NCBI GenBank assembly: GCA_963783315.1 | Contig: CAWAMZ010000036.1 | Coordinates: 19,042 to 83,041 of the forward strand | DNA: 64,000 nt | Source of the DNA: an uncultured Bacteroidales bacterium | Lineage (GTDB): Bacteria > Bacteroidota > Bacteroidia > Bacteroidales > DASQZP01 | Direction: 5' to 3' | Shown here: in pieces, positions 1 to 64,000 of the stretch | Position numbering within the stretch: the first letter of the stretch is position 1 | How the letters are laid out: each line of letters begins with the position of its first letter | The notes under the pieces: model-generated | What the model was told of the DNA's origin: nothing | Databases searched by the model: none | What the model saw: the letters and a program-made list of their open reading frames with translations, nothing else | Made by a program: the position numbers and the translations under genes

Positions 1-606
1 ACTTCGTTTTATATGATAGTCGGATTGATCACTCCAAATGAAGGACAAATTTTTCTTGATGACCTTGATATTACCCGTGAACCGGTTTACCGCCGGGCAC
101 AGAGGGGAATTGGATATCTTGCCCAGGAAGCATCCGTTTTCAGACAGCTCAGCGTGGAGGATAATATCAAAGCCGTTCTTGAAATGTCTCAGTACAATAA
201 GCAGGAACAAAAAGAGCGAACTGAGATGCTGCTCAATGAATTCGGGCTGCAAAAAATACGAAAAAGCCTTGGTATTCAGCTTTCAGGAGGAGAAAGGCGA
301 AGGACAGAAATTGCCCGGGCCCTGGCCATCAATCCTAAATTCATTTTACTTGATGAACCCTTTGCAGGAGTGGATCCTATTGCCGTTGAAGATATTCAGG
401 AAATTGTGGCTAAATTAAGGGATAAAAATATCGGAATCCTTATCACCGACCATAATGTACATGAAACACTTTCTATTACTGACCGGGCATACCTGCTGTT
501 TGAAGGTGCCATACTTAAGTCAGGAACAGCATCAGAACTTGCAGAAGATGAGCAGGTAAGGCGGGTTTATCTGGGTAAGAATTTTGAGTTGCGTAGTTTT
601 CAGTAA
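1..606 (+). CDS. lptB: LPS export ABC transporter ATP-binding protein LptB (5' end cut by window edge)
   Basis: Frame is open from base 1 (TSFY precedes the first Met at 13). ABC signature LSGGERRR, Walker [14 protein letters not shown]-loop ITDHNV. LptB-like length and tail. Confidence 0.85.
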
Positions 607-657
607 TACCCTGGTGTTAACTTGAATTGCTGTTAAAAAATAAATATTATTTCAGTC

Positions 658-1251
658 TTGTTTGCATATTACTATCAGGTGCTCGGAGTAACTGAACATA
701 GTTCTTCTGAGGTAATCAAGCATGCTTATCGCCATAAAGCCAAATTGTATCATCCCGATACGAGCAAGTATCCCAATGCTCATCAAAGATTTGTTGAGTT
801 GACGGAAGCTTATGAATTTCTTTTTGCACATGCATTACACAAAGAGAAATACACGAGCGCTTATTCAATGAATAATGAAACAAATACCAGAACAGGTCAG
901 GATTTTGTTTCCGGGTGGATGAAGGAAGAACGTGATAAAGCAAGAAAAAAGGCTGCTTATTACGCGAGAATGCGATATATGGATTATAAAAAATCTGCAG
1001 AATTTAAGACTACTTCAATTATGTCTTCCCTGTTGGATTTCTTCTCAATGATTTTTGGGTTGATGGTCATCACCGGATCTGTTTATGGACTGTATACCAT
1101 ACTTTCAGGAAATGATGAGATAACAGTAAATCAGATAGTTATGGCTTTTGCGCTGCTGGTGATTGGCTTGATTATGTTTGTTTTTTCGCTCCAAATGATA
1201 ATTAAAAATAAAAAAGCCTCCGCTAAGGAGGCCTTTGGCACTAAAAATTAA
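658..1251 (+). CDS. membrane-anchored J-domain (DnaJ-like) protein
   Basis: N-terminal J domain YYQVLGV...AYRHKAKLYHPD with the HPD tripeptide. Two hydrophobic helices near the C-terminus. The TTG at 658 is the only start that keeps the J domain intact. Confidence 0.7.
   Translation: MFAYYYQVLGVTEHSSSEVIKHAYRHKAKLYHPDTSKYPNAHQRFVELTEAYEFLFAHALHKEKYTSAYSMNNETNTRTGQDFVSGWMKEERDKARKKAAYYARMRYMDYKKSAEFKTTSIMSSLLDFFSMIFGLMVITGSVYGLYTILSGNDEITVNQIVMAFALLVIGLIMFVFSLQMIIKNKKASAKEAFGTKN
1205..1232 (-). terminator. putative intrinsic terminator of hsp20, lying inside the 3' coding end of the convergent J-domain gene
   Basis: Hairpin GCCTCC (1216-1221), loop GCTAA, GGAGGC (1227-1232). On the minus strand it is followed by UUUUUUAUUUUU (complement of 1204-1215). 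Confidence 0.4.
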
Positions 1252-1683
1252 TTATGAAATTTCTATTTTTTTTGGGGGTTTAACCCTGGCTTCCTCTTTT
1301 TTGGGTATTGTTATTTGTAAAATACCTTCTTTATGAGTAGCCTTGATCTTCTCGGCATTTACAGAATCTGGCAGTGTGAATGTTCTTTTAAAACTGGTAT
1401 AGCCAAATTCCCTGCGAACATAATTATCTTCTTCTTCCTTCACAGTATTTTCTTTTTCAGCAGAAATTGAAAGCATATTGTTGTCGATGTCAATCTTGAA
1501 ATCTTTCTTGTCCAGTCCCGGAGCAGCTACTTCAATTCTGAAATCGTCCTTACCTTCTATGATGTTAACCGCAGGCGTAGTTACTCCTGTTCTGGTTTCA
1601 AAAAAGTTGTTCAGCAGATCTCTGCCGAAAAATTCGTCTACAAATGAAGGAAACATTGAATTTAATTCTCTTGTTGGTAACAT
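1252..1683 (-). CDS. Hsp20/alpha-crystallin family small heat-shock protein
   Basis: 143 aa. Alpha-crystallin core FRIEVAAPGLDKKDFKIDIDNNMLSISAEK...GILQITIPK. SD-like GGGAGGA lies 7 nt upstream of the ATG. Confidence 0.9.
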   Translation of the reverse strand: MLPTRELNSMFPSFVDEFFGRDLLNNFFETRTGVTTPAVNIIEGKDDFRIEVAAPGLDKKDFKIDIDNNMLSISAEKENTVKEEEDNYVRREFGYTSFKRTFTLPDSVNAEKIKATHKEGILQITIPKKEEARVKPPKKIEIS

Positions 1684-1874
1684 AGCTCAATCCTCCCTGT
1701 TTTTTAAATTAAACTTATGTTTTTTTGTAAACGGAATAATTCAATTTCCGTACCACTGCATTTTCAGTCCTGCAATAGGACAAAAAGTCATAACAGGCTA
1801 GTTAATAATGACATAAAGACATAATTTGTGTTGCCGGACAGGTTATTTTGACCGAAATAATTGGCAGTATAGTA

Positions 1875-4800
1875 TTACTGTTTTGCTTTTGGGATAGTAA
1901 AATAAAATCCGGTGCCACTATCTGGTTTGCTTTCTGCCCAGATTTTTCCCTTATGATAATCAACAAAATCTTTGCAGAGAATCAGACCAATTCCGGTTCC
2001 TTTTTCACCCTCTGTACCCGTATTTGAATATGGTTTATCCAGATCGAATAATTTTTTAAGTTCATCCTGCGACATTCCTATACCATTGTCAATCACCGAA
2101 AAAATGACATATTCCTGATCGTAAACCGATGCTTTAAGTAAAATATTTTCTTTCGGATTACTGAATTTGGCAGCATTCATCAGGAGATTTCTGAGTATAG
2201 TTGTCAACATGTTAATGTCGGCAAAAATATGAATTCCTTCCGCTTCATTCCTGGTGACAATCTCTATTTCTTTCTTGCGTGTGAAGTTTATAACTCCCGG
2301 TAAAACTATTTCAAAAGCTTCATTAATATCGGTTTTCGCCGGATTATATTGCAGGGTACCGTTTTGACTTCTTGACCATTGGAGCAGGTTTTCAAGCAGG
2401 TTATAAGCTGTCTGGCTGGATTCCTTCAGTATTTTAAGGAAATATATTTTTTTCTCATCGTCCCATTCCTGCATTCTGTCAATAAGTAATTCACTGTATC
2501 CGAGTATTACATTAAAGGGATTCTTCAGGTCATGGGCAATAATTGAGAACAATTTATCCTTAGTGCTGTTTGATACAGCAAGGGCATCACGCTGATTCAG
2601 CAGTTCCTCACTTTGTTCTTCAATAAATTGCTGACGTTCCTCAAGCTGAAAATTGGATTCTTCCAAATCTTTTGCAACTTCCTGCAGTAATTGATTCTTT
2701 TTTGACAGCTCCTGAGTACGTTCATCAACCAATCCTTCAAGCAGTATTTTTTGTTTTACAACCTGCGACATGCGCCAGCGGAAGAATAGAAATATCATGA
2801 AGCTAATGATGGCCGTCAATATTATTTTGAAAATAATCGTCTGATAAAAGTGTGGATGTACCACAAGATCAATGCTAAGCATATTATCCATCCAGTATCC
2901 ATCACTATTTGTGGCTTTTACCCTGAATGTATAGGTTCCCTTGTCCAGGTTGGTATACTTGGCAATCCTGTTTGCGGCATCAGTATTAATCCAGTTTTTG
3001 TCATATCCATCAAGTTGATACTGATACTTAATTTTATCAGGAGCAGCAAAATGCAGGGCTGCAAATTCGAAAACGATATCTTTTTCGCTGGGATCGAGGT
3101 CAATCCTGTTTACAATATCAACAGGAACTGCGGAGGATGAGTCTCTTAAGCCTGTATTGTATTTTTCAATTTTTCTGTTGTTAACAGTAAGGTCTGTCAA
3201 AACAATGCGGGCATTAGAAGTGTCATTTCTGATCTCCTCTGGTTTGAAAAGAATGAATCCTTTGCTGGTTCCCATGTAAAAACGTCCGCCGGAAAGTCTG
3301 GCTTCAGACTTGTCATCAAAATGATTATCGGGTAATCCATCCCTTACATCATAGTTTTGAAATGTATGGGTTTTGGTGTCGAGCTTTGATAACCCGGATG
3401 CGGTGGTTACCCATATATTATCCTGGCTGTCAGCCAATACGCCATAAATGAATCGCTGGGACAGGCCATCAGATACAGTGTATTTTTCAACACTTTCACT
3501 TGCCGGATCATAACCGTAAAGCCCCAGGCCGATGGTCCCGATCCAAATCTTTCCTTTTGAGTCGATATCAATAGTCTTGACGCTTCCCGGATTAAAAACC
3601 CAGGTGAAATTTCCTTCCTTATAATTATAACGATCCAGGCCACCCACTCCGCCTATCCATAGTGTTGAGTCTTTTGCCTGCCGTATTACCCAATGCTGGT
3701 TTCCCGAGATTGTAGTTGAATCATTGAGGTCAACCTGATAAAGAGTATAAGAAAGATTCTGTTTTGTTTTGTCACGCCATTCAGTACCGGAAATTTTTAA
3801 TAGTCCCCTGGTAAACTGACCAATCCACAGGTTATCCCGGTAATCAAACTCAATCGCATAGATCGAATGATCGATAAGATCTTCATCAAAGGTATAAGTC
3901 TGAAGCTTGTTGTATTCCCGGTCGTATCTGTATAAATACTTAATGGTACTTATCCAGATAGTACTGTCGGGTGCGAGTTTAACCGTGAGTACTTTATTTT
4001 CTTCATAGCTATTCCCGGGAAGAAAATGCCTGAATTTCCATGTTTTTTGGTCCCAGACCAAAAAGCCGTTATAGGTTCCGGTTATCAGATTTCCCTTTGT
4101 ATCTTCAATTGCATCAGTAAATGCATTTATGTCACTTCCTCCAAAACCGCCTTCCTTTTGCACCGAATAGACATTAAATTTCTGGCTCAATTGTGAATAC
4201 CAGGAAATTCCCCTGCCAAAAGTGCCGACAAATACAGTATTGGCCTTATCCGTAAGTATTGAATAGGTTTCATTAGAAGCAATTGATACCGGGTTGATCG
4301 TATTGTGGACATATATTTCTGATGTTTTTTCACCTGGATCAAAGATAAGCAGACCTGATCCTTTTGTAGCCAACAATAATTGCCCCTTATTATCCTGTGC
4401 AATCTGCATTATTCTTGTACAGGTGACTTGTGATTCTGCATTCCAGACATCGTAAGAATCAAAATTATCCTGTTCCGGATCGTATCGTTGCAACCGGCCT
4501 TTTGTCTCTCCTAACCATATATTGTGTTTATCATCTTCAAAAAGGCAGGTAATCTTGTTGGAAGCAAGTGATCCTGTTTTGGATTTATCCTGCAGGTAAG
4601 TTTTTATCTTTCCGTTTTTCAGGTTCATCCGGCTGAGTCCGCCACCTTCTGTTGCAATCCACATATTCTGTGTGCTGTCAATTAGCAGATCGTTGATGAA
4701 ATTTGAACACAATGAGTCTTCCTGTGGGGTGTCGGCTGCCTTTATGTATGAGACTTTTCGGGTTTTATAGTCTACTTTGTTGATACCTCCTCCCTGGGTA

Positions 4801-5231
4801 GCCAACCATATATTGCCAGAGTCATCCTGGCAAATGGCAGGTACCTCACCTGCATTGATTGAATTTTCACCTTTGAGTGCAGTGATGTGACTGAATTTTC
4901 CGGTTATCCTGTTATAAATGTCAACCCCCCATGTGCCGCACCAGATATTTCCGTCCCGGTCTTCGAACAGGCTGTAGACTACATTGATTGTTAATGAATT
5001 AGAGTCGTTATCGTTGGCGAAGTAGTTGTCGAATGAATAACCATTGTACCGGTTCAACCCGTCATAGGTCCCGATCCAGATATAACCCTCTGAATCCTGC
5101 ATCATGCAAAGGATATGCTCTTGAGACAAGCCATCCTCTGATGCAATATGCTGAAAACGCAAACTGCTTTTCTGGCAAAAAATATTGCCTGACAAAAACA
5201 AAAGGAATATGGGTATTAAATTTCGGATCAT
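1875..5231 (-). CDS. sensor histidine kinase with periplasmic two-component-regulator beta-propeller repeats and a Y_Y_Y domain (no receiver or HTH domain)
   Basis: 1118 aa. Signal/anchor at the N-terminus, then many repeats of the DxxGxIWIGT type. Y_Y_Y-like segment KYQYQLDGYDKNW...GTYTFRVKA. One TM helix, a coiled coil, H-box FSIIAHDLKNPF, and HATPase_c motifs (NLLMNAAKFS, DNGIGM, GTGIGL). The protein ends right after the ATPase domain. Confidence 0.85.
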   Translation of the reverse strand: MIRNLIPIFLLFLSGNIFCQKSSLRFQHIASEDGLSQEHILCMMQDSEGYIWIGTYDGLNRYNGYSFDNYFANDNDSNSLTINVVYSLFEDRDGNIWCGTWGVDIYNRITGKFSHITALKGENSINAGEVPAICQDDSGNIWLATQGGGINKVDYKTRKVSYIKAADTPQEDSLCSNFINDLLIDSTQNMWIATEGGGLSRMNLKNGKIKTYLQDKSKTGSLASNKITCLFEDDKHNIWLGETKGRLQRYDPEQDNFDSYDVWNAESQVTCTRIMQIAQDNKGQLLLATKGSGLLIFDPGEKTSEIYVHNTINPVSIASNETYSILTDKANTVFVGTFGRGISWYSQLSQKFNVYSVQKEGGFGGSDINAFTDAIEDTKGNLITGTYNGFLVWDQKTWKFRHFLPGNSYEENKVLTVKLAPDSTIWISTIKYLYRYDREYNKLQTYTFDEDLIDHSIYAIEFDYRDNLWIGQFTRGLLKISGTEWRDKTKQNLSYTLYQVDLNDSTTISGNQHWVIRQAKDSTLWIGGVGGLDRYNYKEGNFTWVFNPGSVKTIDIDSKGKIWIGTIGLGLYGYDPASESVEKYTVSDGLSQRFIYGVLADSQDNIWVTTASGLSKLDTKTHTFQNYDVRDGLPDNHFDDKSEARLSGGRFYMGTSKGFILFKPEEIRNDTSNARIVLTDLTVNNRKIEKYNTGLRDSSSAVPVDIVNRIDLDPSEKDIVFEFAALHFAAPDKIKYQYQLDGYDKNWINTDAANRIAKYTNLDKGTYTFRVKATNSDGYWMDNMLSIDLVVHPHFYQTIIFKIILTAIISFMIFLFFRWRMSQVVKQKILLEGLVDERTQELSKKNQLLQEVAKDLEESNFQLEERQQFIEEQSEELLNQRDALAVSNSTKDKLFSIIAHDLKNPFNVILGYSELLIDRMQEWDDEKKIYFLKILKESSQTAYNLLENLLQWSRSQNGTLQYNPAKTDINEAFEIVLPGVINFTRKKEIEIVTRNEAEGIHIFADINMLTTILRNLLMNAAKFSNPKENILLKASVYDQEYVIFSVIDNGIGMSQDELKKLFDLDKPYSNTGTEGEKGTGIGLILCKDFVDYHKGKIWAESKPDSGTGFYFTIPKAKQ

Positions 5232-5390
5232 GATCCAAATTATGTTGCATCAGGTAGGCAAGCGGAATTTATCCGTAAGTTCTCTGAGGAAAAAGGTTGA
5301 ATAAAATAGAACCACTGAATTATGTAAACTTTAAGCCTGCTATTTTTAGGTAATTTAATAATTTAAAATGCCTGAGTGAAAATATAAATT

Positions 5391-5427
5391 AATTTAAAAA
5401 AATCAAAGGGGAAATTTTTCCCCTTTG
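5391..5427 (-). terminator. intrinsic terminator after the HAMP-GAF gene
   Basis: CAAAGGGG (5404-5411) pairs with CCCCTTTG (5420-5427). On the minus strand the hairpin is followed by a U-run (complement of the A-run at 5391-5403). Confidence 0.6.
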
Positions 5428-5437
5428 TCATGATTTT

Positions 5438-7099
5438 TTACTTGTTATTTCCACGGAGCTTATTCAGTTCAGACGTGAGCTGATCTACTTTTTTCTGCAA
5501 ATCGGTTTCCCTGCGTGCCGACTGTTCCTGGGTTGCTCTCAGCTCTTCCATATTTTGTCTCATTTCTTCTTCCTGTGCTGACATTTCTTCAGCCTGCTGC
5601 TGTGATTGTTCGAGCAGCATGGTGGTTTGAATATTTATTTTTACTGTTGAAATAGTAGAAGCAATGCTTTCACCGATCTTTTCCACAAATTCAATCTGGT
5701 AGGGGTCAATATTTTTAAATGAGGCGATTTCTAGTACTCCGTAGATCTCATCATTCAGTTTTAAAGGCACAATAAGCAGACACCTGGGATTATCGCCGCC
5801 AAGACCGGAGGTTATATTGATATAGTCATTGGGGATTTCGGTCATGTAAATGGTTTCGCCTTCCTGCACACACCTGCCGATCAATCCTTCACCAACTTCA
5901 ATTTGTTTTTCAAGGAACTTTTTCCTGTCATATGCATAACAGGCATTAAGTTCAATGATGACGTGCTCTTTGTCCTGATTATTAAGAATGAAAAGCCCCC
6001 CCTGGTTGGCATCCATATATTTAACCAGCTTGCTGATGATATTATAGGAGAGCTCCTCCATGTTGTCATTATTCTGCCGCAGGATTTCAGAAAATTTAGC
6101 AATACCCTGGGTAGCCCAGTTACGCTGTGAATCTTCAAGTTTACGTTTTTCTTCTTCCTGGGCAGCTTTTTTCAGTTCTTCGCGCATATTAATCAGCGAA
6201 TTACCCAGAATATCCTGCTCACTCAAAGGTTTAAAATCACTTTCGAAATTTCCCTTTCCAATTTCAACCGAGAAATTGGAGATATCTTTTAAGCCGGTTA
6301 CAAGTGAATTCAAAGCAACACTCATTTCACCAATCTCGTCATTGCCTGCTTTTATTTTCTTATCAGGAAGGATACCCTTGGCCATATTGAGGAGAATTCT
6401 TTTAATGTAGTTGATGGGACGCACCAGCGATCTTGCAGTGATTATGGCAATCAGGAAGGATACCAGGATAATGATAATACCCATCCAGATGACAGATTTT
6501 TTAAATTGTGCAAAAGCATTGTCCATCTCGGTTCTTGATTGAGCAACCAATGCATTCTGTTTGTCAATCAATACAGATAACTGATTCAGGATCTTAGTGG
6601 TGGTGGTAATGATTTCACCACCCTCTTCTACCATGGGATTAATCTCAAAAACAACCATCGGATCATCATAACTTTCAAAAGTTGACAATTTATCCATGAT
6701 TGTTTGTTGCATCGGAAACAGTGTGTCGTTAATTGTCGTCAGAATTCTTTCTATACTGTTTTGGTTGGCCTCCGACCAGTTTTCAGAAATTTTAAGTAAT
6801 TTGTCCTTTAGCTCAGGAAATTTGGTTTTGTGCATTTCAATGAGCTTGAGTTTATTCGGTGTTTCTGTTTTCCGGTCGATGTATACCCAGCTTTTAACAA
6901 GCATTTCTGAGTTATTGATCATTTCATAAAGATCACTCAGGTAAGTAGCAGATGGCGTATAAATATTAGTGATTTCTTCGTTTAGCTTCCTGCTGTTATT
7001 AAGCGTCTTAACCGTTAAAGTACCGTTGATGAGAAAAGCAATGATCAATATCCCGAATCCCAGGCTTATCTTGGAAGCAATAGAAAATCTAAATTTCAT
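5438..7099 (-). CDS. transmembrane signalling protein: extracytoplasmic helical sensor, HAMP, GAF and a C-terminal coiled coil, with no recognisable output domain
   Basis: 553 aa. TM1 at aa 8-30 and TM2 [36 protein letters not shown]...[20 protein letters not shown]-like core GGLFILNN...[16 protein letters not shown]...YGVLEIASF. Tail rich in E/Q heptads ([27 protein letters not shown]). Confidence 0.75.
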
Positions 7100-7214
7100 C
7101 TTTGTTTTTTTTGATATATTGATAACTAAAAAATAGCTGTTTAATTATTAACTACTTATAACCCTTACAATTTAATTACTGATTATACGGGAATTTATCA
7201 AAAAGTTACTTTTT

Positions 7215-8396
7215 TCAGGCGCTTTTTCTCTTCTCAACAGCTTTTTTGAGTTGATTTAGCGATTTTGCAATTGTTTCTGCCGGTGCTGCAATATTCATTC
7301 GCTGAAAACCTTCCCCTCCCGGACCAAACATAGGGCCATCATTTAATCCAAGGCCCGCTTCATGAATCATGAAGTTTTTTAGTTCTTTATTATTCATTTT
7401 CAGTTCTGTGCAATCAAGCCACATCAGATAAGTTGCTTCGGGCTCGGTAAGTTTTATGGCAGGGATATTTTCGTGCAGGTAATTTTTCACCAGTTCTGCA
7501 TTTTTTTGCAGATAAGTCATAAGCTGATCAAGCCATTCATCACCATCGGAATAAGCGGCTTCAAGTGCAACTGTCCCAAACAGATTACCTGAGCCAATAT
7601 GGACCTGCTCAAGCACCTTATTGTAATGATGCCGCAATTCCCTGTCCCTGATAACAAGGAAGGAAGTGGACATTCCGGCAAGATTAAATGTTTTGGATGG
7701 GGCCATGCAGGTAATTGTTTTTGCAGCAATTTCTTCTGAAAGACTTGCTATGGGAATATGCCTGTAACCAGGAAAGATCAGGTCGGAATGTATTTCATCC
7801 GCAATGATCAGAATGTTGTTTTCGATGCATATTTCTGCAAGCTCACGTAATTCTTTTTCGGTAAAAGCCCGGCTGACGGGATTATGCGGATTGCATAAAA
7901 ACAACATTTTCACATCCGGATCAATCTTCTTCTTTAAATCATCAAAGTCAAAATAGTAACGTCCGTTTTCCAGTCGCAGGGGATTGTTTACCATGCGGCG
8001 TCCGTTGTTCTCAATCGCCGCGTAAAAAGGATGGTAGACCGGTGATTGCAGTATAATTTTGTCTCCGGGGCGGGAATATGCCATTACAGCCATGTTGAGA
8101 GCCGGAACCACTCCCGGGCTGAAACTGATCCATTCTTTTTTTATATCCCAGTGATGACGCCGGTGGAGCCAGCTTATGATGGCATTATAATAACCGGCTG
8201 GTTTTATGGAATATCCAAGAATTTCATGTTGAAGTCGTTCTTTTAAAGCTTTAATTATAAAATCGGGTGTCCTGAAATCCATATCAGCCACCCACAAAGG
8301 GATCACATCTTCTTTGCCAAACAATTCCCCGCGTATGTCATATTTTACTGAATTGGTGTTCTCCCTTGGAACAATTTCATCAAAATTATAAGTCAT
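7215..8396 (-). CDS. PLP-dependent class I/II aminotransferase of the MalY/PatB cystathionine beta-lyase (C-S lyase) type
   Basis: 393 aa. Typical N-terminus DEIVPRENTNSVKYD and motifs LWVADMDF, LCNPHNPV, SPSKTFNLAG (PLP lysine). Confidence 0.8.
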   Translation of the reverse strand: MTYNFDEIVPRENTNSVKYDIRGELFGKEDVIPLWVADMDFRTPDFIIKALKERLQHEILGYSIKPAGYYNAIISWLHRRHHWDIKKEWISFSPGVVPALNMAVMAYSRPGDKIILQSPVYHPFYAAIENNGRRMVNNPLRLENGRYYFDFDDLKKKIDPDVKMLFLCNPHNPVSRAFTEKELRELAEICIENNILIIADEIHSDLIFPGYRHIPIASLSEEIAAKTITCMAPSKTFNLAGMSTSFLVIRDRELRHHYNKVLEQVHIGSGNLFGTVALEAAYSDGDEWLDQLMTYLQKNAELVKNYLHENIPAIKLTEPEATYLMWLDCTELKMNNKELKNFMIHEAGLGLNDGPMFGPGGEGFQRMNIAAPAETIAKSLNQLKKAVEKRKSA

Positions 8397-8447
8397 AAAT
8401 AAATATTTTGTTTTTATTGATCGTTATTTTCATCTGGATGGATTCAG

Positions 8448-8921
8448 TTATTCAAAGAACTTTTCGTAGCCCGGGTAATTGAGTTTTTCTTTTGCCTGCT
8501 CAGGGTCCATAACGAAATAGTCAACCTTTCCTTCGGCACAACAGGTTCCCGAATTGTCCAAAAGCCGTGTTTCAACGGTTACAATCCTTTTGTTCTGATT
8601 TATGATTTTTCCGCGCACAGTCAGTGAACCAGCATCAGCATATACTGGTTTTTTAAACTTTACCTCCAGGCGGGCTGTAACACCTGCGGTTTTTGCTTTT
8701 ACATAAACTGTCCAGCTGGCAATCTCATCCATCAGTGTCGATTGGATACCACCGTGTACCACATTCTTGTAGCCTTGCAGGTTTCCTGCTGGTGTCCAGT
8801 TACAAACTATTTCGTCACCGTCTTCAAAAAAATCGAGGTGAAGGCCGTCGGGATTGTCGGGGCTGCAGCCAAAGCAATTATAAGAAGGCTGTCCGGCAAA
8901 TGGGTTTTTGATTTTTCTCAT
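8448..8921 (-). CDS. PaaI/hotdog-fold thioesterase with an N-terminal Cys motif
   Basis: CFGCSPDNPDGLHLDF followed by a hotdog-fold core (VHGGIQSTLMDE). The ATG at 8921 is preferred over the TTG at 8948 given in the ORF track. Confidence 0.65.
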   Translation of the reverse strand: MRKIKNPFAGQPSYNCFGCSPDNPDGLHLDFFEDGDEIVCNWTPAGNLQGYKNVVHGGIQSTLMDEIASWTVYVKAKTAGVTARLEVKFKKPVYADAGSLTVRGKIINQNKRIVTVETRLLDNSGTCCAEGKVDYFVMDPEQAKEKLNYPGYEKFFE

Positions 8922-9084
8922 AACGGAATTATGCTGTCGGAAAAGCAAGATAATCTATCTTGTTCCGATAAATTTAAGCAATCGAAATTAGTGAAAAATC
9001 AACAACAATCAAACCTGTTTGTGTTTCCTTACAGAAGTCAGGAGTATATTTCAGCGAGAGCGATTTTAATTAACACACATAGTG

Positions 9085-9864
9085 TTACATACCATTTTTT
9101 ACATGTTGAATAAAATCTTTTATAGATTTCTGCAGGCTTGCAGTATTGCTGATGGCATTGATAAACGCACTTCCGATAATGGCACCCTGAGCATATTCAC
9201 AAGCAATACGATATGCTTCGTGATTTGAGATTCCAAAACCGATGAGGGCAGGATTCTTCAGATTCATGCTCTGTATTCGGTTGAAATATGCTTTTTGCTG
9301 CTCAGAAATTCCACTGCGGGATCCTGTTATGGAGGCGGAGGAAACCATGTATATAAAACCACTTCCTGTCTGATCAATCAGCCTGATTCTTTCTTCAGAG
9401 GTTTGGGGAGTAATAAGAAAAATATTATGTATATCATGTTGTCTAAACAGGGAGGCGTAATGAGAAGTGTATTCCTGTAGCGGAAGATCCGGCAGAATAA
9501 TTCCGTCAATTCCTGTTTTTTTGCATTCCTGAATGAAAGCTTGCATGCCAAACCTGAGTACAGGATTAAGGTATCCCATCAGGATCAACGGGATATTCAC
9601 CGTTTTACGAATGTCCTTCAACTGGTCAAAAAGTTTATGCAGGCTCATGCCGTTTAACAGTGCCTGATGACTGCATTGCTGAATAACCGGTCCGTCTGCC
9701 ATAGGATCTGAAAAAGGCATGCCAATTTCAATCAGGTCAACTCCGTTTTTTTCGAGTTCCGTGATGATGGTTGCTGTATCATCCAGTTCAGGGTAGCCGG
9801 CAGTAAAATATACAGATAAAATGTTATTTTTTTTCTGTGCAAATAAGTTATCAATTCTGTTCAT
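9085..9864 (-). CDS. trpA: tryptophan synthase alpha chain
   Basis: 259 aa. TrpA-like motifs ([29 protein letters not shown]). 14-nt overlap with trpB. Confidence 0.93.
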
Positions 9865-11047
9865 CGGGCATGTTTTTAATATAAGTTTCCATGTCTTTAT
9901 CTCCTCTTCCTGAGAGGTTTATTACGACGGTTGCTTCGGGTTTAAATTGCATTTTTTCCATGGCAGCCAATGCATGTGCTGATTCAAGAGCAGGAATAAT
10001 CCCTTCTTTGCGGGTAAGAAGGAAGGCAGCATCGAGTGCTTCCTGATCTGTTACATGCAGGAAAGTTCCGCGGCCCGTCTCTTTCAGGTTGGCATGCAGC
10101 GGGCCCACTCCGGGGTAATCCAGTCCTGCAGAGATAGAATAAGGCTCGGTAATCTGGCCGTCTTCGTCCTGCATAAGCATGGTCCGGCTACCGTGAATAA
10201 TTCCGGTATGGCCCAGCACCATTGTAGCAGCCGATTCACCTGTATCAATACCCATACCGGAAGCTTCAACAGCAATCAGTTGCACCTCAGGGCGGTCAAG
10301 ATAATGATAAAAAGCCCCTGCTGCATTGCTTCCTCCCCCGATACAGGCAATAATATGGTCGGGGTAGTCACGGCCGGTCTTTTCTTTAAGCTGCCACATC
10401 ATTTCTTCTGAAATAACAGACTGGAACCGGCTCACCATATCCGGATAAGGATGAGGGCCCACCACTGACCCGATAATATAATGTGTATCTTCAGGATTAT
10501 TGATCCAGTCGCGAATAGCTTCGTTGGTGGCATCCTTCAATGTGCGGTTGCCACTGGTTACGGGTATCACTTCAGCACCAAGCATTTTCATCTTGGATAC
10601 ATTGGGAGCCTGGCGCTTAACATCGGTTTCTCCCATGTAAACAATGCACTTCATTTCCATGAGTGCACATACTGTTGCAGTTGCAACTCCGTGCTGACCA
10701 GCACCGGTTTCGGCAATTATGCGTTGTTTCCCAAGTAATTGTGCAAGTATGATCTGGCCTATTGTGTTGTTAATTTTATGGGCTCCGGTATGATTGAGAT
10801 CTTCTCTTTTCAGAAACACGTTGGTCTGATAATATGCTGACAATCTGTTGGCATAATAAAGAGGAGAGGGTCTGCCCACATAGTCACGGAGCAATAAATT
10901 GAACTGCTTCTTAAAGTCTTCACTTTCCATGATCGGCAAATACTGTGTGCGGAGTTCTTCCACATTCGGATACAACATTTCAGGTATGTAGGCTCCTCCA
11001 TAATTGCCATAGTATCCTTTTTCATCTACATGATAACTCATATTCAT
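9851..11047 (-). CDS. trpB: tryptophan synthase beta chain
   Basis: 398 aa. PLP-lysine motif [11 protein letters not shown] and GGGSNAAG. Confidence 0.95.
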
Positions 11048-11049
11048 CT

Positions 11050-11682
11050 TTATTTTTTAAGTGTTCTCATTTTTTCAAGAAACAAGCTCAGCAATTGTTG
11101 ATTTTTAATCCCGGGCTTTGCTTCAAATTTACTGTTGATATCAATGGCATACAATGCCGGCAGCCGAAGAGACAGAATTTCGTCGGCATCATCAGGGCCT
11201 ATTCCTCCGCTTAAGAAGTAGGGTCGCAGACTGTTAAAATTATTTAGTACCTGCCAGTTAAATTTTCTGCCAGTACCGCCATAACTGCTGCTGCCCGTGT
11301 CAAACAAAAAATAGTCAGCACAGGGGCTGTAAACAGCCGTAACTGCAGGATCAAAATTGTCATCCACTCCAAAGGCTTTGATGATCTCAATACCCGCATT
11401 TTTAATTTTCCGGCAGTATGACGGTGTTTCGGTTCCATGAAGCTGCACCAGGTCGAGTCCATAATTCTTAACCGCTTCAATAACTGCACCTGCAGACGCG
11501 TTAACAAAAACTCCAACATTTTTGATTGTATGACCAGTTGCCCTGAATAATGCAGGATCAGGGTCTTCCCCAACGAACCTTGCAGATTTAGGGTAAAATA
11601 TAAAACCGGCATACTCTACATCCTGTTGAAGCAGGAATGCTGCATCCTGTATTGTGGTGATTCCGCAGACTTTTATCTTCAT
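11050..11682 (-). CDS. trpF: phosphoribosylanthranilate isomerase
   Basis: 210 aa. MKIKVCGIT start and a QLHG motif. Sits between trpC and trpB. Confidence 0.9.
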
Positions 11683-11714
11683 GTCAGCTGTTTATATGGG
11701 TATCAAATAATAAT

Positions 11715-12545
11715 TCAATTATCTTTTTTAAAGTTTTCAAGCTGCCTGATAAAGGCAGCACATGCGTTGGCCGGATTATCTGTTTTCATGAACGTTTCGC
11801 CAATCAGAAATCCCTGAAAACCTGCTTTTTGCAGAGTGACTATGTTGTGTGGGTCACTCAGCCCGCTTTCACTGATCCTGACAAACTCTGCGGGAATGCT
11901 GCCGGATAAAATAACCGACTGTTCAATATCGACACTGAAATCTTTCAGATTCCGGTTATTTACACCAATAACATTGAGATGCTCACATATTTTTTTCAGT
12001 TCGTCTTTTTCATGCACCTCCATTAGTAGTTCCAGACCAAGTGAACGGGCAAAAGCGGCTAACTGTTTTATTTCCTTACTGCTTAGTACAGCCGCAATCA
12101 GCAGGATGGCATCCGCACCTATTGCCTTTGCTTCCAGGATCTGATATTCGTCAATAATAAAATCTTTGCGTAGTACCGGGCAATCGTTGGTTTCCCTCGC
12201 CATGGTCAGGTCCTTGTTTTCTCCGCCAAAAAATCTGTTGTCAGTCAGCACAGAGAGGGCTGAAGCGCCGGCTTTTACATAACCAGAAGTAATTTCTCTT
12301 ACCTGGGCTCCTTCATTAATCATCCCCTTTGAAGGAGACTTTCTCTTAAACTCTGCAATAATCCCTGAGTTACCCTCATGAAGCAGATATTCACTCAGGG
12401 AAAGCGTATTCCGATCCATGTAAATACTTTTTTCAAGGCAGGCGACAGGGTAATCCACTTTATTTTGTGCTACTTCCTGTTTTTTATGCTCAACAATATT
12501 ATCAAGAATGTTAGTCATTTGTATGGGATTTTCATTGCAATTCAA
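11715..12545 (-). CDS. trpC: indole-3-glycerol phosphate synthase
   Basis: 276 aa. IAEFKRKSPSKG and GVNNRNL motifs. Confidence 0.93.
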   Translation of the reverse strand: MNCNENPIQMTNILDNIVEHKKQEVAQNKVDYPVACLEKSIYMDRNTLSLSEYLLHEGNSGIIAEFKRKSPSKGMINEGAQVREITSGYVKAGASALSVLTDNRFFGGENKDLTMARETNDCPVLRKDFIIDEYQILEAKAIGADAILLIAAVLSSKEIKQLAAFARSLGLELLMEVHEKDELKKICEHLNVIGVNNRNLKDFSVDIEQSVILSGSIPAEFVRISESGLSDPHNIVTLQKAGFQGFLIGETFMKTDNPANACAAFIRQLENFKKDN

Positions 12546-13524
12546 TCAATTTCTTAAAGGCTGCCAATGCTTTACCGCTTTTCACGGATTCATCAGCAAT
12601 GCTTACACATTCAGTAAAAGAGCTCCCCGGATGCAGGCAGAAGAGTCCCATGGCTGCATTCCCTACAGCTACGTTGTGCTGTTCAGCAGTAGCCTTGTTC
12701 TTCAGTACGCTGATGAATATTTTTGCGGCTTCTTCAATGGTGGCACCTCCTGCAAGTTTCTCAGGTGAAATTTTATTAAATGAAAGTTCACCGGGTTCTA
12801 CTACCCGCTCTCCCTGATTAGTAATCAGCTTAAAAGCTGAAGTAAGAGACACCTCGTCATAACCGTCCAGGCTGTGGACGATAGCAAAATTTTTTCCGGT
12901 TTGCTGATACAGGTAACTGTACAACCTGGCGAGTTCCAGACTGTATACCCCTACCATCTGATTGCCCGGGAACGAAGGGTTTACCATCGGACCAAGCATA
13001 TTGAAAAATGTTTTTACCCCCAGTTCCCTTCGCACGGGCGCTACATTTTTCATGGCAGGATTGAACAACGGAGCATGCAGAAAGCAGATTCCTGTTTTGT
13101 CCATCTCATTTCGCAGTCTGTCGGGATCATTTTTAAATTTATAACCGAAATATTCCATTACATTGGAAGATCCGCAGGTAGAAGAAACGCCGTAATTGCC
13201 ATGCTTGGCCACCTTGCCTCCTGCTCCGGCCACGATAAAGGAAGCCAGGGTGGAAATATTAAATGTATTTTTGCCATCTCCGCCGGTACCACACAGGTCA
13301 ATGGTGTTAAAATCACTCAGATCCACCGGGATACAGAGATTCAGCAGTGCATCCCGGAAGCCTGATAACTCTTCAACCGTGATTGCACGCATAATATAAA
13401 CGCTAATAAATGAAGCAATTTGCGAATTGTTGTATTTTCCCTGTGCAATATTGGTAAGCACTGACTCAGCTTCTGAGCGGTCGAGTGTTTTATGGTCATA
13501 CAAGTGGTTTAGAATCTCTTTCAT
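12532..13524 (-). CDS. trpD: anthranilate phosphoribosyltransferase
   Basis: 330 aa. CGTGGDGKNTFNIST and KHGN motifs. 14-nt overlap with trpC. Confidence 0.93.
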   Translation of the reverse strand: MKEILNHLYDHKTLDRSEAESVLTNIAQGKYNNSQIASFISVYIMRAITVEELSGFRDALLNLCIPVDLSDFNTIDLCGTGGDGKNTFNISTLASFIVAGAGGKVAKHGNYGVSSTCGSSNVMEYFGYKFKNDPDRLRNEMDKTGICFLHAPLFNPAMKNVAPVRRELGVKTFFNMLGPMVNPSFPGNQMVGVYSLELARLYSYLYQQTGKNFAIVHSLDGYDEVSLTSAFKLITNQGERVVEPGELSFNKISPEKLAGGATIEEAAKIFISVLKNKATAEQHNVAVGNAAMGLFCLHPGSSFTECVSIADESVKSGKALAAFKKLIELQ

Positions 13525-13592
13525 TTCCTGATAGTATTTTAAGTTCGCTTTTTTTAAAATGAATAGTTTTATGAAGATTGTAAATGTTGTTT

Positions 13593-14171
13593 CTATTTCT
13601 TACTGCCAAGCCAGTTTTCAAGTAATTCCCTTCCATGGCTTGTAAGCACCGATTCAGGATGAAATTGTACCCCTTTGAGATCAAAGCTTTTGTGGCTGAT
13701 GCCCATGATCTGTCCCGAAGCATCTTCAGCAGTCAGGTCAAAACAATCCGGCAGGGTGCCCCTGTCTACAATCCAGGAGTGATAGCGACCAGCGGCAAAT
13801 TCTCCGGGCAGCCCAGCGAACAATGTTTCATCAGCTTTTTTAACATAAACAGGAGTGGCAACTCCGTGGAACACTGAATCAAGATTTATCAGTTTTCCTC
13901 CAAATACCTCAGCAATAGCCTGGTGGCCCAGGCAAACACCCAGAATGCTTTTTGTTTGTGCATAACGGCCAATGAGCTTTTTCAACAGACCGGCTTCTTC
14001 CGGAATTCCAGGACCTGGAGAAAGGATGATCTTATCATACCGGTCTATCTCCCCGAGTTGTATCCCGTCATTTCTTATTACATCTACTTTATTGCCGGTG
14101 ATTTGTTCGACTAAGTGCACCAGATTATAGGTAAATGAATCATAATTGTCAAAAACAAGTATTTTGCTCAT
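13593..14171 (-). CDS. trpG: anthranilate synthase component II (glutamine amidotransferase)
   Basis: 192 aa. Class-I GATase catalytic GVCLGHQ, and HPES near the C-terminus. Confidence 0.92.
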   Translation of the reverse strand: MSKILVFDNYDSFTYNLVHLVEQITGNKVDVIRNDGIQLGEIDRYDKIILSPGPGIPEEAGLLKKLIGRYAQTKSILGVCLGHQAIAEVFGGKLINLDSVFHGVATPVYVKKADETLFAGLPGEFAAGRYHSWIVDRGTLPDCFDLTAEDASGQIMGISHKSFDLKGVQFHPESVLTSHGRELLENWLGSKK

Positions 14172-14172
14172 A

Positions 14173-15570
14173 TCAGATTTCTTTAGCTAAATTGATGGCC
14201 GTTTTTAGCGCCATTAATTTATTGTTTACTTCATTCAACTCATTTTCCTCCTCTGAGGCCGCTACAATTCCGGCTCCTGCCTGGTAGAAGAGTGTGTTGT
14301 TCTTACTCAGGAACGACCGGATCATAATGGCATGATTGAAGCTACCATCAAAGCCGGCATATCCAATGCATCCCCCATAAAATCCACGACGGTTCTTTTC
14401 ATATTTGTCAATCAATTCCATGGCTTTGTATTTGGGAGCTCCGGAAAGTGTTCCTGCAGGGAAGGAATCGGCCATCACTTTGATCGTGTTATAATTTTCG
14501 GGTAGTTCACCGGAGACAACTGATACCATGTGGAGTACATGAGAATAGAACTGGATCTCACGGTAGGTGTCAACTTTTACCTTCGTTGCATTTCGGCTCA
14601 GGTCATTACGTGCCAGATCAACCAGCATGACGTGCTCAGCGTTTTCTTTCTTATCGGCCATCAGTTTTTCAGCAAGATCTTTGTCTTCTTCGTCGTTACC
14701 TGTTCTCTTAAATGTCCCGGCAATCGGGTGTATGTAGGCTTTCCCGCTGCGAATTTCGAGCTGGGCTTCAGGGGAAGATCCAAAAATGCGGTAGGTTCCG
14801 TAGTCAAAATAAAACAGGTAGGGAGAGGGGTTGATGGATCTGAGTGTGCGGTATACATTAAAATCGTCCCCGGTATATTGCTGTGAGAATTTACGTGAAA
14901 GGACAATTTGAAAAACATCTCCTCTTTTACAGTGTTCTTTCCCTTTGTTTACCATTTGTTTGTATTCTTCATCGGTAATATTGGAAGTTTCCATGCCTTT
15001 GGATGCAAAAGAATAGGTGGCATAATTGCGGTTGCTTAGCAAAGACCTGATCTCTTCAATCCGGCTTTTTTCTCCTTCAAGCAGGTTTTCCGTAATCGTC
15101 AGGGTGTTTTGAAAATGGTTGACGGCAATTACATACCTGTAGAAATTATAGCGCATTTCAGGAATTTGTTCTTCTTTAAAAGATTCCGCCCTGAGCTTCA
15201 GGCTTTCGAAATGTTCGATTGCGTCATAGGATGTATATCCAAAAACACCATTCACCTGCCCATTCTTTGATGTTATATTAAATGCATTTATAAACTCATC
15301 AAATTTATCAGCTACACTCACCCCGGAAGCTGAATTATTTTGCAGGTTGCCGTCAGGGAAACGTTCAGATATTCGCCCCTGGTTAACCATGAACTCAGCC
15401 AGAGGTTCCAGACAAATATAAGAATAGCTGTCTTTGTTTCCGTGATAATCTGAGCTTTCCAGTAAAAGCGAACCAGGATACAGGTCCCTTACCTTTAGGT
15501 AAATACTTACCGGGGTAATAATATCTGCCAAAATTTTGTGTTCCCGGGTTTCAAAAGTAAATTTTTTCAT
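14173..15570 (-). CDS. trpE: anthranilate synthase component I
   Basis: 465 aa. LLESS feedback-site motif (GSLLLESSDYHG) and a chorismate-binding C-terminal half (GTLSGAPK, GGCIGY). Confidence 0.93.
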   Translation of the reverse strand: MKKFTFETREHKILADIITPVSIYLKVRDLYPGSLLLESSDYHGNKDSYSYICLEPLAEFMVNQGRISERFPDGNLQNNSASGVSVADKFDEFINAFNITSKNGQVNGVFGYTSYDAIEHFESLKLRAESFKEEQIPEMRYNFYRYVIAVNHFQNTLTITENLLEGEKSRIEEIRSLLSNRNYATYSFASKGMETSNITDEEYKQMVNKGKEHCKRGDVFQIVLSRKFSQQYTGDDFNVYRTLRSINPSPYLFYFDYGTYRIFGSSPEAQLEIRSGKAYIHPIAGTFKRTGNDEEDKDLAEKLMADKKENAEHVMLVDLARNDLSRNATKVKVDTYREIQFYSHVLHMVSVVSGELPENYNTIKVMADSFPAGTLSGAPKYKAMELIDKYEKNRRGFYGGCIGYAGFDGSFNHAIMIRSFLSKNNTLFYQAGAGIVAASEEENELNEVNNKLMALKTAINLAKEI

Positions 15571-15600
15571 CTTTATTTTTTTAGATCGGTTAGGTTATTT

Positions 15601-15635
15601 AAAACAAAAAAGGCCTGCCGTGATTCGGCAGACCT
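15601..15635 (-). terminator. intrinsic terminator / candidate trp attenuator
   Basis: Minus-strand RNA reads AGGUCUGCCG-AAUCA-CGGCAGGCCU followed by UUUUUGUUUU. The 10-bp stem has one G.U pair on the minus strand; the same position is a C/A mismatch on the plus strand. The element ends 30 nt before the trpE ATG. Confidence 0.75.
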
Positions 15636-15666
15636 TTATATTATTGCATACAAGCAGGAACTGACA

Positions 15667-15729
15667 TTACTCACGGTATTTGAACATCGTGCAGTGCCAC
15701 CACCAGTTTGTATTTGAATATTGTATCAT
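15667..15729 (-). CDS. trpL: candidate trp leader peptide, 20 codons, MIQYSNTNWWWHCTMFKYRE
   Basis: Hand translation of the minus strand: ATG at 15729 and TAA at 15669-15667. Codons 9-11 are TGG TGG TGG. An A-rich tract precedes the ATG. The ORF lies between clpX and the terminator in front of trpE and is too short for the supplied ORF track. Confidence 0.6.
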   Translation of the reverse strand: MIQYSNTNWWWHCTMFKYRE

Positions 15730-15816
15730 TTTATTTTTCTGATTCTTTTGCTTTAACAGGAACAAAGAAAATAATTATTTATGAAAATAACAAACAACTT
15801 TGTCTTAAATTAATTA

Positions 15817-17037
15817 TCAGGCCACCTTTAGCTTTTTTATGTTTGTTTTATCCATTTTTTCCCTGGCATACTTAAGGGTTATTTCCAATTCCTTAACGTT
15901 TTGTGAGGGTAGTTCAAACATGGCATCCATCATTATTGCTTCACATATCGATCTCAGTCCCCTGGCACCAAGTTTATATTCAATGGACTTATCAACGATG
16001 AATTCCAGCACCTTATCTTCAAAGGTCAGGTTGATCTTATCCATCTTGAAGAGCTTCTTATACTGCTTAATAATTGAATTTTTAGGCTCAGTCAAAATGC
16101 TTCGCAGTGTTTCGCGGTCAAGCGGATTCAGGTATGTGAGAACAGGGAGCCGTCCGATAATTTCAGGGATAAGGCCGAAACTTTTAAGGTCCTGCGGTAC
16201 AATGTACTGTAATAAATTGTCGCGGTTAATCTGATTTTTATGGCGGTCGGAATTATACCCGATTACCTGTGTATTTAACCTGTTGCCAATTTTTCTTTCA
16301 ATACCATCGAAAGCGCCTCCGCAAATAAAGAGGATATTTTTGGTATTAACTGCTATCATCTTCTGGTCAGGATGTTTACGTCCTCCCTGAGGGGGTACGT
16401 TGATCACAGAACCTTCCAGGAGCTTCAGCAATCCCTGCTGAACACCTTCGCCGGATACATCCCGGGTAATTGAAGGGTTATCGCCTTTCCGGGCAATTTT
16501 GTCTATCTCATCAATAAAAACAATTCCTTTTTCTGCTGCTTCAACATTATAATCGGCCACCTGTAACAGGCGGGTCAGGATACTCTCAATGTCTTCACCA
16601 ACATAGCCGGCTTCCGTGAGTACGGTAGCATCAACGATGGTAAAAGGGACATGAAGCATCTTTGCGATTGTGCGTGCAAGCAATGTTTTACCGGTTCCGG
16701 TTTCACCAACCAGGATAATGTTCGATTTTTCAATCTCTATTTCTTCGTCAGTATGCCGGCTTACCTGCATCAGTCTTTTATAGTGGTTGTATACGGCAAC
16801 AGATAAATATTTTTTAGCCTCTTCCTGACCGATGACATACTGGTCAAGGAAACTTTTAATTTCAAGAGGCTTTAACAATTTTAACTGATTAAAATCAAAA
16901 CCTGTTTTGACACGTGTTTCTTCCTGCACAATATCATAAGCCTGCTCAATGCAACTGTCGCATATATGCCCTGATATGCCTGCAATCAGAAGATTAGTGT
17001 CTTTCTTATCTCTGCCGCAAAAGGAACACTTATCCAT
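15817..17037 (-). CDS. clpX: ATP-dependent Clp protease ATP-binding subunit ClpX
   Basis: 406 aa. N-terminal zinc ribbon CSFCGR...CDSC and Walker A GETGTGKT. Confidence 0.95.
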   Translation of the reverse strand: MDKCSFCGRDKKDTNLLIAGISGHICDSCIEQAYDIVQEETRVKTGFDFNQLKLLKPLEIKSFLDQYVIGQEEAKKYLSVAVYNHYKRLMQVSRHTDEEIEIEKSNIILVGETGTGKTLLARTIAKMLHVPFTIVDATVLTEAGYVGEDIESILTRLLQVADYNVEAAEKGIVFIDEIDKIARKGDNPSITRDVSGEGVQQGLLKLLEGSVINVPPQGGRKHPDQKMIAVNTKNILFICGGAFDGIERKIGNRLNTQVIGYNSDRHKNQINRDNLLQYIVPQDLKSFGLIPEIIGRLPVLTYLNPLDRETLRSILTEPKNSIIKQYKKLFKMDKINLTFEDKVLEFIVDKSIEYKLGARGLRSICEAIMMDAMFELPSQNVKELEITLKYAREKMDKTNIKKLKVA

Positions 17038-17048
17038 ACAATAAATTC

Positions 17049-17726
17049 TTATTTTTTCTCTTTTATCAGAACTTCATCAATCATGCCATAGGCTTTTGCT
17101 TCCTCTGAGGTCATCCAGTAATCCCTGTCAGCATCTTTTTCAACTTTTTTAAGCGTATTACCGGTGTGGTCCGCAATAATCTGATAAAGTTCTTTCTTTA
17201 ATTTCATAATCTCACGGGCAGTAATTTCAATATCTGATGCCTGCCCCTGAGCACCACCCATTGGTTGATGAATCATCAGCCTGGAGTGTTTGAGTCCCGA
17301 CCGTTTACCTTTTGTTCCGGCGGTTAATAGCACTGCACCCATGGATGCTGCCATTCCTGTACAGATGGTTGCTACGTCTGAACCAATCCACTGCATTGTG
17401 TCATAAATTCCCAATCCTGCATGCACCGATCCTCCGGGTGTATTGAAGTATATCTGGATGTCTTTATTGGGATCTGCTGAATCAAGATAAAGCAGCTGTG
17501 CCTGAATAATATTGGATACATAATCGTCGATAGGGAGTCCCAGGAAAATGATCCTGTCCATCATCAGACGTGAAAATACATCCATGGAGGCCACATTCAA
17601 CTGTCTCTCTTCGATAATCGTTGGTGAAATGTAGTTGTTATATACAGACATATAATCATGCATCCTCAGACTACTTATACCCATGTGTTTGGTTGCGTAC
17701 TTTTCAAAATCTTTTTTCTGATCCAT
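17049..17726 (-). CDS. clpP: ATP-dependent Clp protease proteolytic subunit
   Basis: 225 aa. Catalytic Ser motif GMAASMGA and His motif MIHQP. Confidence 0.95.
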   Translation of the reverse strand: MDQKKDFEKYATKHMGISSLRMHDYMSVYNNYISPTIIEERQLNVASMDVFSRLMMDRIIFLGLPIDDYVSNIIQAQLLYLDSADPNKDIQIYFNTPGGSVHAGLGIYDTMQWIGSDVATICTGMAASMGAVLLTAGTKGKRSGLKHSRLMIHQPMGGAQGQASDIEITAREIMKLKKELYQIIADHTGNTLKKVEKDADRDYWMTSEEAKAYGMIDEVLIKEKK

Positions 17727-17754
17727 ATCCGATTGCTGATATTTTATTTAGTTT

Positions 17755-19161
17755 TTATTTGTGATCATGATCGTGATTGTGGTCATGATCATGATCATGG
17801 TCGTGTTCAGCTTCAAACAATTTTTCAAAATCGTCCATACTGATTTTCTTTTCCTTCAAAGTTACTTTTTCTTTAACAAAAGCAAATATTTTTTGTTCCT
17901 GAACCTGTTCATAGATTCGCCGGCGATCCTGTTCCTTTTCCAGAATTTTCTGTGCAAAATTAGTCAGATGTTCATCGGGAACGTTGGGCATACCGTATTG
18001 TGCAAATTGTTGCTGGGCAACAATTTTAGCATGATTGAGCAGGTCAGTCTCTTCAACCTTAATATCGTTATCTTTGGCAATTTTGTTTTTGATCAGTTGC
18101 CATTTAAGATCATTTACAAATGCAGGAAATTCTTTTTCAAGTTGTTCTTCTGAGATTTTTCCTTCATTGGAGGCCATCAGCCAGCGCTTCAGAAACTCAT
18201 CAGGCAGACTAAAGTCTACTTTATTCAGGAGCATTTCCTTTGCATCGAAAGTAAACCTGTAATCCGCATCATTTTTCAGATTCTCGTCAATTTGCTCCTG
18301 TAACTTTGCCCTGAATTCTTCTTCCGATTTAACCTGTCCTTCACCAAACACTTTGTCATAAAATTCCTGGTTCAGATCAGCCTGTTTAAATCTTAGAATG
18401 GAGGTAATGGTGAGTTTAAAAACAGGATTTATTTCAGGAAGGGCTGCCTTGTCAACATTAAGCATGGTAGCCTGCTCTGTTTCATTCGGATAAGCTTTTT
18501 TGAGATCAAAATTTACTTCGCTGTCTTTTTTAAGTCCGGTAAATTGTTTTTTAATTTCTTCGTCCTTGATTACATCCACACTCATGGTTGCATTTTCCTG
18601 GAAGACGCCTCCTTCTTTTATCTCTCCGTTTTCATCCAGTTCAACCAGACGACCCTTCAGCAGCTCATTATCTGTAACCTCTTCCGCTTCCACATGATCA
18701 CCATAACGTTCGGTGTAGCTTTCAATATATTTATCCATCAGGTCGTTACGGGGAGTGACCTGATAGTAAACCACCTTGTCTTTGTCAGTCACAGTTAAAT
18801 CCAGCTCGGGAGCAATACCCAGGTCGAAAATAAATTCAAATTCAGACTGGTTATCCCAATCGATGGGTTGCTGTTCATCTTCGGCGGGCAGTGGATCTCC
18901 CAAAATATTGATTTCCTGCTCTGTTATATAGGATGATATTGATTCGGATACTAATTTATTGATCTCTTCAACCAGGACAGGTTTGTAATACATCTTATTA
19001 ATGAGACCCTGGGGAACCTTACCGGGACGAAATCCGTTCATGCGGGCTTTTTTCCGGTAATCCCTGAGCATTTCATCAACCTTTTCCTTATAATCGTCTT
19101 TCTCAATTTTTATCCTGAGTTTGGCATTGAGTTCATCAATGTTTTCTTTTGTAATGTTCAT
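17755..19161 (-). CDS. tig: trigger factor with a C-terminal His/Asp repeat tail
   Basis: 468 aa. GFRPGKVP ribosome-binding signature and tig-clpP-clpX order. Tail EHDHDHDHDHNHDHDHK. Confidence 0.9.
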   Translation of the reverse strand: MNITKENIDELNAKLRIKIEKDDYKEKVDEMLRDYRKKARMNGFRPGKVPQGLINKMYYKPVLVEEINKLVSESISSYITEQEINILGDPLPAEDEQQPIDWDNQSEFEFIFDLGIAPELDLTVTDKDKVVYYQVTPRNDLMDKYIESYTERYGDHVEAEEVTDNELLKGRLVELDENGEIKEGGVFQENATMSVDVIKDEEIKKQFTGLKKDSEVNFDLKKAYPNETEQATMLNVDKAALPEINPVFKLTITSILRFKQADLNQEFYDKVFGEGQVKSEEEFRAKLQEQIDENLKNDADYRFTFDAKEMLLNKVDFSLPDEFLKRWLMASNEGKISEEQLEKEFPAFVNDLKWQLIKNKIAKDNDIKVEETDLLNHAKIVAQQQFAQYGMPNVPDEHLTNFAQKILEKEQDRRRIYEQVQEQKIFAFVKEKVTLKEKKISMDDFEKLFEAEHDHDHDHDHNHDHDHK

Positions 19162-19379
19162 CCGTTTTTACCTTTAATATTATTTACGACCTGTAAAATT
19201 AAGCTTTTTATACAACAACACCCTGCACTATCTCCCATTTTTTGATCAATAAACCAATTGATCCAGTGAGTTTTGTTTGTGTATGAAACAGGGGATAAGC
19301 AGAGGGCTACCTAGTTAAAATTTATGCTGTGCCCGATCTCAAAACAGTAACCGGAGAAATAAAGACCAGGCCACATTTG

Positions 19380-19461
19380 TGCGGATGAAGGGACTCGAAC
19401 CCCCACGCCCGAAGGCACCAGATCCTAAGTCTGGCGCGGCTACCAATTACGCCACATCCGC
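19380..19461 (-). tRNA. tRNA-Leu (anticodon UAG)
   Basis: The reverse complement folds as a cloverleaf. Acceptor stem GCGGATG/CATCCGC, anticodon stem CCAGA/TCTGG with loop CTTAGGA, long variable arm TGCCTTCGGGCG, T-loop GTTCGAGT. CCA is not encoded. Confidence 0.9.
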
Positions 19462-19619
19462 AATTTTAGTGCGCAAAGATAACCAAATTTTTGACAAATT
19501 GCATTTTTTACTGAAAAAACGGGGATGTTTTTTTAATCAAAACCTTATACTACAGATAAATGAACAATCATCTTTTAGAACTGTTATGTTGCAAAATAAA
19601 AACCTTAAATAACCTGATT

Positions 19620-20486
19620 ATGAAAAAACTAGCACGTAACTTTGTATTACTGTTAACCGGTTTATTACCGGTTCTTCCCGGGCATGCTCAGGACAAAACA
19701 TTCATTAATGATAAGGTCAGCTTGCTATGGGCAACCCCCAGGGACATGGACACTCCTGAGTCTGTTTTTTACGATAAACAGAAAGATGTGATTTATGTTG
19801 CCAACATTGGCGGACAGCCAACAGACAAAGATGGCAATGGTTTTATTTCAGTATTAAAACCCGATGGTACCATACAAAATCTCAAATGGGTTACCGGACT
19901 TAACGGCCCCAAAGGGATGGGCATCGTCAACGGACATCTTTACGTGAGTGATATAGACCAGGTAGCTGAGATCGATCTTTCCTCCGGAAAAATTATCAAA
20001 ACTTATCCGGCTGAAGGAGCAAAATTCTTGAACGACATCACCACGGCACCCAATGGGGATGTTTACATCTCAGATTCCCAGACAAATACTATTTACCGCA
20101 TTTCAAAAGGGGCCATCTCAATTTTCCTTCAGGGCGATCAGCTTAAAGGAATTAACGGGCTCTTTTTCCAGGATGGAAATTTGCTTGCCGGCCTGGCTAA
20201 CTCCATTGTGAAAATTGATCCGTCAACCACTGAAACAGAAACTTATGTGGAGGATACCGGAGGTATTGACGGCCTGATGGCAGCGGGTAAGGGATATTAC
20301 ATCATTTCAGACTGGAGCGGACATATACATCTTGTTGCTCCCGGCAAAAAACAAATCCTGGTTATGGATACCACACCGGATAAGATTAATGCCGCTGATA
20401 TTTTTTATGTACCGGAAAAGAAACTTTTGCTTGTACCAACCTTTTACGATAACAGGATTATGGCTTATAAAGTAGATATTTTGTAA
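19620..20486 (+). CDS. secreted beta-propeller protein (SMP-30/gluconolactonase/LRE-like or NHL-like fold)
   Basis: The ATG at 19620 gives the signal peptide MKKLARNFVLLLTGLLPVLPGHAQ. The rest shows repeated short beta-strand/Gly-Asp patterns (GPKGM, NGDVYISD, GIDGL). Family assignment is approximate. Confidence 0.5.
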   Translation: MKKLARNFVLLLTGLLPVLPGHAQDKTFINDKVSLLWATPRDMDTPESVFYDKQKDVIYVANIGGQPTDKDGNGFISVLKPDGTIQNLKWVTGLNGPKGMGIVNGHLYVSDIDQVAEIDLSSGKIIKTYPAEGAKFLNDITTAPNGDVYISDSQTNTIYRISKGAISIFLQGDQLKGINGLFFQDGNLLAGLANSIVKIDPSTTETETYVEDTGGIDGLMAAGKGYYIISDWSGHIHLVAPGKKQILVMDTTPDKINAADIFYVPEKKLLLVPTFYDNRIMAYKVDIL

Positions 20487-20504
20487 GTTTTAATAAAATA
20501 ATTT

Positions 20505-20553
20505 ATAAAAAAGTCAGGGCTGTATTCCACGCAAGTACAGCCCTGATTTATTT
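20505..20553. terminator. bidirectional intrinsic terminator between convergent genes
   Basis: Perfect 11-bp stem, TCAGGGCTGTA (20513-20523) with TACAGCCCTGA (20535-20545). Flanked by an A-run upstream and TTTATTTA downstream. Confidence 0.7.
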
Positions 20554-20592
20554 AACATCGGGAATTAGTTATAAACCCGGTATTTTTTATAG

Positions 20593-21939
20593 TTATTTTA
20601 CTGGCAGATGCTGTTTTTTTATAAAATCATCCAGCACATCATTCAGATCCGGGCGTCCGATTTCCTGAAGATCATAGTAGACCCGTGTATTGGGTTTCTT
20701 TATCTTAATAATCCGGTTCAGGTCAATTGGGGTACCAATGATAACGGCATCGCAATCAGTGTTGTTAATTGTTTTTTCCAGGTCTTTTAACTGTTGCTCG
20801 CCATAACCCATAGCCGGCAGGAGACTTCCTATATTCGGATAGATGGTAAATGTTTCCTGTAGTTTGCCTGCAAGATAGGGCCGGGGGTCAACCATCTCCG
20901 CTGCGCCAAATTTTCTGGCTGCTATGACGCCTGCACCAAGTTTCATTTCACCGTGCGTTAGTGTAGGTCCGTCTTCAACCACCAGTACTTTTTTACCTCT
21001 GATAATTTCCGGATTATCCACCTTTATCGGAGAAGCAGCATCAATAACAATGGCACCAGGATTTACTTTTTCGATGTTATCGCGCACCAGCTGAACAGCT
21101 TCCGGTCCGGCGGTATCCATTTTATTGATAATTACCGCATCAGCCATGCGGAGGGTTACCTCACCAGGATAATAGGAAATTTCATGTCCGGCACGATGCG
21201 GATCCACAACTGTTATCATCAGGTCGGGTTTGTAGAACGGAAAATCATTGTTTCCGCCATCCCACAAAATTATATCACAGCCGGCAGGATCATTTTCAGC
21301 TGCCAGCAGTATGGCTTCATAATCAACACCAGCATAAATTACATTACCTCTGTCAATATGCGGTTCATATTCTTCCATCTCCTCAACGGTACATTTGTGT
21401 TTTTTCAGGTCACCAATTTCAGCGTACCGTTGTACTTTTTGTTCGACAAGATCTCCGTAAGGCATAGGATGCCTTATAGCAACAACCTTTAATCCCTTTG
21501 CCATCAGCAGCTCGATAACCCTTCGTGAAGTCTGGCTTTTACCACATCCGGTACGAACTGCTCCAATCGCAATTACCGGTTTTGTACTCCGAATCAGGGT
21601 ATCTTTGGTTCCAAGCAGGACAAAATTTGCACCAGCTGCATTTACAATGGCACTCTTTTCCATAACCTTGTTATAGGGCAGATCGCTGTATGAAAAAATA
21701 CACTCATGAACGTCATGTTCTTTGATCAGTGCCGGCAAATCACTCTCTGCATAAATGGGAATGCCATCCGGATACAGATCTCCGGAAAGGGCAGCAGGAT
21801 ATTTTCTGCCGTCAATATCTGGTATTTGTGCTGCTGTAAAGGCAACAACGTTGTAGTTGGTATTTCCGCGGAAGTAGGTGTTGAAATTATGAAAATCCCT
21901 TCCGGCAGCTCCAATGATGATAACATTTCTTTTGTTCAT
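20593..21939 (-). CDS. COG2403-type P-loop GTPase / cyclic 2,3-diphosphoglycerate synthetase-like protein
   Basis: 448 aa. Walker A-like GAVRTGCGKSQTS. The N-terminus NVIIIGAAGRDFHNFN is typical of this family as I recall it. Confidence 0.5.
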   Translation of the reverse strand: MNKRNVIIIGAAGRDFHNFNTYFRGNTNYNVVAFTAAQIPDIDGRKYPAALSGDLYPDGIPIYAESDLPALIKEHDVHECIFSYSDLPYNKVMEKSAIVNAAGANFVLLGTKDTLIRSTKPVIAIGAVRTGCGKSQTSRRVIELLMAKGLKVVAIRHPMPYGDLVEQKVQRYAEIGDLKKHKCTVEEMEEYEPHIDRGNVIYAGVDYEAILLAAENDPAGCDIILWDGGNNDFPFYKPDLMITVVDPHRAGHEISYYPGEVTLRMADAVIINKMDTAGPEAVQLVRDNIEKVNPGAIVIDAASPIKVDNPEIIRGKKVLVVEDGPTLTHGEMKLGAGVIAARKFGAAEMVDPRPYLAGKLQETFTIYPNIGSLLPAMGYGEQQLKDLEKTINNTDCDAVIIGTPIDLNRIIKIKKPNTRVYYDLQEIGRPDLNDVLDDFIKKQHLPVK

Positions 21940-22249
21940 AACAGTACCGTATTAGTATGAATTATGCAAATAAGATATATAAAATATTTTGAATACTGAT
22001 TATTTTTTTCACTGGTTAAGAAGCATATAGGATAAAAAGAATCTCGGTTTTATGCGTAATCAGCAGCCCGACAATGAATTATGATCGTATTGAATGCTAA
22101 TGGGAATTTATATGTTTAAAAATATCAATTATTTACCTGTAAATCATTACCTTTAACAGGTAATTTGGGCATGTTATGTATTCTGCCTATTATTGGATTG
22201 ATAATTTCGGTTCTGACATTTTAAACCTTATAAAAAACCTAAAGCTTAG

Positions 22250-22846
22250 ATGAACTTTTTAGCGCATTTTTATTTATCGGGCGATTCAGATGATATAAAA
22301 ATTGGAAATTTTATTGGTGATTATGTAAAAGGGAATAGTTATCAGGACTATCCTGAAAGTATCAGAAAGGGTATTTTGTTGCATCGTAAAATTGACAGTT
22401 ATACAGATACACATCCGGTGGTTCGGAAGAGTAAGTTTCTGTTCGCACTGAAATACCGCAAGTATGCTGGTATTATTGTAGATATTTTATATGACCACTA
22501 CCTGTCGGTTGAATGGGACAAGTATTCGGAGGTACCGTTGAAGGAATATATAGACGAATTGTACCTGATGCTTGAAAAAAATTATGACAGACTGCCACCG
22601 CAGGTTCAGCGTTTTGTTTTTCGTTTCATCGGAGACGACTGGCTGGGTACTTATCAGAATTTGTCAGGAATTGAAAATGTATTGCATCGTATGAGCAAAA
22701 GAACATCACTTCCTGAAGAAACCAGTTTCGCTTTGGAGGTTATTAATTCCCATTACGCACAACTGATGGATCATTTCAACCAGTTCTTTGTGGAGCTTGT
22801 CAACTATGTAAGTGAAAAATACCTGATTAGTTTTCCGGTGAGATAG
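22250..22846 (+). CDS. acpH: acyl carrier protein phosphodiesterase (AcpH family)
   Basis: 198 aa. MNFLAHFYLSG...GNFIGDYVKG...LHRKIDSYTD is collinear with E. coli AcpH. Confidence 0.75.
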   Translation: MNFLAHFYLSGDSDDIKIGNFIGDYVKGNSYQDYPESIRKGILLHRKIDSYTDTHPVVRKSKFLFALKYRKYAGIIVDILYDHYLSVEWDKYSEVPLKEYIDELYLMLEKNYDRLPPQVQRFVFRFIGDDWLGTYQNLSGIENVLHRMSKRTSLPEETSFALEVINSHYAQLMDHFNQFFVELVNYVSEKYLISFPVR

Positions 22847-22913
22847 TGCTGCTTAACCGATGAAAAGTTTAAATTTCCACCAGGGATTAAAGGCTGGTGG
22901 AAATTGCTGTTTT

Positions 22914-24278
22914 TCAGGAGCACATTGATAGAGAAGCTTCGTTTTCCCTGCCGTTCAAGCTGTATTTATTCTTATTTACAGCCAGGATTTTATTAAATTC
23001 CCTGGTATAGAAAAATTCTTCTTCTCCCAAGGCTGGTTCAAGATCGTTAAGCCACAATGCTTTCTCATCGTATTTGGCAAAGAATGGTTTGCCGACCCAT
23101 TCCGGACGTCGAGCCTGAATGAAATTGAGAACTATAATCTTTTCCTGTTGAACTTCCGAAACACCGACAATACGCACTTTACCGGGGTTGGCAGACATGC
23201 TTGGGCCGCGAACCGTCCGGCAAATACCGCTGACACTGGAAAAGGCTTCTCTGTATATAGCTGCTGTTTTTACCAGGGGAACTGAGAAATATTCCTGTGC
23301 CCCGGTTTCCCGTGCAACAAACATATAATAGGGCACCAGACCGAGAGCAACCTGCTTTTGCCACATCTTTGACCAGATGGCAGGATCAGCATTTATATGG
23401 TTCAGCACAGGAGACTGTGTTCTGATCTGGGCTCCGGTTGCCCTGATGCGCTTAATGGCTTTTTTGACGGCTGCAGTTGATAATTCAACCGGATGGCTGA
23501 AATGAGCCATAATAGCAAGATGTCTGCCGGATTTTACTACTTTTTCAAATACCCGCAATACATCATCCGCATCTTTGTCGGTAATATATCTGTAGGGCCA
23601 GAAAGACAGGGATTTAGTTCCGATCCTGATATTTTTAAGTTGAGGAAGATCGGCCTTAAGAAGTGTACTGATATAGGCATCCAAAAATTTTGCACTCATG
23701 ATCATCGGATCCCCGCCGGTAAACAAAATGTCAGTTACAGATGGATGTTTTTTCAGATATTCTACCAGCAAATCAGCTTCCTTCATTGCAAATTTAAAAT
23801 TATCCATTCCGCTGAACTGAGGCCACCGGAAACAAAATGTACAATACGCATGGCAGGTCTGGCCCTGGCTGGGAAAAAACAATACCGTTTCTCTGTATTT
23901 GTGCTGGATTCCGGGAAGTTTTTGACCGTTTAATTCTGGAACATTCAGTTCTAACTGTCCGGCCGGGTGAGGGTTTAGTTCAATTCTTATCTGATCGGCT
24001 TTTTCCCTGATGAGTTTCTTATTCCTGGTGGTATTGAGAACAGTTGCCATCTGTTCATAATGGAGGGGCTTTAACATCTCGCGTTGGGGAAAATTGAGGA
24101 TAAACATGGGGTCAGTCTCATAATTATCCCAGTCAATTAACTCATTTACAACATAATTGTTGGTTTTAAAAGGCAGTACATTCCCAACTACTTCAATATC
24201 GAAGAGTTGTTCTTTACTCAGTTTTTGCAGAGCAGATAATTTCCTGTAATTATGAAGCGAATAAACTTTATAATTCAT
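22914..24278 (-). CDS. KamA-family radical SAM protein (lysine 2,3-aminomutase-like)
   Basis: 454 aa. Radical SAM cluster motif CHAYCTFCFRW, then FTGGDP. Confidence 0.75.
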   Translation of the reverse strand: MNYKVYSLHNYRKLSALQKLSKEQLFDIEVVGNVLPFKTNNYVVNELIDWDNYETDPMFILNFPQREMLKPLHYEQMATVLNTTRNKKLIREKADQIRIELNPHPAGQLELNVPELNGQKLPGIQHKYRETVLFFPSQGQTCHAYCTFCFRWPQFSGMDNFKFAMKEADLLVEYLKKHPSVTDILFTGGDPMIMSAKFLDAYISTLLKADLPQLKNIRIGTKSLSFWPYRYITDKDADDVLRVFEKVVKSGRHLAIMAHFSHPVELSTAAVKKAIKRIRATGAQIRTQSPVLNHINADPAIWSKMWQKQVALGLVPYYMFVARETGAQEYFSVPLVKTAAIYREAFSSVSGICRTVRGPSMSANPGKVRIVGVSEVQQEKIIVLNFIQARRPEWVGKPFFAKYDEKALWLNDLEPALGEEEFFYTREFNKILAVNKNKYSLNGRENEASLSMCS

Positions 24279-24463
24279 CTGATAATTCCTTATTTTAGGG
24301 TTAATGCTTTGTGTAGCATGGCGGAATATGAAGTAACATCCACCGGAAGTATTGCGAAATTACGAAAAATGCGGCAAAAAAGGAAATTCCCGGGCGGTGT
24401 TATGAAACATTCAGGCGGGTAAATATCAGTAAATGAGAATGATAAATATACCGTGCGGTAAAA

Positions 24464-25888
24464 TTATCTCAATAGCTCCATCCTGCTGGCGTCCAGTCTG
24501 AGCAGTACGAAAAGCAGAATCGTAAATGCCCACAGAGACGAACCTCCGTAACTGAAGAAAGGCAGAGGTATACCAATGACAGGGACCAGTCCGATTGTCA
24601 TTCCGATATTGATCGCTACGTGAAAAAAGATGATTGAAACTACTCCATACCCGTATATTCTGCTGAAGGAGGATCGCTGTCTTTCTGCAATTATCAAAAG
24701 CCTGATGAGTAGAATGGAGAAAAGTATCAGTACAGTAGTTGTTCCCAGGAACCCCCACTCTTCGCCAACGGTACAGAAAATGAAGTCGGTGCTTTGCTCG
24801 GGGACAAAATCAAATTTAGTCTGGGTTCCCTTAAGGAATCCTTTACCTGCAAGTCCTCCGGAGCCAATGGCTATTTTCGACTGGTTTACATTGTAGCCAA
24901 CACCCAGCGGGTCTGATTCCAGTCCGAGCATAATATTTATCCTTCGGCGCTGATGTTCTTTCAGCACATGATCAAATACATAATCCACTGAATTGGTAAA
25001 TGCCACGGCTCCACCCAGGAAGGCAAGCACTACCATCACGTTTTTTAATTTGTGTTTAAATGTCAGGTATAACAGGGGTATCACAGAGGCCAAAAGACCT
25101 GTCAGCAAAATCCGGGTATAGGTCCATTGCAGGCCAAACAATTTGCTGACAGCAAAAATCAATCCGGCAGATGCAGCAATAATCAAAGCACCCGCAAATA
25201 ATTGTTTAATGTTTTTGTTGATCAGGGCATAGGTGATCAGCGCCACACTGATAAGAATAACCAGAATGCTGAATGGTTCCATCATCAGTGTAATAAAAAA
25301 CAGTATGGCAACCAGTATACCCATAAAGAAGAAGCCGGGATGCATGCCTTCTCTGTATAGTACTAAGAAAAATGAAGCATAAACCAATGCTGAGCCGGTA
25401 TCGGGTTGCAGAAAGATAAGAAAAGCGGGGAAAAAAATGATAAAAGCAACAATTGCGAGGTTTTTGAAATTTTTGATGCTGATGTTATAGCCACTCATAA
25501 ACCGGGCAAGGGCAAGGGCGGTCGCTACTTTGGCAAATTCTGCCGGTTGTACCCTGAATCCACCCACAGCAAACCATGAACGGGCTCCGTTAATCTCTTT
25601 CCCTATAATCAGCACGCCTATCAACAATAATATTGTAAAACCGTAAATAAAGTAGGCAAAAAAGGAATAGAATTTTGTGTCTATAATAAAAATCAGGATT
25701 GCCATTACTAAAGCTGCAATGATCCAAATCGACTGCTTTCCGTATCGCTGGGTCATATCAAGAATACTGTGATGTTGCTCATTGTATACAGCCGCATAGA
25801 TATTGATCCATCCCAGAAATATAAGGAGGAGGTATAAAATAACAGTAAACCAGTCTGTGCTGGTCAGTATATTAATTCTTCTAGTCAT
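24464..25888 (-). CDS. rodA: rod shape-determining SEDS protein RodA
   Basis: 474 aa polytopic membrane protein with a PEQSTDFIF motif. Lies downstream of mrdA with an 8-nt overlap. Confidence 0.9.
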   Translation of the reverse strand: MTRRINILTSTDWFTVILYLLLIFLGWINIYAAVYNEQHHSILDMTQRYGKQSIWIIAALVMAILIFIIDTKFYSFFAYFIYGFTILLLIGVLIIGKEINGARSWFAVGGFRVQPAEFAKVATALALARFMSGYNISIKNFKNLAIVAFIIFFPAFLIFLQPDTGSALVYASFFLVLYREGMHPGFFFMGILVAILFFITLMMEPFSILVILISVALITYALINKNIKQLFAGALIIAASAGLIFAVSKLFGLQWTYTRILLTGLLASVIPLLYLTFKHKLKNVMVVLAFLGGAVAFTNSVDYVFDHVLKEHQRRRINIMLGLESDPLGVGYNVNQSKIAIGSGGLAGKGFLKGTQTKFDFVPEQSTDFIFCTVGEEWGFLGTTTVLILFSILLIRLLIIAERQRSSFSRIYGYGVVSIIFFHVAINIGMTIGLVPVIGIPLPFFSYGGSSLWAFTILLFVLLRLDASRMELLR

Positions 25889-27713
25889 GATTATGTATCA
25901 GATCTCCGTTCATTACTCGTTGTTCCAGCCATTTCCGTCTGCTGGAGATGTTGCCTTTCAGGTATTTTTCAATCATCAGGCTGGCTATCGGAGCCGCCCA
26001 GGTAGAACCAAAACCTGCATTTTCCACATATACTGCAATGGCTATTTTAGGATGTTCACGTGGTGCAAAGGCTATAAAAATAGAATGATCTTTTCCGTGA
26101 GGATTCTGGGCTGTACCGGTTTTACCGCAAACAGCAATGCTGTCGATTGCGGCTATACGGGCTGTACTGCCCTCCCCTCCGTTTACCACAAGGTACATAC
26201 CTTCAATTACTTCTTCAAAATTCGCCGAATCTATATTTGTATAATGTCTTTTGGTAAACCGGCTGTCAATAGAAGCCTGTCCCTCAATGCTGTGTGCGAT
26301 ATGAGGGGTATAATAGTATCCGCGATTGGCAACAGTGGAAACCATATTGGCCATTTGAAGGGGAGTGATTCCTAATTCTCCCTGGCCAATTGCCAAAGAG
26401 ATAATAGTTAATGATTTCCAGCCATTCTTACCATAATAACGGTTATAATAATCAGATTTTGGAACAAATCCGTCCAGTTCACTGGACAGGTCAGTGTTTA
26501 GTTTTTCACCAAAGCCAAAAGAAGTCACATAATCCCTCCAGGCATTATAGGCTTTTTCCGTGCTGCTATAAGCTGGATTATCAATAATGCGTCTGAAAAC
26601 ATTACAGTAATAGGCGTTGCACGAATTCTGAATGGACTGGGGAAGGTTCAGGGGAGATTTATGCCCGTGGCAGCCAACATGTATACCACCTGCTGAATAG
26701 CCATAATGACAGGAAAATTCTGTGTTATGATTAATTACTCCTTCCTGGAGGCCTATCATTGCATTAATTACTTTAAAGGTAGATCCGGGAGGGTATTTAG
26801 CCATTACAGCCCTGTTAAACAAAGGTTTAAGAGTGTCTAATAATAATTTCCGGTAATTCTCGGTTCTAACACGGCCAATCAACAATGAAGGGTCATAGGA
26901 GGGAGAAGAGACCAGTGACAGGATTTCTCCTGTTTCAGGTTCGATAGCCACAATACTACCCATTTTGTTTTGCATCAGTTTTTCACCGTATTCCTGTAAT
27001 CCGACATCCAGTGAGGTAACCAGATTGGATCCGAAAATCGCAGCCGTATCATATTTGCCGTTATCAAAAGATCCCTTGATGCGGTTATGTACATCCACCA
27101 GGTATATATTAACGCCTTTTTTCCCGCGCAGGGCTTTTTCATAGGATTTTTCAATCCCGCTGGTGCCAATATAATCACCCATCTGATAATAGGGTTCCTG
27201 TTTGATAATGTTATTATCAACTTCACCTACATATCCCAGCAAATGGGCGGCACTTTTATTCGCATATTTTCTGAGTGTCCGGGGTTGTACGAAAAAGCCG
27301 GGATACTTATATAACTGTTCCTGCAAAACAGCGTATGTTTTGGAAGATAATTGTTTGAGAATTACAGAGGGCTTGTATCGGGAATATATTTTGGCGTTTT
27401 TCAGATTTGTCAGAAGCGTTTCTTTTGTAATATTGACCAGCTGACATAATGAAGCAGTATCAAACGCTGTTAACTGCATGGGATTAACCATCAGATCGTA
27501 TGCTGCTTCGTTATAAACCAGTAATTTTCCGTTCCTGTCATAAATAAGTCCGCGTGCCGGGTATTGGGTAACATACCGCTGGGAATTATTGTCGGCTGAA
27601 AACTTGTACGAAGAATCCATTACCTGAATAAAAAACAAGCGGCCAATAAATATTAATACTGCCAATATGATCAGGGTTCCAATTACAAATTTGCGAACCT
27701 CAAGGGAATCCAT
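25881..27713 (-). CDS. mrdA: penicillin-binding protein 2 (elongasome transpeptidase)
   Basis: 610 aa. Transpeptidase motifs STFK (PGSTFKV), SCN and KTGT. Confidence 0.92.
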   Translation of the reverse strand: MDSLEVRKFVIGTLIILAVLIFIGRLFFIQVMDSSYKFSADNNSQRYVTQYPARGLIYDRNGKLLVYNEAAYDLMVNPMQLTAFDTASLCQLVNITKETLLTNLKNAKIYSRYKPSVILKQLSSKTYAVLQEQLYKYPGFFVQPRTLRKYANKSAAHLLGYVGEVDNNIIKQEPYYQMGDYIGTSGIEKSYEKALRGKKGVNIYLVDVHNRIKGSFDNGKYDTAAIFGSNLVTSLDVGLQEYGEKLMQNKMGSIVAIEPETGEILSLVSSPSYDPSLLIGRVRTENYRKLLLDTLKPLFNRAVMAKYPPGSTFKVINAMIGLQEGVINHNTEFSCHYGYSAGGIHVGCHGHKSPLNLPQSIQNSCNAYYCNVFRRIIDNPAYSSTEKAYNAWRDYVTSFGFGEKLNTDLSSELDGFVPKSDYYNRYYGKNGWKSLTIISLAIGQGELGITPLQMANMVSTVANRGYYYTPHIAHSIEGQASIDSRFTKRHYTNIDSANFEEVIEGMYLVVNGGEGSTARIAAIDSIAVCGKTGTAQNPHGKDHSIFIAFAPREHPKIAIAVYVENAGFGSTWAAPIASLMIEKYLKGNISSRRKWLEQRVMNGDLIHNHD

Positions 27714-27716
27714 AAT

Positions 27717-28223
27717 TTAATCCTTATAAAAAAATATTTGACTAAAAAGAATAAGTAAAACGGTGAAGAGGGTACTTAATATTGCCCTGATCAGCGTAAG
27801 AAAAAAATCGTCAAATTTGAAGATTTCCAGGTAAAATAAAACCAGATGGTGAAGGAATACCAGTATTACTGAGTACTTAAGGAACCATTCAAATCCGTAT
27901 GAATATAAACGCGGATATGTACCGGTTTCGTATCCGTCTCTCGGAGAAATGAGATTTAAAACATAGGGCCTGAGAAAAGCTATAAATACTGTAGATGCTG
28001 TATGCATTCCCAGGGTTCCGGTAAACAGATCAATTGACAATCCCAGCAGGAAACCAGAGACAAGCAATAACCATCCGGGTGTTTCGAAGGGCATGAGCAA
28101 AATGAACAGCACATATAAATACGGATTGATATATCCGCTGAATTGGATATTGTTCAATACCAGAACCTGCAATAACACCAGGAAAATAAACCTGAAGGCA
28201 TTTTTTAATACTAATTTAATCAT
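27717..28223 (-). CDS. mreD: rod shape-determining protein MreD
   Basis: 168 aa hydrophobic protein between mreC and mrdA. Confidence 0.8.
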   Translation of the reverse strand: MIKLVLKNAFRFIFLVLLQVLVLNNIQFSGYINPYLYVLFILLMPFETPGWLLLVSGFLLGLSIDLFTGTLGMHTASTVFIAFLRPYVLNLISPRDGYETGTYPRLYSYGFEWFLKYSVILVFLHHLVLFYLEIFKFDDFFLTLIRAILSTLFTVLLILFSQIFFYKD

Positions 28224-29046
28224 TGCCTGTTTGTTCCTCTAGTTTTTGTTGCTCTTCACGCATCAGATTTTTTACTACATGTACATACGAAAGATTTTTA
28301 AAATCGTTTGCCAGTTCTACCCTGATAGTATAAAAATTTCCGCCTTTAACCTTAAAATCTGTTACAAATCCAATGATAATACCAGCAGGAAAGATGGAAG
28401 AATATCCACTGGTGACAATCGTATCACCAATATTGATTTTCACATGATGCGGTATTTGATTCAGATTTACGGTTCTGTAATCCCTGCCTTCCCATTCCAG
28501 GCTTCCGTAATAATCATTTTTCTTGAACTTGGCACTTATCTTCAGGTTTCTGTTCAGAAGCGAGATTACCGTTGCAAAATGGGGCGATACTGCCTTGACA
28601 ACGCCGATTACACCATTTGGCGCGATTACGCCCATATCCGGTTCAATTCCCTGAAGGCTTCCTTTATTCAGCGTAATGTAATTATACTGTTTATTGGTTG
28701 AATTATTAATAACCTTTGCCGGGGTATAGTAATAAACCTCATCATAAAGCGAATCAGACTCAAAGTGGAAGTTTGATTTTCGCGATGTCCAGGAAGACTG
28801 AAGCTGGTTTCGCAATCTTGCATTTTCCTCAATCAGTTCCTGGTTAACATCATAAAGCCTGGTGTATTCTTTGGCCTGATGAGCCCGCTGGAAGAAATAT
28901 CCTGAAATGTTTCGCGTAAAATTCATTACCTGCGATCTTTGAAAACTATTCTTTTGCACCAGCAGGTAAATCGAAAAGGATTCAATTATCACAAATAATA
29001 TAAAAAAATGATGACGTAAGATAAAACGTAACAGATTATTCCTCAT
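28216..29046 (-). CDS. mreC: rod shape-determining protein MreC
   Basis: 276 aa. N-terminal anchor, coiled coil and beta-rich C-terminal half. Lies directly after mreB. Confidence 0.85.
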   Translation of the reverse strand: MRNNLLRFILRHHFFILFVIIESFSIYLLVQKNSFQRSQVMNFTRNISGYFFQRAHQAKEYTRLYDVNQELIEENARLRNQLQSSWTSRKSNFHFESDSLYDEVYYYTPAKVINNSTNKQYNYITLNKGSLQGIEPDMGVIAPNGVIGVVKAVSPHFATVISLLNRNLKISAKFKKNDYYGSLEWEGRDYRTVNLNQIPHHVKINIGDTIVTSGYSSIFPAGIIIGFVTDFKVKGGNFYTIRVELANDFKNLSYVHVVKNLMREEQQKLEEQTGND

Positions 29047-29090
29047 TTCTCTTTATTTGTTGAATGGAATTCCCTTCGAAAATCAGGAGA

Positions 29091-30113
29091 TTACCTCATC
29101 AGGAATGAAAATTTATCAACATTCTTTAGTGCAATACCAGTGCCTCTGGCTACAGCATGCAATGGATCCTCGGCTACATGAAAAGGGATATTGATCTTGT
29201 CAGTAAGCCTCTTATCAAGTCCCCTCAGCAATGCACCGCCACCAGCCAGGTAGATTCCTCTGGACACAATGTCTGCATATAATTCAGGAGGTGTTTGTTC
29301 CAGTACTGCGAGTACAGCCGTTTCAATCTTGGATAAAGATTTATCAAGACAGTGGGCTATTTCCTGATAGGATATTGGGATTTCAATTGGCATGGCAGTC
29401 ATCAGATTCGGACCACGAACGCTGAAATCAGCCGGTGGTGTTTCCAGGTCGGGCAGGGCCGATCCCACATTTATCTTGATATCTTCAGCTGTACGTTCAC
29501 CTATTTTGATATTATGCTGATGTCTCATATATGCCTGAATGTCGGCAGTAAAACCATCACCAGCAATCCTGATCGACTGATTGCAGACAATACCGCCAAG
29601 GGCAATAACTGCTATCTCAGTTGTACCACCACCAATATCAACAACCATACTACCTTCCGGTGCTTCAACATCAATACCGATACCAATAGCAGCAGCCATC
29701 GGTTCATAGATCATGTAGACATCGCGGCCTCCCGCATGTTCAGAAGAGTCGCGTACGGCCCTCACTTCAACCTCAGTACTTCCCGAGGGAATACAAACAA
29801 CCATCCTGAGGGTGGGAGTGAACATCTTCTGGCGGGGATTGATCATCTTGATCATTCCCCTGATCATCTGTTCGGCTGCATTAAAATCAGCAATAACCCC
29901 GTCACGCAAAGGGCGAATGGTTTTTATGTTCATGTGTGTTTTGCCATGCATTTGCCTGGCCTGTTCACCAATGGCGATCAGTTTACCTGTTGTCTGATCT
30001 ATAGCAACTATCGAAGGTTCGTCTACTACAACTTTATCGTTATGGATGATTATCGTATTGGCTGTACCTAAATCAATTGCAATTTCCTGAGTTAAGAATG
30101 AAAACATTCCCAT
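29091..30113 (-). CDS. mreB: rod shape-determining actin homologue MreB
   Basis: 340 aa. DLGTANT and DIGGGTTE phosphate-binding motifs. Confidence 0.95.
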   Translation of the reverse strand: MGMFSFLTQEIAIDLGTANTIIIHNDKVVVDEPSIVAIDQTTGKLIAIGEQARQMHGKTHMNIKTIRPLRDGVIADFNAAEQMIRGMIKMINPRQKMFTPTLRMVVCIPSGSTEVEVRAVRDSSEHAGGRDVYMIYEPMAAAIGIGIDVEAPEGSMVVDIGGGTTEIAVIALGGIVCNQSIRIAGDGFTADIQAYMRHQHNIKIGERTAEDIKINVGSALPDLETPPADFSVRGPNLMTAMPIEIPISYQEIAHCLDKSLSKIETAVLAVLEQTPPELYADIVSRGIYLAGGGALLRGLDKRLTDKINIPFHVAEDPLHAVARGTGIALKNVDKFSFLMR

Positions 30114-30154
30114 ATGGCAGCTTAATTATAAATTGTTGTTATGTTAAATTATTA

Positions 30155-31681
30155 TTAATGTTTGAAATGTCTGATACCTGTAAATACCATAGAAATGCCT
30201 TTTTTGTTACAAAAATCTACAGAATCCTGATCTCTGACAGATCCCCCGGGTTGAATAACGGATGTAACACCCACTTGATGAGCGATTTCCACTGAATCGG
30301 CAAATGGAAAAAAAGCATCAGATGCCATTACCGATCCCTGGAGATTAAAACCAAAACTTTCAGCTTTCTGAATAGCCTGACGAAGTGCGTCTACCCTGGA
30401 TGTTTGTCCGACCCCGCTGGCGATTAACTGTCTGTTACGGGCCAGTACAATGGCATTCGATTTTGTATGCTTTACTATTTTGTTGGCAAAGAGGAGATCC
30501 TGAATGGTTTTTTCATCGGGAACGGATTCAGTAACCGGCTTAAGATCGTCTGCTGTTTCACCCCTCAGGTCCTTATCCTGCACAATTAACCCGTTCAGCA
30601 GTGAACGGTATTGGGTATTTCCCATGTCCCGGCTCTTCAGTATCAGAATGATCCTGTTTTTTTTGGATTTTAATATATCAAGGGCATCTTCGTCATACGA
30701 AGGAGCAATAATTACTTCGAAGAAAAGTTTATTGATCTCTCCAGCTGTTTCTTTGTCCAGTTTGGTGTTTGTAATCAGGATGCCGCCGAATGCAGAAACC
30801 GGATCACCGGCCAGTGCATCTTTGTATGCATCAGTCAGGTTATCCCTTGAAGCAAGCCCACAGGCATTATTATGTTTCATGATAGCAAATGTGGTAGTAC
30901 TGAACTCACTGATCAGATTGACCGCGGCATCAATATCCAGCAGGTTGTTATAGGAAATCTCTTTGCCATGTATCTTGTTGAACATTTTATCAAAATTTCC
31001 ATAATAAAAACCCTGCTGATGCGGATTTTCTCCATATCTCAGTACCTGTCCATGCTGGTTGCTTGCTTTGAAGCTATCGATTTCTTTATTCTGGTTAAAA
31101 TAATTAAAAATAGCTGTGTCGTAATGAGAGGATACATCAAAGGCTTTCGCGGCATAATGTTTACGTTCCTCAACAGAAGTTTCCCCTTTTTTCTCATTTA
31201 ACATTTGCAAAAGCCCTTCATATTGCGAGCGGGAAGAAATAACCAGTACATCTTTAAAATTCTTTGCTGCAGCCCTGATCAAAGAAATACCGCCAATATC
31301 AATTTTCTCAATGATGGATTGTTCATCTGCCCCTGAAGCAACGGTGTCTTCAAAAGGATAAAGATCAACAATTACAAGATCGATTGCCGGAATTTCATAT
31401 TCGTCCAGCTGACTGATATCATTTTTATTGTTACGGCGCGCCAGTATTCCTCCAAAAACCTTGGGATGTAATGTTTTTACCCTGCCTCCCAGAATGGAGG
31501 GGTAGCTGGTAAGATTTTCAACAGGTGTTACAGGAATATTCATCTGGCTGATAAATTCCTGTGTTCCGCCGGTGGAAAAAATTTTAACTCCCAGTTCGTT
31601 GAGTTTTTTTACTATTTCATCAAGATTATCTTTGTGGAATACCGAAATCAGGGCGGTACTGATCTTCTTTAATTCGCTCAT
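30155..31681 (-). CDS. purH: bifunctional AICAR transformylase / IMP cyclohydrolase
   Basis: 508 aa. MGS-like N-terminus (ALISVFHK...STGGT) and an AICARFT domain. Confidence 0.95.
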   Translation of the reverse strand: MSELKKISTALISVFHKDNLDEIVKKLNELGVKIFSTGGTQEFISQMNIPVTPVENLTSYPSILGGRVKTLHPKVFGGILARRNNKNDISQLDEYEIPAIDLVIVDLYPFEDTVASGADEQSIIEKIDIGGISLIRAAAKNFKDVLVISSRSQYEGLLQMLNEKKGETSVEERKHYAAKAFDVSSHYDTAIFNYFNQNKEIDSFKASNQHGQVLRYGENPHQQGFYYGNFDKMFNKIHGKEISYNNLLDIDAAVNLISEFSTTTFAIMKHNNACGLASRDNLTDAYKDALAGDPVSAFGGILITNTKLDKETAGEINKLFFEVIIAPSYDEDALDILKSKKNRIILILKSRDMGNTQYRSLLNGLIVQDKDLRGETADDLKPVTESVPDEKTIQDLLFANKIVKHTKSNAIVLARNRQLIASGVGQTSRVDALRQAIQKAESFGFNLQGSVMASDAFFPFADSVEIAHQVGVTSVIQPGGSVRDQDSVDFCNKKGISMVFTGIRHFKH

Positions 31682-31705
31682 TTACAATATAAAATTAAAT
31701 TTCGA

Positions 31706-31713
31706 CAAAGTTA
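31706..31713 (-). promoter_or_regulatory. candidate Bacteroidota -7 box (TAACTTTG) for purH
   Basis: Exact TAnnTTTG match on the minus strand. The predicted TSS is about 18 nt upstream of the purH ATG. Motif evidence only. Confidence 0.35.
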
Positions 31714-31841
31714 TTAAAAAGTTAATAAAATTGGGTACTTTTAAAATTTAAATACAAGGAATTACCTTTTCAGGGATCACTAAAGTAAATGAAAATTTTA
31801 TATTCGCTTGTAAATTCCTGCTAAAATTAGTTTTCAATTTA

Positions 31842-31849
31842 TAATTTTG
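31842..31849 (+). promoter_or_regulatory. candidate -7 box (TAATTTTG) for the ABC permease gene
   Basis: Exact TAnnTTTG match 22 nt upstream of the ATG at 31871. Motif evidence only. Confidence 0.35.
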
Positions 31850-31870
31850 ATGTAAAATAAACTGATATTC

Positions 31871-33124
31871 ATGCATCAACTCAGGCTGATAAAAGAAAGT
31901 CTCATTTTTGCCTATAACCAGGTGATTGTGAATAAACTTCGCACCTTGCTTTCGTTACTCGGTATTACGATTGGTATATTTGCTATTATATCTGTTTTCA
32001 CTGCAGTGGATTCTCTTGAAAAAAACATACGTGAAAATATTTCAGCGCTTGGCAGTGATATTGTTTACATACAAAAATGGCCCTGGTCGTTTGGTGCTGA
32101 TTATCCCTGGTGGGATTATATGAAAAGGCCCGTGCCGGATATGCGTGATTTTGAAGCTATACAAAGAAAATGTCAGTTGGCACAGGATGTTTCATTTTCT
32201 GTCTCTGCAGGCCGGACTGTAAAGTACAAAGAAAATGCTGCCGATAATGTGGGAGTGTGGGCTAACTCTTATGAATTTCAGAATATTCGGCCTTTTGAAC
32301 TGGCTGAAGGCAGGTATTTTTCATATTTTGAATCGTATTCGGGAAGAAATGTAGCTTTGATCGGAAGTGAACTGGCTACAAAACTTTTTGGCGAAAATCA
32401 GGACCCTCTTAACAAGGTTATTAAAGTAGCCGGTCAAAAAGTTATGATTATCGGAGTTATCAAAAAGGAGGGAAACAGCATTCTCGGTGGCGGCAGCCTG
32501 GATAATTTTGTACTGCTTCCTATAAATTATGCTAAAAATGTGTTTGATATCAAAAGCGACCGGTTGAATCCAATGATTATGGTGCAGGCAAAGCAGGGGG
32601 TATCCACAGCGCAGCTGATGGATGAGCTGAGAATGATTATGCGGTCGGCCAGGAGGCTTAGGCCCACCGAAGAAGACAATTTCGCACTTAACCGCAGCAG
32701 CCTGATTTCACAAGGCATTGATCAGATTTTTGTGGTTATCAACCTGGCAGGATGGATCATTGGTGGTTTCTCTATTCTTGTCGGGGGATTTGGTATTGCC
32801 AATATTATGTTTGTCTCTGTAAAAGAACGCACCCGTATCATTGGAATACAAAAAGCGCTCGGTGCTAAAAAGTCTTTTATTTTACTCCAATTCCTTTATG
32901 AAGCTGTTATACTGGCTGTAAGCGGCGGACTGGTTGGCCTGCTTCTGGTCTTTGCAGGAACATGGGTGGTGCGGCTGGTTTCCGATTTTACCATTGCTCT
33001 TTCTTTGGGTAATGTTGTGCTTGGACTGGGTATCTCAGCAGTTATTGGTATAATCAGCGGATTTACACCAGCTTACAATGCTTCCAGGTTAAACCCGGTG
33101 GTGGCTATCAATACATCATTTTAA
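31871..33124 (+). CDS. ABC transporter permease, MacB/FtsX-like
   Basis: 417 aa. N-terminal TM helix, large periplasmic domain and a C-terminal FtsX-type 3-TM bundle. No adjacent ATPase. Confidence 0.8.
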   Translation: MHQLRLIKESLIFAYNQVIVNKLRTLLSLLGITIGIFAIISVFTAVDSLEKNIRENISALGSDIVYIQKWPWSFGADYPWWDYMKRPVPDMRDFEAIQRKCQLAQDVSFSVSAGRTVKYKENAADNVGVWANSYEFQNIRPFELAEGRYFSYFESYSGRNVALIGSELATKLFGENQDPLNKVIKVAGQKVMIIGVIKKEGNSILGGGSLDNFVLLPINYAKNVFDIKSDRLNPMIMVQAKQGVSTAQLMDELRMIMRSARRLRPTEEDNFALNRSSLISQGIDQIFVVINLAGWIIGGFSILVGGFGIANIMFVSVKERTRIIGIQKALGAKKSFILLQFLYEAVILAVSGGLVGLLLVFAGTWVVRLVSDFTIALSLGNVVLGLGISAVIGIISGFTPAYNASRLNPVVAINTSF

Positions 33125-33174
33125 ATAAAGTGTCAATAGTATACTATCGAACCGGATATTTTTACCCCTGAAAA

Positions 33175-33948
33175 TTAACCCTGCCTTTGCTCAGAAATAA
33201 GATTAGTGAGCTGAATAAATTGTTCAACTCCTAATCGTTCTGCCCTTAAACTTAATATATCAGTCTGAGGCGGTGATCCGGGGAATAATCCCTTCAGGGC
33301 ATTTCGCAGCGTTTTACGGCGTTGGTTGAAGGCTGTTTTCACTACCTTAACGAACAATGTTTCGTCACAGTCAAGTTTTTCTGTATGGTTTCTGGTAAGG
33401 CGGATTACCGCAGATTTTACTTTTGGTGGTGGAGAAAAAACGTGCTCACTGACGGTAAAAAGATATTCGATATCGTAGTATGCCTGCAGTAGAACACTCA
33501 GAATGCCATAGGTCTTACTTCCGGGAGGAGTGGCTATTCTTTCGGCAACTTCTTTTTGTATCATGCATACCACATAAGGTATCTGCTGACGAAGTTCCAG
33601 TATTTTAAAGAAAATCTGACTGGAAATATTATAAGGGAAATTGCCAATGACAGAAAAGGGAGTGTCAAAATATTTTTCCAAATTCACTTTAAGAAAGTCA
33701 GCTTCTATTATATCTAATGATGGATATTTCTTTTTCAGATAAGCAACAGACTCCCTGTCAATCTCAATTACAGTGGTACTGAATGCGCTGTTTTCGGTAA
33801 GGAAAGCTGTTAAAACACCTGTTCCCGGACCAATTTCCAGCACCTTTTCTGTTGGAGGGTTTTCAAGTGACTGAACTATTTTGACGGCAATGTTCTGATC
33901 TTTCAGAAAATGCTGTCCCAGACTTTTTTTTGCTCTTATCTGATCCAT
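33175..33948 (-). CDS. rsmA: 16S rRNA (adenine1518/1519-N6)-dimethyltransferase
   Basis: 257 aa. KSLGQHFL start and SAM motif EIGPGTG. Confidence 0.93.
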   Translation of the reverse strand: MDQIRAKKSLGQHFLKDQNIAVKIVQSLENPPTEKVLEIGPGTGVLTAFLTENSAFSTTVIEIDRESVAYLKKKYPSLDIIEADFLKVNLEKYFDTPFSVIGNFPYNISSQIFFKILELRQQIPYVVCMIQKEVAERIATPPGSKTYGILSVLLQAYYDIEYLFTVSEHVFSPPPKVKSAVIRLTRNHTEKLDCDETLFVKVVKTAFNQRRKTLRNALKGLFPGSPPQTDILSLRAERLGVEQFIQLTNLISEQRQG

Positions 33949-33974
33949 AATTTACAAATGCATCTTACTGCCGG

Positions 33975-33982
33975 CAAATGTA
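33975..33982 (-). promoter_or_regulatory. candidate -7 box (TACATTTG) for rsmA
   Basis: Exact TAnnTTTG match on the minus strand. The predicted 5' UTR is about 20 nt. Motif evidence only. Confidence 0.35.
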
Positions 33983-34105
33983 TATACTTTGCATGAGTCA
34001 GTCATGCTTTTTTAAAAATCAATCTGCTTTTTTCAGGATTTAATTGATATCTGAGACTTTCTCAGCGTCTGAAAGGGAGTGTGAAATAATATTTAAATTC
34101 AAGAA

Positions 34106-34669
34106 CTACCTGTTTGGATCTTCATCCACCAGTGGTTCAGATTGCAATTTGTTCAGTAATTCGGCTGCCCGGTGAGGTGTTGTTACTCCCGTTTCCTGAT
34201 AGTTATTCAATGCATGAAGGAGGTCTCTGTTCTCAGCCCTTTCATGCCGGTTTAACACTTCCATCAATACGTGATGTGCACCGTTTTTCACATACGGATC
34301 TTTCACGTGTGCAATTACATATTTCAGAAGAGGAATGAGTGATGTCCTTCCCCGTTCTATAAGACCTTCAGCGGCTATCCAACGGATGTCGCTTTCGTAG
34401 TCATTAAGCAGGGAAAGCAGTTTAGGAATTGAATCGTCCGTATCCACCGACCGAATGATCTGTGCGGCTTCCCATCTCAATTGACGGTGTTTGGAATTTA
34501 CCAGTTTGTAAATTTGCGTTAAAATATCAGCTCCTTTTTCAATCAGTTTATTCCTGGCATCCAGCCTTTTAATTGTTCTTTCGCTCAGCAATCCCGGTAT
34601 CTCTGCCAGTACATCTTCAGTTAACTCATCGGGATTTATGTCATCAGGTAAATTTACTTCAGGGTTCAT
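34106..34669 (-). CDS. HEAT-repeat protein
   Basis: 187 aa, all-helical, with repeated units of the xxxRWxAAxxL type (RWEAAQII, IRWIAAEGLI). Confidence 0.6.
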   Translation of the reverse strand: MNPEVNLPDDINPDELTEDVLAEIPGLLSERTIKRLDARNKLIEKGADILTQIYKLVNSKHRQLRWEAAQIIRSVDTDDSIPKLLSLLNDYESDIRWIAAEGLIERGRTSLIPLLKYVIAHVKDPYVKNGAHHVLMEVLNRHERAENRDLLHALNNYQETGVTTPHRAAELLNKLQSEPLVDEDPNR

Positions 34670-34985
34670 GTGGCTTTACTTTTATTTGAAACAAAAATCT
34701 ACTAAATGTAACTAAAAAATATTAATGTCTCAGATAAAAATGCAACCAAAATGGCCTTTTAGGACCAATTTGCTGTTATTTTAAACTATTGTTTTTGCTG
34801 AGACAATTCAGATATCCATTTGGGAGCATAAATTGGATGATAATATTATTTTCAGAAAAAAGATAAATAATCAGGCAATTGAAATCCACGATAACATCAT
34901 TCAAATATTGTGGAAAAATTTACTCAGCGTGCAGGAGGATCCACATTTAGTATTTGTTGCTTTTCGGATAATAAATTATATAAAA

Positions 34986-35016
34986 TATAAAAAGAGGGCA
35001 GGCAACAGCCCACTCT
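34986..35016 (-). terminator. intrinsic terminator after gnd
   Basis: Minus-strand RNA reads AGAGUGGGC-UGUUGCCU-GCCCUCU (one bulge), followed by UUUUUAUAUUUUAU. Confidence 0.55.
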
Positions 35017-35047
35017 CTTTTAAGTTACTTTGAAATTTACTTTGAGA

Positions 35048-36019
35048 TTATTCCTGGTTTCTGGTAAGTCCTTCCTGGTGCATACTCAGTCTTCCTTCCT
35101 CTCTTTCTTTGGCAATTGAATCATCAGGGCCAAAGGGGTGTTGTCCGAAACCATGGCGCATCATAGCAATTGCTTTTGCCCAGCGGTTTTCATCATCGCG
35201 GGATGCAATGAGTTGCATGACAGACTGAGCGATTACGGGAGTCGAAACTTCCATGTTCATGGCATCATTAACCAGCCAGTTTACTTCACCGGTGTCTTCC
35301 ACGTAGGAGGGAATGCTATCAAGACCGTTTTTGTCTTTATAAACCTCGTGCATCAGGTCGACCAGCCAGGAGCGTATTACCGATCCGTGTCGCCAGCAAC
35401 TGAGTACTTCTGGGATATCAAGCTTTTGATTATAATGTGTGAGCAGGTCAATTCCTTCACCGATAGCCTGCAGCATACCGAATTCGATGCCGTTGTGTAC
35501 CAGTTTTACAAAGTGGCCTGAACCGGGAGGGCCGGTATGAGTATAGCCTCCCTCTACTGATAATGATTTGAGTATGGGTTCAATTAATTCAATAGCTTCT
35601 TTTTCGCCGCCGGCCATAAAGCAGGCCCCGTTTCTGGCACCGGTAATACCACCGCTGGTTCCGCAGTCAATAAAATGGATGCCTGTTTTTTTCAAACGTT
35701 CGTACCGGTTAATTGAATCACCCCAATAAGAGTTGCCGCCATCTACCAGTATGTCTCCGGGTTCAAGAATATCTTTCAGCTGATCGATCACCTTATCTAC
35801 TATTTTGCCTGCCGGGACATACAAAAAAACAATGCGGGGACCTTCATCAAGCGAGGTAATCTTTTCCAGTCCACTCATCTCTTTTACTCCTTTTTGTTTT
35901 ATGGAGTCATCCATCCCCTTGTTGTCATACCCGTATACAGTGAAATCTTTTTCACTTGCCTGTATAGCAATATTTCCTCCCATTTTGCCCAATCCGATTA
36001 TAAAAAATGTCTTTTTCAT
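35048..36019 (-). CDS. gnd: 6-phosphogluconate dehydrogenase, decarboxylating, short (YqeC-like) form
   Basis: 323 aa. NAD(P)-binding GLGKMGGN and 6PGDH core motifs (GGNSYW, KLVHNGIE). Confidence 0.85.
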   Translation of the reverse strand: MKKTFFIIGLGKMGGNIAIQASEKDFTVYGYDNKGMDDSIKQKGVKEMSGLEKITSLDEGPRIVFLYVPAGKIVDKVIDQLKDILEPGDILVDGGNSYWGDSINRYERLKKTGIHFIDCGTSGGITGARNGACFMAGGEKEAIELIEPILKSLSVEGGYTHTGPPGSGHFVKLVHNGIEFGMLQAIGEGIDLLTHYNQKLDIPEVLSCWRHGSVIRSWLVDLMHEVYKDKNGLDSIPSYVEDTGEVNWLVNDAMNMEVSTPVIAQSVMQLIASRDDENRWAKAIAMMRHGFGQHPFGPDDSIAKEREEGRLSMHQEGLTRNQE

Positions 36020-36382
36020 AATAAGGTATTTGTTTGATTATTAATTTGTTGTTTAATATATTTATAGAATCTACGTCGTCTTCTTTTGAGTATTTTGATA
36101 TAGCCTTTTCAGGTTATCCGTAGTGTTTTCCGAAGATTGATTTTATGCAGAGCAGCTTATTGTAGTAGGTTGTGAATTGCTGTATCTGTCTGACAGCAAA
36201 ACCATACACTTGTTTAGAGAAGCAAAGGTGATGCCACAATTAAAAAGGAAAGGATAAATAAGGAAGTTGAATTTCCTGTTTCAGAATATAAAAAGTCTGT
36301 ATGCTAAGCAAAATTTCTTTATGCTTGCAAGATGGAGTCTTTAGATGCTTTTTTATGTTTCATGGCACCGGTGGTGTTGCAA

Positions 36383-38221
36383 TTAATTTACCAGCTTGTT
36401 CCAGAGCTTAAACAACGCAAAAGCAGATAATACGGCAATTACGGCAAAGACAGAAGTAAGCAGCATGTTGCCGTAAAGAAAGTTTCCCGTAGCAAACAGA
36501 GTGCTGTATACCGAAGCACTGCCCAAACTCATGCAGAGAATGCCGGTAGGTACATCCCACTTCATATCTTTTTCTTTCACCAGTTCAATGTTTGCTTCCC
36601 TTGCGCGTTTTACCACGGGTTTCCATCCGGGTCCGCCGGGTCTTATTTTGGTATAGAAACTGCGTAATACCTGTTCATCAGAAGGAGGAGTAAGAAATGT
36701 AACGATGATCCACGTAATGGTGGTGAGCAATACAATCCCGGTAAATTTAATGATATTCCAATAGGTCATGGTGGTTGCAAAACCGGCGATCAGGACTCTG
36801 CCGTCAGCCAAAGGGGCCAGTGACAGGTTTTCCGTCAATATGAATACGATGGAGAAAACACTGGCTGCGATCATGGCAGAAAATTCTGACCATGCATTGA
36901 TACGCCACCAGAACCATCTCAATATATAGATCAGGCCAGTACCTGCACCGATCATCAGCATGTACTGAAAAGCCTGCAGGGCATTTTGCAGGATAAGAGC
37001 CAGGAGCACACTGAAAAACATCAGAAGGACTGTACTTAACCGGCCAAAGCGTACTTTTTGTTTCTCGGTGGCTGTTGGGTTGAGGAATCGTCCGTAGAAA
37101 TCGTTTACCATGTACGATGAACCCCAGTTAAGCTGTGAGGCCACAGTTGACATAAACGCTGCGATCAGGGAGGCAACAACCAGTCCGAGCAGTCCCACCG
37201 GCAGAAATTCCCGAAGCATGGCCGGGTAGGCAAAATCATTTTTAATATACTGAGTGGATACTTCCGGAAATGCATGCACCATTGACTGAATATCGGGAAA
37301 AATGATCAGTGATCCCAGTCCGACGATGATCCAGGGCCAGGGTCGAAGGGCATAATGAAAAAAATTGAACAGCAGGGTCGCCCCGATAGCATGTTTCTCT
37401 GATTTGGCAGAAAGCATACGTTGGGCAATATAACCGCCACCGCCGGGTTCGGCACCCGGGTACCAGGCTGCCCACCACTGGATGGACAGCGGGATAAGAA
37501 AAACACTGATAAATATCTCAGGTTTTGAAAAATCCGGAATCAGGTCAAGTTTTGTTTTGACGGCGGGATTAGCAAAAAGGTTAGCCAGGCTGCCGATCTC
37601 AGGAGCTCTGACAACGTAAACTGCAGCAATTACAGCCCCGAACATGGCAAAACTGAACTGAAACAAATCGGTCCACAGGATTGACTTCAATCCTCCCAGT
37701 GTAGCATATCCCAAAACGACAACAGAAGCAATAATCAGTGCCGGAGCAGGCTGAAGGCCAAGCATCACCGCGGCAATTTTAATAAAAGCCAGGGAAACAC
37801 TGGCAATAACCATTACGTTAAAGAAAAAGCCAAGATATATTGCCCTGAATCCTCTCAGAAAAGCAGCGGTTTTTCCGCTGTACCGTATTTCATAAAACTC
37901 CAGGTCGGTCATCACTTTAGAACGGTTCCAAAGCTTTGCATAGACAAACACAGTGAGCATGCCGGTAAGCAAAAATGCCCACCAGAGCCAGTTACTGGCC
38001 ACTCCGCCTGTACGGACCATGTCGGTTACCAGGTTAGGGGTGTCACAGGAAAAAGTTGTAGCAACCATTGATACGCCCAGCAGCCACCAGGGCATGCTTC
38101 TGCCCGAAAGGAAAAAATTTGCAGTATTCTCTCCTGCTCCCCTGGATGCAATATATCCAATGGTAAGAAGAATAGCAAAAAAAGCAATGACAATAATCCA
38201 GTCCAGCGGTTGCAGTACCAT
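36383..38221 (-). CDS. sodium:solute symporter family (SSF) transporter
   Basis: About 612 aa and polytopic. The ATG at 38221 (MVLQPLDWIIV...) is preferred, because the longer ORF-track start overlaps the pgi terminator. Confidence 0.8.
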   Translation of the reverse strand: MVLQPLDWIIVIAFFAILLTIGYIASRGAGENTANFFLSGRSMPWWLLGVSMVATTFSCDTPNLVTDMVRTGGVASNWLWWAFLLTGMLTVFVYAKLWNRSKVMTDLEFYEIRYSGKTAAFLRGFRAIYLGFFFNVMVIASVSLAFIKIAAVMLGLQPAPALIIASVVVLGYATLGGLKSILWTDLFQFSFAMFGAVIAAVYVVRAPEIGSLANLFANPAVKTKLDLIPDFSKPEIFISVFLIPLSIQWWAAWYPGAEPGGGGYIAQRMLSAKSEKHAIGATLLFNFFHYALRPWPWIIVGLGSLIIFPDIQSMVHAFPEVSTQYIKNDFAYPAMLREFLPVGLLGLVVASLIAAFMSTVASQLNWGSSYMVNDFYGRFLNPTATEKQKVRFGRLSTVLLMFFSVLLALILQNALQAFQYMLMIGAGTGLIYILRWFWWRINAWSEFSAMIAASVFSIVFILTENLSLAPLADGRVLIAGFATTMTYWNIIKFTGIVLLTTITWIIVTFLTPPSDEQVLRSFYTKIRPGGPGWKPVVKRAREANIELVKEKDMKWDVPTGILCMSLGSASVYSTLFATGNFLYGNMLLTSVFAVIAVLSAFALFKLWNKLVN

Positions 38222-38300
38222 AGTCCTTTTTTTAATATTGAAAACGCAAGATACACATTTCTCCAGAAAATTATCATGGTATTTCAGGCTGATATAACAT

Positions 38301-38328
38301 AAAAAAAGCACACCTGTTTCAGATGTGC
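38301..38328 (-). terminator. intrinsic terminator after pgi
   Basis: GCACA (38308-38312) pairs with TGTGC (38324-38328). The minus strand follows with U7 (complement of the A7 at 38301-38307). Confidence 0.5.
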
Positions 38329-38361
38329 GCTTTTGATTTTGTTAATCCTGGGGGCTATATC

Positions 38362-39708
38362 CTATTTGAGTTTTTCCTTGATCTTTTTGGTTTCTTCTTC
38401 GTATCCGGGTTTTTCGAGCAGTGCAAACATGTTTTTCTTGTATGCTTCAACACCAGGTTGGTTAAATGGATTGATGCCAAGGGTATAGCCACTGATGGCA
38501 CATGCTTTTTCGAAGAAATACATGACCTGTCCCAGGTAATATTCGGTAAGTTCTGGTATTTCTATGTGTATATTGGGAACTCCTCCGTCCACATGGGCAA
38601 TCATGGTTCCGAGCTCAGCCATTTTATTTACCTTGTCATAACGCTGGTTTGCCAGAAAATTCAGGCCGTCGAGATTATCAGGATCAACGGGTATTTTCAG
38701 GTCGCGATCAGGTTTTTTAATGGAAAGGACGATCTCAAATAGGTTACGTTCCCCTTCCTGGATAAACTGACCCATTGAGTGCAGGTCAGCAGTAAAATTC
38801 ACACTGGCAGGGAAGATACCTTTGTGCTCCTTGCCTTCACTTTCTCCATAAAGTTGTTTCCACCATTCTGAGAGGTAACGAAGTTTCGGCATATAATTTA
38901 CCAGTATTTCAGTTTTCTTACCCGACCGGTACAATGCATTTCTGGCTGCAGCATACAGAGAAGCAGGATTTTCTGCAAAAGGGACACTTCTGTCAGTAAG
39001 TTTTTCCATGGAGCGCATGCCTTCAATCAGTTGTCTGATGTTAAAACCACCAACTGCCAGTGGCAACAGTCCTACAGGAGTTAATACAGAGTAGCGGCCT
39101 CCAACATCATCAGGTATAACAAAGGTTTTGTAACCCTCGGTATCTGATAACTGTCGAAGAGCTCCGCGCGATTTGTCAGTAACGGCAACGATCAGTTCCC
39201 TGGATTTCTCCCTGCCAACTTTTTCTTCGAGGTGGTTTTTCAGCAACCGGAATGCAACGGCAGGTTCTGTTGTTGTCCCGGATTTTGAAATTACCACGAT
39301 TGCATAATTCTTGTGGTCCAGAATATCAAACAATTCAGAATGGTAATCTTCGCTGAGGTTATTTCCTGCAAAAAGCAACAGCGGTGCATTGTGAGAAGGA
39401 AGCAGATGATTGAAACTGTGAGACAGTGCTTCGTTAATTGCTTTGGCTCCCAGATAGGATCCGCCAATTCCGACGACAACCACAACCTCTGCTTTTTTCT
39501 TCAGGCTGGCAGCAGTTGCTTCAATATCCTCAATATGATCCTCCGTTATGGATGAAGGTAGATGTAGCCAGCCCAGGAAGTCACTGCCTGCTCCGGTTTT
39601 ATCATGGATGGTATCCATGTGTTTGTTAATCTCTTTCTCATACCCGTATACTGTTTCCCGTGAAACAAAGTCAAAGGTTTTGTCAATATTCAACTTAATA
39701 TTTTCCAT
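38362..39708 (-). CDS. pgi: glucose-6-phosphate isomerase
   Basis: 448 aa. PGI motifs ([23 protein letters not shown]). Confidence 0.93.
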
Positions 39709-39882
39709 GATTAAAATGTTGTTTTATTGTTAATTGCTGAATGAGCAGATTTTATTATCAATTTAATGAGATATGTTTAGATACTGTGCCTGAACAACCA
39801 TATTTAAATGCATTTTGTTTATTGGGACCGGAGTTTTTTGGCCGGCAAATGAAAAACTTAACATTTATTCACATTGGGTCGA

Positions 39883-40929
39883 TCAGTGAAAACTATCAGC
39901 CAGCAGTTTGATTTCAATTTTTGGTGATATTTTTTCGTACAGAATATTATATACAGCATCAGTGATCGGCATCTTTACGTGAAACTTTTCATTGATTTGT
40001 TTGATACAGCTGACTGAATAATATCCTTCCGCAATCATGTTCATCTCCAGCTGTGCAGATTTAACTGAATACCCTTTGCCAATCATAGTCCCGAATGTGC
40101 GGTTACGGCTGAACTGACTGTAAGCAGTAACCAGCAGGTCCCCCAGGTAAGCCGAACTGTTAATCTTTCTCTTGTTTTTATAGGTTGTGTCCAGGAAACG
40201 TTTAATTTCCTGTATGGCATTTGAAATCAGTACGGCCTGAAAATTATCTCCATAGCCAAGTCCGTGACAGATACCTGCTGCAATAGCAAAAATATTTTTC
40301 AGTACAGCTGAATATTCAGTGCCGTAAATGTCTTTTGATGTAATGGTTTTGATATAGTGGCAATCGAGCAGGCTGGCAATTTCACCCGCCTTCCTAAGGC
40401 TTTTGGACGCAATCGTCAGATAGGAAAGTCTTTCAAGTGCAACCTCTTCGGCATGGCACGGGCCCGTAATAATACCAATTGAATTGAACGGAACATTATA
40501 GAACTTATTAAAGAATTCTGCTATGGTTAGATTTTCTTCCGGTATTATTCCCTTAATAGCAGATACTATAAATTTACCATCAAGGTTCTCCTTCATGTCT
40601 TTGATGGTGTCCTTCAGGAATGCTGAAGGAGTAACGAAAATAATTACAGATGATTTACGGATTGTTTCATTCAGGTCGTTGTGCAAGGTGAGTTTCCCGA
40701 GGTCCAGTTCCACTGAACTCAGATATTTGGGATTATGCCCCCATTTCCTGATATATTCAGTAGTGTCAGGATTTCTTATGTACCAGTTTACATTATCAAC
40801 ATTATTCAGAAGCATTTTGATGATGGCTGTAGCCCAGCTTCCGCTGCCTACGACACCTATCTGAGGGTTTTCTGTGTGATGGTTTGCCGGCAGTGTTTTT
40901 TCTTTTTTTTCTGACTTTTCGTTTGTCAT
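39883..40929 (-). CDS. gpsA: NAD(P)H-dependent glycerol-3-phosphate dehydrogenase
   Basis: 348 aa. Dinucleotide fold GSGSWATA. Carries a K/E-rich N-terminal extension of about 22 aa. Confidence 0.88.
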   Translation of the reverse strand: MTNEKSEKKEKTLPANHHTENPQIGVVGSGSWATAIIKMLLNNVDNVNWYIRNPDTTEYIRKWGHNPKYLSSVELDLGKLTLHNDLNETIRKSSVIIFVTPSAFLKDTIKDMKENLDGKFIVSAIKGIIPEENLTIAEFFNKFYNVPFNSIGIITGPCHAEEVALERLSYLTIASKSLRKAGEIASLLDCHYIKTITSKDIYGTEYSAVLKNIFAIAAGICHGLGYGDNFQAVLISNAIQEIKRFLDTTYKNKRKINSSAYLGDLLVTAYSQFSRNRTFGTMIGKGYSVKSAQLEMNMIAEGYYSVSCIKQINEKFHVKMPITDAVYNILYEKISPKIEIKLLADSFH

Positions 40930-40987
40930 TGCCTTAGTGCGAATATTTTTGAATCATAAAAATGTCTGTGTGCAGTTAATTTATTCT

Positions 40988-42217
40988 TTAATAAAGCATT
41001 CTGGATCTGATGGTGTGCTTAATATTTTTTAATTCCTTAATTATTTTTCTGTCCAGTTCGCTGTTTGTGTCAATGATCACATACCCTATTTCGGGATCAG
41101 TTTGCAGGAACTCAGAGGCAATGTTTATGCCTTTTGAAGTAAATACATAATTGATTTCTCTGAGAACACCCGGCAGATTTTTATGAATATGCAGGAAACG
41201 CTGTGTTGTCTCATTGGGCTGCAGCGCGATCTGCACAAAATTGGTAGCTCCAAGTGTTGAGCCGTTATCGCTGTATTTAACCAGTTTTTCAGCTACCTCC
41301 AAACCAATATTTGCCTGAGCTTCGATAGTACTGCCCCCAATATGTGGTGTAAGAATAACATTATTAAAGCGCTGAAGTTCATTCACGAAGGGTTCATCGG
41401 CAGAAGCTGGTTCTTCTTTGAAGACATCGACAGCAGCTCCGCTCAGATGATCCTCATCCAGTACCCGCGCCAGAGCAGCATAATCAACCACATCACCCCG
41501 TGAAGCATTGATCAGGCAGGCACCTTTTTTCATAGCATGTAACTCCTGTATCCCGATCATGTTCTTCGTCATATCCGTTGACGGGACATGCAGAGTTACA
41601 ATATCACTGATTTTCAGTACTTCTTCCAGGGAGCTGCACTCACGTGCATTTCCCATGCTCAGTTTTTTTTCTATGTCATAATAGAAAATATTCATACCCA
41701 TGCTTTCGGCAAGCACAGAAACCTGGGTGCCGATATGTCCGTAGCCGATAATGCCCAGGTTTTTTCCTCTTACTTCATAGGAATTGCTGGCCGACTTTAT
41801 CCACCGGCCTTCATGTGCCAGCATGTTTTTGGCAGGTATGTTTCTGATCAGCATGATACTCTCGGCAATTACCAGTTCGGCAACCGAACGGGTATTGGAG
41901 AAAGGTGCATTGAATACCGGTATTCCTTTGGTTTTGGCCGCCTTGCCATCAACCTGGTTGGTGCCAATACTGAAACATCCTATGGCGATTAGTTTTTTGG
42001 CATGAGCCAGCACCTCATCAGTAAGGTGAGTTCGTGAACGAATCCCCACGATATGAACATCTTTTATTTTTACCTTCAACTCTTCAGGATCAAGGGCACC
42101 ATTAAGCAATTCCACATTACTGTAACCGTTTTCCCGGAAATATAGCGGGGCATTTTCATGGATGCCTTCAAGTAACAGCACTTTTATCTTTTTCTTGTCA
42201 AGCGAGTATTTAGGCAT
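40988..42217 (-). CDS. serA: D-3-phosphoglycerate dehydrogenase (with C-terminal ACT domain)
   Basis: 409 aa. 2-hydroxyacid dehydrogenase NAD motif GIIGYGHIGTQ and an ACT-like tail. Confidence 0.88.
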   Translation of the reverse strand: MPKYSLDKKKIKVLLLEGIHENAPLYFRENGYSNVELLNGALDPEELKVKIKDVHIVGIRSRTHLTDEVLAHAKKLIAIGCFSIGTNQVDGKAAKTKGIPVFNAPFSNTRSVAELVIAESIMLIRNIPAKNMLAHEGRWIKSASNSYEVRGKNLGIIGYGHIGTQVSVLAESMGMNIFYYDIEKKLSMGNARECSSLEEVLKISDIVTLHVPSTDMTKNMIGIQELHAMKKGACLINASRGDVVDYAALARVLDEDHLSGAAVDVFKEEPASADEPFVNELQRFNNVILTPHIGGSTIEAQANIGLEVAEKLVKYSDNGSTLGATNFVQIALQPNETTQRFLHIHKNLPGVLREINYVFTSKGINIASEFLQTDPEIGYVIIDTNSELDRKIIKELKNIKHTIRSRMLY

Positions 42218-42312
42218 AGGGTATCGTTTACGGGATTACAAATTTTTATTGAGTAACAGGTTAATATTCAGGTTTTCTTCTGTTTATGAGAAAGCGGCTT
42301 ACAATTAACAAA

Positions 42313-44037
42313 TTACTGATTCAGCCATTTTTTAACATCATCGAGTGCTGGATTAGTAAGGCCCAGCTTATTTTTCTTATTGTAACCACAAATTTCATTA
42401 TGCAATTTACCTGCTTTTGCATTTTTAAATTTCTCCACTGTAACATACCCTAACTTTGTAAGCACCTGAATCCATTCTTCCGGAACACCCATTTCTGCAA
42501 ATTTGGAAGGATCATCTTTCTGAATTTTTTTCTCGGGGCGCATCTGGGGGAAGAACAGTACATCCTGAATAGAAGGTGCATTGGTCATGATCATGGCAAG
42601 CCGGTCGATTCCGATGCCCAGCCCTGCCGTAGGAGGCATGCCAAATTCAAGCGCACGCAGGAAATCTTCGTCAAGCACCATGGCTTCCTGATCACCCCGT
42701 TTCCCCAGCACCAGTTGTTGTTCAAACCTTTCCCGCTGGTCAATTGGATCATTCAGTTCGGAAAATGCATTGCACAATTCCTTACCATTAACAATGGCTT
42801 CAAAACGTTCCACCAGGCCTGGTTTATTCCTGTGTTTCTTTGCCAGTGGTGACATTTCAATAGGATAATCAGTAATAAATGTAGGCTGGATCAATTTTGA
42901 TTCACATTTCTCTCCGAAAATTTCGTCAATCAGCTTGCCTTTGCCCATTGTTTCATCGATCTCTACCTCAAGCTTTTTAGCTGTTTGCCTCAGTTCATCT
43001 TCATTCATTTCTGAGATGTCAATCCCTGTATATTCCTGAATTGCCTCAAACATTGTGAAACGTTTCCATGGCCTTTTAAAATCGACAATGTTTTGACCCA
43101 CCGGAAGTTTGGTTGTGCCATGCAGATCAAGGGCTACTTTCTCAATCATTTCCTCCACCAGATCCATCATCCAGTCATAATCCCTGTAGGCAACATACAA
43201 TTCGATCTGGGTAAATTCAGGATTGTGAAAACGATCCATTCCTTCGTTGCGGAAGTCTTTTGAAAACTCATACACCCCGTCATATCCGCCGACAATCAGT
43301 CTTTTCAGATACAGTTCGTTGGCGATACGCAGGTACAGGGTCTGGTCGAGTGTATTGTGATGTGTTTTGAAGGGACGGGCTGCGGCACCACCGTACAGAG
43401 GTTGCAGAACAGGGGTTTCAACCTCAAGGTAACCAAACTGGTTGAGGTATTCGCGCATCGAATTCATGATCTGTGAGCGCTTCACAAATGTGTCTTTAAC
43501 ACCCGGATTTACAATGAGATCGAGGTACCGCTGACGGTAACGCTGTTCTGCATCAGTGAAGGCATCATAGATTGCCCCGTCTTTTTCCTTCACTACGGGA
43601 AGCGGACGCAACGATTTGCTCAGCAGGGTAAATTCACGGACATGAACCGAAGTCTCGCCCATTTTGGTTATAAAAACATATCCTTTAATTCCGATAATAT
43701 CCCCAATATCCAGCAATTTCTTAAAGACCGTGTTATACATGGTTTTGTCTTCTCCGGGACAAACATCGTCACGTTTGAAATAGAGCTGTATACGACCACT
43801 TGCATCCTGAAGGTCGGCAAAAGATGCATTACCCATAATACGCCGGGTCATGATACGGCCTGCAATACTTACCTCCTGAAAATTATTTTTCTCAGGATCA
43901 TATTGTTCAAGTATCTCTTTAGCAGATGTATTTACTTCATATTTTGCAGCAGGATAGGGTTCTATCCCTAAGTTTCTCAATTCCTCCAGCGATTGTCTTC
44001 TGAATTTTTCCTGTTCACTTAGTTCCAACATACTCAT
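42313..44037 (-). CDS. lysS: lysine--tRNA ligase (class II) with a C-terminal extension of about 70 aa
   Basis: Collinear with E. coli LysS ([27 protein letters not shown]). The ATG at 44037 is preferred, because a TAnnTTTG box lies inside the longer ORF. Extra tail after FFPQMRPE. Confidence 0.92.
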
Positions 44038-44058
44038 TAGTCCATATTTGAATTTTTG

Positions 44059-44066
44059 CAAAGATA
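44059..44066 (-). promoter_or_regulatory. candidate -7 box (TATCTTTG) for lysS
   Basis: Exact TAnnTTTG match on the minus strand, 22 nt upstream of the ATG at 44037. Motif evidence only. Confidence 0.35.
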
Positions 44067-44205
44067 TAATTTTCTGGGTTATCACTAAAGAGGCAATTTG
44101 GCTAAATGTCAATATCCTGTAAAACATTCTGATAATTTCTTCAGGACGGATGATTCCTTAAAAGGATTAAATGAATATCTTCGTGGTCAATAAAAATTAT
44201 ACTTG

Positions 44206-45249
44206 ATGATCAATCACGAAGAAGCCATACTGGAATCCATTGTGTTGCACAGGGTAGGGAACAAGACTGAAGAGGACGGGATTCGTTTTTCAAAAAGCCC
44301 GCTTAAAACCGATGAAGAGGTGAATGAATTGCTCATCCGTTATTTTTTTTCACCATTTAAGCAACAGGAATATTATAATTTATATCACGAGTCTGATCTT
44401 ACAATGAACGAAGTGTACCGGTATGTGTCAATGATTTTTGAAAATCCGGAATCTCTGTATGATCAGTCGGTGAACCTGGCCAAACATTTGTACGAGCATT
44501 CGGAACATCCGAAAATAAGACGCGGCGAATTTTATGTAGTTTATTTCAGCGACTGTGTGGTGGATGGTGAACTGGTTGATGCAGTGGGCCTTTTCAAATC
44601 AGAATCTCATGAAACTTACCTGAAAGTATATGCCCGTGATGATAATTTTGAGATCAATCATGATGACGGGATCAACATAAACAAGCTCGATAAAGGATGT
44701 TTGATCTTTAATACTGAGAAGGAAAAAGGTTATCTTGTTGCGGTGGTTGATAACCTGAGCAAAGGGAGTGAAGCTCATTTCTGGAAGGATGATTTTCTGC
44801 ATATAGTGCAGCGACAGGATGAATTTTTTCATACAAATAACGTGATGCAGCTTTGCAAACAATTTGTGAAGGAAAAGCTCCCAGGGGAATTTGATGTGAA
44901 CAAGGTGGATCAGGCTGATATGCTGAATAAATCTGCCACCTTCCTCAAGGAGAATGAAAAATTCAATCTGGATGCCTTTACAAGCGAGGTAATTAAGCAG
45001 CCTGAGGTAATTGAATCATTTAAAAGTTACAAGGAAGAGTTCGAATCGGAGCAGGATTTTCATATTGCCGATGATTTTGAGATCTCCGGAGCCGCGGCTA
45101 AAAAAAATGCAAGGTTTTTGAAAAGCGTAATTAAGCTGGATAAGAATTTTCATATTTATGTGCACGGCAATCGGGAAAATATTGAGAAAGGATTTGATGA
45201 TACGACCGGCAAACATTACTACCGCTTATATTTTGACCAGGAAACCTGA
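44206..45249 (+). CDS. nucleoid-associated protein, NdpA/YejK-like
   Basis: 347 aa. The N-terminus ILESIVLHRVGNK is typical of this family in Bacteroidota as I recall it. Confidence 0.55.
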   Translation: MINHEEAILESIVLHRVGNKTEEDGIRFSKSPLKTDEEVNELLIRYFFSPFKQQEYYNLYHESDLTMNEVYRYVSMIFENPESLYDQSVNLAKHLYEHSEHPKIRRGEFYVVYFSDCVVDGELVDAVGLFKSESHETYLKVYARDDNFEINHDDGININKLDKGCLIFNTEKEKGYLVAVVDNLSKGSEAHFWKDDFLHIVQRQDEFFHTNNVMQLCKQFVKEKLPGEFDVNKVDQADMLNKSATFLKENEKFNLDAFTSEVIKQPEVIESFKSYKEEFESEQDFHIADDFEISGAAAKKNARFLKSVIKLDKNFHIYVHGNRENIEKGFDDTTGKHYYRLYFDQET

Positions 45250-45293
45250 TCAGGATGGTATATTTCACTAAATGATTTTTCTAACCTGTTAAT

Positions 45294-45896
45294 TCAAAAA
45301 ATAATGGTACCCTCTGCCGGATTACCGGATTGTATTGCTGTACCGTTGAGGTAACGTTTTCCGCCCAGCCAGGCAAGCACTGCATCTGCTTCGTGCCAGT
45401 TTGTGGGCTCATCAGCAAAAGGAAAGCCGCACGTTTCTTCCAGCTTTATCAGATAGCCGGTCATGTTTTCTTTTTCTTTGTATTTAAGATGATAAGCTTC
45501 CATCAGGATTTCCGAGACTTTCTTTGGATAGGTCTCCAGAAATTCAATCTTTTTACCCAGGTATTCATCCCTCAGTTTAATCGCTCTGGCGGTCAATCCG
45601 CCCAGAAACATGGGCGACATGGCTTTCGTTTCCCTGTCTGCCAGTCTGTAGAAATAGTCTGGATCAGAAATTTTCTTGGTATAAATCATTGGTAAACTCA
45701 GAGGTGCATCAATAAAAATATATTGCGGACAGTACGCGTCAATCTGGTTTCTCAACCATTTATCAGCATCTTCGTTCTTTTTCACTGAGGATACATGAAG
45801 CTTCTTATCTTTCAGAAATGCTACAGCAGTAGTTCCGGCCTTGCGGGCTCCGAAATCAACTCCCATAAATTTTACTTCCGTGCTGTTTACCGGCAT
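45294..45896 (-). CDS. DUF429-like (predicted RNase H-fold) protein
   Basis: MGVDFGARKAGTTAVAF...IFIDAPLSLP pattern. The internal Met at 45896 is chosen because the longer ORF overlaps the upstream nitroreductase gene. Confidence 0.45.
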   Translation of the reverse strand: MPVNSTEVKFMGVDFGARKAGTTAVAFLKDKKLHVSSVKKNEDADKWLRNQIDAYCPQYIFIDAPLSLPMIYTKKISDPDYFYRLADRETKAMSPMFLGGLTARAIKLRDEYLGKKIEFLETYPKKVSEILMEAYHLKYKEKENMTGYLIKLEETCGFPFADEPTNWHEADAVLAWLGGKRYLNGTAIQSGNPAEGTIIF

Positions 45897-45936
45897 CTGC
45901 AGTGGGTTTTCTTCCTGTATTGAAAGAGCAAAAGGG

Positions 45937-46521
45937 TCAGGGTAATTTATTTTTAAAAACCAGTTCAGGCAGTGGTTTTCTTTTTCGTTGGGCCATTTCG
46001 CGTATCCGTAAGGATTCACTGAGTTTTTCAGGGCTGTCAAGGTAACCTAGGGCTATGAAACAAACGGGTTCCAGAGATTCCGGGATACTGAAAGTCTCAA
46101 TGGTCTTTTCCATATCGAAACCGCCCATCATGTGCCCATGAATACCCAGATGGAGTGCCTGCAGAATAAGGGAAATGTTAGCCGAGCCGGTGTCGTGCAT
46201 ATAATGACGATTGGGCTTGCCATTACGGGCAATATACTTTTCGGCCATGCTGATAATCAATACTGCTGCATTTTTTGCCCACTCCTGGTTGGTAGGGTTC
46301 AGGCAGGCTACAAACTTATTGAAGTTTTCATCATCACGATGTGCATACAGGTAACGCCATGGCTGTTCGTTCATACTGCTTGGCGCCCACGATGCTGCTA
46401 AAAATATTGTTTCCAGGTCTTCTTTACTTATTTTTTCATCTGTAAATGAACGGGGGCTCCATCGTTTAACAATTAGTGGGTGCATCGACCTGTTCATTCG
46501 TATCTCTTTTGCTTTTGCCAT
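45937..46521 (-). CDS. nitroreductase family protein
   Basis: 194 aa. RWSPRSF...LEAASWAPSSMNEQPW type N-terminus. Confidence 0.8.
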   Translation of the reverse strand: MAKAKEIRMNRSMHPLIVKRWSPRSFTDEKISKEDLETIFLAASWAPSSMNEQPWRYLYAHRDDENFNKFVACLNPTNQEWAKNAAVLIISMAEKYIARNGKPNRHYMHDTGSANISLILQALHLGIHGHMMGGFDMEKTIETFSIPESLEPVCFIALGYLDSPEKLSESLRIREMAQRKRKPLPELVFKNKLP

Positions 46522-46564
46522 AGTTCTTTTTAATAATTATCTTAACAGAATAAGAATGAAAACA

Positions 46565-47278
46565 TCAGATATCAAGCGGGACTTCCATTAACAACAGTCT
46601 GGAATCCTGGCGGATTTCAATATTATTAATTTGGGATGTGTCCCAAATTCCAATTCCATCGCGTTTTTCCATCTGTTGTGAGTCAACAGATATACTGCCT
46701 TCCAACAGAAAAATATAAACCCCGTTCTTTTCTTTATTTAAAGCGTAATCAACCGAGGTATCCTTTTTGGCTTCAAGCAGACTGAACCAGGCATCCTGAT
46801 AGATCCAGACTCCGGAATCGTCAGGAATTGGTGATACAATCTGCTGCCACTGGTTTAAAGAGGTTTTGTCGAGTGTGACCTGGTCGTAACGCGGTTCAAC
46901 ATTCTGCTTATTGGGAATAATCCATATCTGAAGAAATTTTACTTCCTGATCCCGGTTTTTATTCTTTTCACTGTGATAAATACCTGATCCGGCGCTCATT
47001 ACCTGAACATCGCCCTGTCTGATAATCTGTGTATTACCCATACTGTCTTTGTGTTCCAGATCCCCTGACAATGGAATGGAAATAATCTCCATATTCTCAT
47101 GCGGATGCAGGCCAAATCCCATCCCGGGGGCTACTGTATCGTCATTCAGTACACGAAGTGCGCCAAACTGGATTCGCTTCGGATCATAATAGTCGGCAAA
47201 ACTGAAGGTATGCCAGGTGTCCAGCCATCCATGATTGGCATGACCCCTGGAAGAAGCTTTATGATAAATTGTTTTCAT
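46565..47278 (-). CDS. pirin family (cupin) protein
   Basis: 237 aa. HPHENMEIISIPLSG metal-binding motif. Confidence 0.85.
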   Translation of the reverse strand: MKTIYHKASSRGHANHGWLDTWHTFSFADYYDPKRIQFGALRVLNDDTVAPGMGFGLHPHENMEIISIPLSGDLEHKDSMGNTQIIRQGDVQVMSAGSGIYHSEKNKNRDQEVKFLQIWIIPNKQNVEPRYDQVTLDKTSLNQWQQIVSPIPDDSGVWIYQDAWFSLLEAKKDTSVDYALNKEKNGVYIFLLEGSISVDSQQMEKRDGIGIWDTSQINNIEIRQDSRLLLMEVPLDI

Positions 47279-47440
47279 TTTGATTCCTTTTTCGTTGTTA
47301 TAAATCTGGTTAAACCGGATTTTATGGTAAACAACAAGTAAAGAGAAAGGTTTAGCCTGAAAATATGGTGTTGCAGTTATTGCTGGAATGCATCCTGTAA
47401 AAGGGAAGGCTTTGAAGAAAATGTTGAGCGTTATTTGTGA

Positions 47441-47510
47441 TAAATAAAAAAAGATGGCAATGACAGTGAGGACAATTGGGAGGGAAGGTTACCTTTTCAT
47501 TGCCATCTTT
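47441..47510 (-). terminator. second terminator-like hairpin downstream of bglX (or the 3' end of a small RNA)
   Basis: Perfect 14-bp inverted repeat, A-AAGATGGCAATGA (47450-47463) with TCATTGCCATCTT-T (47497-47510), and a 33-nt loop. The minus strand follows with UUUUUAUUUA. Confidence 0.45.
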
Positions 47511-47544
47511 CGGGAGGTTCTTCTGTGATGCTGTTTCATTGAGA

Positions 47545-47588
47545 ATTAAAATGTTAAATGTGAGCCGTAGTTTTGTTGTACGGCTCAC
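47545..47588 (-). terminator. terminator hairpin immediately after bglX
   Basis: Perfect 10-bp stem, GTGAGCCGTA (47560-47569) with TACGGCTCAC (47579-47588), 31 nt after the bglX stop. A moderately U-rich tract follows on the minus strand. Confidence 0.55.
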
Positions 47589-47619
47589 TTGTTTACAAAC
47601 TTTTTAATTGTGCATCAGA

Positions 47620-49860
47620 CTATTTCAGATAAAACGTTTCATTTTTTACCTGGTCTGAATTTGTTCCGACAAAGACATTGAATTCACCGGGTTCAGTAAT
47701 CCATTTTCCATCTTTGTAAAATACAAGATCATTTTTGTTCAGCTTGAAGCTGACTGTTTCTTTGGCTCCCGGATCAAGGGTGACACGGGTAAAACCTTTT
47801 AGCTCTTTAACCGGTTGTGTAATTGATGCAACCAGATCGCGGATATACAACTGAACGGTTTCAGTGCCTGTTACTTTACCCGTATTGGTAACTTCCACAG
47901 TTACCTCCAGGGCTTCATCACCAGTGATTGTATCCTTGTTCAGAGAGATGGCTGAGTATTCAAAGCTACTGTAACTAAGGCCATATCCGAAAGGATACAG
48001 CGGTTTTATAGGAGCATCGATGTATTTGGAAGTATATCTCACTGTAGTGACGCCGGGTCGTCCTGTATTTTTATGGTTGTAATAAATGGGGATCTGGCCG
48101 GTAGTATAGGGAAAAGTAACAGGGAGTTTTCCTGAGGGGTTGTATTTTCCTGTCAGAATATCAGCGATTGCATGGCCTCCTTCTGTTCCGGGCCACCAGG
48201 CTTCAAGCACAGCATCGGCATTCTCAGCTATCTCTGGTATGGCAAGTGGTCGGCCGTTGAACAGGACAACCACTATTTTCTTTCCGGTTTTTTTCAATGC
48301 CTCAAACAATTTGGTTTGAACACCCGGAAGGTCAATATGAGCGCGACTGAGGGCTTCACCGGTCATCATTGCACTTTCACCAACAGCCAGAATAATCAGA
48401 TCGGATCTGTCGGCGGTATTCACAGCTGCAGGGATACCGGAAGCATCGTCATCAATGATCTCGCATCCCTTAATATAATTAATAGCGACACCGGGTAAAG
48501 CTTCTTTCAGTCCATCGAACAGTGAAACCGATTCACTGCCTACACCGTGAGCCGACCAGGTACCGATCAGATTGTCCTTATCATCAGCAAGCGGGCCAAT
48601 GAGTGCAATACTTTTTATGTTACCATTTAAAGGCAACACTTCAGATTTATTTTTTAGCAATACCATCGATTTTCTGGCTACATCCCGGGCTGCTTCACGA
48701 TTGGATGCAGAAAGCAGTTCAGCCTTTTCCCTTTGTTCATCACAATATTTGTAAGGATCATCGAACAAGCCCAGTTTGAATTTAAGCTGCAGTACACGTT
48801 TAACTGCATCGTTCAGTTGTTCCTCTGAAATTTTTCCGTCTTCAATTAATTTTTCCATCTGGGTGATGTATACATTGCCCTGCATGTCCATATCCACACC
48901 AGCAGTGAATGATTCATAACCAGCATGATACTTGTCAGCCACAAATCCATGAGTGATCATTTCGCTGATTGATGCCCAGTCGGAAACAACCATTCCCTTA
49001 AAATTCCAGTCACTTCTCAGAATATCATGCAACAGGTATTTATTTCCGGATGCGGGTACACCGTTGAAATCATTGAAAGAGCTCATGAGGGTGGCAGCCC
49101 CAGCATCAACGGCGGCTTTATAGGGAGGCAGGTAAACCTGGTGGAGCATGACATCTGACATGTCCACGGTATTGTAATCTCTTCCGCCAATGGCTGCACC
49201 ATAGGCGGCATAATGCTTGATACAGGCAGCAACTGTATTGATTGCTTCCAGATTATCATCCTGGAATCCTTTGACGCGGGCTTCTGCAATGCGGGAACCC
49301 AGGTAAGGATCTTCTCCGGAGCCTTCCATGATTCTTCCCCAGCGCGGGTCACGGGCAATGTCCACCATCGGGGCAAATGTCCAGTGCTGACCGGCTGAAG
49401 CTGCTTCAGTAGCAGCTACACGGGCACTCTTCTGTATTGCTTCCAGGTCCCAGCTGGATGCCTCTCCCAATGGGACAGGAAAAATGGTGCGATATCCGTG
49501 AATGACATCATAACCAAACACCAATGGAATACCCAGTCGGCTTTCTTCTACAGCAATACGCTGCATTTCACGCGTATAGCGCGAACCGGTTACATTGAGC
49601 ATGGAACCAACTTTGCCTTCTTTGACAAGGTCCTGACTGCTGTTTGCTTCTTGCAGAGGGCCGGTTAGTTCTCCAAGACCGGTAATCTGATTTAATTGTC
49701 CGATTTTTTCTTCAAGCGTCATCAGCTGCAAAACAGAATCGACACGTGTATCAATAGTAGTTGATGTATTCATATTACTTCCTCCGGGTTGCTGACAACT
49801 GATTAAAAATATAAGCGCAGTCAGTATGCCCGCAAGATGAAAATGTAATTTTCCTTTCAT
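47620..49860 (-). CDS. bglX: glycoside hydrolase family 3 beta-glucosidase (BglX-like), secreted
   Basis: 746 aa. Lipoprotein-like signal (LISCQ), GH3 motifs (GFVVSDW-type MVVSDWAS) and a C-terminal fibronectin-like domain. Confidence 0.9.
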   Translation of the reverse strand: MKGKLHFHLAGILTALIFLISCQQPGGSNMNTSTTIDTRVDSVLQLMTLEEKIGQLNQITGLGELTGPLQEANSSQDLVKEGKVGSMLNVTGSRYTREMQRIAVEESRLGIPLVFGYDVIHGYRTIFPVPLGEASSWDLEAIQKSARVAATEAASAGQHWTFAPMVDIARDPRWGRIMEGSGEDPYLGSRIAEARVKGFQDDNLEAINTVAACIKHYAAYGAAIGGRDYNTVDMSDVMLHQVYLPPYKAAVDAGAATLMSSFNDFNGVPASGNKYLLHDILRSDWNFKGMVVSDWASISEMITHGFVADKYHAGYESFTAGVDMDMQGNVYITQMEKLIEDGKISEEQLNDAVKRVLQLKFKLGLFDDPYKYCDEQREKAELLSASNREAARDVARKSMVLLKNKSEVLPLNGNIKSIALIGPLADDKDNLIGTWSAHGVGSESVSLFDGLKEALPGVAINYIKGCEIIDDDASGIPAAVNTADRSDLIILAVGESAMMTGEALSRAHIDLPGVQTKLFEALKKTGKKIVVVLFNGRPLAIPEIAENADAVLEAWWPGTEGGHAIADILTGKYNPSGKLPVTFPYTTGQIPIYYNHKNTGRPGVTTVRYTSKYIDAPIKPLYPFGYGLSYSSFEYSAISLNKDTITGDEALEVTVEVTNTGKVTGTETVQLYIRDLVASITQPVKELKGFTRVTLDPGAKETVSFKLNKNDLVFYKDGKWITEPGEFNVFVGTNSDQVKNETFYLK

Positions 49861-49936
49861 GGTTAGTTAGTTTACTTTGATTTTAAAATTTTAATAAATT
49901 TAGTAATTTTTAAGGTAGTGTTCCTACAAAAAACAG

Positions 49937-49944
49937 CAAAAATA
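49937..49944 (-). promoter_or_regulatory. candidate -7 box (TATTTTTG) for bglX
   Basis: Exact TAnnTTTG match on the minus strand, about 77 nt upstream of the ATG. Motif evidence only. Confidence 0.3.
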
Positions 49945-50258
49945 TTTATCTTATCATTAAGAGGTTGAAAAGAAACCCGCAAAAAGCAGAAATAACGTAC
50001 CTGTAAGATTTTTTGTTTTCAATCATACACTTTTTGCAAAGAAAAAACAGCTGATAATTATAAAGGTTTTTTGTTATTAGGCAATTATTGTAGATATTCT
50101 GTATTACAGCAGGTTGTTCACTGTTAAAGTTTTTCAACCTGTTACACTGATCGCTTTTGACGAGGGATGGTATTTGTATAAACCTATCGTAAATGATTGA
50201 AGGTTAGTAAGTATTATTTGGGTTTGACCATGGATATATTTATTTTTGTCATAAAAAA

Positions 50259-50504
50259 ATGGATTGTCGTCCAAACTGCGGCGCCTGTTGTATAGCGCCT
50301 TCAATTTCTTCACCAATTCCAGGCATGCCCAAAGGGAAGCCGGCGGGGGTAAAGTGCATTCATCTTACATCCGATTTGAAATGCGATTTGTTCGGAAAAC
50401 CTGAAAGGCCTCCCGTCTGCAGCAAATTCATGGCAGAACCTATTGTTTGCGGAACCAGCCGGGAAGAGGCACTTAACCTGCTTACTATGCTGGAAAATTG
50501 CTGA
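50259..50504 (+). CDS. YkgJ-family cysteine-cluster (CxxCxxCC) protein
   Basis: 81 aa. The pattern CRPNCGACC...C..L......C.L.....RP.VC is typical of the putative Zn/Fe-chelating domain. Confidence 0.6.
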   Translation: MDCRPNCGACCIAPSISSPIPGMPKGKPAGVKCIHLTSDLKCDLFGKPERPPVCSKFMAEPIVCGTSREEALNLLTMLENC

Positions 50505-50667
50505 ACTGGGATAGGCCGGTTAAACATCAGCTTTTGTTGTTTACATTATTAAATTATCGTAACCGGTTGCTGGTGCTTAATTCATCTGATTCAATGAGGT
50601 CGGAAAGACTGGAATCAGCGTAATAATTTTTACATTTGCGTCAAAATGTTGAATTGTGACAAAAAGG

Positions 50668-51582
50668 ATGAACAGGGCTGCAAAGATCTTCACAGCCAAT
50701 AAGGGTATTATTTTTATGATCATTGCATCATTTTTTTTTGCCATCATGGGTGCGTGCGTTAAGGTACTCAGCAAAAATCTTGATTCAATCCAGATTGTTT
50801 TCTTCCGGAATATTTTCGGGACATTGTTCATTTTACTTTCTATGATGCGCCGGCCGCTGAAAAACAAGCGAGGCCGGCCTCTTCTTTTGATATTCAGGGG
50901 GCTTGCCGGAACGCTTGCTCTCTATGCCTTGTTTTATAATATGTCAAACATTGGCCTTGGAGTATCTATTACCTTTTTGCAAACATCACCTATTTTTGTT
51001 GCTGTATTTTCATTGTTTTTCCTTCACGAGAAACTCAGCCTGCGTGGCTGGATCTCTATTTTCGTTGGTTTTGCCGGCATTCTGCTTGTCTTTCAACCCT
51101 CCGGCGGACTCGATTTAAAGAGCAGCATGCTGGGACTGTTCAATGGAATAGCTGCAGGCGCAGCCTATACTTCAGTAAGGGAATTGCGCAAATACTACGA
51201 TGCAAGGTCAATCGTCCTTTCCTTCATGGTGGCAGGCATTATGCTTCCTGTTATATCCATCATAGTCGGAGAGGTTAGCGGTATACACGGGATGGATTAT
51301 TTGTTTTCGACATTTAAATTTCCTGTTGGCAGTCAATGGATCTGGGCAATTATGGTTGGTGTTACCGCGCTGCTCGGACAACTCTCTGTTACCAGGGCCT
51401 ATGCTGAAGAAAGTGCCGGTATTGTGGCGGCTGTGGGATACGTCACCATTCCCTTTTCAATTATCATTGGCACCTTGCTGGGGGATGCCTGGCCCGGCAT
51501 TATAAGTATTGCCGGGATGGCTCTGATCATCATCAGTGGTATACTGATCTCTTTTCGGTCAAATCAAAAAGCTGACAAATAA
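50668..51582 (+). CDS. EamA/DMT-family transporter
   Basis: About 304 aa with ten hydrophobic segments in two EamA-like halves. ATG at 50668; a GTG at 50656 is also possible. Confidence 0.75.
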   Translation: MNRAAKIFTANKGIIFMIIASFFFAIMGACVKVLSKNLDSIQIVFFRNIFGTLFILLSMMRRPLKNKRGRPLLLIFRGLAGTLALYALFYNMSNIGLGVSITFLQTSPIFVAVFSLFFLHEKLSLRGWISIFVGFAGILLVFQPSGGLDLKSSMLGLFNGIAAGAAYTSVRELRKYYDARSIVLSFMVAGIMLPVISIIVGEVSGIHGMDYLFSTFKFPVGSQWIWAIMVGVTALLGQLSVTRAYAEESAGIVAAVGYVTIPFSIIIGTLLGDAWPGIISIAGMALIIISGILISFRSNQKADK

Positions 51583-51587
51583 AATTA

Positions 51588-52535
51588 TTACATCCATTTT
51601 CTCCGTCGCAGAAACAGTACCCCGATAATTGCAAGAATCACTGATAATCCCAGAATAGCGGGGAAAGCATAGGTGGCTGCTTCAAATGAATTGGGCACAT
51701 TCATTCCGAAAAAACTGGCGATCATGGTTGGGATGGCAAGGATAATGGTAACAATGGTAAGCTGTTTCATTACAATGTTCAGATTGTTGGAAATAACTGA
51801 AGCAAATGCATCCATCATTCCGCTTTGAATGTCGCTGTAAATATGAGCCATCTCGATAGCCTGTTTATTTTCAATCACCACATCTTCAAGCAGGTCTTCT
51901 GAGTAACTGTTGCTCTGCACAAAACGGGAAGAACGCAACTTAGCCAGTAAAAATTCATTTGATCGCAGAGAAGTAGTGAAAAATACGAGACATTTCTCAA
52001 GCTTCAACAGCTTCTGCAATTCTTCATTCTTGGTGGATTGTTCCAGGTCGTGTTCTACCAGGTTTGTCTGATGATTGATCTGTTTCAGGTACCGGTGGTA
52101 AATATTGGTAGTCTGCAGAAAAATACTCAGAATAAAATCCACTTTGTTTTCAAAATTGAAATTTTTACGATGGCGCAGGCCAAAAAATTCTGAAATTACA
52201 CTGTTTTCACGCTGACAGATAACCAGGATATTCTCGCCGGAAACAATAATACCCAGCGGTATGGTTGTGAAAGGAACCCCGTTGGAAGGAGTGTGTAAAG
52301 GAATACGTAAAATAAGAATCAGCATGTCTTCCTCGACCTCCATCCTGGAACGTTCATCAACGTCCTGAATATCAGAAATAATATCTGAGGGAATGTTAAA
52401 TGTTGAAATTAGTACTTCTACCTCACTTGGTGTAGGTGCGACAACATTTACAACGCATTCTTTTTTGTAGGTCTGAATTGGAAGTAAACCGTTGGGAATA
52501 ATCTGCCAGTAAGAAATCATTTTATGAGCCTCCAT
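51588..52535 (-). CDS. corA: CorA-family magnesium/cobalt transporter
   Basis: GMN signature (FFGMNVP) between two C-terminal TM helices. Start is ambiguous: ATG at 52535 or ATG at 52520. Confidence 0.88.
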   Translation of the reverse strand: MEAHKMISYWQIIPNGLLPIQTYKKECVVNVVAPTPSEVEVLISTFNIPSDIISDIQDVDERSRMEVEEDMLILILRIPLHTPSNGVPFTTIPLGIIVSGENILVICQRENSVISEFFGLRHRKNFNFENKVDFILSIFLQTTNIYHRYLKQINHQTNLVEHDLEQSTKNEELQKLLKLEKCLVFFTTSLRSNEFLLAKLRSSRFVQSNSYSEDLLEDVVIENKQAIEMAHIYSDIQSGMMDAFASVISNNLNIVMKQLTIVTIILAIPTMIASFFGMNVPNSFEAATYAFPAILGLSVILAIIGVLFLRRRKWM

Positions 52536-52649
52536 CAATTAAGTTCCTTCCGGAGGCTCCTGACAGGGATGCCTCAGATGGAACAGTTTATTACTAAGTT
52601 CGCCTGATGATAATCATCCATTTTTCTGGTTCATTTTTTGTTTGTTGCG

Positions 52650-52657
52650 CAAAGGTA
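52650..52657 (-). promoter_or_regulatory. candidate -7 box (TACCTTTG) for corA
   Basis: Exact TAnnTTTG match on the minus strand. It implies a leader of about 110-125 nt. Motif evidence only. Confidence 0.3.
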
Positions 52658-52944
52658 AATTTTTTTTGGTAAAAAAGGGGTTTAATTGTGTCGTTTTGGT
52701 TATTTTTTTGTTTTTGTGAAGCTTTTTACCTGTTAATGCTTTATAAACAACGTATACGTCGTATTGGTCTAATTGTTTGGAGTAAGAGAAGAAATTGAAA
52801 AGGCTGTAAAATAATCAACAACTTAAATGATTGAAAGTAAGAGTGAAAGAGGATAAGCCTTAGTCCTTGTAAATATTTATAGATTACCTTGATAACAGAG
52901 ACTTTAGAAAAAGTATTATTTTTGTGAAATTTATAACAACAGGA

Positions 52945-52952
52945 TATTTTTG
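52945..52952 (+). promoter_or_regulatory. candidate -7 box (TATTTTTG) for the CoA-transferase gene
   Basis: Exact TAnnTTTG match 26 nt upstream of the ATG at 52978. A second identical box lies at 52917-52924. Motif evidence only. Confidence 0.3.
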
Positions 52953-52977
52953 CAATTTCAATTTAAACATTACAACC

Positions 52978-54282
52978 ATGACGTATAAGACAGTAAGGGC
53001 AGAAGAGGCTGTAAAAGCAATAAAATCAGGTGATCGTGTGCATCTGAGTAGTGTGGCGGTGACACCTCACCATCTCATTGAGGCAATGGTTGCCAGGGGA
53101 CGAAACGGGGAACTGAGTAATGTAACCATTCAGCACATCCATACTGAAGGTCCTGCACCTTATGCTGCTCCGGAATTTGAAGGAATCTTTCAGCTTGAAT
53201 CATTTTTCGTGGGGGCCAATGTGCGCAAACAAACACAGGCTGGCTATGCCGATTATATTCCGGTATTTTTATGTGAAACACAAAAACTTATCCGGCAGGG
53301 ATACCTGAAGGTAAATGTTGCGATGGTGCAGGTATCACCTCCCGACCGTCATGGGTTTGTAAGTCTGGGTACTTCGGTTGATGCTACTCTTGCAGCTATC
53401 GAAAATGCTGATGTGGTTATAGCACAGATAAATAAATATGTGCCGCGCACCTGGGGAGATGCCCAGATCAGTATCAAGGAGATTGATTATTTTGTGGAAC
53501 ATCATACCCCGCTTGTCTCCCATGAAAATCCGCCTGTTTCGGAAATCGAAAAGGCGATTGGATATAATGTTGCACAGCTTGTTGAAGACGGAGCCTGCAT
53601 TCAAATGGGTATCGGAGGCATACCCAATGCGGTGCTTGCTGAGCTGGGCAATCATAAAGACCTTGGTGTACATACAGAAATGTTCTCTGACGGATTGCTT
53701 CCGCTCATTGAAAAAGGAGTAGTAACCGGTAAAAGAAAGCAGATTGACAAGGGCCGTATTGTTGCTTCTTTCCTTATGGGATCTGAAGCCCTGTATGATT
53801 TTATTGACGATAATCCACTGGTTGCTATGATGGATGTGGCACATACAAACTCAGTTCCGGTGGTCAGGAAAAATCACAAGGTAACTGCCATCAATTCAGC
53901 AATGGCGGTTGATCTTACCGGACAGGTTTGTGCCGATTCAATCGGGCAGACACATTATTCAGGTGTTGGTGGTCAGATCGATTTTATCAGAGGTGCGGGT
54001 TACTCCGAAGGAGGCAAACCAATTATTGCCATGCCGAGTATAACTGCAAAAGGAGTTTCCAAAATTACACCTACACTGCTGGAGGGATCGGGAGTGGTAA
54101 CTACCCGTGCCAATATTCACTGGCTGGTAACCGAGTACGGGGCAGTTAACCTGTATGGAAAACCCATGCAGGAGAGGGCCAAACAGATCATTTCGGTTGC
54201 ACACCCCGATCACCGCGAGTCTCTTGACAGAGCTGCTTTTGAAAGATTTGGACCGCATTTCCACTTTGTTGCAGGTAAGTAG
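52978..54282 (+). CDS. acetyl-CoA hydrolase/transferase family protein (4-hydroxybutyrate or succinyl-CoA:acetate CoA-transferase type)
   Basis: 434 aa counted from MTYKTVRAEEAVKAIKSGDRV. Family motifs GIGGIPNAV and VTTRANIHWLVTEYG. Confidence 0.85.
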   Translation: MTYKTVRAEEAVKAIKSGDRVHLSSVAVTPHHLIEAMVARGRNGELSNVTIQHIHTEGPAPYAAPEFEGIFQLESFFVGANVRKQTQAGYADYIPVFLCETQKLIRQGYLKVNVAMVQVSPPDRHGFVSLGTSVDATLAAIENADVVIAQINKYVPRTWGDAQISIKEIDYFVEHHTPLVSHENPPVSEIEKAIGYNVAQLVEDGACIQMGIGGIPNAVLAELGNHKDLGVHTEMFSDGLLPLIEKGVVTGKRKQIDKGRIVASFLMGSEALYDFIDDNPLVAMMDVAHTNSVPVVRKNHKVTAINSAMAVDLTGQVCADSIGQTHYSGVGGQIDFIRGAGYSEGGKPIIAMPSITAKGVSKITPTLLEGSGVVTTRANIHWLVTEYGAVNLYGKPMQERAKQIISVAHPDHRESLDRAAFERFGPHFHFVAGK

Positions 54283-54301
54283 GGATTATTATTGATGTTT
54301 T

Positions 54302-55693
54302 CTAATTTCTTGTTTTAAGGAAGCTAATCAGCGCCCTCAGTTCCTTTTCGTTGAGAGATGATCCGTATGCCGGCATATTACCACCGCCGTTTACAATTTT
54401 GAGTGTTAGCTGTTCATCATTAAGCCGGGCACCCACATGGGTGAGTTCCGGACCTCTTTTACCACCGTGTCCTGCAATGGTGTGGCAGTATAGGCATCCT
54501 TTATCGAAGAATAGTTGAGATCCTTCCATGGCTTCCTGGCTGACTTCCCCCACAACTTCCTTTGGCAGTTCTTTTGCCTGAAAGTCAGGGGACCATGGTG
54601 ATTTAGTTCCTTCATACCAAAAGACGGCGACTACCATTACAATAAACACAACGATACCAATTGCCCAGGGCCTGCGGAGGGGACTCCGCTCTCCTTTGCC
54701 GGCCATGATAGGAAGCAAAATCAGGATGAGTCCGACAAGCGGCGGGCCAAATGCCATTATAACGGATTCAATCTGAGGCGGCATAAGGGCAAAAAGTGCG
54801 AAGATCCATAACAGGTACCAGTCGGGTCTTGGATTGGAATGGATATCTGAAGGGTTGGGAGGTGCACCGATTTCAGGGGCACCGACTACAACAGCCAGTA
54901 CTAATATTGCTACCACAACCAGGAAACCGAAAGCCATATCCCGCCAGGCAGCATTGGGCCAGAAAGGCACTCCATCCCTGTGCAGCATATCCTGATACCA
55001 TTTCCGGTATGTTTTGGGGTCAACAGGTCTGCCTGCCTTAGGAGGTTCCGAGATTCCGTTCCTGATTACCAGTACCAGGTGAAGGCCCAGTAATCCGAAG
55101 AGAATGGCAGGAACCAGGAACACATGCAGTGCAAAGAACCTGTTCAGGGACGCACCGCCGATGGTGTCGCCTCCAATGAGAAAATGGGCTGCCCAGGTCC
55201 CGATTAACGGAACACGACCAGCCTGCTGTGCTCCAACAATCGCCGACCATACTCCATTACTGTCCCAGCGCAACAACTGGCCTGTAAATCCCATCATAAC
55301 GGTGAGTAGCAGCAGGATCACACCGGATATCCAGCTCATTTCCCTTGGATATTTAAAGGAAGCGGTGATATAAACTCTTATCATATGTATGCCTACAAGC
55401 AATATCATGGCCGAAGCACCCCAGTAATGGATACCTCTCAGAATATGCCCAAGGGGAACCACGTCATTGATATTTTTGAGTGAATCATAGGCAGCGTCGG
55501 AAGTAGGCTGATACAAAAAAGCCAGCGCGATTCCTGTCACGACCTGAAGAATCAGGCAGAAAAGTGTAGCACTACCGAAAACGTAAGCCCATTTTGCACC
55601 TGATGGAACCGGATGCTTTGCCAGCGGATTGATTAATTCAGTTATTCCGGACCTGTCATCAATCCATTGCCAGAGTTGTCTGAGTTTCTTCAT
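54302..55693 (-). CDS. cytochrome b (b6 plus subunit-IV-like) fused to a C-terminal monohaem cytochrome c domain
   Basis: 463 aa. Haem ligands H-x13-H (HYWGASAMILLVGIH) and H-x14-H (HVFLVPAILFGLLGLH). PDWY Qo motif. C-terminal CLYCH haem c site with a downstream GGNMPAYG. Confidence 0.88.
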   Translation of the reverse strand: MKKLRQLWQWIDDRSGITELINPLAKHPVPSGAKWAYVFGSATLFCLILQVVTGIALAFLYQPTSDAAYDSLKNINDVVPLGHILRGIHYWGASAMILLVGIHMIRVYITASFKYPREMSWISGVILLLLTVMMGFTGQLLRWDSNGVWSAIVGAQQAGRVPLIGTWAAHFLIGGDTIGGASLNRFFALHVFLVPAILFGLLGLHLVLVIRNGISEPPKAGRPVDPKTYRKWYQDMLHRDGVPFWPNAAWRDMAFGFLVVVAILVLAVVVGAPEIGAPPNPSDIHSNPRPDWYLLWIFALFALMPPQIESVIMAFGPPLVGLILILLPIMAGKGERSPLRRPWAIGIVVFIVMVVAVFWYEGTKSPWSPDFQAKELPKEVVGEVSQEAMEGSQLFFDKGCLYCHTIAGHGGKRGPELTHVGARLNDEQLTLKIVNGGGNMPAYGSSLNEKELRALISFLKTRN

Positions 55694-56199
55694 GTGGTTT
55701 CTTCTCCTAATGTAGTGATTGGTATTGGACTAGTTAGTATTTCTACCTTATTGTTATGGATCCTTGCTTTATAACGAGGTAAGGGCAGGGGTGGAGGACC
55801 GGCAGCCAGTGAACCGTCGTTGTTATATACGCCACCGTGGCACGGGCAAAGGAACAATCCTGCGTCAGCAATATACCTCACGGGACAACCCAGGTGCGTA
55901 CAATTTACCGAAAAGGCGATAAATTCATTATCTGAGGATCTCCTTAACCAGGCTGCTGTTTCTGATGTAACACCAGACCATGGCAATGGATCGGCATTCT
56001 CAAATTTAACAAGCCGGGTCTCTCCAACCTTAAAATCATCTACAGCTGCAATAACCCGCCATACCTCATTCTTTTTCCTTAGTATCGGCTCGATAAGTGC
56101 ACCGATAACCGGAATTGATACAAGCAGACCGGCAAAAGCGCTGCCGCCCATAAGTAATTTAACAATAAAATTTCTTCGTGTCTCCTTCATTTCTTCCAT
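55690..56199 (-). CDS. Rieske [2Fe-2S] subunit
   Basis: 169 aa. Tat-like RRNFIVKLL N-terminus and cluster boxes CTHLGCP and CPCHGG. ATGA overlap with the cytochrome b gene. Confidence 0.9.
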   Translation of the reverse strand: MEEMKETRRNFIVKLLMGGSAFAGLLVSIPVIGALIEPILRKKNEVWRVIAAVDDFKVGETRLVKFENADPLPWSGVTSETAAWLRRSSDNEFIAFSVNCTHLGCPVRYIADAGLFLCPCHGGVYNNDGSLAAGPPPLPLPRYKARIHNNKVEILTSPIPITTLGEETT

Positions 56200-56207
56200 A
56201 GCCGGTT

Positions 56208-56432
56208 TTATTTATGTTCATGACTCAGGTCCTGTATCCAGCCGCTGATGGCGATGATAATAATTACGGCACCTACTCCGGTAATGATCAGTGAGGTTAT
56301 TAGTCCCCAAAAGAAAAACAACACACCAAAGGCCAGGATAAAGGGCCAGAATGTAAGTTCAGGGATCTTGTCGGGAGCCGGATCACTCAGTGGATATTCC
56401 TCTTCCTGTTTTTTTAATTCTTCCAGGTTCAT
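56208..56432 (-). CDS. small two-TM membrane protein of unknown function inside the respiratory operon
   Basis: 74 aa. Acidic N-terminus, then two hydrophobic helices (WPFILAFGVLFFFWGLI, IITGVGAVIIIIAISGWI). Intergenic gaps of only 8 and 18 nt to its neighbours. Confidence 0.6.
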   Translation of the reverse strand: MNLEELKKQEEEYPLSDPAPDKIPELTFWPFILAFGVLFFFWGLITSLIITGVGAVIIIIAISGWIQDLSHEHK

Positions 56433-56450
56433 TATTTTGTTTTTTAATAG

Positions 56451-57254
56451 TTAGCTGTTATATTTTTGAAATTCTGCTTCAGGAGTTTTGTACCATTTTG
56501 CCAGTGTGATCAGAATATTGGCAACATATACAAAACAGGCAGGTACCCACATAATCAGTCCACCCATTTGCTGGTCGATGGTGGGTGTGATACCCCAGTT
56601 GTTCACAATCAGTCCTTCTACAGCTGCGTTTTGAGCCATGTGCATAGTGGTATATACATCCACAGGCGTAAAAGCAATAAAAATACCAAGTACAGTACAA
56701 CCCACACAGGCACTAAAAAGGTATAAAGCACGCTCAAGCGGATGAAGCTTCATCCATTCCACAGGCGAAAACACAGGCCAGATGAATACAAGCCCGATAA
56801 GCAGCAAGGATACCATCTGCAGTACCATAATTGCCTGTGATTGCTTCATGGCCATGTACAGTGAAGGAATATGCCAGATATACATGGAACCAACACCCAA
56901 TACCCATGCGGTTACAGGATGAAAAAGTACTTTCCCGGTTTTTCTGAAAAAGCTTTTACTGATCAGCCGTTTTAAATATCCGGGATCGGTGCCGGCCAGT
57001 AACAGGGGCGGAATTATTAACAGTAACATGATATGCTCTGTCATGTGCGCTGAAAACAGGTAATGATGACCAAGAAAATCCAGGGGTGACAAAGTTACCA
57101 GCAGGAGCAACAATATTCCTGCAAAGAAAACACGGCTGTTGCGGGTAAATTTATAACCGTTTCCGTACCAGTGCCAAAGGGTAAAGAGCAGGGCAATGAT
57201 AAGGGCTGGCAGGTTAATGTGCCAGTACGATGTAAGAATATCAAGTGTTGTCAT
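56451..57254 (-). CDS. ctaG: cytochrome c oxidase assembly factor, Bacillus CtaG (Caa3_CtaG) type
   Basis: 267 aa polytopic protein. SAHMTEHIMLLLIIPPLLLAG motif. ATGA overlap with cox3. Confidence 0.7.
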   Translation of the reverse strand: MTTLDILTSYWHINLPALIIALLFTLWHWYGNGYKFTRNSRVFFAGILLLLLVTLSPLDFLGHHYLFSAHMTEHIMLLLIIPPLLLAGTDPGYLKRLISKSFFRKTGKVLFHPVTAWVLGVGSMYIWHIPSLYMAMKQSQAIMVLQMVSLLLIGLVFIWPVFSPVEWMKLHPLERALYLFSACVGCTVLGIFIAFTPVDVYTTMHMAQNAAVEGLIVNNWGITPTIDQQMGGLIMWVPACFVYVANILITLAKWYKTPEAEFQKYNS

Positions 57255-57802
57255 ATGATTGATCCTATATATACCACACTAAATACAACAATCCAGACTG
57301 CATCAACAAAATGCCAGTAAATGGAAGCAGATTCCAGTGCGGAGGTTCCTAATTTGTTGAATTTGTCTTTATAAATGAGATAGGCAATGACAGACAATAC
57401 AATCAGGCCTATCAGAACATGCAGCCCGTGAAACCCGGTAAGGGTAAAAAAGGCTGAACCAAATACGTTTTTATCAATGGTTATGTCAATCTCAAAAAGA
57501 TGAGCATACTCCAGACTTTGTCCGACAAGAAAAACCAATCCAAGTACAATTGTTGCTATCATCCAGCCGACCATACCTTTATGATTACCTTTCTTAAGCC
57601 GTGTATCAGCCACATTGATTGTCACACTACTGGACAGCAGAAATACGGTAAAGATTGCTGTTTTCTTTACATCAAGGAAACGAGCTGTATCAGAAAGTTT
57701 GCCGCCGGGATGACTGTAATACACGTAAGCAATGATCAGAGCCAGAAAGAAAAAGGCTTCTGAGGCGACAAAAAAGTACATCATCATTTTATTCTTGGTC
57801 AT
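57251..57802 (-). CDS. cytochrome c oxidase subunit III (short form)
   Basis: 183 aa with five TM helices. Motifs SEAFFF, GFHGLHV and WHFVDAVW. Confidence 0.85.
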   Translation of the reverse strand: MTKNKMMMYFFVASEAFFFLALIIAYVYYSHPGGKLSDTARFLDVKKTAIFTVFLLSSSVTINVADTRLKKGNHKGMVGWMIATIVLGLVFLVGQSLEYAHLFEIDITIDKNVFGSAFFTLTGFHGLHVLIGLIVLSVIAYLIYKDKFNKLGTSALESASIYWHFVDAVWIVVFSVVYIGSII

Positions 57803-59477
57803 GGTCAGCTGATTTAGGTTTTAGATTTCTTTTCCAGTCAGGGTCTTCCGGGTGATCAATATCCCATACAGGTCTTCTGCTTCTTACAAGCGGTATTTTC
57901 TCGTAACTCTTAGGTTGTGGGGGTGATTTAGTCAGCCATTCCATGGTAAATGCCTGCCAGGGGTTGTCCCCGGCTTTCTTTCCATGTTTGAGACTCCAGA
58001 ATACGTTAATGAAAAACAACAGGAATGAGATACCGAATACAAAGGAACTGATGGTAGAGAACATATTAAGTGAGCCCAGGTAAGGCAGATCAGGATAAGT
58101 AAACACCCTGCGGGGCATCCCCAGCATTCCGAGAAAATGGAACACGAAGAAAGTACAGTTAAAACCGATAAAGAAAATCCAGAAATGCCATTTACCTAAC
58201 TTTTCAGAAAGCATGCGGCCGGTTATTTTCGGGAACCAGTAATATGCTCCGGCAAATCCACCGGTGAGTGCTGCCCCGATAAATACATAATGAATATGAG
58301 CAACTACGAAGTAGGTGTCTGTCAGTCTCCAGTCGACCGGTACTATGGCAAAGCCAACTCCTTCAAGTCCGCCAATGGTAAAATCGATAAGCAGGGCGAG
58401 CGCGAACAACATAGCGGTCTTAAAGTGCACTGACCCGCCCCACATCGTGGCTGCCCAGTTGAATATCTTCACACCGGTTGGTACAGCGATAAGCATACTG
58501 GTGGCAGCAAAAAAGGCTCCGAATGTAGTACCCAGGCCAACTGCAAACATGTGATGGGCCCATACCCCAAAGGAGAGCAATACGATGGCTACAGAAGAGG
58601 CCGCAATAAATTCATATCCAAAGATAGGTTTACGGGAGAAAACAGGAATAACTTCCGATACAATTCCAAATGCAGGCAATGCAAGGATATAAACTTCCGG
58701 ATGTCCGAAAACCCAAAATACGTGTTGCCAAAGGATGGCTGATCCGCCGGTTGAGGTGGTGAAAAAATGAGCATCAAGCTGACGGTCAAGCAAAATCATT
58801 ACCAGGCCGGCATTCAGGACGGGGAAAGCTGATAGGATAAGAAATGCATTTACAAAGATCATCCAGACAAACAAAGGTAGCTGAGTGATGGCCATTCCTT
58901 TAGCACGCATGGTAAGCGTGGTGACAATAAAGTTCAGTGCGGCCCCGATGGTCCCGATCCCCATCAGCAGAATACTCAGGGCCCAGTAATCGACCCCCGG
59001 CGTAAAATTGTAGTATTTTTCACTTAAGGGGGCATAGCTGAACCAACCTACATTGGGGGCACCTCCTGCAAAATAGGAAAAGTACAAAATAATACCTCCC
59101 AGCAGGAAGATCCAGAAGCTAAAAGCATTCAGACGGGGGAAAGCCATTTCATTGGCTCCGATCATCAGAGGTATAAAATAGGTAGCAAACCCAATGGCTA
59201 TTGGTGTCAACACCAGGAAGATCATGGTTGTGCCATGCATAGAGAAGATCTGGTTATAGGCTTCGGGTGACAGGAAGCTGTTTTCGGGTCTAGCCAGCTG
59301 TATACGCATCATCATGGCTTCGACGAAGCCGATGACAAAAAATATCATGGCTGTCCAGAGATACATGATACCGATCTGCTTATGGTCTACCGAAGAGATC
59401 CATTGCAGCAAACCGTTTCCGGTTCTTATACTTGGTAAGGGTTCAGTGGATTCAGGAATGTGAATTCTTAGGTTCAT
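57789..59477 (-). CDS. cytochrome c oxidase subunit I
   Basis: The ATG at 59477 (MNLRIHIPE...) forms an ATGA overlap with the coxII stop. WVFGHPEVY, and HHMF-type haem/CuB ligands (WAHHMF). Confidence 0.93.
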   Translation of the reverse strand: MNLRIHIPESTEPLPSIRTGNGLLQWISSVDHKQIGIMYLWTAMIFFVIGFVEAMMMRIQLARPENSFLSPEAYNQIFSMHGTTMIFLVLTPIAIGFATYFIPLMIGANEMAFPRLNAFSFWIFLLGGIILYFSYFAGGAPNVGWFSYAPLSEKYYNFTPGVDYWALSILLMGIGTIGAALNFIVTTLTMRAKGMAITQLPLFVWMIFVNAFLILSAFPVLNAGLVMILLDRQLDAHFFTTSTGGSAILWQHVFWVFGHPEVYILALPAFGIVSEVIPVFSRKPIFGYEFIAASSVAIVLLSFGVWAHHMFAVGLGTTFGAFFAATSMLIAVPTGVKIFNWAATMWGGSVHFKTAMLFALALLIDFTIGGLEGVGFAIVPVDWRLTDTYFVVAHIHYVFIGAALTGGFAGAYYWFPKITGRMLSEKLGKWHFWIFFIGFNCTFFVFHFLGMLGMPRRVFTYPDLPYLGSLNMFSTISSFVFGISFLLFFINVFWSLKHGKKAGDNPWQAFTMEWLTKSPPQPKSYEKIPLVRSRRPVWDIDHPEDPDWKRNLKPKSADHDQE

Positions 59478-60436
59478 TTTAGGTCCTCCAGGTATGTTGA
59501 AAGAGCGTTTACTTGGTCTTTGGTTAACATGAAATTGGGCATATGTGCGCCTTCTTTTACTTTTTGCGGATTGGTGAGCCAACGCTTCATATTTTCGGTA
59601 TTATTGGTCAGCATACCACTTAACAGGGTGATGCGTGATCCGACATGAGTAAGGTCGGGCCCGATATGAGAGTTTGCCGGGGTGCCTGCAATAGCATGAC
59701 AGTTGGCGCAGGTCATACTCTGAAACATTTTGGCTCCGGCTATGGCTATACTATCTGTGGGGGTAGGAGGTACCAGCTGTTGATGTTTGATCCAGTTATC
59801 AAAATCTTCCTGGCTCTGGGCAATTACCTTGATTCGCATCCAGGCATGTTCGGCTCCGCAGTATTCACTGCATGTGCCCTCATAAACGCCTGGCTTGTCA
59901 GCATTTATCCAGCTGTGATTGATGCGTCCGGGCACGGCATCTGTTTTTCTTCCCAGGTCAGGCACCCACCAGCTGTGAATAACATCTGCTGACTGAATAC
60001 GCATCAGCAGTTTCTCACCTGCCGGAATATGCAACTCGTTGGCCGTGATTACACCATATTTGGGATACCGCATGTCCCACCAGAACTGATGGGCAATAAT
60101 CTCAATGTCCGGTTTCTGATCCTTTTTAAACGGACGGTTGATCTTTTTCATTACCTTGAGTGTAAGGAAAAAGAAAACAGTTACGGCAATAAGCGGAAGC
60201 ACTGTCCATGTAATTTCCAGCGTTTTATGACCGGATACCTGTTCCGGCTCTCCCTGTTTTTTCTTTGAATGGTATTTGAGGCCCCCGACGATTACCATGA
60301 AAGCTACAATGGCAAATATTACGACCGCTAAGATAAGGTATTGTATAATTAGATTATTAATGTCGTAGGCCTCTCCGGATGAGGAGATGAATTGCTGTTC
60401 AAAAAAATGCCGGATGGCATTAAAAAATTCCTTCAT
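59474..60436 (-). CDS. cytochrome c oxidase subunit II with a fused C-terminal cytochrome c (caa3 type)
   Basis: 320 aa. CuA site HSWWVP...CSEYCGAEHAWM. C-terminal CANCH haem c motif with a downstream AHMP. Confidence 0.92.
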   Translation of the reverse strand: MKEFFNAIRHFFEQQFISSSGEAYDINNLIIQYLILAVVIFAIVAFMVIVGGLKYHSKKKQGEPEQVSGHKTLEITWTVLPLIAVTVFFFLTLKVMKKINRPFKKDQKPDIEIIAHQFWWDMRYPKYGVITANELHIPAGEKLLMRIQSADVIHSWWVPDLGRKTDAVPGRINHSWINADKPGVYEGTCSEYCGAEHAWMRIKVIAQSQEDFDNWIKHQQLVPPTPTDSIAIAGAKMFQSMTCANCHAIAGTPANSHIGPDLTHVGSRITLLSGMLTNNTENMKRWLTNPQKVKEGAHMPNFMLTKDQVNALSTYLEDLK

Positions 60437-60756
60437 ATAGGTCGACTTTAGGTTTTTTTTAGCTTTTAGTATCTAAAGATAGATATTTCTTTTTTCTTAT
60501 AAAAATGAATAAGGCATTAATATCGTACTATATAAGGTTAGACCTGCCTTCTTAAAGTCCGCTTTATATTCTCTTTTCATTCGCTTCCAAAATGTTATAA
60601 ACATAAAAAGATATTTAATTCGGAATAAGATTAATTTTCTTTTTTATTAAAAATTTTCCGGGCTACCTGACTCCAATTTTCTTACTGTTGTTTTTAACAT
60701 GTATTCAACTAAAGCGGGTAGTATTTTGTTCAATAACCATAATTAGTTTTTCAGCA

Positions 60757-60764
60757 TAGGTTTG
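60757..60764 (+). promoter_or_regulatory. candidate -7 box (TAGGTTTG) for the crtA-like gene
   Basis: Exact TAnnTTTG match 75 nt upstream of the ATG at 60839. Motif evidence only. Confidence 0.3.
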
Positions 60765-60838
60765 AAAATCAAATTTATAAAAGCTAAGAAATTTTCTATA
60801 ATTCAATCTACTGCATCACGAAAACGAGAAAAGTATAA

Positions 60839-61534
60839 ATGAATGCAATTACCACTATTACCTTTTTCCGCTTCCAAACAGCATCAAATCGTTACTGGGC
60901 AACTAAAATGATGCAGTTAGCGCGTCCCGGCCTGAAAAGGACAGAAGGACTCACCTGGTTCAGGTTACTGGGCACCGGGTCGGGGAATGGTTTCTGGTTC
61001 ATTCCTGAGTTTAAGATTTTCGCTTTACTGGCTGTATGGGAAAATGAAAATTACGCTGACAATTTCTTTGCACATGCTAAACTTTTTCAAGAATATAATG
61101 AAAAAGCATCCGAAATCCGGACCGTTTATATGAAGCCCCTGCAGTCCAAAGGTAGCTGGGGAGATGTAAATCCTTTTGAAGGGAATATTGGGAACAATGA
61201 AAGCCCTATAGCTGTAATTACACGCGCAACGATCCGGTTTCCTGCATTATTTAATTTCTGGCGGCATGTTCCGGCAGCAAGCAGGCGTGTTGTTCAGTCA
61301 CCCGGACTTATATTCTCAGCAGGAATAGGAGAGTGGCCACTGATACAGATGGCTACCTTTAGTATCTGGGAAAATGAGAAGGCCATGAAAAGTTATGCCT
61401 ATAAATCACCTGAGCATCTTACAGCCATTAAAAAAGCCAGAGAACAAAACTGGTTCAGGGAAGAATTATTTGCCCGTTTTGATCCATACCGTACTGCAGG
61501 AGAATGGAAAGGATTCAGCGATTTTTTAACATGA
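60839..61534 (+). CDS. spheroidene monooxygenase (CrtA)-like protein
   Basis: 231 aa. The N-terminus TTITFFRFQTASNRYWATKMMQLARP...WFRLLGTGSGNGF...ALLAVWENE parallels Rhodobacter CrtA as I recall it. Confidence 0.55.
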   Translation: MNAITTITFFRFQTASNRYWATKMMQLARPGLKRTEGLTWFRLLGTGSGNGFWFIPEFKIFALLAVWENENYADNFFAHAKLFQEYNEKASEIRTVYMKPLQSKGSWGDVNPFEGNIGNNESPIAVITRATIRFPALFNFWRHVPAASRRVVQSPGLIFSAGIGEWPLIQMATFSIWENEKAMKSYAYKSPEHLTAIKKAREQNWFREELFARFDPYRTAGEWKGFSDFLT

Positions 61535-61643
61535 TACAGAGGCACTTAATTTGTGCTCTCACAAAGCCGAATTCCCAGTGAACATCTGTTTCAGTCTGTT
61601 GTTAATCAATTAGATTGTATACGAAAACTTAAACAACATAATT

Positions 61644-62318
61644 ATGAGACCATTAAGTGATTCTGTGGATTATCTTCATAAGTTACGTACTGAAGAAGAG
61701 CTTGATATTTATGAACGCACATTTGCTATTGGTGCAGGTTCGGTAATGTCACTGATTGGCATGAAGCGCGGCGGATTTGGTGGATTCCTGAATATTATGG
61801 CAGGAGGAGCTCTTACTCTTTTCGGTGCTACAGGGATTAATCCTTTTTACCGGCTTGGCAGAGCAACCGGCCGGCATGTGTTTGTCAGGCAAACTGTACT
61901 CATTAATCAGGACCGTGATAAGGTATACCAGTTCTGGAGAAGACTCAGTAACCTTCCCAGGATTATGAAACATATTAAAAAAGTTGAATATACTGATGGA
62001 GAGACAACCCATTGGGAGGCTGAGCTGGGAGGTATTCCGGTTTCATGGGATGCTGAGATTGTCTTTGAAGCAGAGGATTGGCGTATCTCCTGGAATTCAC
62101 TCCCGGAGAGTGAAATTGTTAATGCAGGAAAGGTGGAATTTGAGCATGCAGGCACCAACCTTACCAGGGTGAATGTGCTGATAGCCTATGAACCGAGGGC
62201 AGGATCGCTTGGTGTTAAGCTCTCAGAGATACTCAATCCTGTTTTTGAAGAAGAGATCCGGGAAGATATTATGAAACTTAAGAATGTAATGGAGAATGCA
62301 CCCACTGATGAAGGGTAA
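61644..62318 (+). CDS. DUF2892 (YgaP-like membrane hairpin) plus SRPBCC / cyclase-dehydrase domain protein
   Basis: 224 aa. Gly-rich two-helix membrane segment (IGAGSVMSLIGMKRGGFGGFLNIMAGGALTLFGATGINPFYRL), then an SRPBCC-like fold (VYQFWRRLSNLPRIMKHI...W.AE). Confidence 0.55.
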   Translation: MRPLSDSVDYLHKLRTEEELDIYERTFAIGAGSVMSLIGMKRGGFGGFLNIMAGGALTLFGATGINPFYRLGRATGRHVFVRQTVLINQDRDKVYQFWRRLSNLPRIMKHIKKVEYTDGETTHWEAELGGIPVSWDAEIVFEAEDWRISWNSLPESEIVNAGKVEFEHAGTNLTRVNVLIAYEPRAGSLGVKLSEILNPVFEEEIREDIMKLKNVMENAPTDEG

Positions 62319-62404
62319 AGGATTTAATTTTCATCAGAAATGCTGAACATACTCAATATTTGGTTTTTTTATCGGCTAAATACTCATAATGCATTAACCT
62401 GATG

Positions 62405-62491
62405 AGACTGACCAAAAGGAATTATAAGTCATGGTCAACGCAACACCTCCCGAATGAAGTGTTGATGGTGTCCTTTTTGGTCAGTCTTTTT
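62405..62491 (+). terminator. long extended hairpin with a U-run after the SRPBCC gene
   Basis: AGACTGACCAAAAGGA (62405-62420) pairs with TCCTTTTTGGTCAGTCT (62471-62487), with one bulged T. An inner stem pairs CAACAC (62441-62446) with GTGTTG (62459-62464). Followed by TTTTGT. Confidence 0.5.
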
Positions 62492-62646
62492 GTCTGGGGG
62501 TTATCATAATTATTTTTTGTATGGTTTATAAAAGATCTGTCGGTTTCATGTTTTTAACCCCCTTCTTCAGATAATATCTGCAGTATTCTTTTACAAGCAA
62601 ATGATGCTGTATCCTTAATAAAAGAAGTATTGAATATTGCATTTTT

Positions 62647-63966
62647 TTAATACTGAAGATAGCGGTTAACAAAATCGGTTTCATCAATTGTAAGATTCAG
62701 CCATTGTGATAACTTATGCTGCAATTTTTGCCTGTTCTCTGCGCTCATATTTCTGATTCGCGCCCCGCCATGTCCTTTCCCGGGAAGGAAAAACCAAAGT
62801 GCATCTGTGCTACTGGTTGGCTGAACTGCCGTTGACGACCAGGTGTCACTGCCTCCGTATATAAAAATGAACTGATTTCCTTCGGTCTCTACCCAGTTGT
62901 ATACTTTACGGGCCAGTGAATCGCTGTACTGCACCTTCATTTTATCAGGTACAAAGGTAGCCAGCGGATGTGGATTAACAGGAAGGGCTTTCAGCAGACC
63001 TTTAAAATCGTCAGTCCTGTAACCATAATACCCCATTTGGGTAGCAGCCTGATAATAATGGGAAGCATATTTTTTAATCTGATCATCTGAAAAGAATCCT
63101 ATATCAGAAACCTGCAACAAATGTTTTACTGCCTGTTCCAGCGGAGCGGAAGCAGGCGGTATCTCACTACAGGAGTGGCCCCATTGCCAGAAAGAAAATG
63201 AATATTCCAGGACTGTATATTCAAATGCCTGCTCAAAACTCAGGTAAGTATAATGGTATCCAGCACCCAGGCTGTACCACTGCAGCAAGGGAATTACTTT
63301 GTCCCGGTTTCGGAGAATCCGTTTCTGAAAGGCCCTGATTTTATTCCGGCATTCTTTGGTTCCTACAGTATCCAGAAAGTTATAAATGCGGTCTTCTTCC
63401 AGTTTCAGATTAAAAGGAGCAACATAGGGCACACTTACCGTCACATCGGAAGGGTAAAAATAACGGTAATAGATGGTAGTTTGTCCTCCCTTGCTGATGC
63501 CCGTACTGATCCATTTTCCTTTGTATATCTGATGCAGCAGCAGATTGATATGGTGCAGGTCAGCTGTTTCCTGTTCAAGTGTCAGATACTTATAATTCTC
63601 CGGGTCAGGAATACTCTCCCCGAAATACCGGTGTTCCACAATCACCTGGTTGGCCTGGAGCAAGCGGGTTAACTCATAGACAGTGTTCCGGTTCTGTTCA
63701 TAGCCTTCCGTAACAATAACCATGGGTTTTTCATTATCCAGATGGGAGAGATAGGCTTTCTGATAAAAATATCCTTTGGAGGGATCATGATGATCGATAG
63801 GCTGTTTTACCCATAGCTCCCAGGCTGATTTAAAACCAGCGGGTGTTTCTGTCTTTTTAAAGATGACATCAGGGAGATCATACAACGCATTCTCCAGAGA
63901 AAATTCCTGTCCGGCTGTGATTTGAAAAAGGGCTGCCAGCAGCAGTAATACAATATATTTTTTCAT
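62647..63966 (-). CDS. secreted alpha/beta-hydrolase serine peptidase (S28/S37-like)
   Basis: 439 aa. Signal peptide MKKYIVLLLLAALFQITAGQ and nucleophile elbow GISKGG. Family assignment is approximate. Confidence 0.55.
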   Translation of the reverse strand: MKKYIVLLLLAALFQITAGQEFSLENALYDLPDVIFKKTETPAGFKSAWELWVKQPIDHHDPSKGYFYQKAYLSHLDNEKPMVIVTEGYEQNRNTVYELTRLLQANQVIVEHRYFGESIPDPENYKYLTLEQETADLHHINLLLHQIYKGKWISTGISKGGQTTIYYRYFYPSDVTVSVPYVAPFNLKLEEDRIYNFLDTVGTKECRNKIRAFQKRILRNRDKVIPLLQWYSLGAGYHYTYLSFEQAFEYTVLEYSFSFWQWGHSCSEIPPASAPLEQAVKHLLQVSDIGFFSDDQIKKYASHYYQAATQMGYYGYRTDDFKGLLKALPVNPHPLATFVPDKMKVQYSDSLARKVYNWVETEGNQFIFIYGGSDTWSSTAVQPTSSTDALWFFLPGKGHGGARIRNMSAENRQKLQHKLSQWLNLTIDETDFVNRYLQY

Positions 63967-64000
63967 TGCAGGTATTATTTGATCCTAAAAAGGAAACCAA

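Follow-up and report, generated by a model that had tools for sequence, protein, structure and literature searches.

The 246-nt spacer between clpX and trpE in the window (the whole 64,000-nt stretch of DNA analysed here) very probably (probability about 0.85) carries a ribosome-mediated, Trp-sensing transcription attenuator of the trpEGDCFBA operon, one of the trp-leader class of Bacteroidota (RF01692, broadly defined). The initial annotation had proposed attenuation of the trpL type for this spacer, and the proposal is well supported by comparative evidence on the leader ORF, the terminator and the antiterminator. The class itself has been known since 2010 (RF01692), and the window holds a member that goes unrecognised at the curated threshold. 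The new points are modest: a co-varying antiterminator directed at the terminator apex, a conserved spacing on the scale of a ribosome, and the breadth of the family together with the narrowness of the Rfam model. None of these results overturns existing knowledge. For annotation, the element would explain how the trp operon of this organism is switched.

The leader lies between tig-clpP-clpX upstream and a complete trp operon downstream. The flanking genes are clpX (15817-17037) and trpE (14173-15570), as first annotated, with trpG-D-C-F-B-A following trpE; each of the seven trp ORFs has an NCBIfam match. A tRNA-Leu gene (by its anticodon tag) lies at 19379-19461 on the minus strand, directly 5' of tig-clpP-clpX and on the same strand. 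The coding features are:

9085-15570, minus strand: operon trpE-G-D-C-F-B-A, the predicted target of the attenuator (NCBIfam matches for 7 of 7 ORFs)
15667-15729, minus strand: leader ORF of 20 codons plus TAA, MIQYSNTNWWWHCTMFKYRE, with the ATG at 15729-15727 and the TAA at 15669-15667 (read from the sequence)
15697-15705, minus strand: three tandem Trp codons, TGG TGG TGG, the regulatory codons 9-11 (read from the sequence)

Every coordinate originally given for the 20-codon ORF and for its TGG TGG TGG at codons 9-11 is correct on the minus strand. The ORF had seemed unlisted because the ORF list of the window carries only a TTG-extended version of 32 aa (15667-15765). Shuffling the 246-nt spacer produced an ATG-initiated ORF of 8-40 codons with WWW in 2 of 200,000 cases, a chance probability of about 1e-5, and Trp makes up 15% of the leader residues vs 1.3% in the long ORFs of the window. 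The start region is A-rich and has no Shine-Dalgarno sequence. Other TGGTGGTGG sites in the window (6598, 29626 and 33424) were considered as leaders and rejected, as all of them lie within long ORFs.

An intrinsic terminator separates the leader ORF from the first structural gene, as in an attenuator of the trpL type, and a longer hairpin precedes it. The structural features are:

15609-15637, minus strand: intrinsic terminator hairpin, region 3:4 (12-bp stem in the terminator scan; covariation)
15611-15635, minus strand: core stem of the terminator, AGGUCUGCCG (15635-15626) paired with CGGCAGGCCU (15620-15611) around the loop AAUCA (15625-15621)
15601-15610, minus strand: U-tract of the terminator, U5GU4 (sequence reading and terminator scan)
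15648-15713, minus strand: region 1:2 hairpin, a putative anti-antiterminator and possibly a pause hairpin; both the Trp codons and the stop codon lie inside it (MFE fold and cmscan alignment)

The terminator hairpin begins 31 nt past the leader stop, its U-tract ends 30 nt before the trpE ATG at 15570, and its energy is about -21 kcal/mol. The position, loop and U-tract agree with the initial annotation at all coordinates, and the scan lengthens the stem to 12 bp (15637-15609). That the hairpin is built for the direction of the trp transcript also holds, since the single non-Watson-Crick pair of the stem is a U.G on the minus strand and on the plus strand the scan gives nothing better than a 6-bp stem whose T run is poor. 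The terminator stem covaries strongly in an alignment of 79 unique leaders: 94.4% of its cells are paired, double-sided changes number 166, and no shuffle out of 500 scores as high. The free 190-nt leader folds at -45 kcal/mol (z = -3.7) into the long hairpin (15713-15648) plus the terminator. According to the cmscan alignment to the model structure, the long hairpin is the consensus hairpin of RF01692, and its covariation takes the form of a weak anti-diagonal band in the right place. At 15505-15651 (minus strand), across the terminator, Rfam also gives weak matches to RsaD, ncr1015 and Phe_leader that stay below threshold; they are driven by a generic hairpin plus U-tract and were dismissed as not meaningful.

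The element is conserved in front of trpE in relatives. TrpE-guided retrieval gave 89 loci (9 from genomes and 80 from metagenomes) with 55-90% TrpE identity, and the closest named TrpE relatives are Draconibacterium, Mariniphaga and Prolixibacteraceae MAGs. In 85 cases, the window and 84 relatives, the region upstream of trpE is long enough to judge, and 84 of these regions, counting the window, have a Trp-rich ATG mini-ORF of 13-25 codons 5' of trpE, nearly always with an intrinsic terminator downstream. Conservation of the mini-ORF and its Trp codons and covariation in the stems, both suggested as checks at the outset, are thus present, in 84/85 regions and in the terminator (0/500 shuffles as high). 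The Trp run is WWW in 52 of the 79 unique leaders and WW, WWWW, WRW or similar in the rest, and TGGTGG is the most conserved block of the leader alignment. The relatives keep an in-frame ATG and stop around the UGG run; the alternative frames have a spanning ORF in only 3/79 and 14/79 leaders. The leader peptide is poorly conserved outside the Trp run. Leader-peptide attenuation needs transcription-translation coupling, and the near-universal presence of the element before trpE therefore argues that coupling operates in Bacteroidota. Among the trpE loci with a complete upstream flank, L039 alone lacks both a Trp mini-ORF and a model match; its trpE may be regulated differently or may lie inside an operon.

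Homology to other Bacteroidota trpE leaders was also established independently of Rfam. A covariance model, R1, built from 78 relatives with the window excluded, matches the window over its full length at 15732-15604 (82.5 bits, E 4.8e-19), and this is the sole significant match in the 64 kb. The RNAalifold consensus of the 78-sequence alignment contains the terminator helix only, so apart from the terminator R1 mainly models sequence.

Three short boxes would operate the switch. They are:

15688-15696, minus strand: box 1, CACUGCACG, directly 3' of the Trp codons, pairing with box 2 (fold and chimera test)
15670-15676, minus strand: box 2, CCGUGAG, located where the leader ORF ends, a switch strand that pairs with box 1 or with box 3
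15618-15623, minus strand: box 3, UCACGG, the antiterminator partner of box 2 (duplex energy and co-variation)

The initial annotation had likened the layout to E. coli trpL. The terminator and the antiterminator of that comparison stand; the region 1 box after the Trp codons, which completes the 1:2/2:3/3:4 scheme, had been missed. In the fold, CACG of box 1 (15691-15688) pairs with CGUG (15675-15672) within the long hairpin, a 1:2 pairing that would hide region 2 when translation is absent. The same CGUG, as part of CCGUGA (15676-15671), is alternatively complementary to UCACGG (15623-15618). Box 3 consists of three loop bases and the first three bases of the terminator 3' arm, and box2:box3 and the terminator stem compete for G15620-G15618. 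By computation, the antiterminator and the terminator are mutually exclusive, and the antiterminator would be exposed only on stalling. The box2:box3 duplex of the window has a 6-bp core and an energy of -9.7 kcal/mol.

This pairing of CCGUGA with UCACGG had been flagged as only 6 bp long and conjectural; it now proves to be the sole hot spot of leader-terminator co-variation among the 79 leaders. In register-free tests that compare native with chimeric leader/terminator pairings, without correction for phylogenetic relatedness, box2:box3 has a native mean of -9.1 kcal/mol vs -6.4 in chimeras, and 0 of 10000 permutations reach the native value. The box1:box2 pairing behaves likewise (-7.9 vs -5.9 kcal/mol, 0/10000), and the energy gained between the whole freed leader and the terminator is -7.4 kcal/mol in native pairings vs -4.4 in chimeras (0/5000). 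As a negative control, the post-stop spacer was paired with the terminator 5' arm, and here there is no sign of co-evolution (-4.72 vs -4.70 kcal/mol, 4547/10000 permutations), which argues against a simple composition artefact in the chimera tests of these sequences. A zone-free 2D scan, in which the terminator's own stem appears as a positive control, has one leader-terminator hot spot, the stop codon against the loop and the start of the 3' arm (t down to -5.5). It is bounded by leader windows that start -12 to -3 from the stop and terminator windows that start -3 to 0 from the loop centre, and the scan detects no leader signal on the columns of the terminator 5' arm. Clades differ by compensatory box 2/box 3 pairs: CCGUGAG/AUCACGG, CCGGAGC/GCUUCGG, UCGGAAGUU/AACUUCCGA and UGUGAACAGCC/GCUGUUCACA. 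In 68 of the 79 leaders box 2 and box 3 form a helix of 5 bp or more with an energy of -6 kcal/mol or lower. The stop codon and box 2 share bases in about 70% of leaders, and the median box 3 takes 2 nt from the 5' arm, 4 from the loop and 3 from the 3' arm.

The fixed-column covariation of box2:box3 is slight, with 35.9% of cells paired in MAFFT alignment A2, barely above the shuffles and slid controls. MAFFT lets short boxes slip out of register across clades, so this count is uninformative, and for that reason the fixed-column test was replaced by the register-free comparison of native and chimeric pairings.

Folding of the minus-strand leader, another check put forward at the start, yields the alternative box1:box2 and box2:box3 pairings and a terminator that always forms at equilibrium, with the full hairpin present under every ribosome mask. 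Thermodynamics alone therefore cannot tell the states apart, and the antiterminator must act kinetically. In the E. coli trp leader the full terminator likewise wins at equilibrium. The terminator 5' arm is transcribed ahead of box 3. When a ribosome is masked at WWW and the transcript ends within the 3' arm, the MFE structure of the window is the antiterminator closed by box2:box3. The same fold is closed by box2:box3 in 6 of 7 genome relatives, and in L001 at one truncation point only.

The leader likely has its own promoter in the clpX-leader gap, judging from Bacteroidota-type motifs there. The putative elements are:

15791-15794, minus strand: putative -33 element TTTG of the Bacteroidota sigma-A type (predicted from the sequence)
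15763-15770, minus strand: putative -7 box TTTCTTTG, with one mismatch to TAnnTTTG (kept in L010)

The putative -7 box lies 20 nt past TTTG and 33 nt before the leader ATG, and the gap has no exact match to the pattern TTTG-N17-23-TAnnTTTG. In L010, whose TrpE is 90% identical, the TTTG-20 nt-TTTCTTTG block is identical and the sequence from the -7 box to the ATG has diverged. Among the relatives, a perfect TAnnTTTG lies within 70 nt 5' of the leader ATG in 44/79, vs 1/79 in the control region. In many loci (for example L051, L058, L060, L062 and L082) the perfect TAnnTTTG ends 8-10 nt before the leader ATG. Depending on which ATG is chosen, the leader mRNA of such loci would be nearly leaderless.

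These elements suggest the following mechanism, in which the ORF, the terminator, both alternative pairings and the spacing are computed, and from which we infer the promoter, the coupling, the folding kinetics with their folding order, the targeting of the apex and the response to Trp. Transcription probably starts at the promoter in the clpX-leader gap, and the leader would be translated while RNA polymerase is still transcribing it. When Trp is plentiful, the ribosome would reach the stop codon and cover box 2, leaving box 3 free; the 10-12-bp terminator would form and transcription would end 30 nt before trpE. If translation is absent, box 2 would be held by box 1 within the long 1:2 hairpin; the terminator would form here too, so that the default state would be off. 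When charged tRNA-Trp is scarce, the ribosome would stall on WWW with its 3' edge over box 1 and with box 2 exposed. The exposed box 2 would pair (CCGUGA:UCACGG) with the emerging terminator loop and on into the beginning of the 3' arm, the terminator apex would then fail to nucleate, and the polymerase would read through into trpE. A ribosome shields roughly 13-16 nt of mRNA 3' of the decoding site. Counted from the first base of the final Trp codon, box 2 starts after 20-23 nt (IQR), and after 23 nt in the window; this spacing matches the ribosome footprint and would place box 2 just beyond the edge of the stalled ribosome.

For the Bacteroidota trp leaders as a group, the odds are slightly better than even that they use a non-canonical geometry, in which the strand at the stop codon invades the terminator apex with the loop as a toehold and continues 2-4 bases into the 3' arm, sometimes including the last bases of the 5' arm. 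The pairing of the stop-codon box with the apex offers a concrete candidate antiterminator that is cleanly testable, since mutations in the loop would leave the terminator stem intact. If the apex geometry is true, the family would be far broader than the Rfam model, with some lineages stacking two units in tandem, and transcription and translation would be tightly coupled in a phylum that starts translation without a Shine-Dalgarno sequence.

A real attenuator could nevertheless employ an antiterminator other than box2:box3, for example by pairing with the 5' arm as in E. coli trpL or through a stalled ribosome or 1:2 hairpin that alters polymerase pausing. The short core of box2:box3 in the window and the weak fixed-register covariation would fit such an arrangement, as would the MFE of the shortened window transcript, a structure totalling -16.9 kcal/mol in which the post-stop spacer UGUCAGUUCCU is additionally bound to the 5' arm. 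Against it, the spacer and the 5' arm show no co-evolution, the 2D map has the stop codon and the apex as its only hot spot and no signal on the 5' arm, and most leaders (the 68/79 above) can form box2:box3. The extended antiterminator at -16.9 kcal/mol was accordingly rejected as a conserved structure (4547/10000 permutations, no 2D signal), and antitermination by a route other than box2:box3 is improbable. It is far less probable still that the hairpin is a mere terminator of the clpX (clpP-clpX) operon, with the WWW mini-ORF a chance, untranslated ORF and trpE controlled elsewhere. Downstream of the clpX stop (15817) the scan detects no further terminator before the hairpin, so the hairpin very likely also halts read-through from clpX in the window, and the promoter in the gap is only near-consensus. 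However, clpX lies upstream of the trpE leader in only 5/89 fetched loci, yet the mini-ORF is present in 84/85 usable regions, and the attenuator unit therefore belongs to trpE and not to clpX. The rarity of a WWW ORF in shuffled spacers (2/200,000) and the co-variation of the leader with the terminator apex point the same way, and the comparative sequence data effectively refute a role confined to clpX.

Sensing of Trp by a factor instead of the ribosome has an equally slim chance, whether by a TRAP-like protein, by a T-box in which tRNA-Trp reads the UGG run, or by an arrest peptide like TnaC. A tRNA anticodon could in principle read the UGG triplets, and the H, Q or N that follows the Trp run in 50/79 leaders could hint at a constraint on the peptide; the conserved GGCA of the 1:2 stem accounts for the latter bias equally well. 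In control of the TnaC type, high Trp induces expression, the opposite of what a biosynthetic operon requires. Rfam returns no T-box or other riboswitch match at E <= 10, which speaks against the specifier and antiterminator architecture of a T-box, and reading of the leader reveals no array of TRAP repeats. TRAP is described as requiring 9-11 (G/U)AG repeats, vs one GAG and zero UAG in the leader. An in-frame ATG and stop conserved around the UGG run also speak for translation of the run, as ribosome-mediated attenuation would have it.

The element in the window is close to a class already in Rfam. RF01692 ("Bacteroid-trp, Bacteroidete tryptophan peptide leader RNA") matches the spacer over model positions 1-131 with 41.7 bits (E 0.0023 in an 801-nt search), which is below its gathering score of 49 bits. 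Rfam at the gathering threshold accordingly reports a tRNA alone for the whole window, and RF01692 is absent. The features of the class are nevertheless present: the element lies 5' of trpE or trpB in a Bacteroidota genome (here 30 nt upstream of trpE), it has a short ORF with at least two conserved in-frame UGG codons (20 codons, WWW), and a hairpin surrounds the Trp codons and the ORF end (15713-15648 by MFE and model alignment, with weak covariation). The class was predicted in silico in Bacteroidetes by Weinberg et al. 2010 (PMC2864571), who described a "loosely conserved hairpin" and proposed neither an antiterminator nor a scheme of boxes 1, 2 and 3. A 2019 paper on Flavobacterium psychrophilum merely records the presence of the class. 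Searches of the accessible literature found no experimental work on trp attenuation in Bacteroidota, in agreement with the earlier remark that such control had not been characterised experimentally in this lineage, although the class had been predicted in 2010.

The window and RF01692 share the phylum, the position 5' of trpE, and an ORF with tandem UGG codons in a long hairpin that is followed by a terminator. The two differ in extent, as the RF01692 model ends at the 5' arm of the terminator and the window element continues through it. Only 4 of 40 relatives tested pass the gathering score (L035, L058, L060 and L062), and these have the same box architecture as the window. RF01692 at E <= 0.1 over 40 kb gives zero matches on relatives. 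On the sequence comparison, the curated model is narrow and misses the lineage of the window (Prolixibacteraceae/Marinilabiliales-like). This leaves a gap in curation: the window and 36 of 40 related loci fall below the gathering threshold, and the broader model finds the element at almost every trpE locus examined.

The attenuator logic of E. coli trpL (RF00513, Trp_leader) is that of the Yanofsky model, and the window appears to follow the same logic, with tandem Trp codons, a 1:2 hairpin and a 2:3 antiterminator that opposes a 3:4 terminator. As in E. coli, the stop codon lies in or beside region 2, and in the scheme proposed for the window, as in trpL, the default without translation is termination. 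There is no homology in sequence or structure, and RF00513 is absent among the Rfam matches at E <= 10. The two leaders also differ in detail: the window has three Trp codons and E. coli two, the last Trp codon is 9 codons from the stop in the window and 2 in E. coli, and the window leader starts without a Shine-Dalgarno sequence in an A-rich context. The 3' strand of the antiterminator would be the terminator loop and the start of the 3' arm in the window, not the 5' arm as in E. coli trpL.

The trpL/rnTrpL/peTrpL system of Sinorhizobium meliloti resembles the scheme for the window in being a ribosome-dependent Trp attenuator 5' of trpE(G) (PMC6614838, PMC7298713). With ample Trp it sets free a short leader RNA that ends at the terminator, and both this RNA and the peptide act in trans (PMC6614838, PMC7298713). 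The leader peptide of the Bacteroidota family studied here is poorly conserved outside the Trp run.

Twelve trpE loci have two leader units in tandem on the same strand, and the window is not one of them. They are L001 (units at 2196-2331 and 2336-2460), L003, L012, L019, L021, L022, L023, L026, L027, L028, L041 and L076. A Trp-rich mini-ORF and a terminator are found in each unit separately, and the two units lie too close together for a gene to fit in between. The distal unit encodes a distinct conserved peptide, ..NTIWLPWWGL.. or FKSIWLWWGNTFL. The tandem arrangement may constitute a double attenuator gate. At L003:1142 the spacer between the attenuator terminator and trpE is 137 nt, vs about 30 nt in most loci. 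It is filled by short tandem repeats, with CGGATTT and CCTGAAA units 3' of the terminator and GGCTCCCTTC units 5' of the leader.
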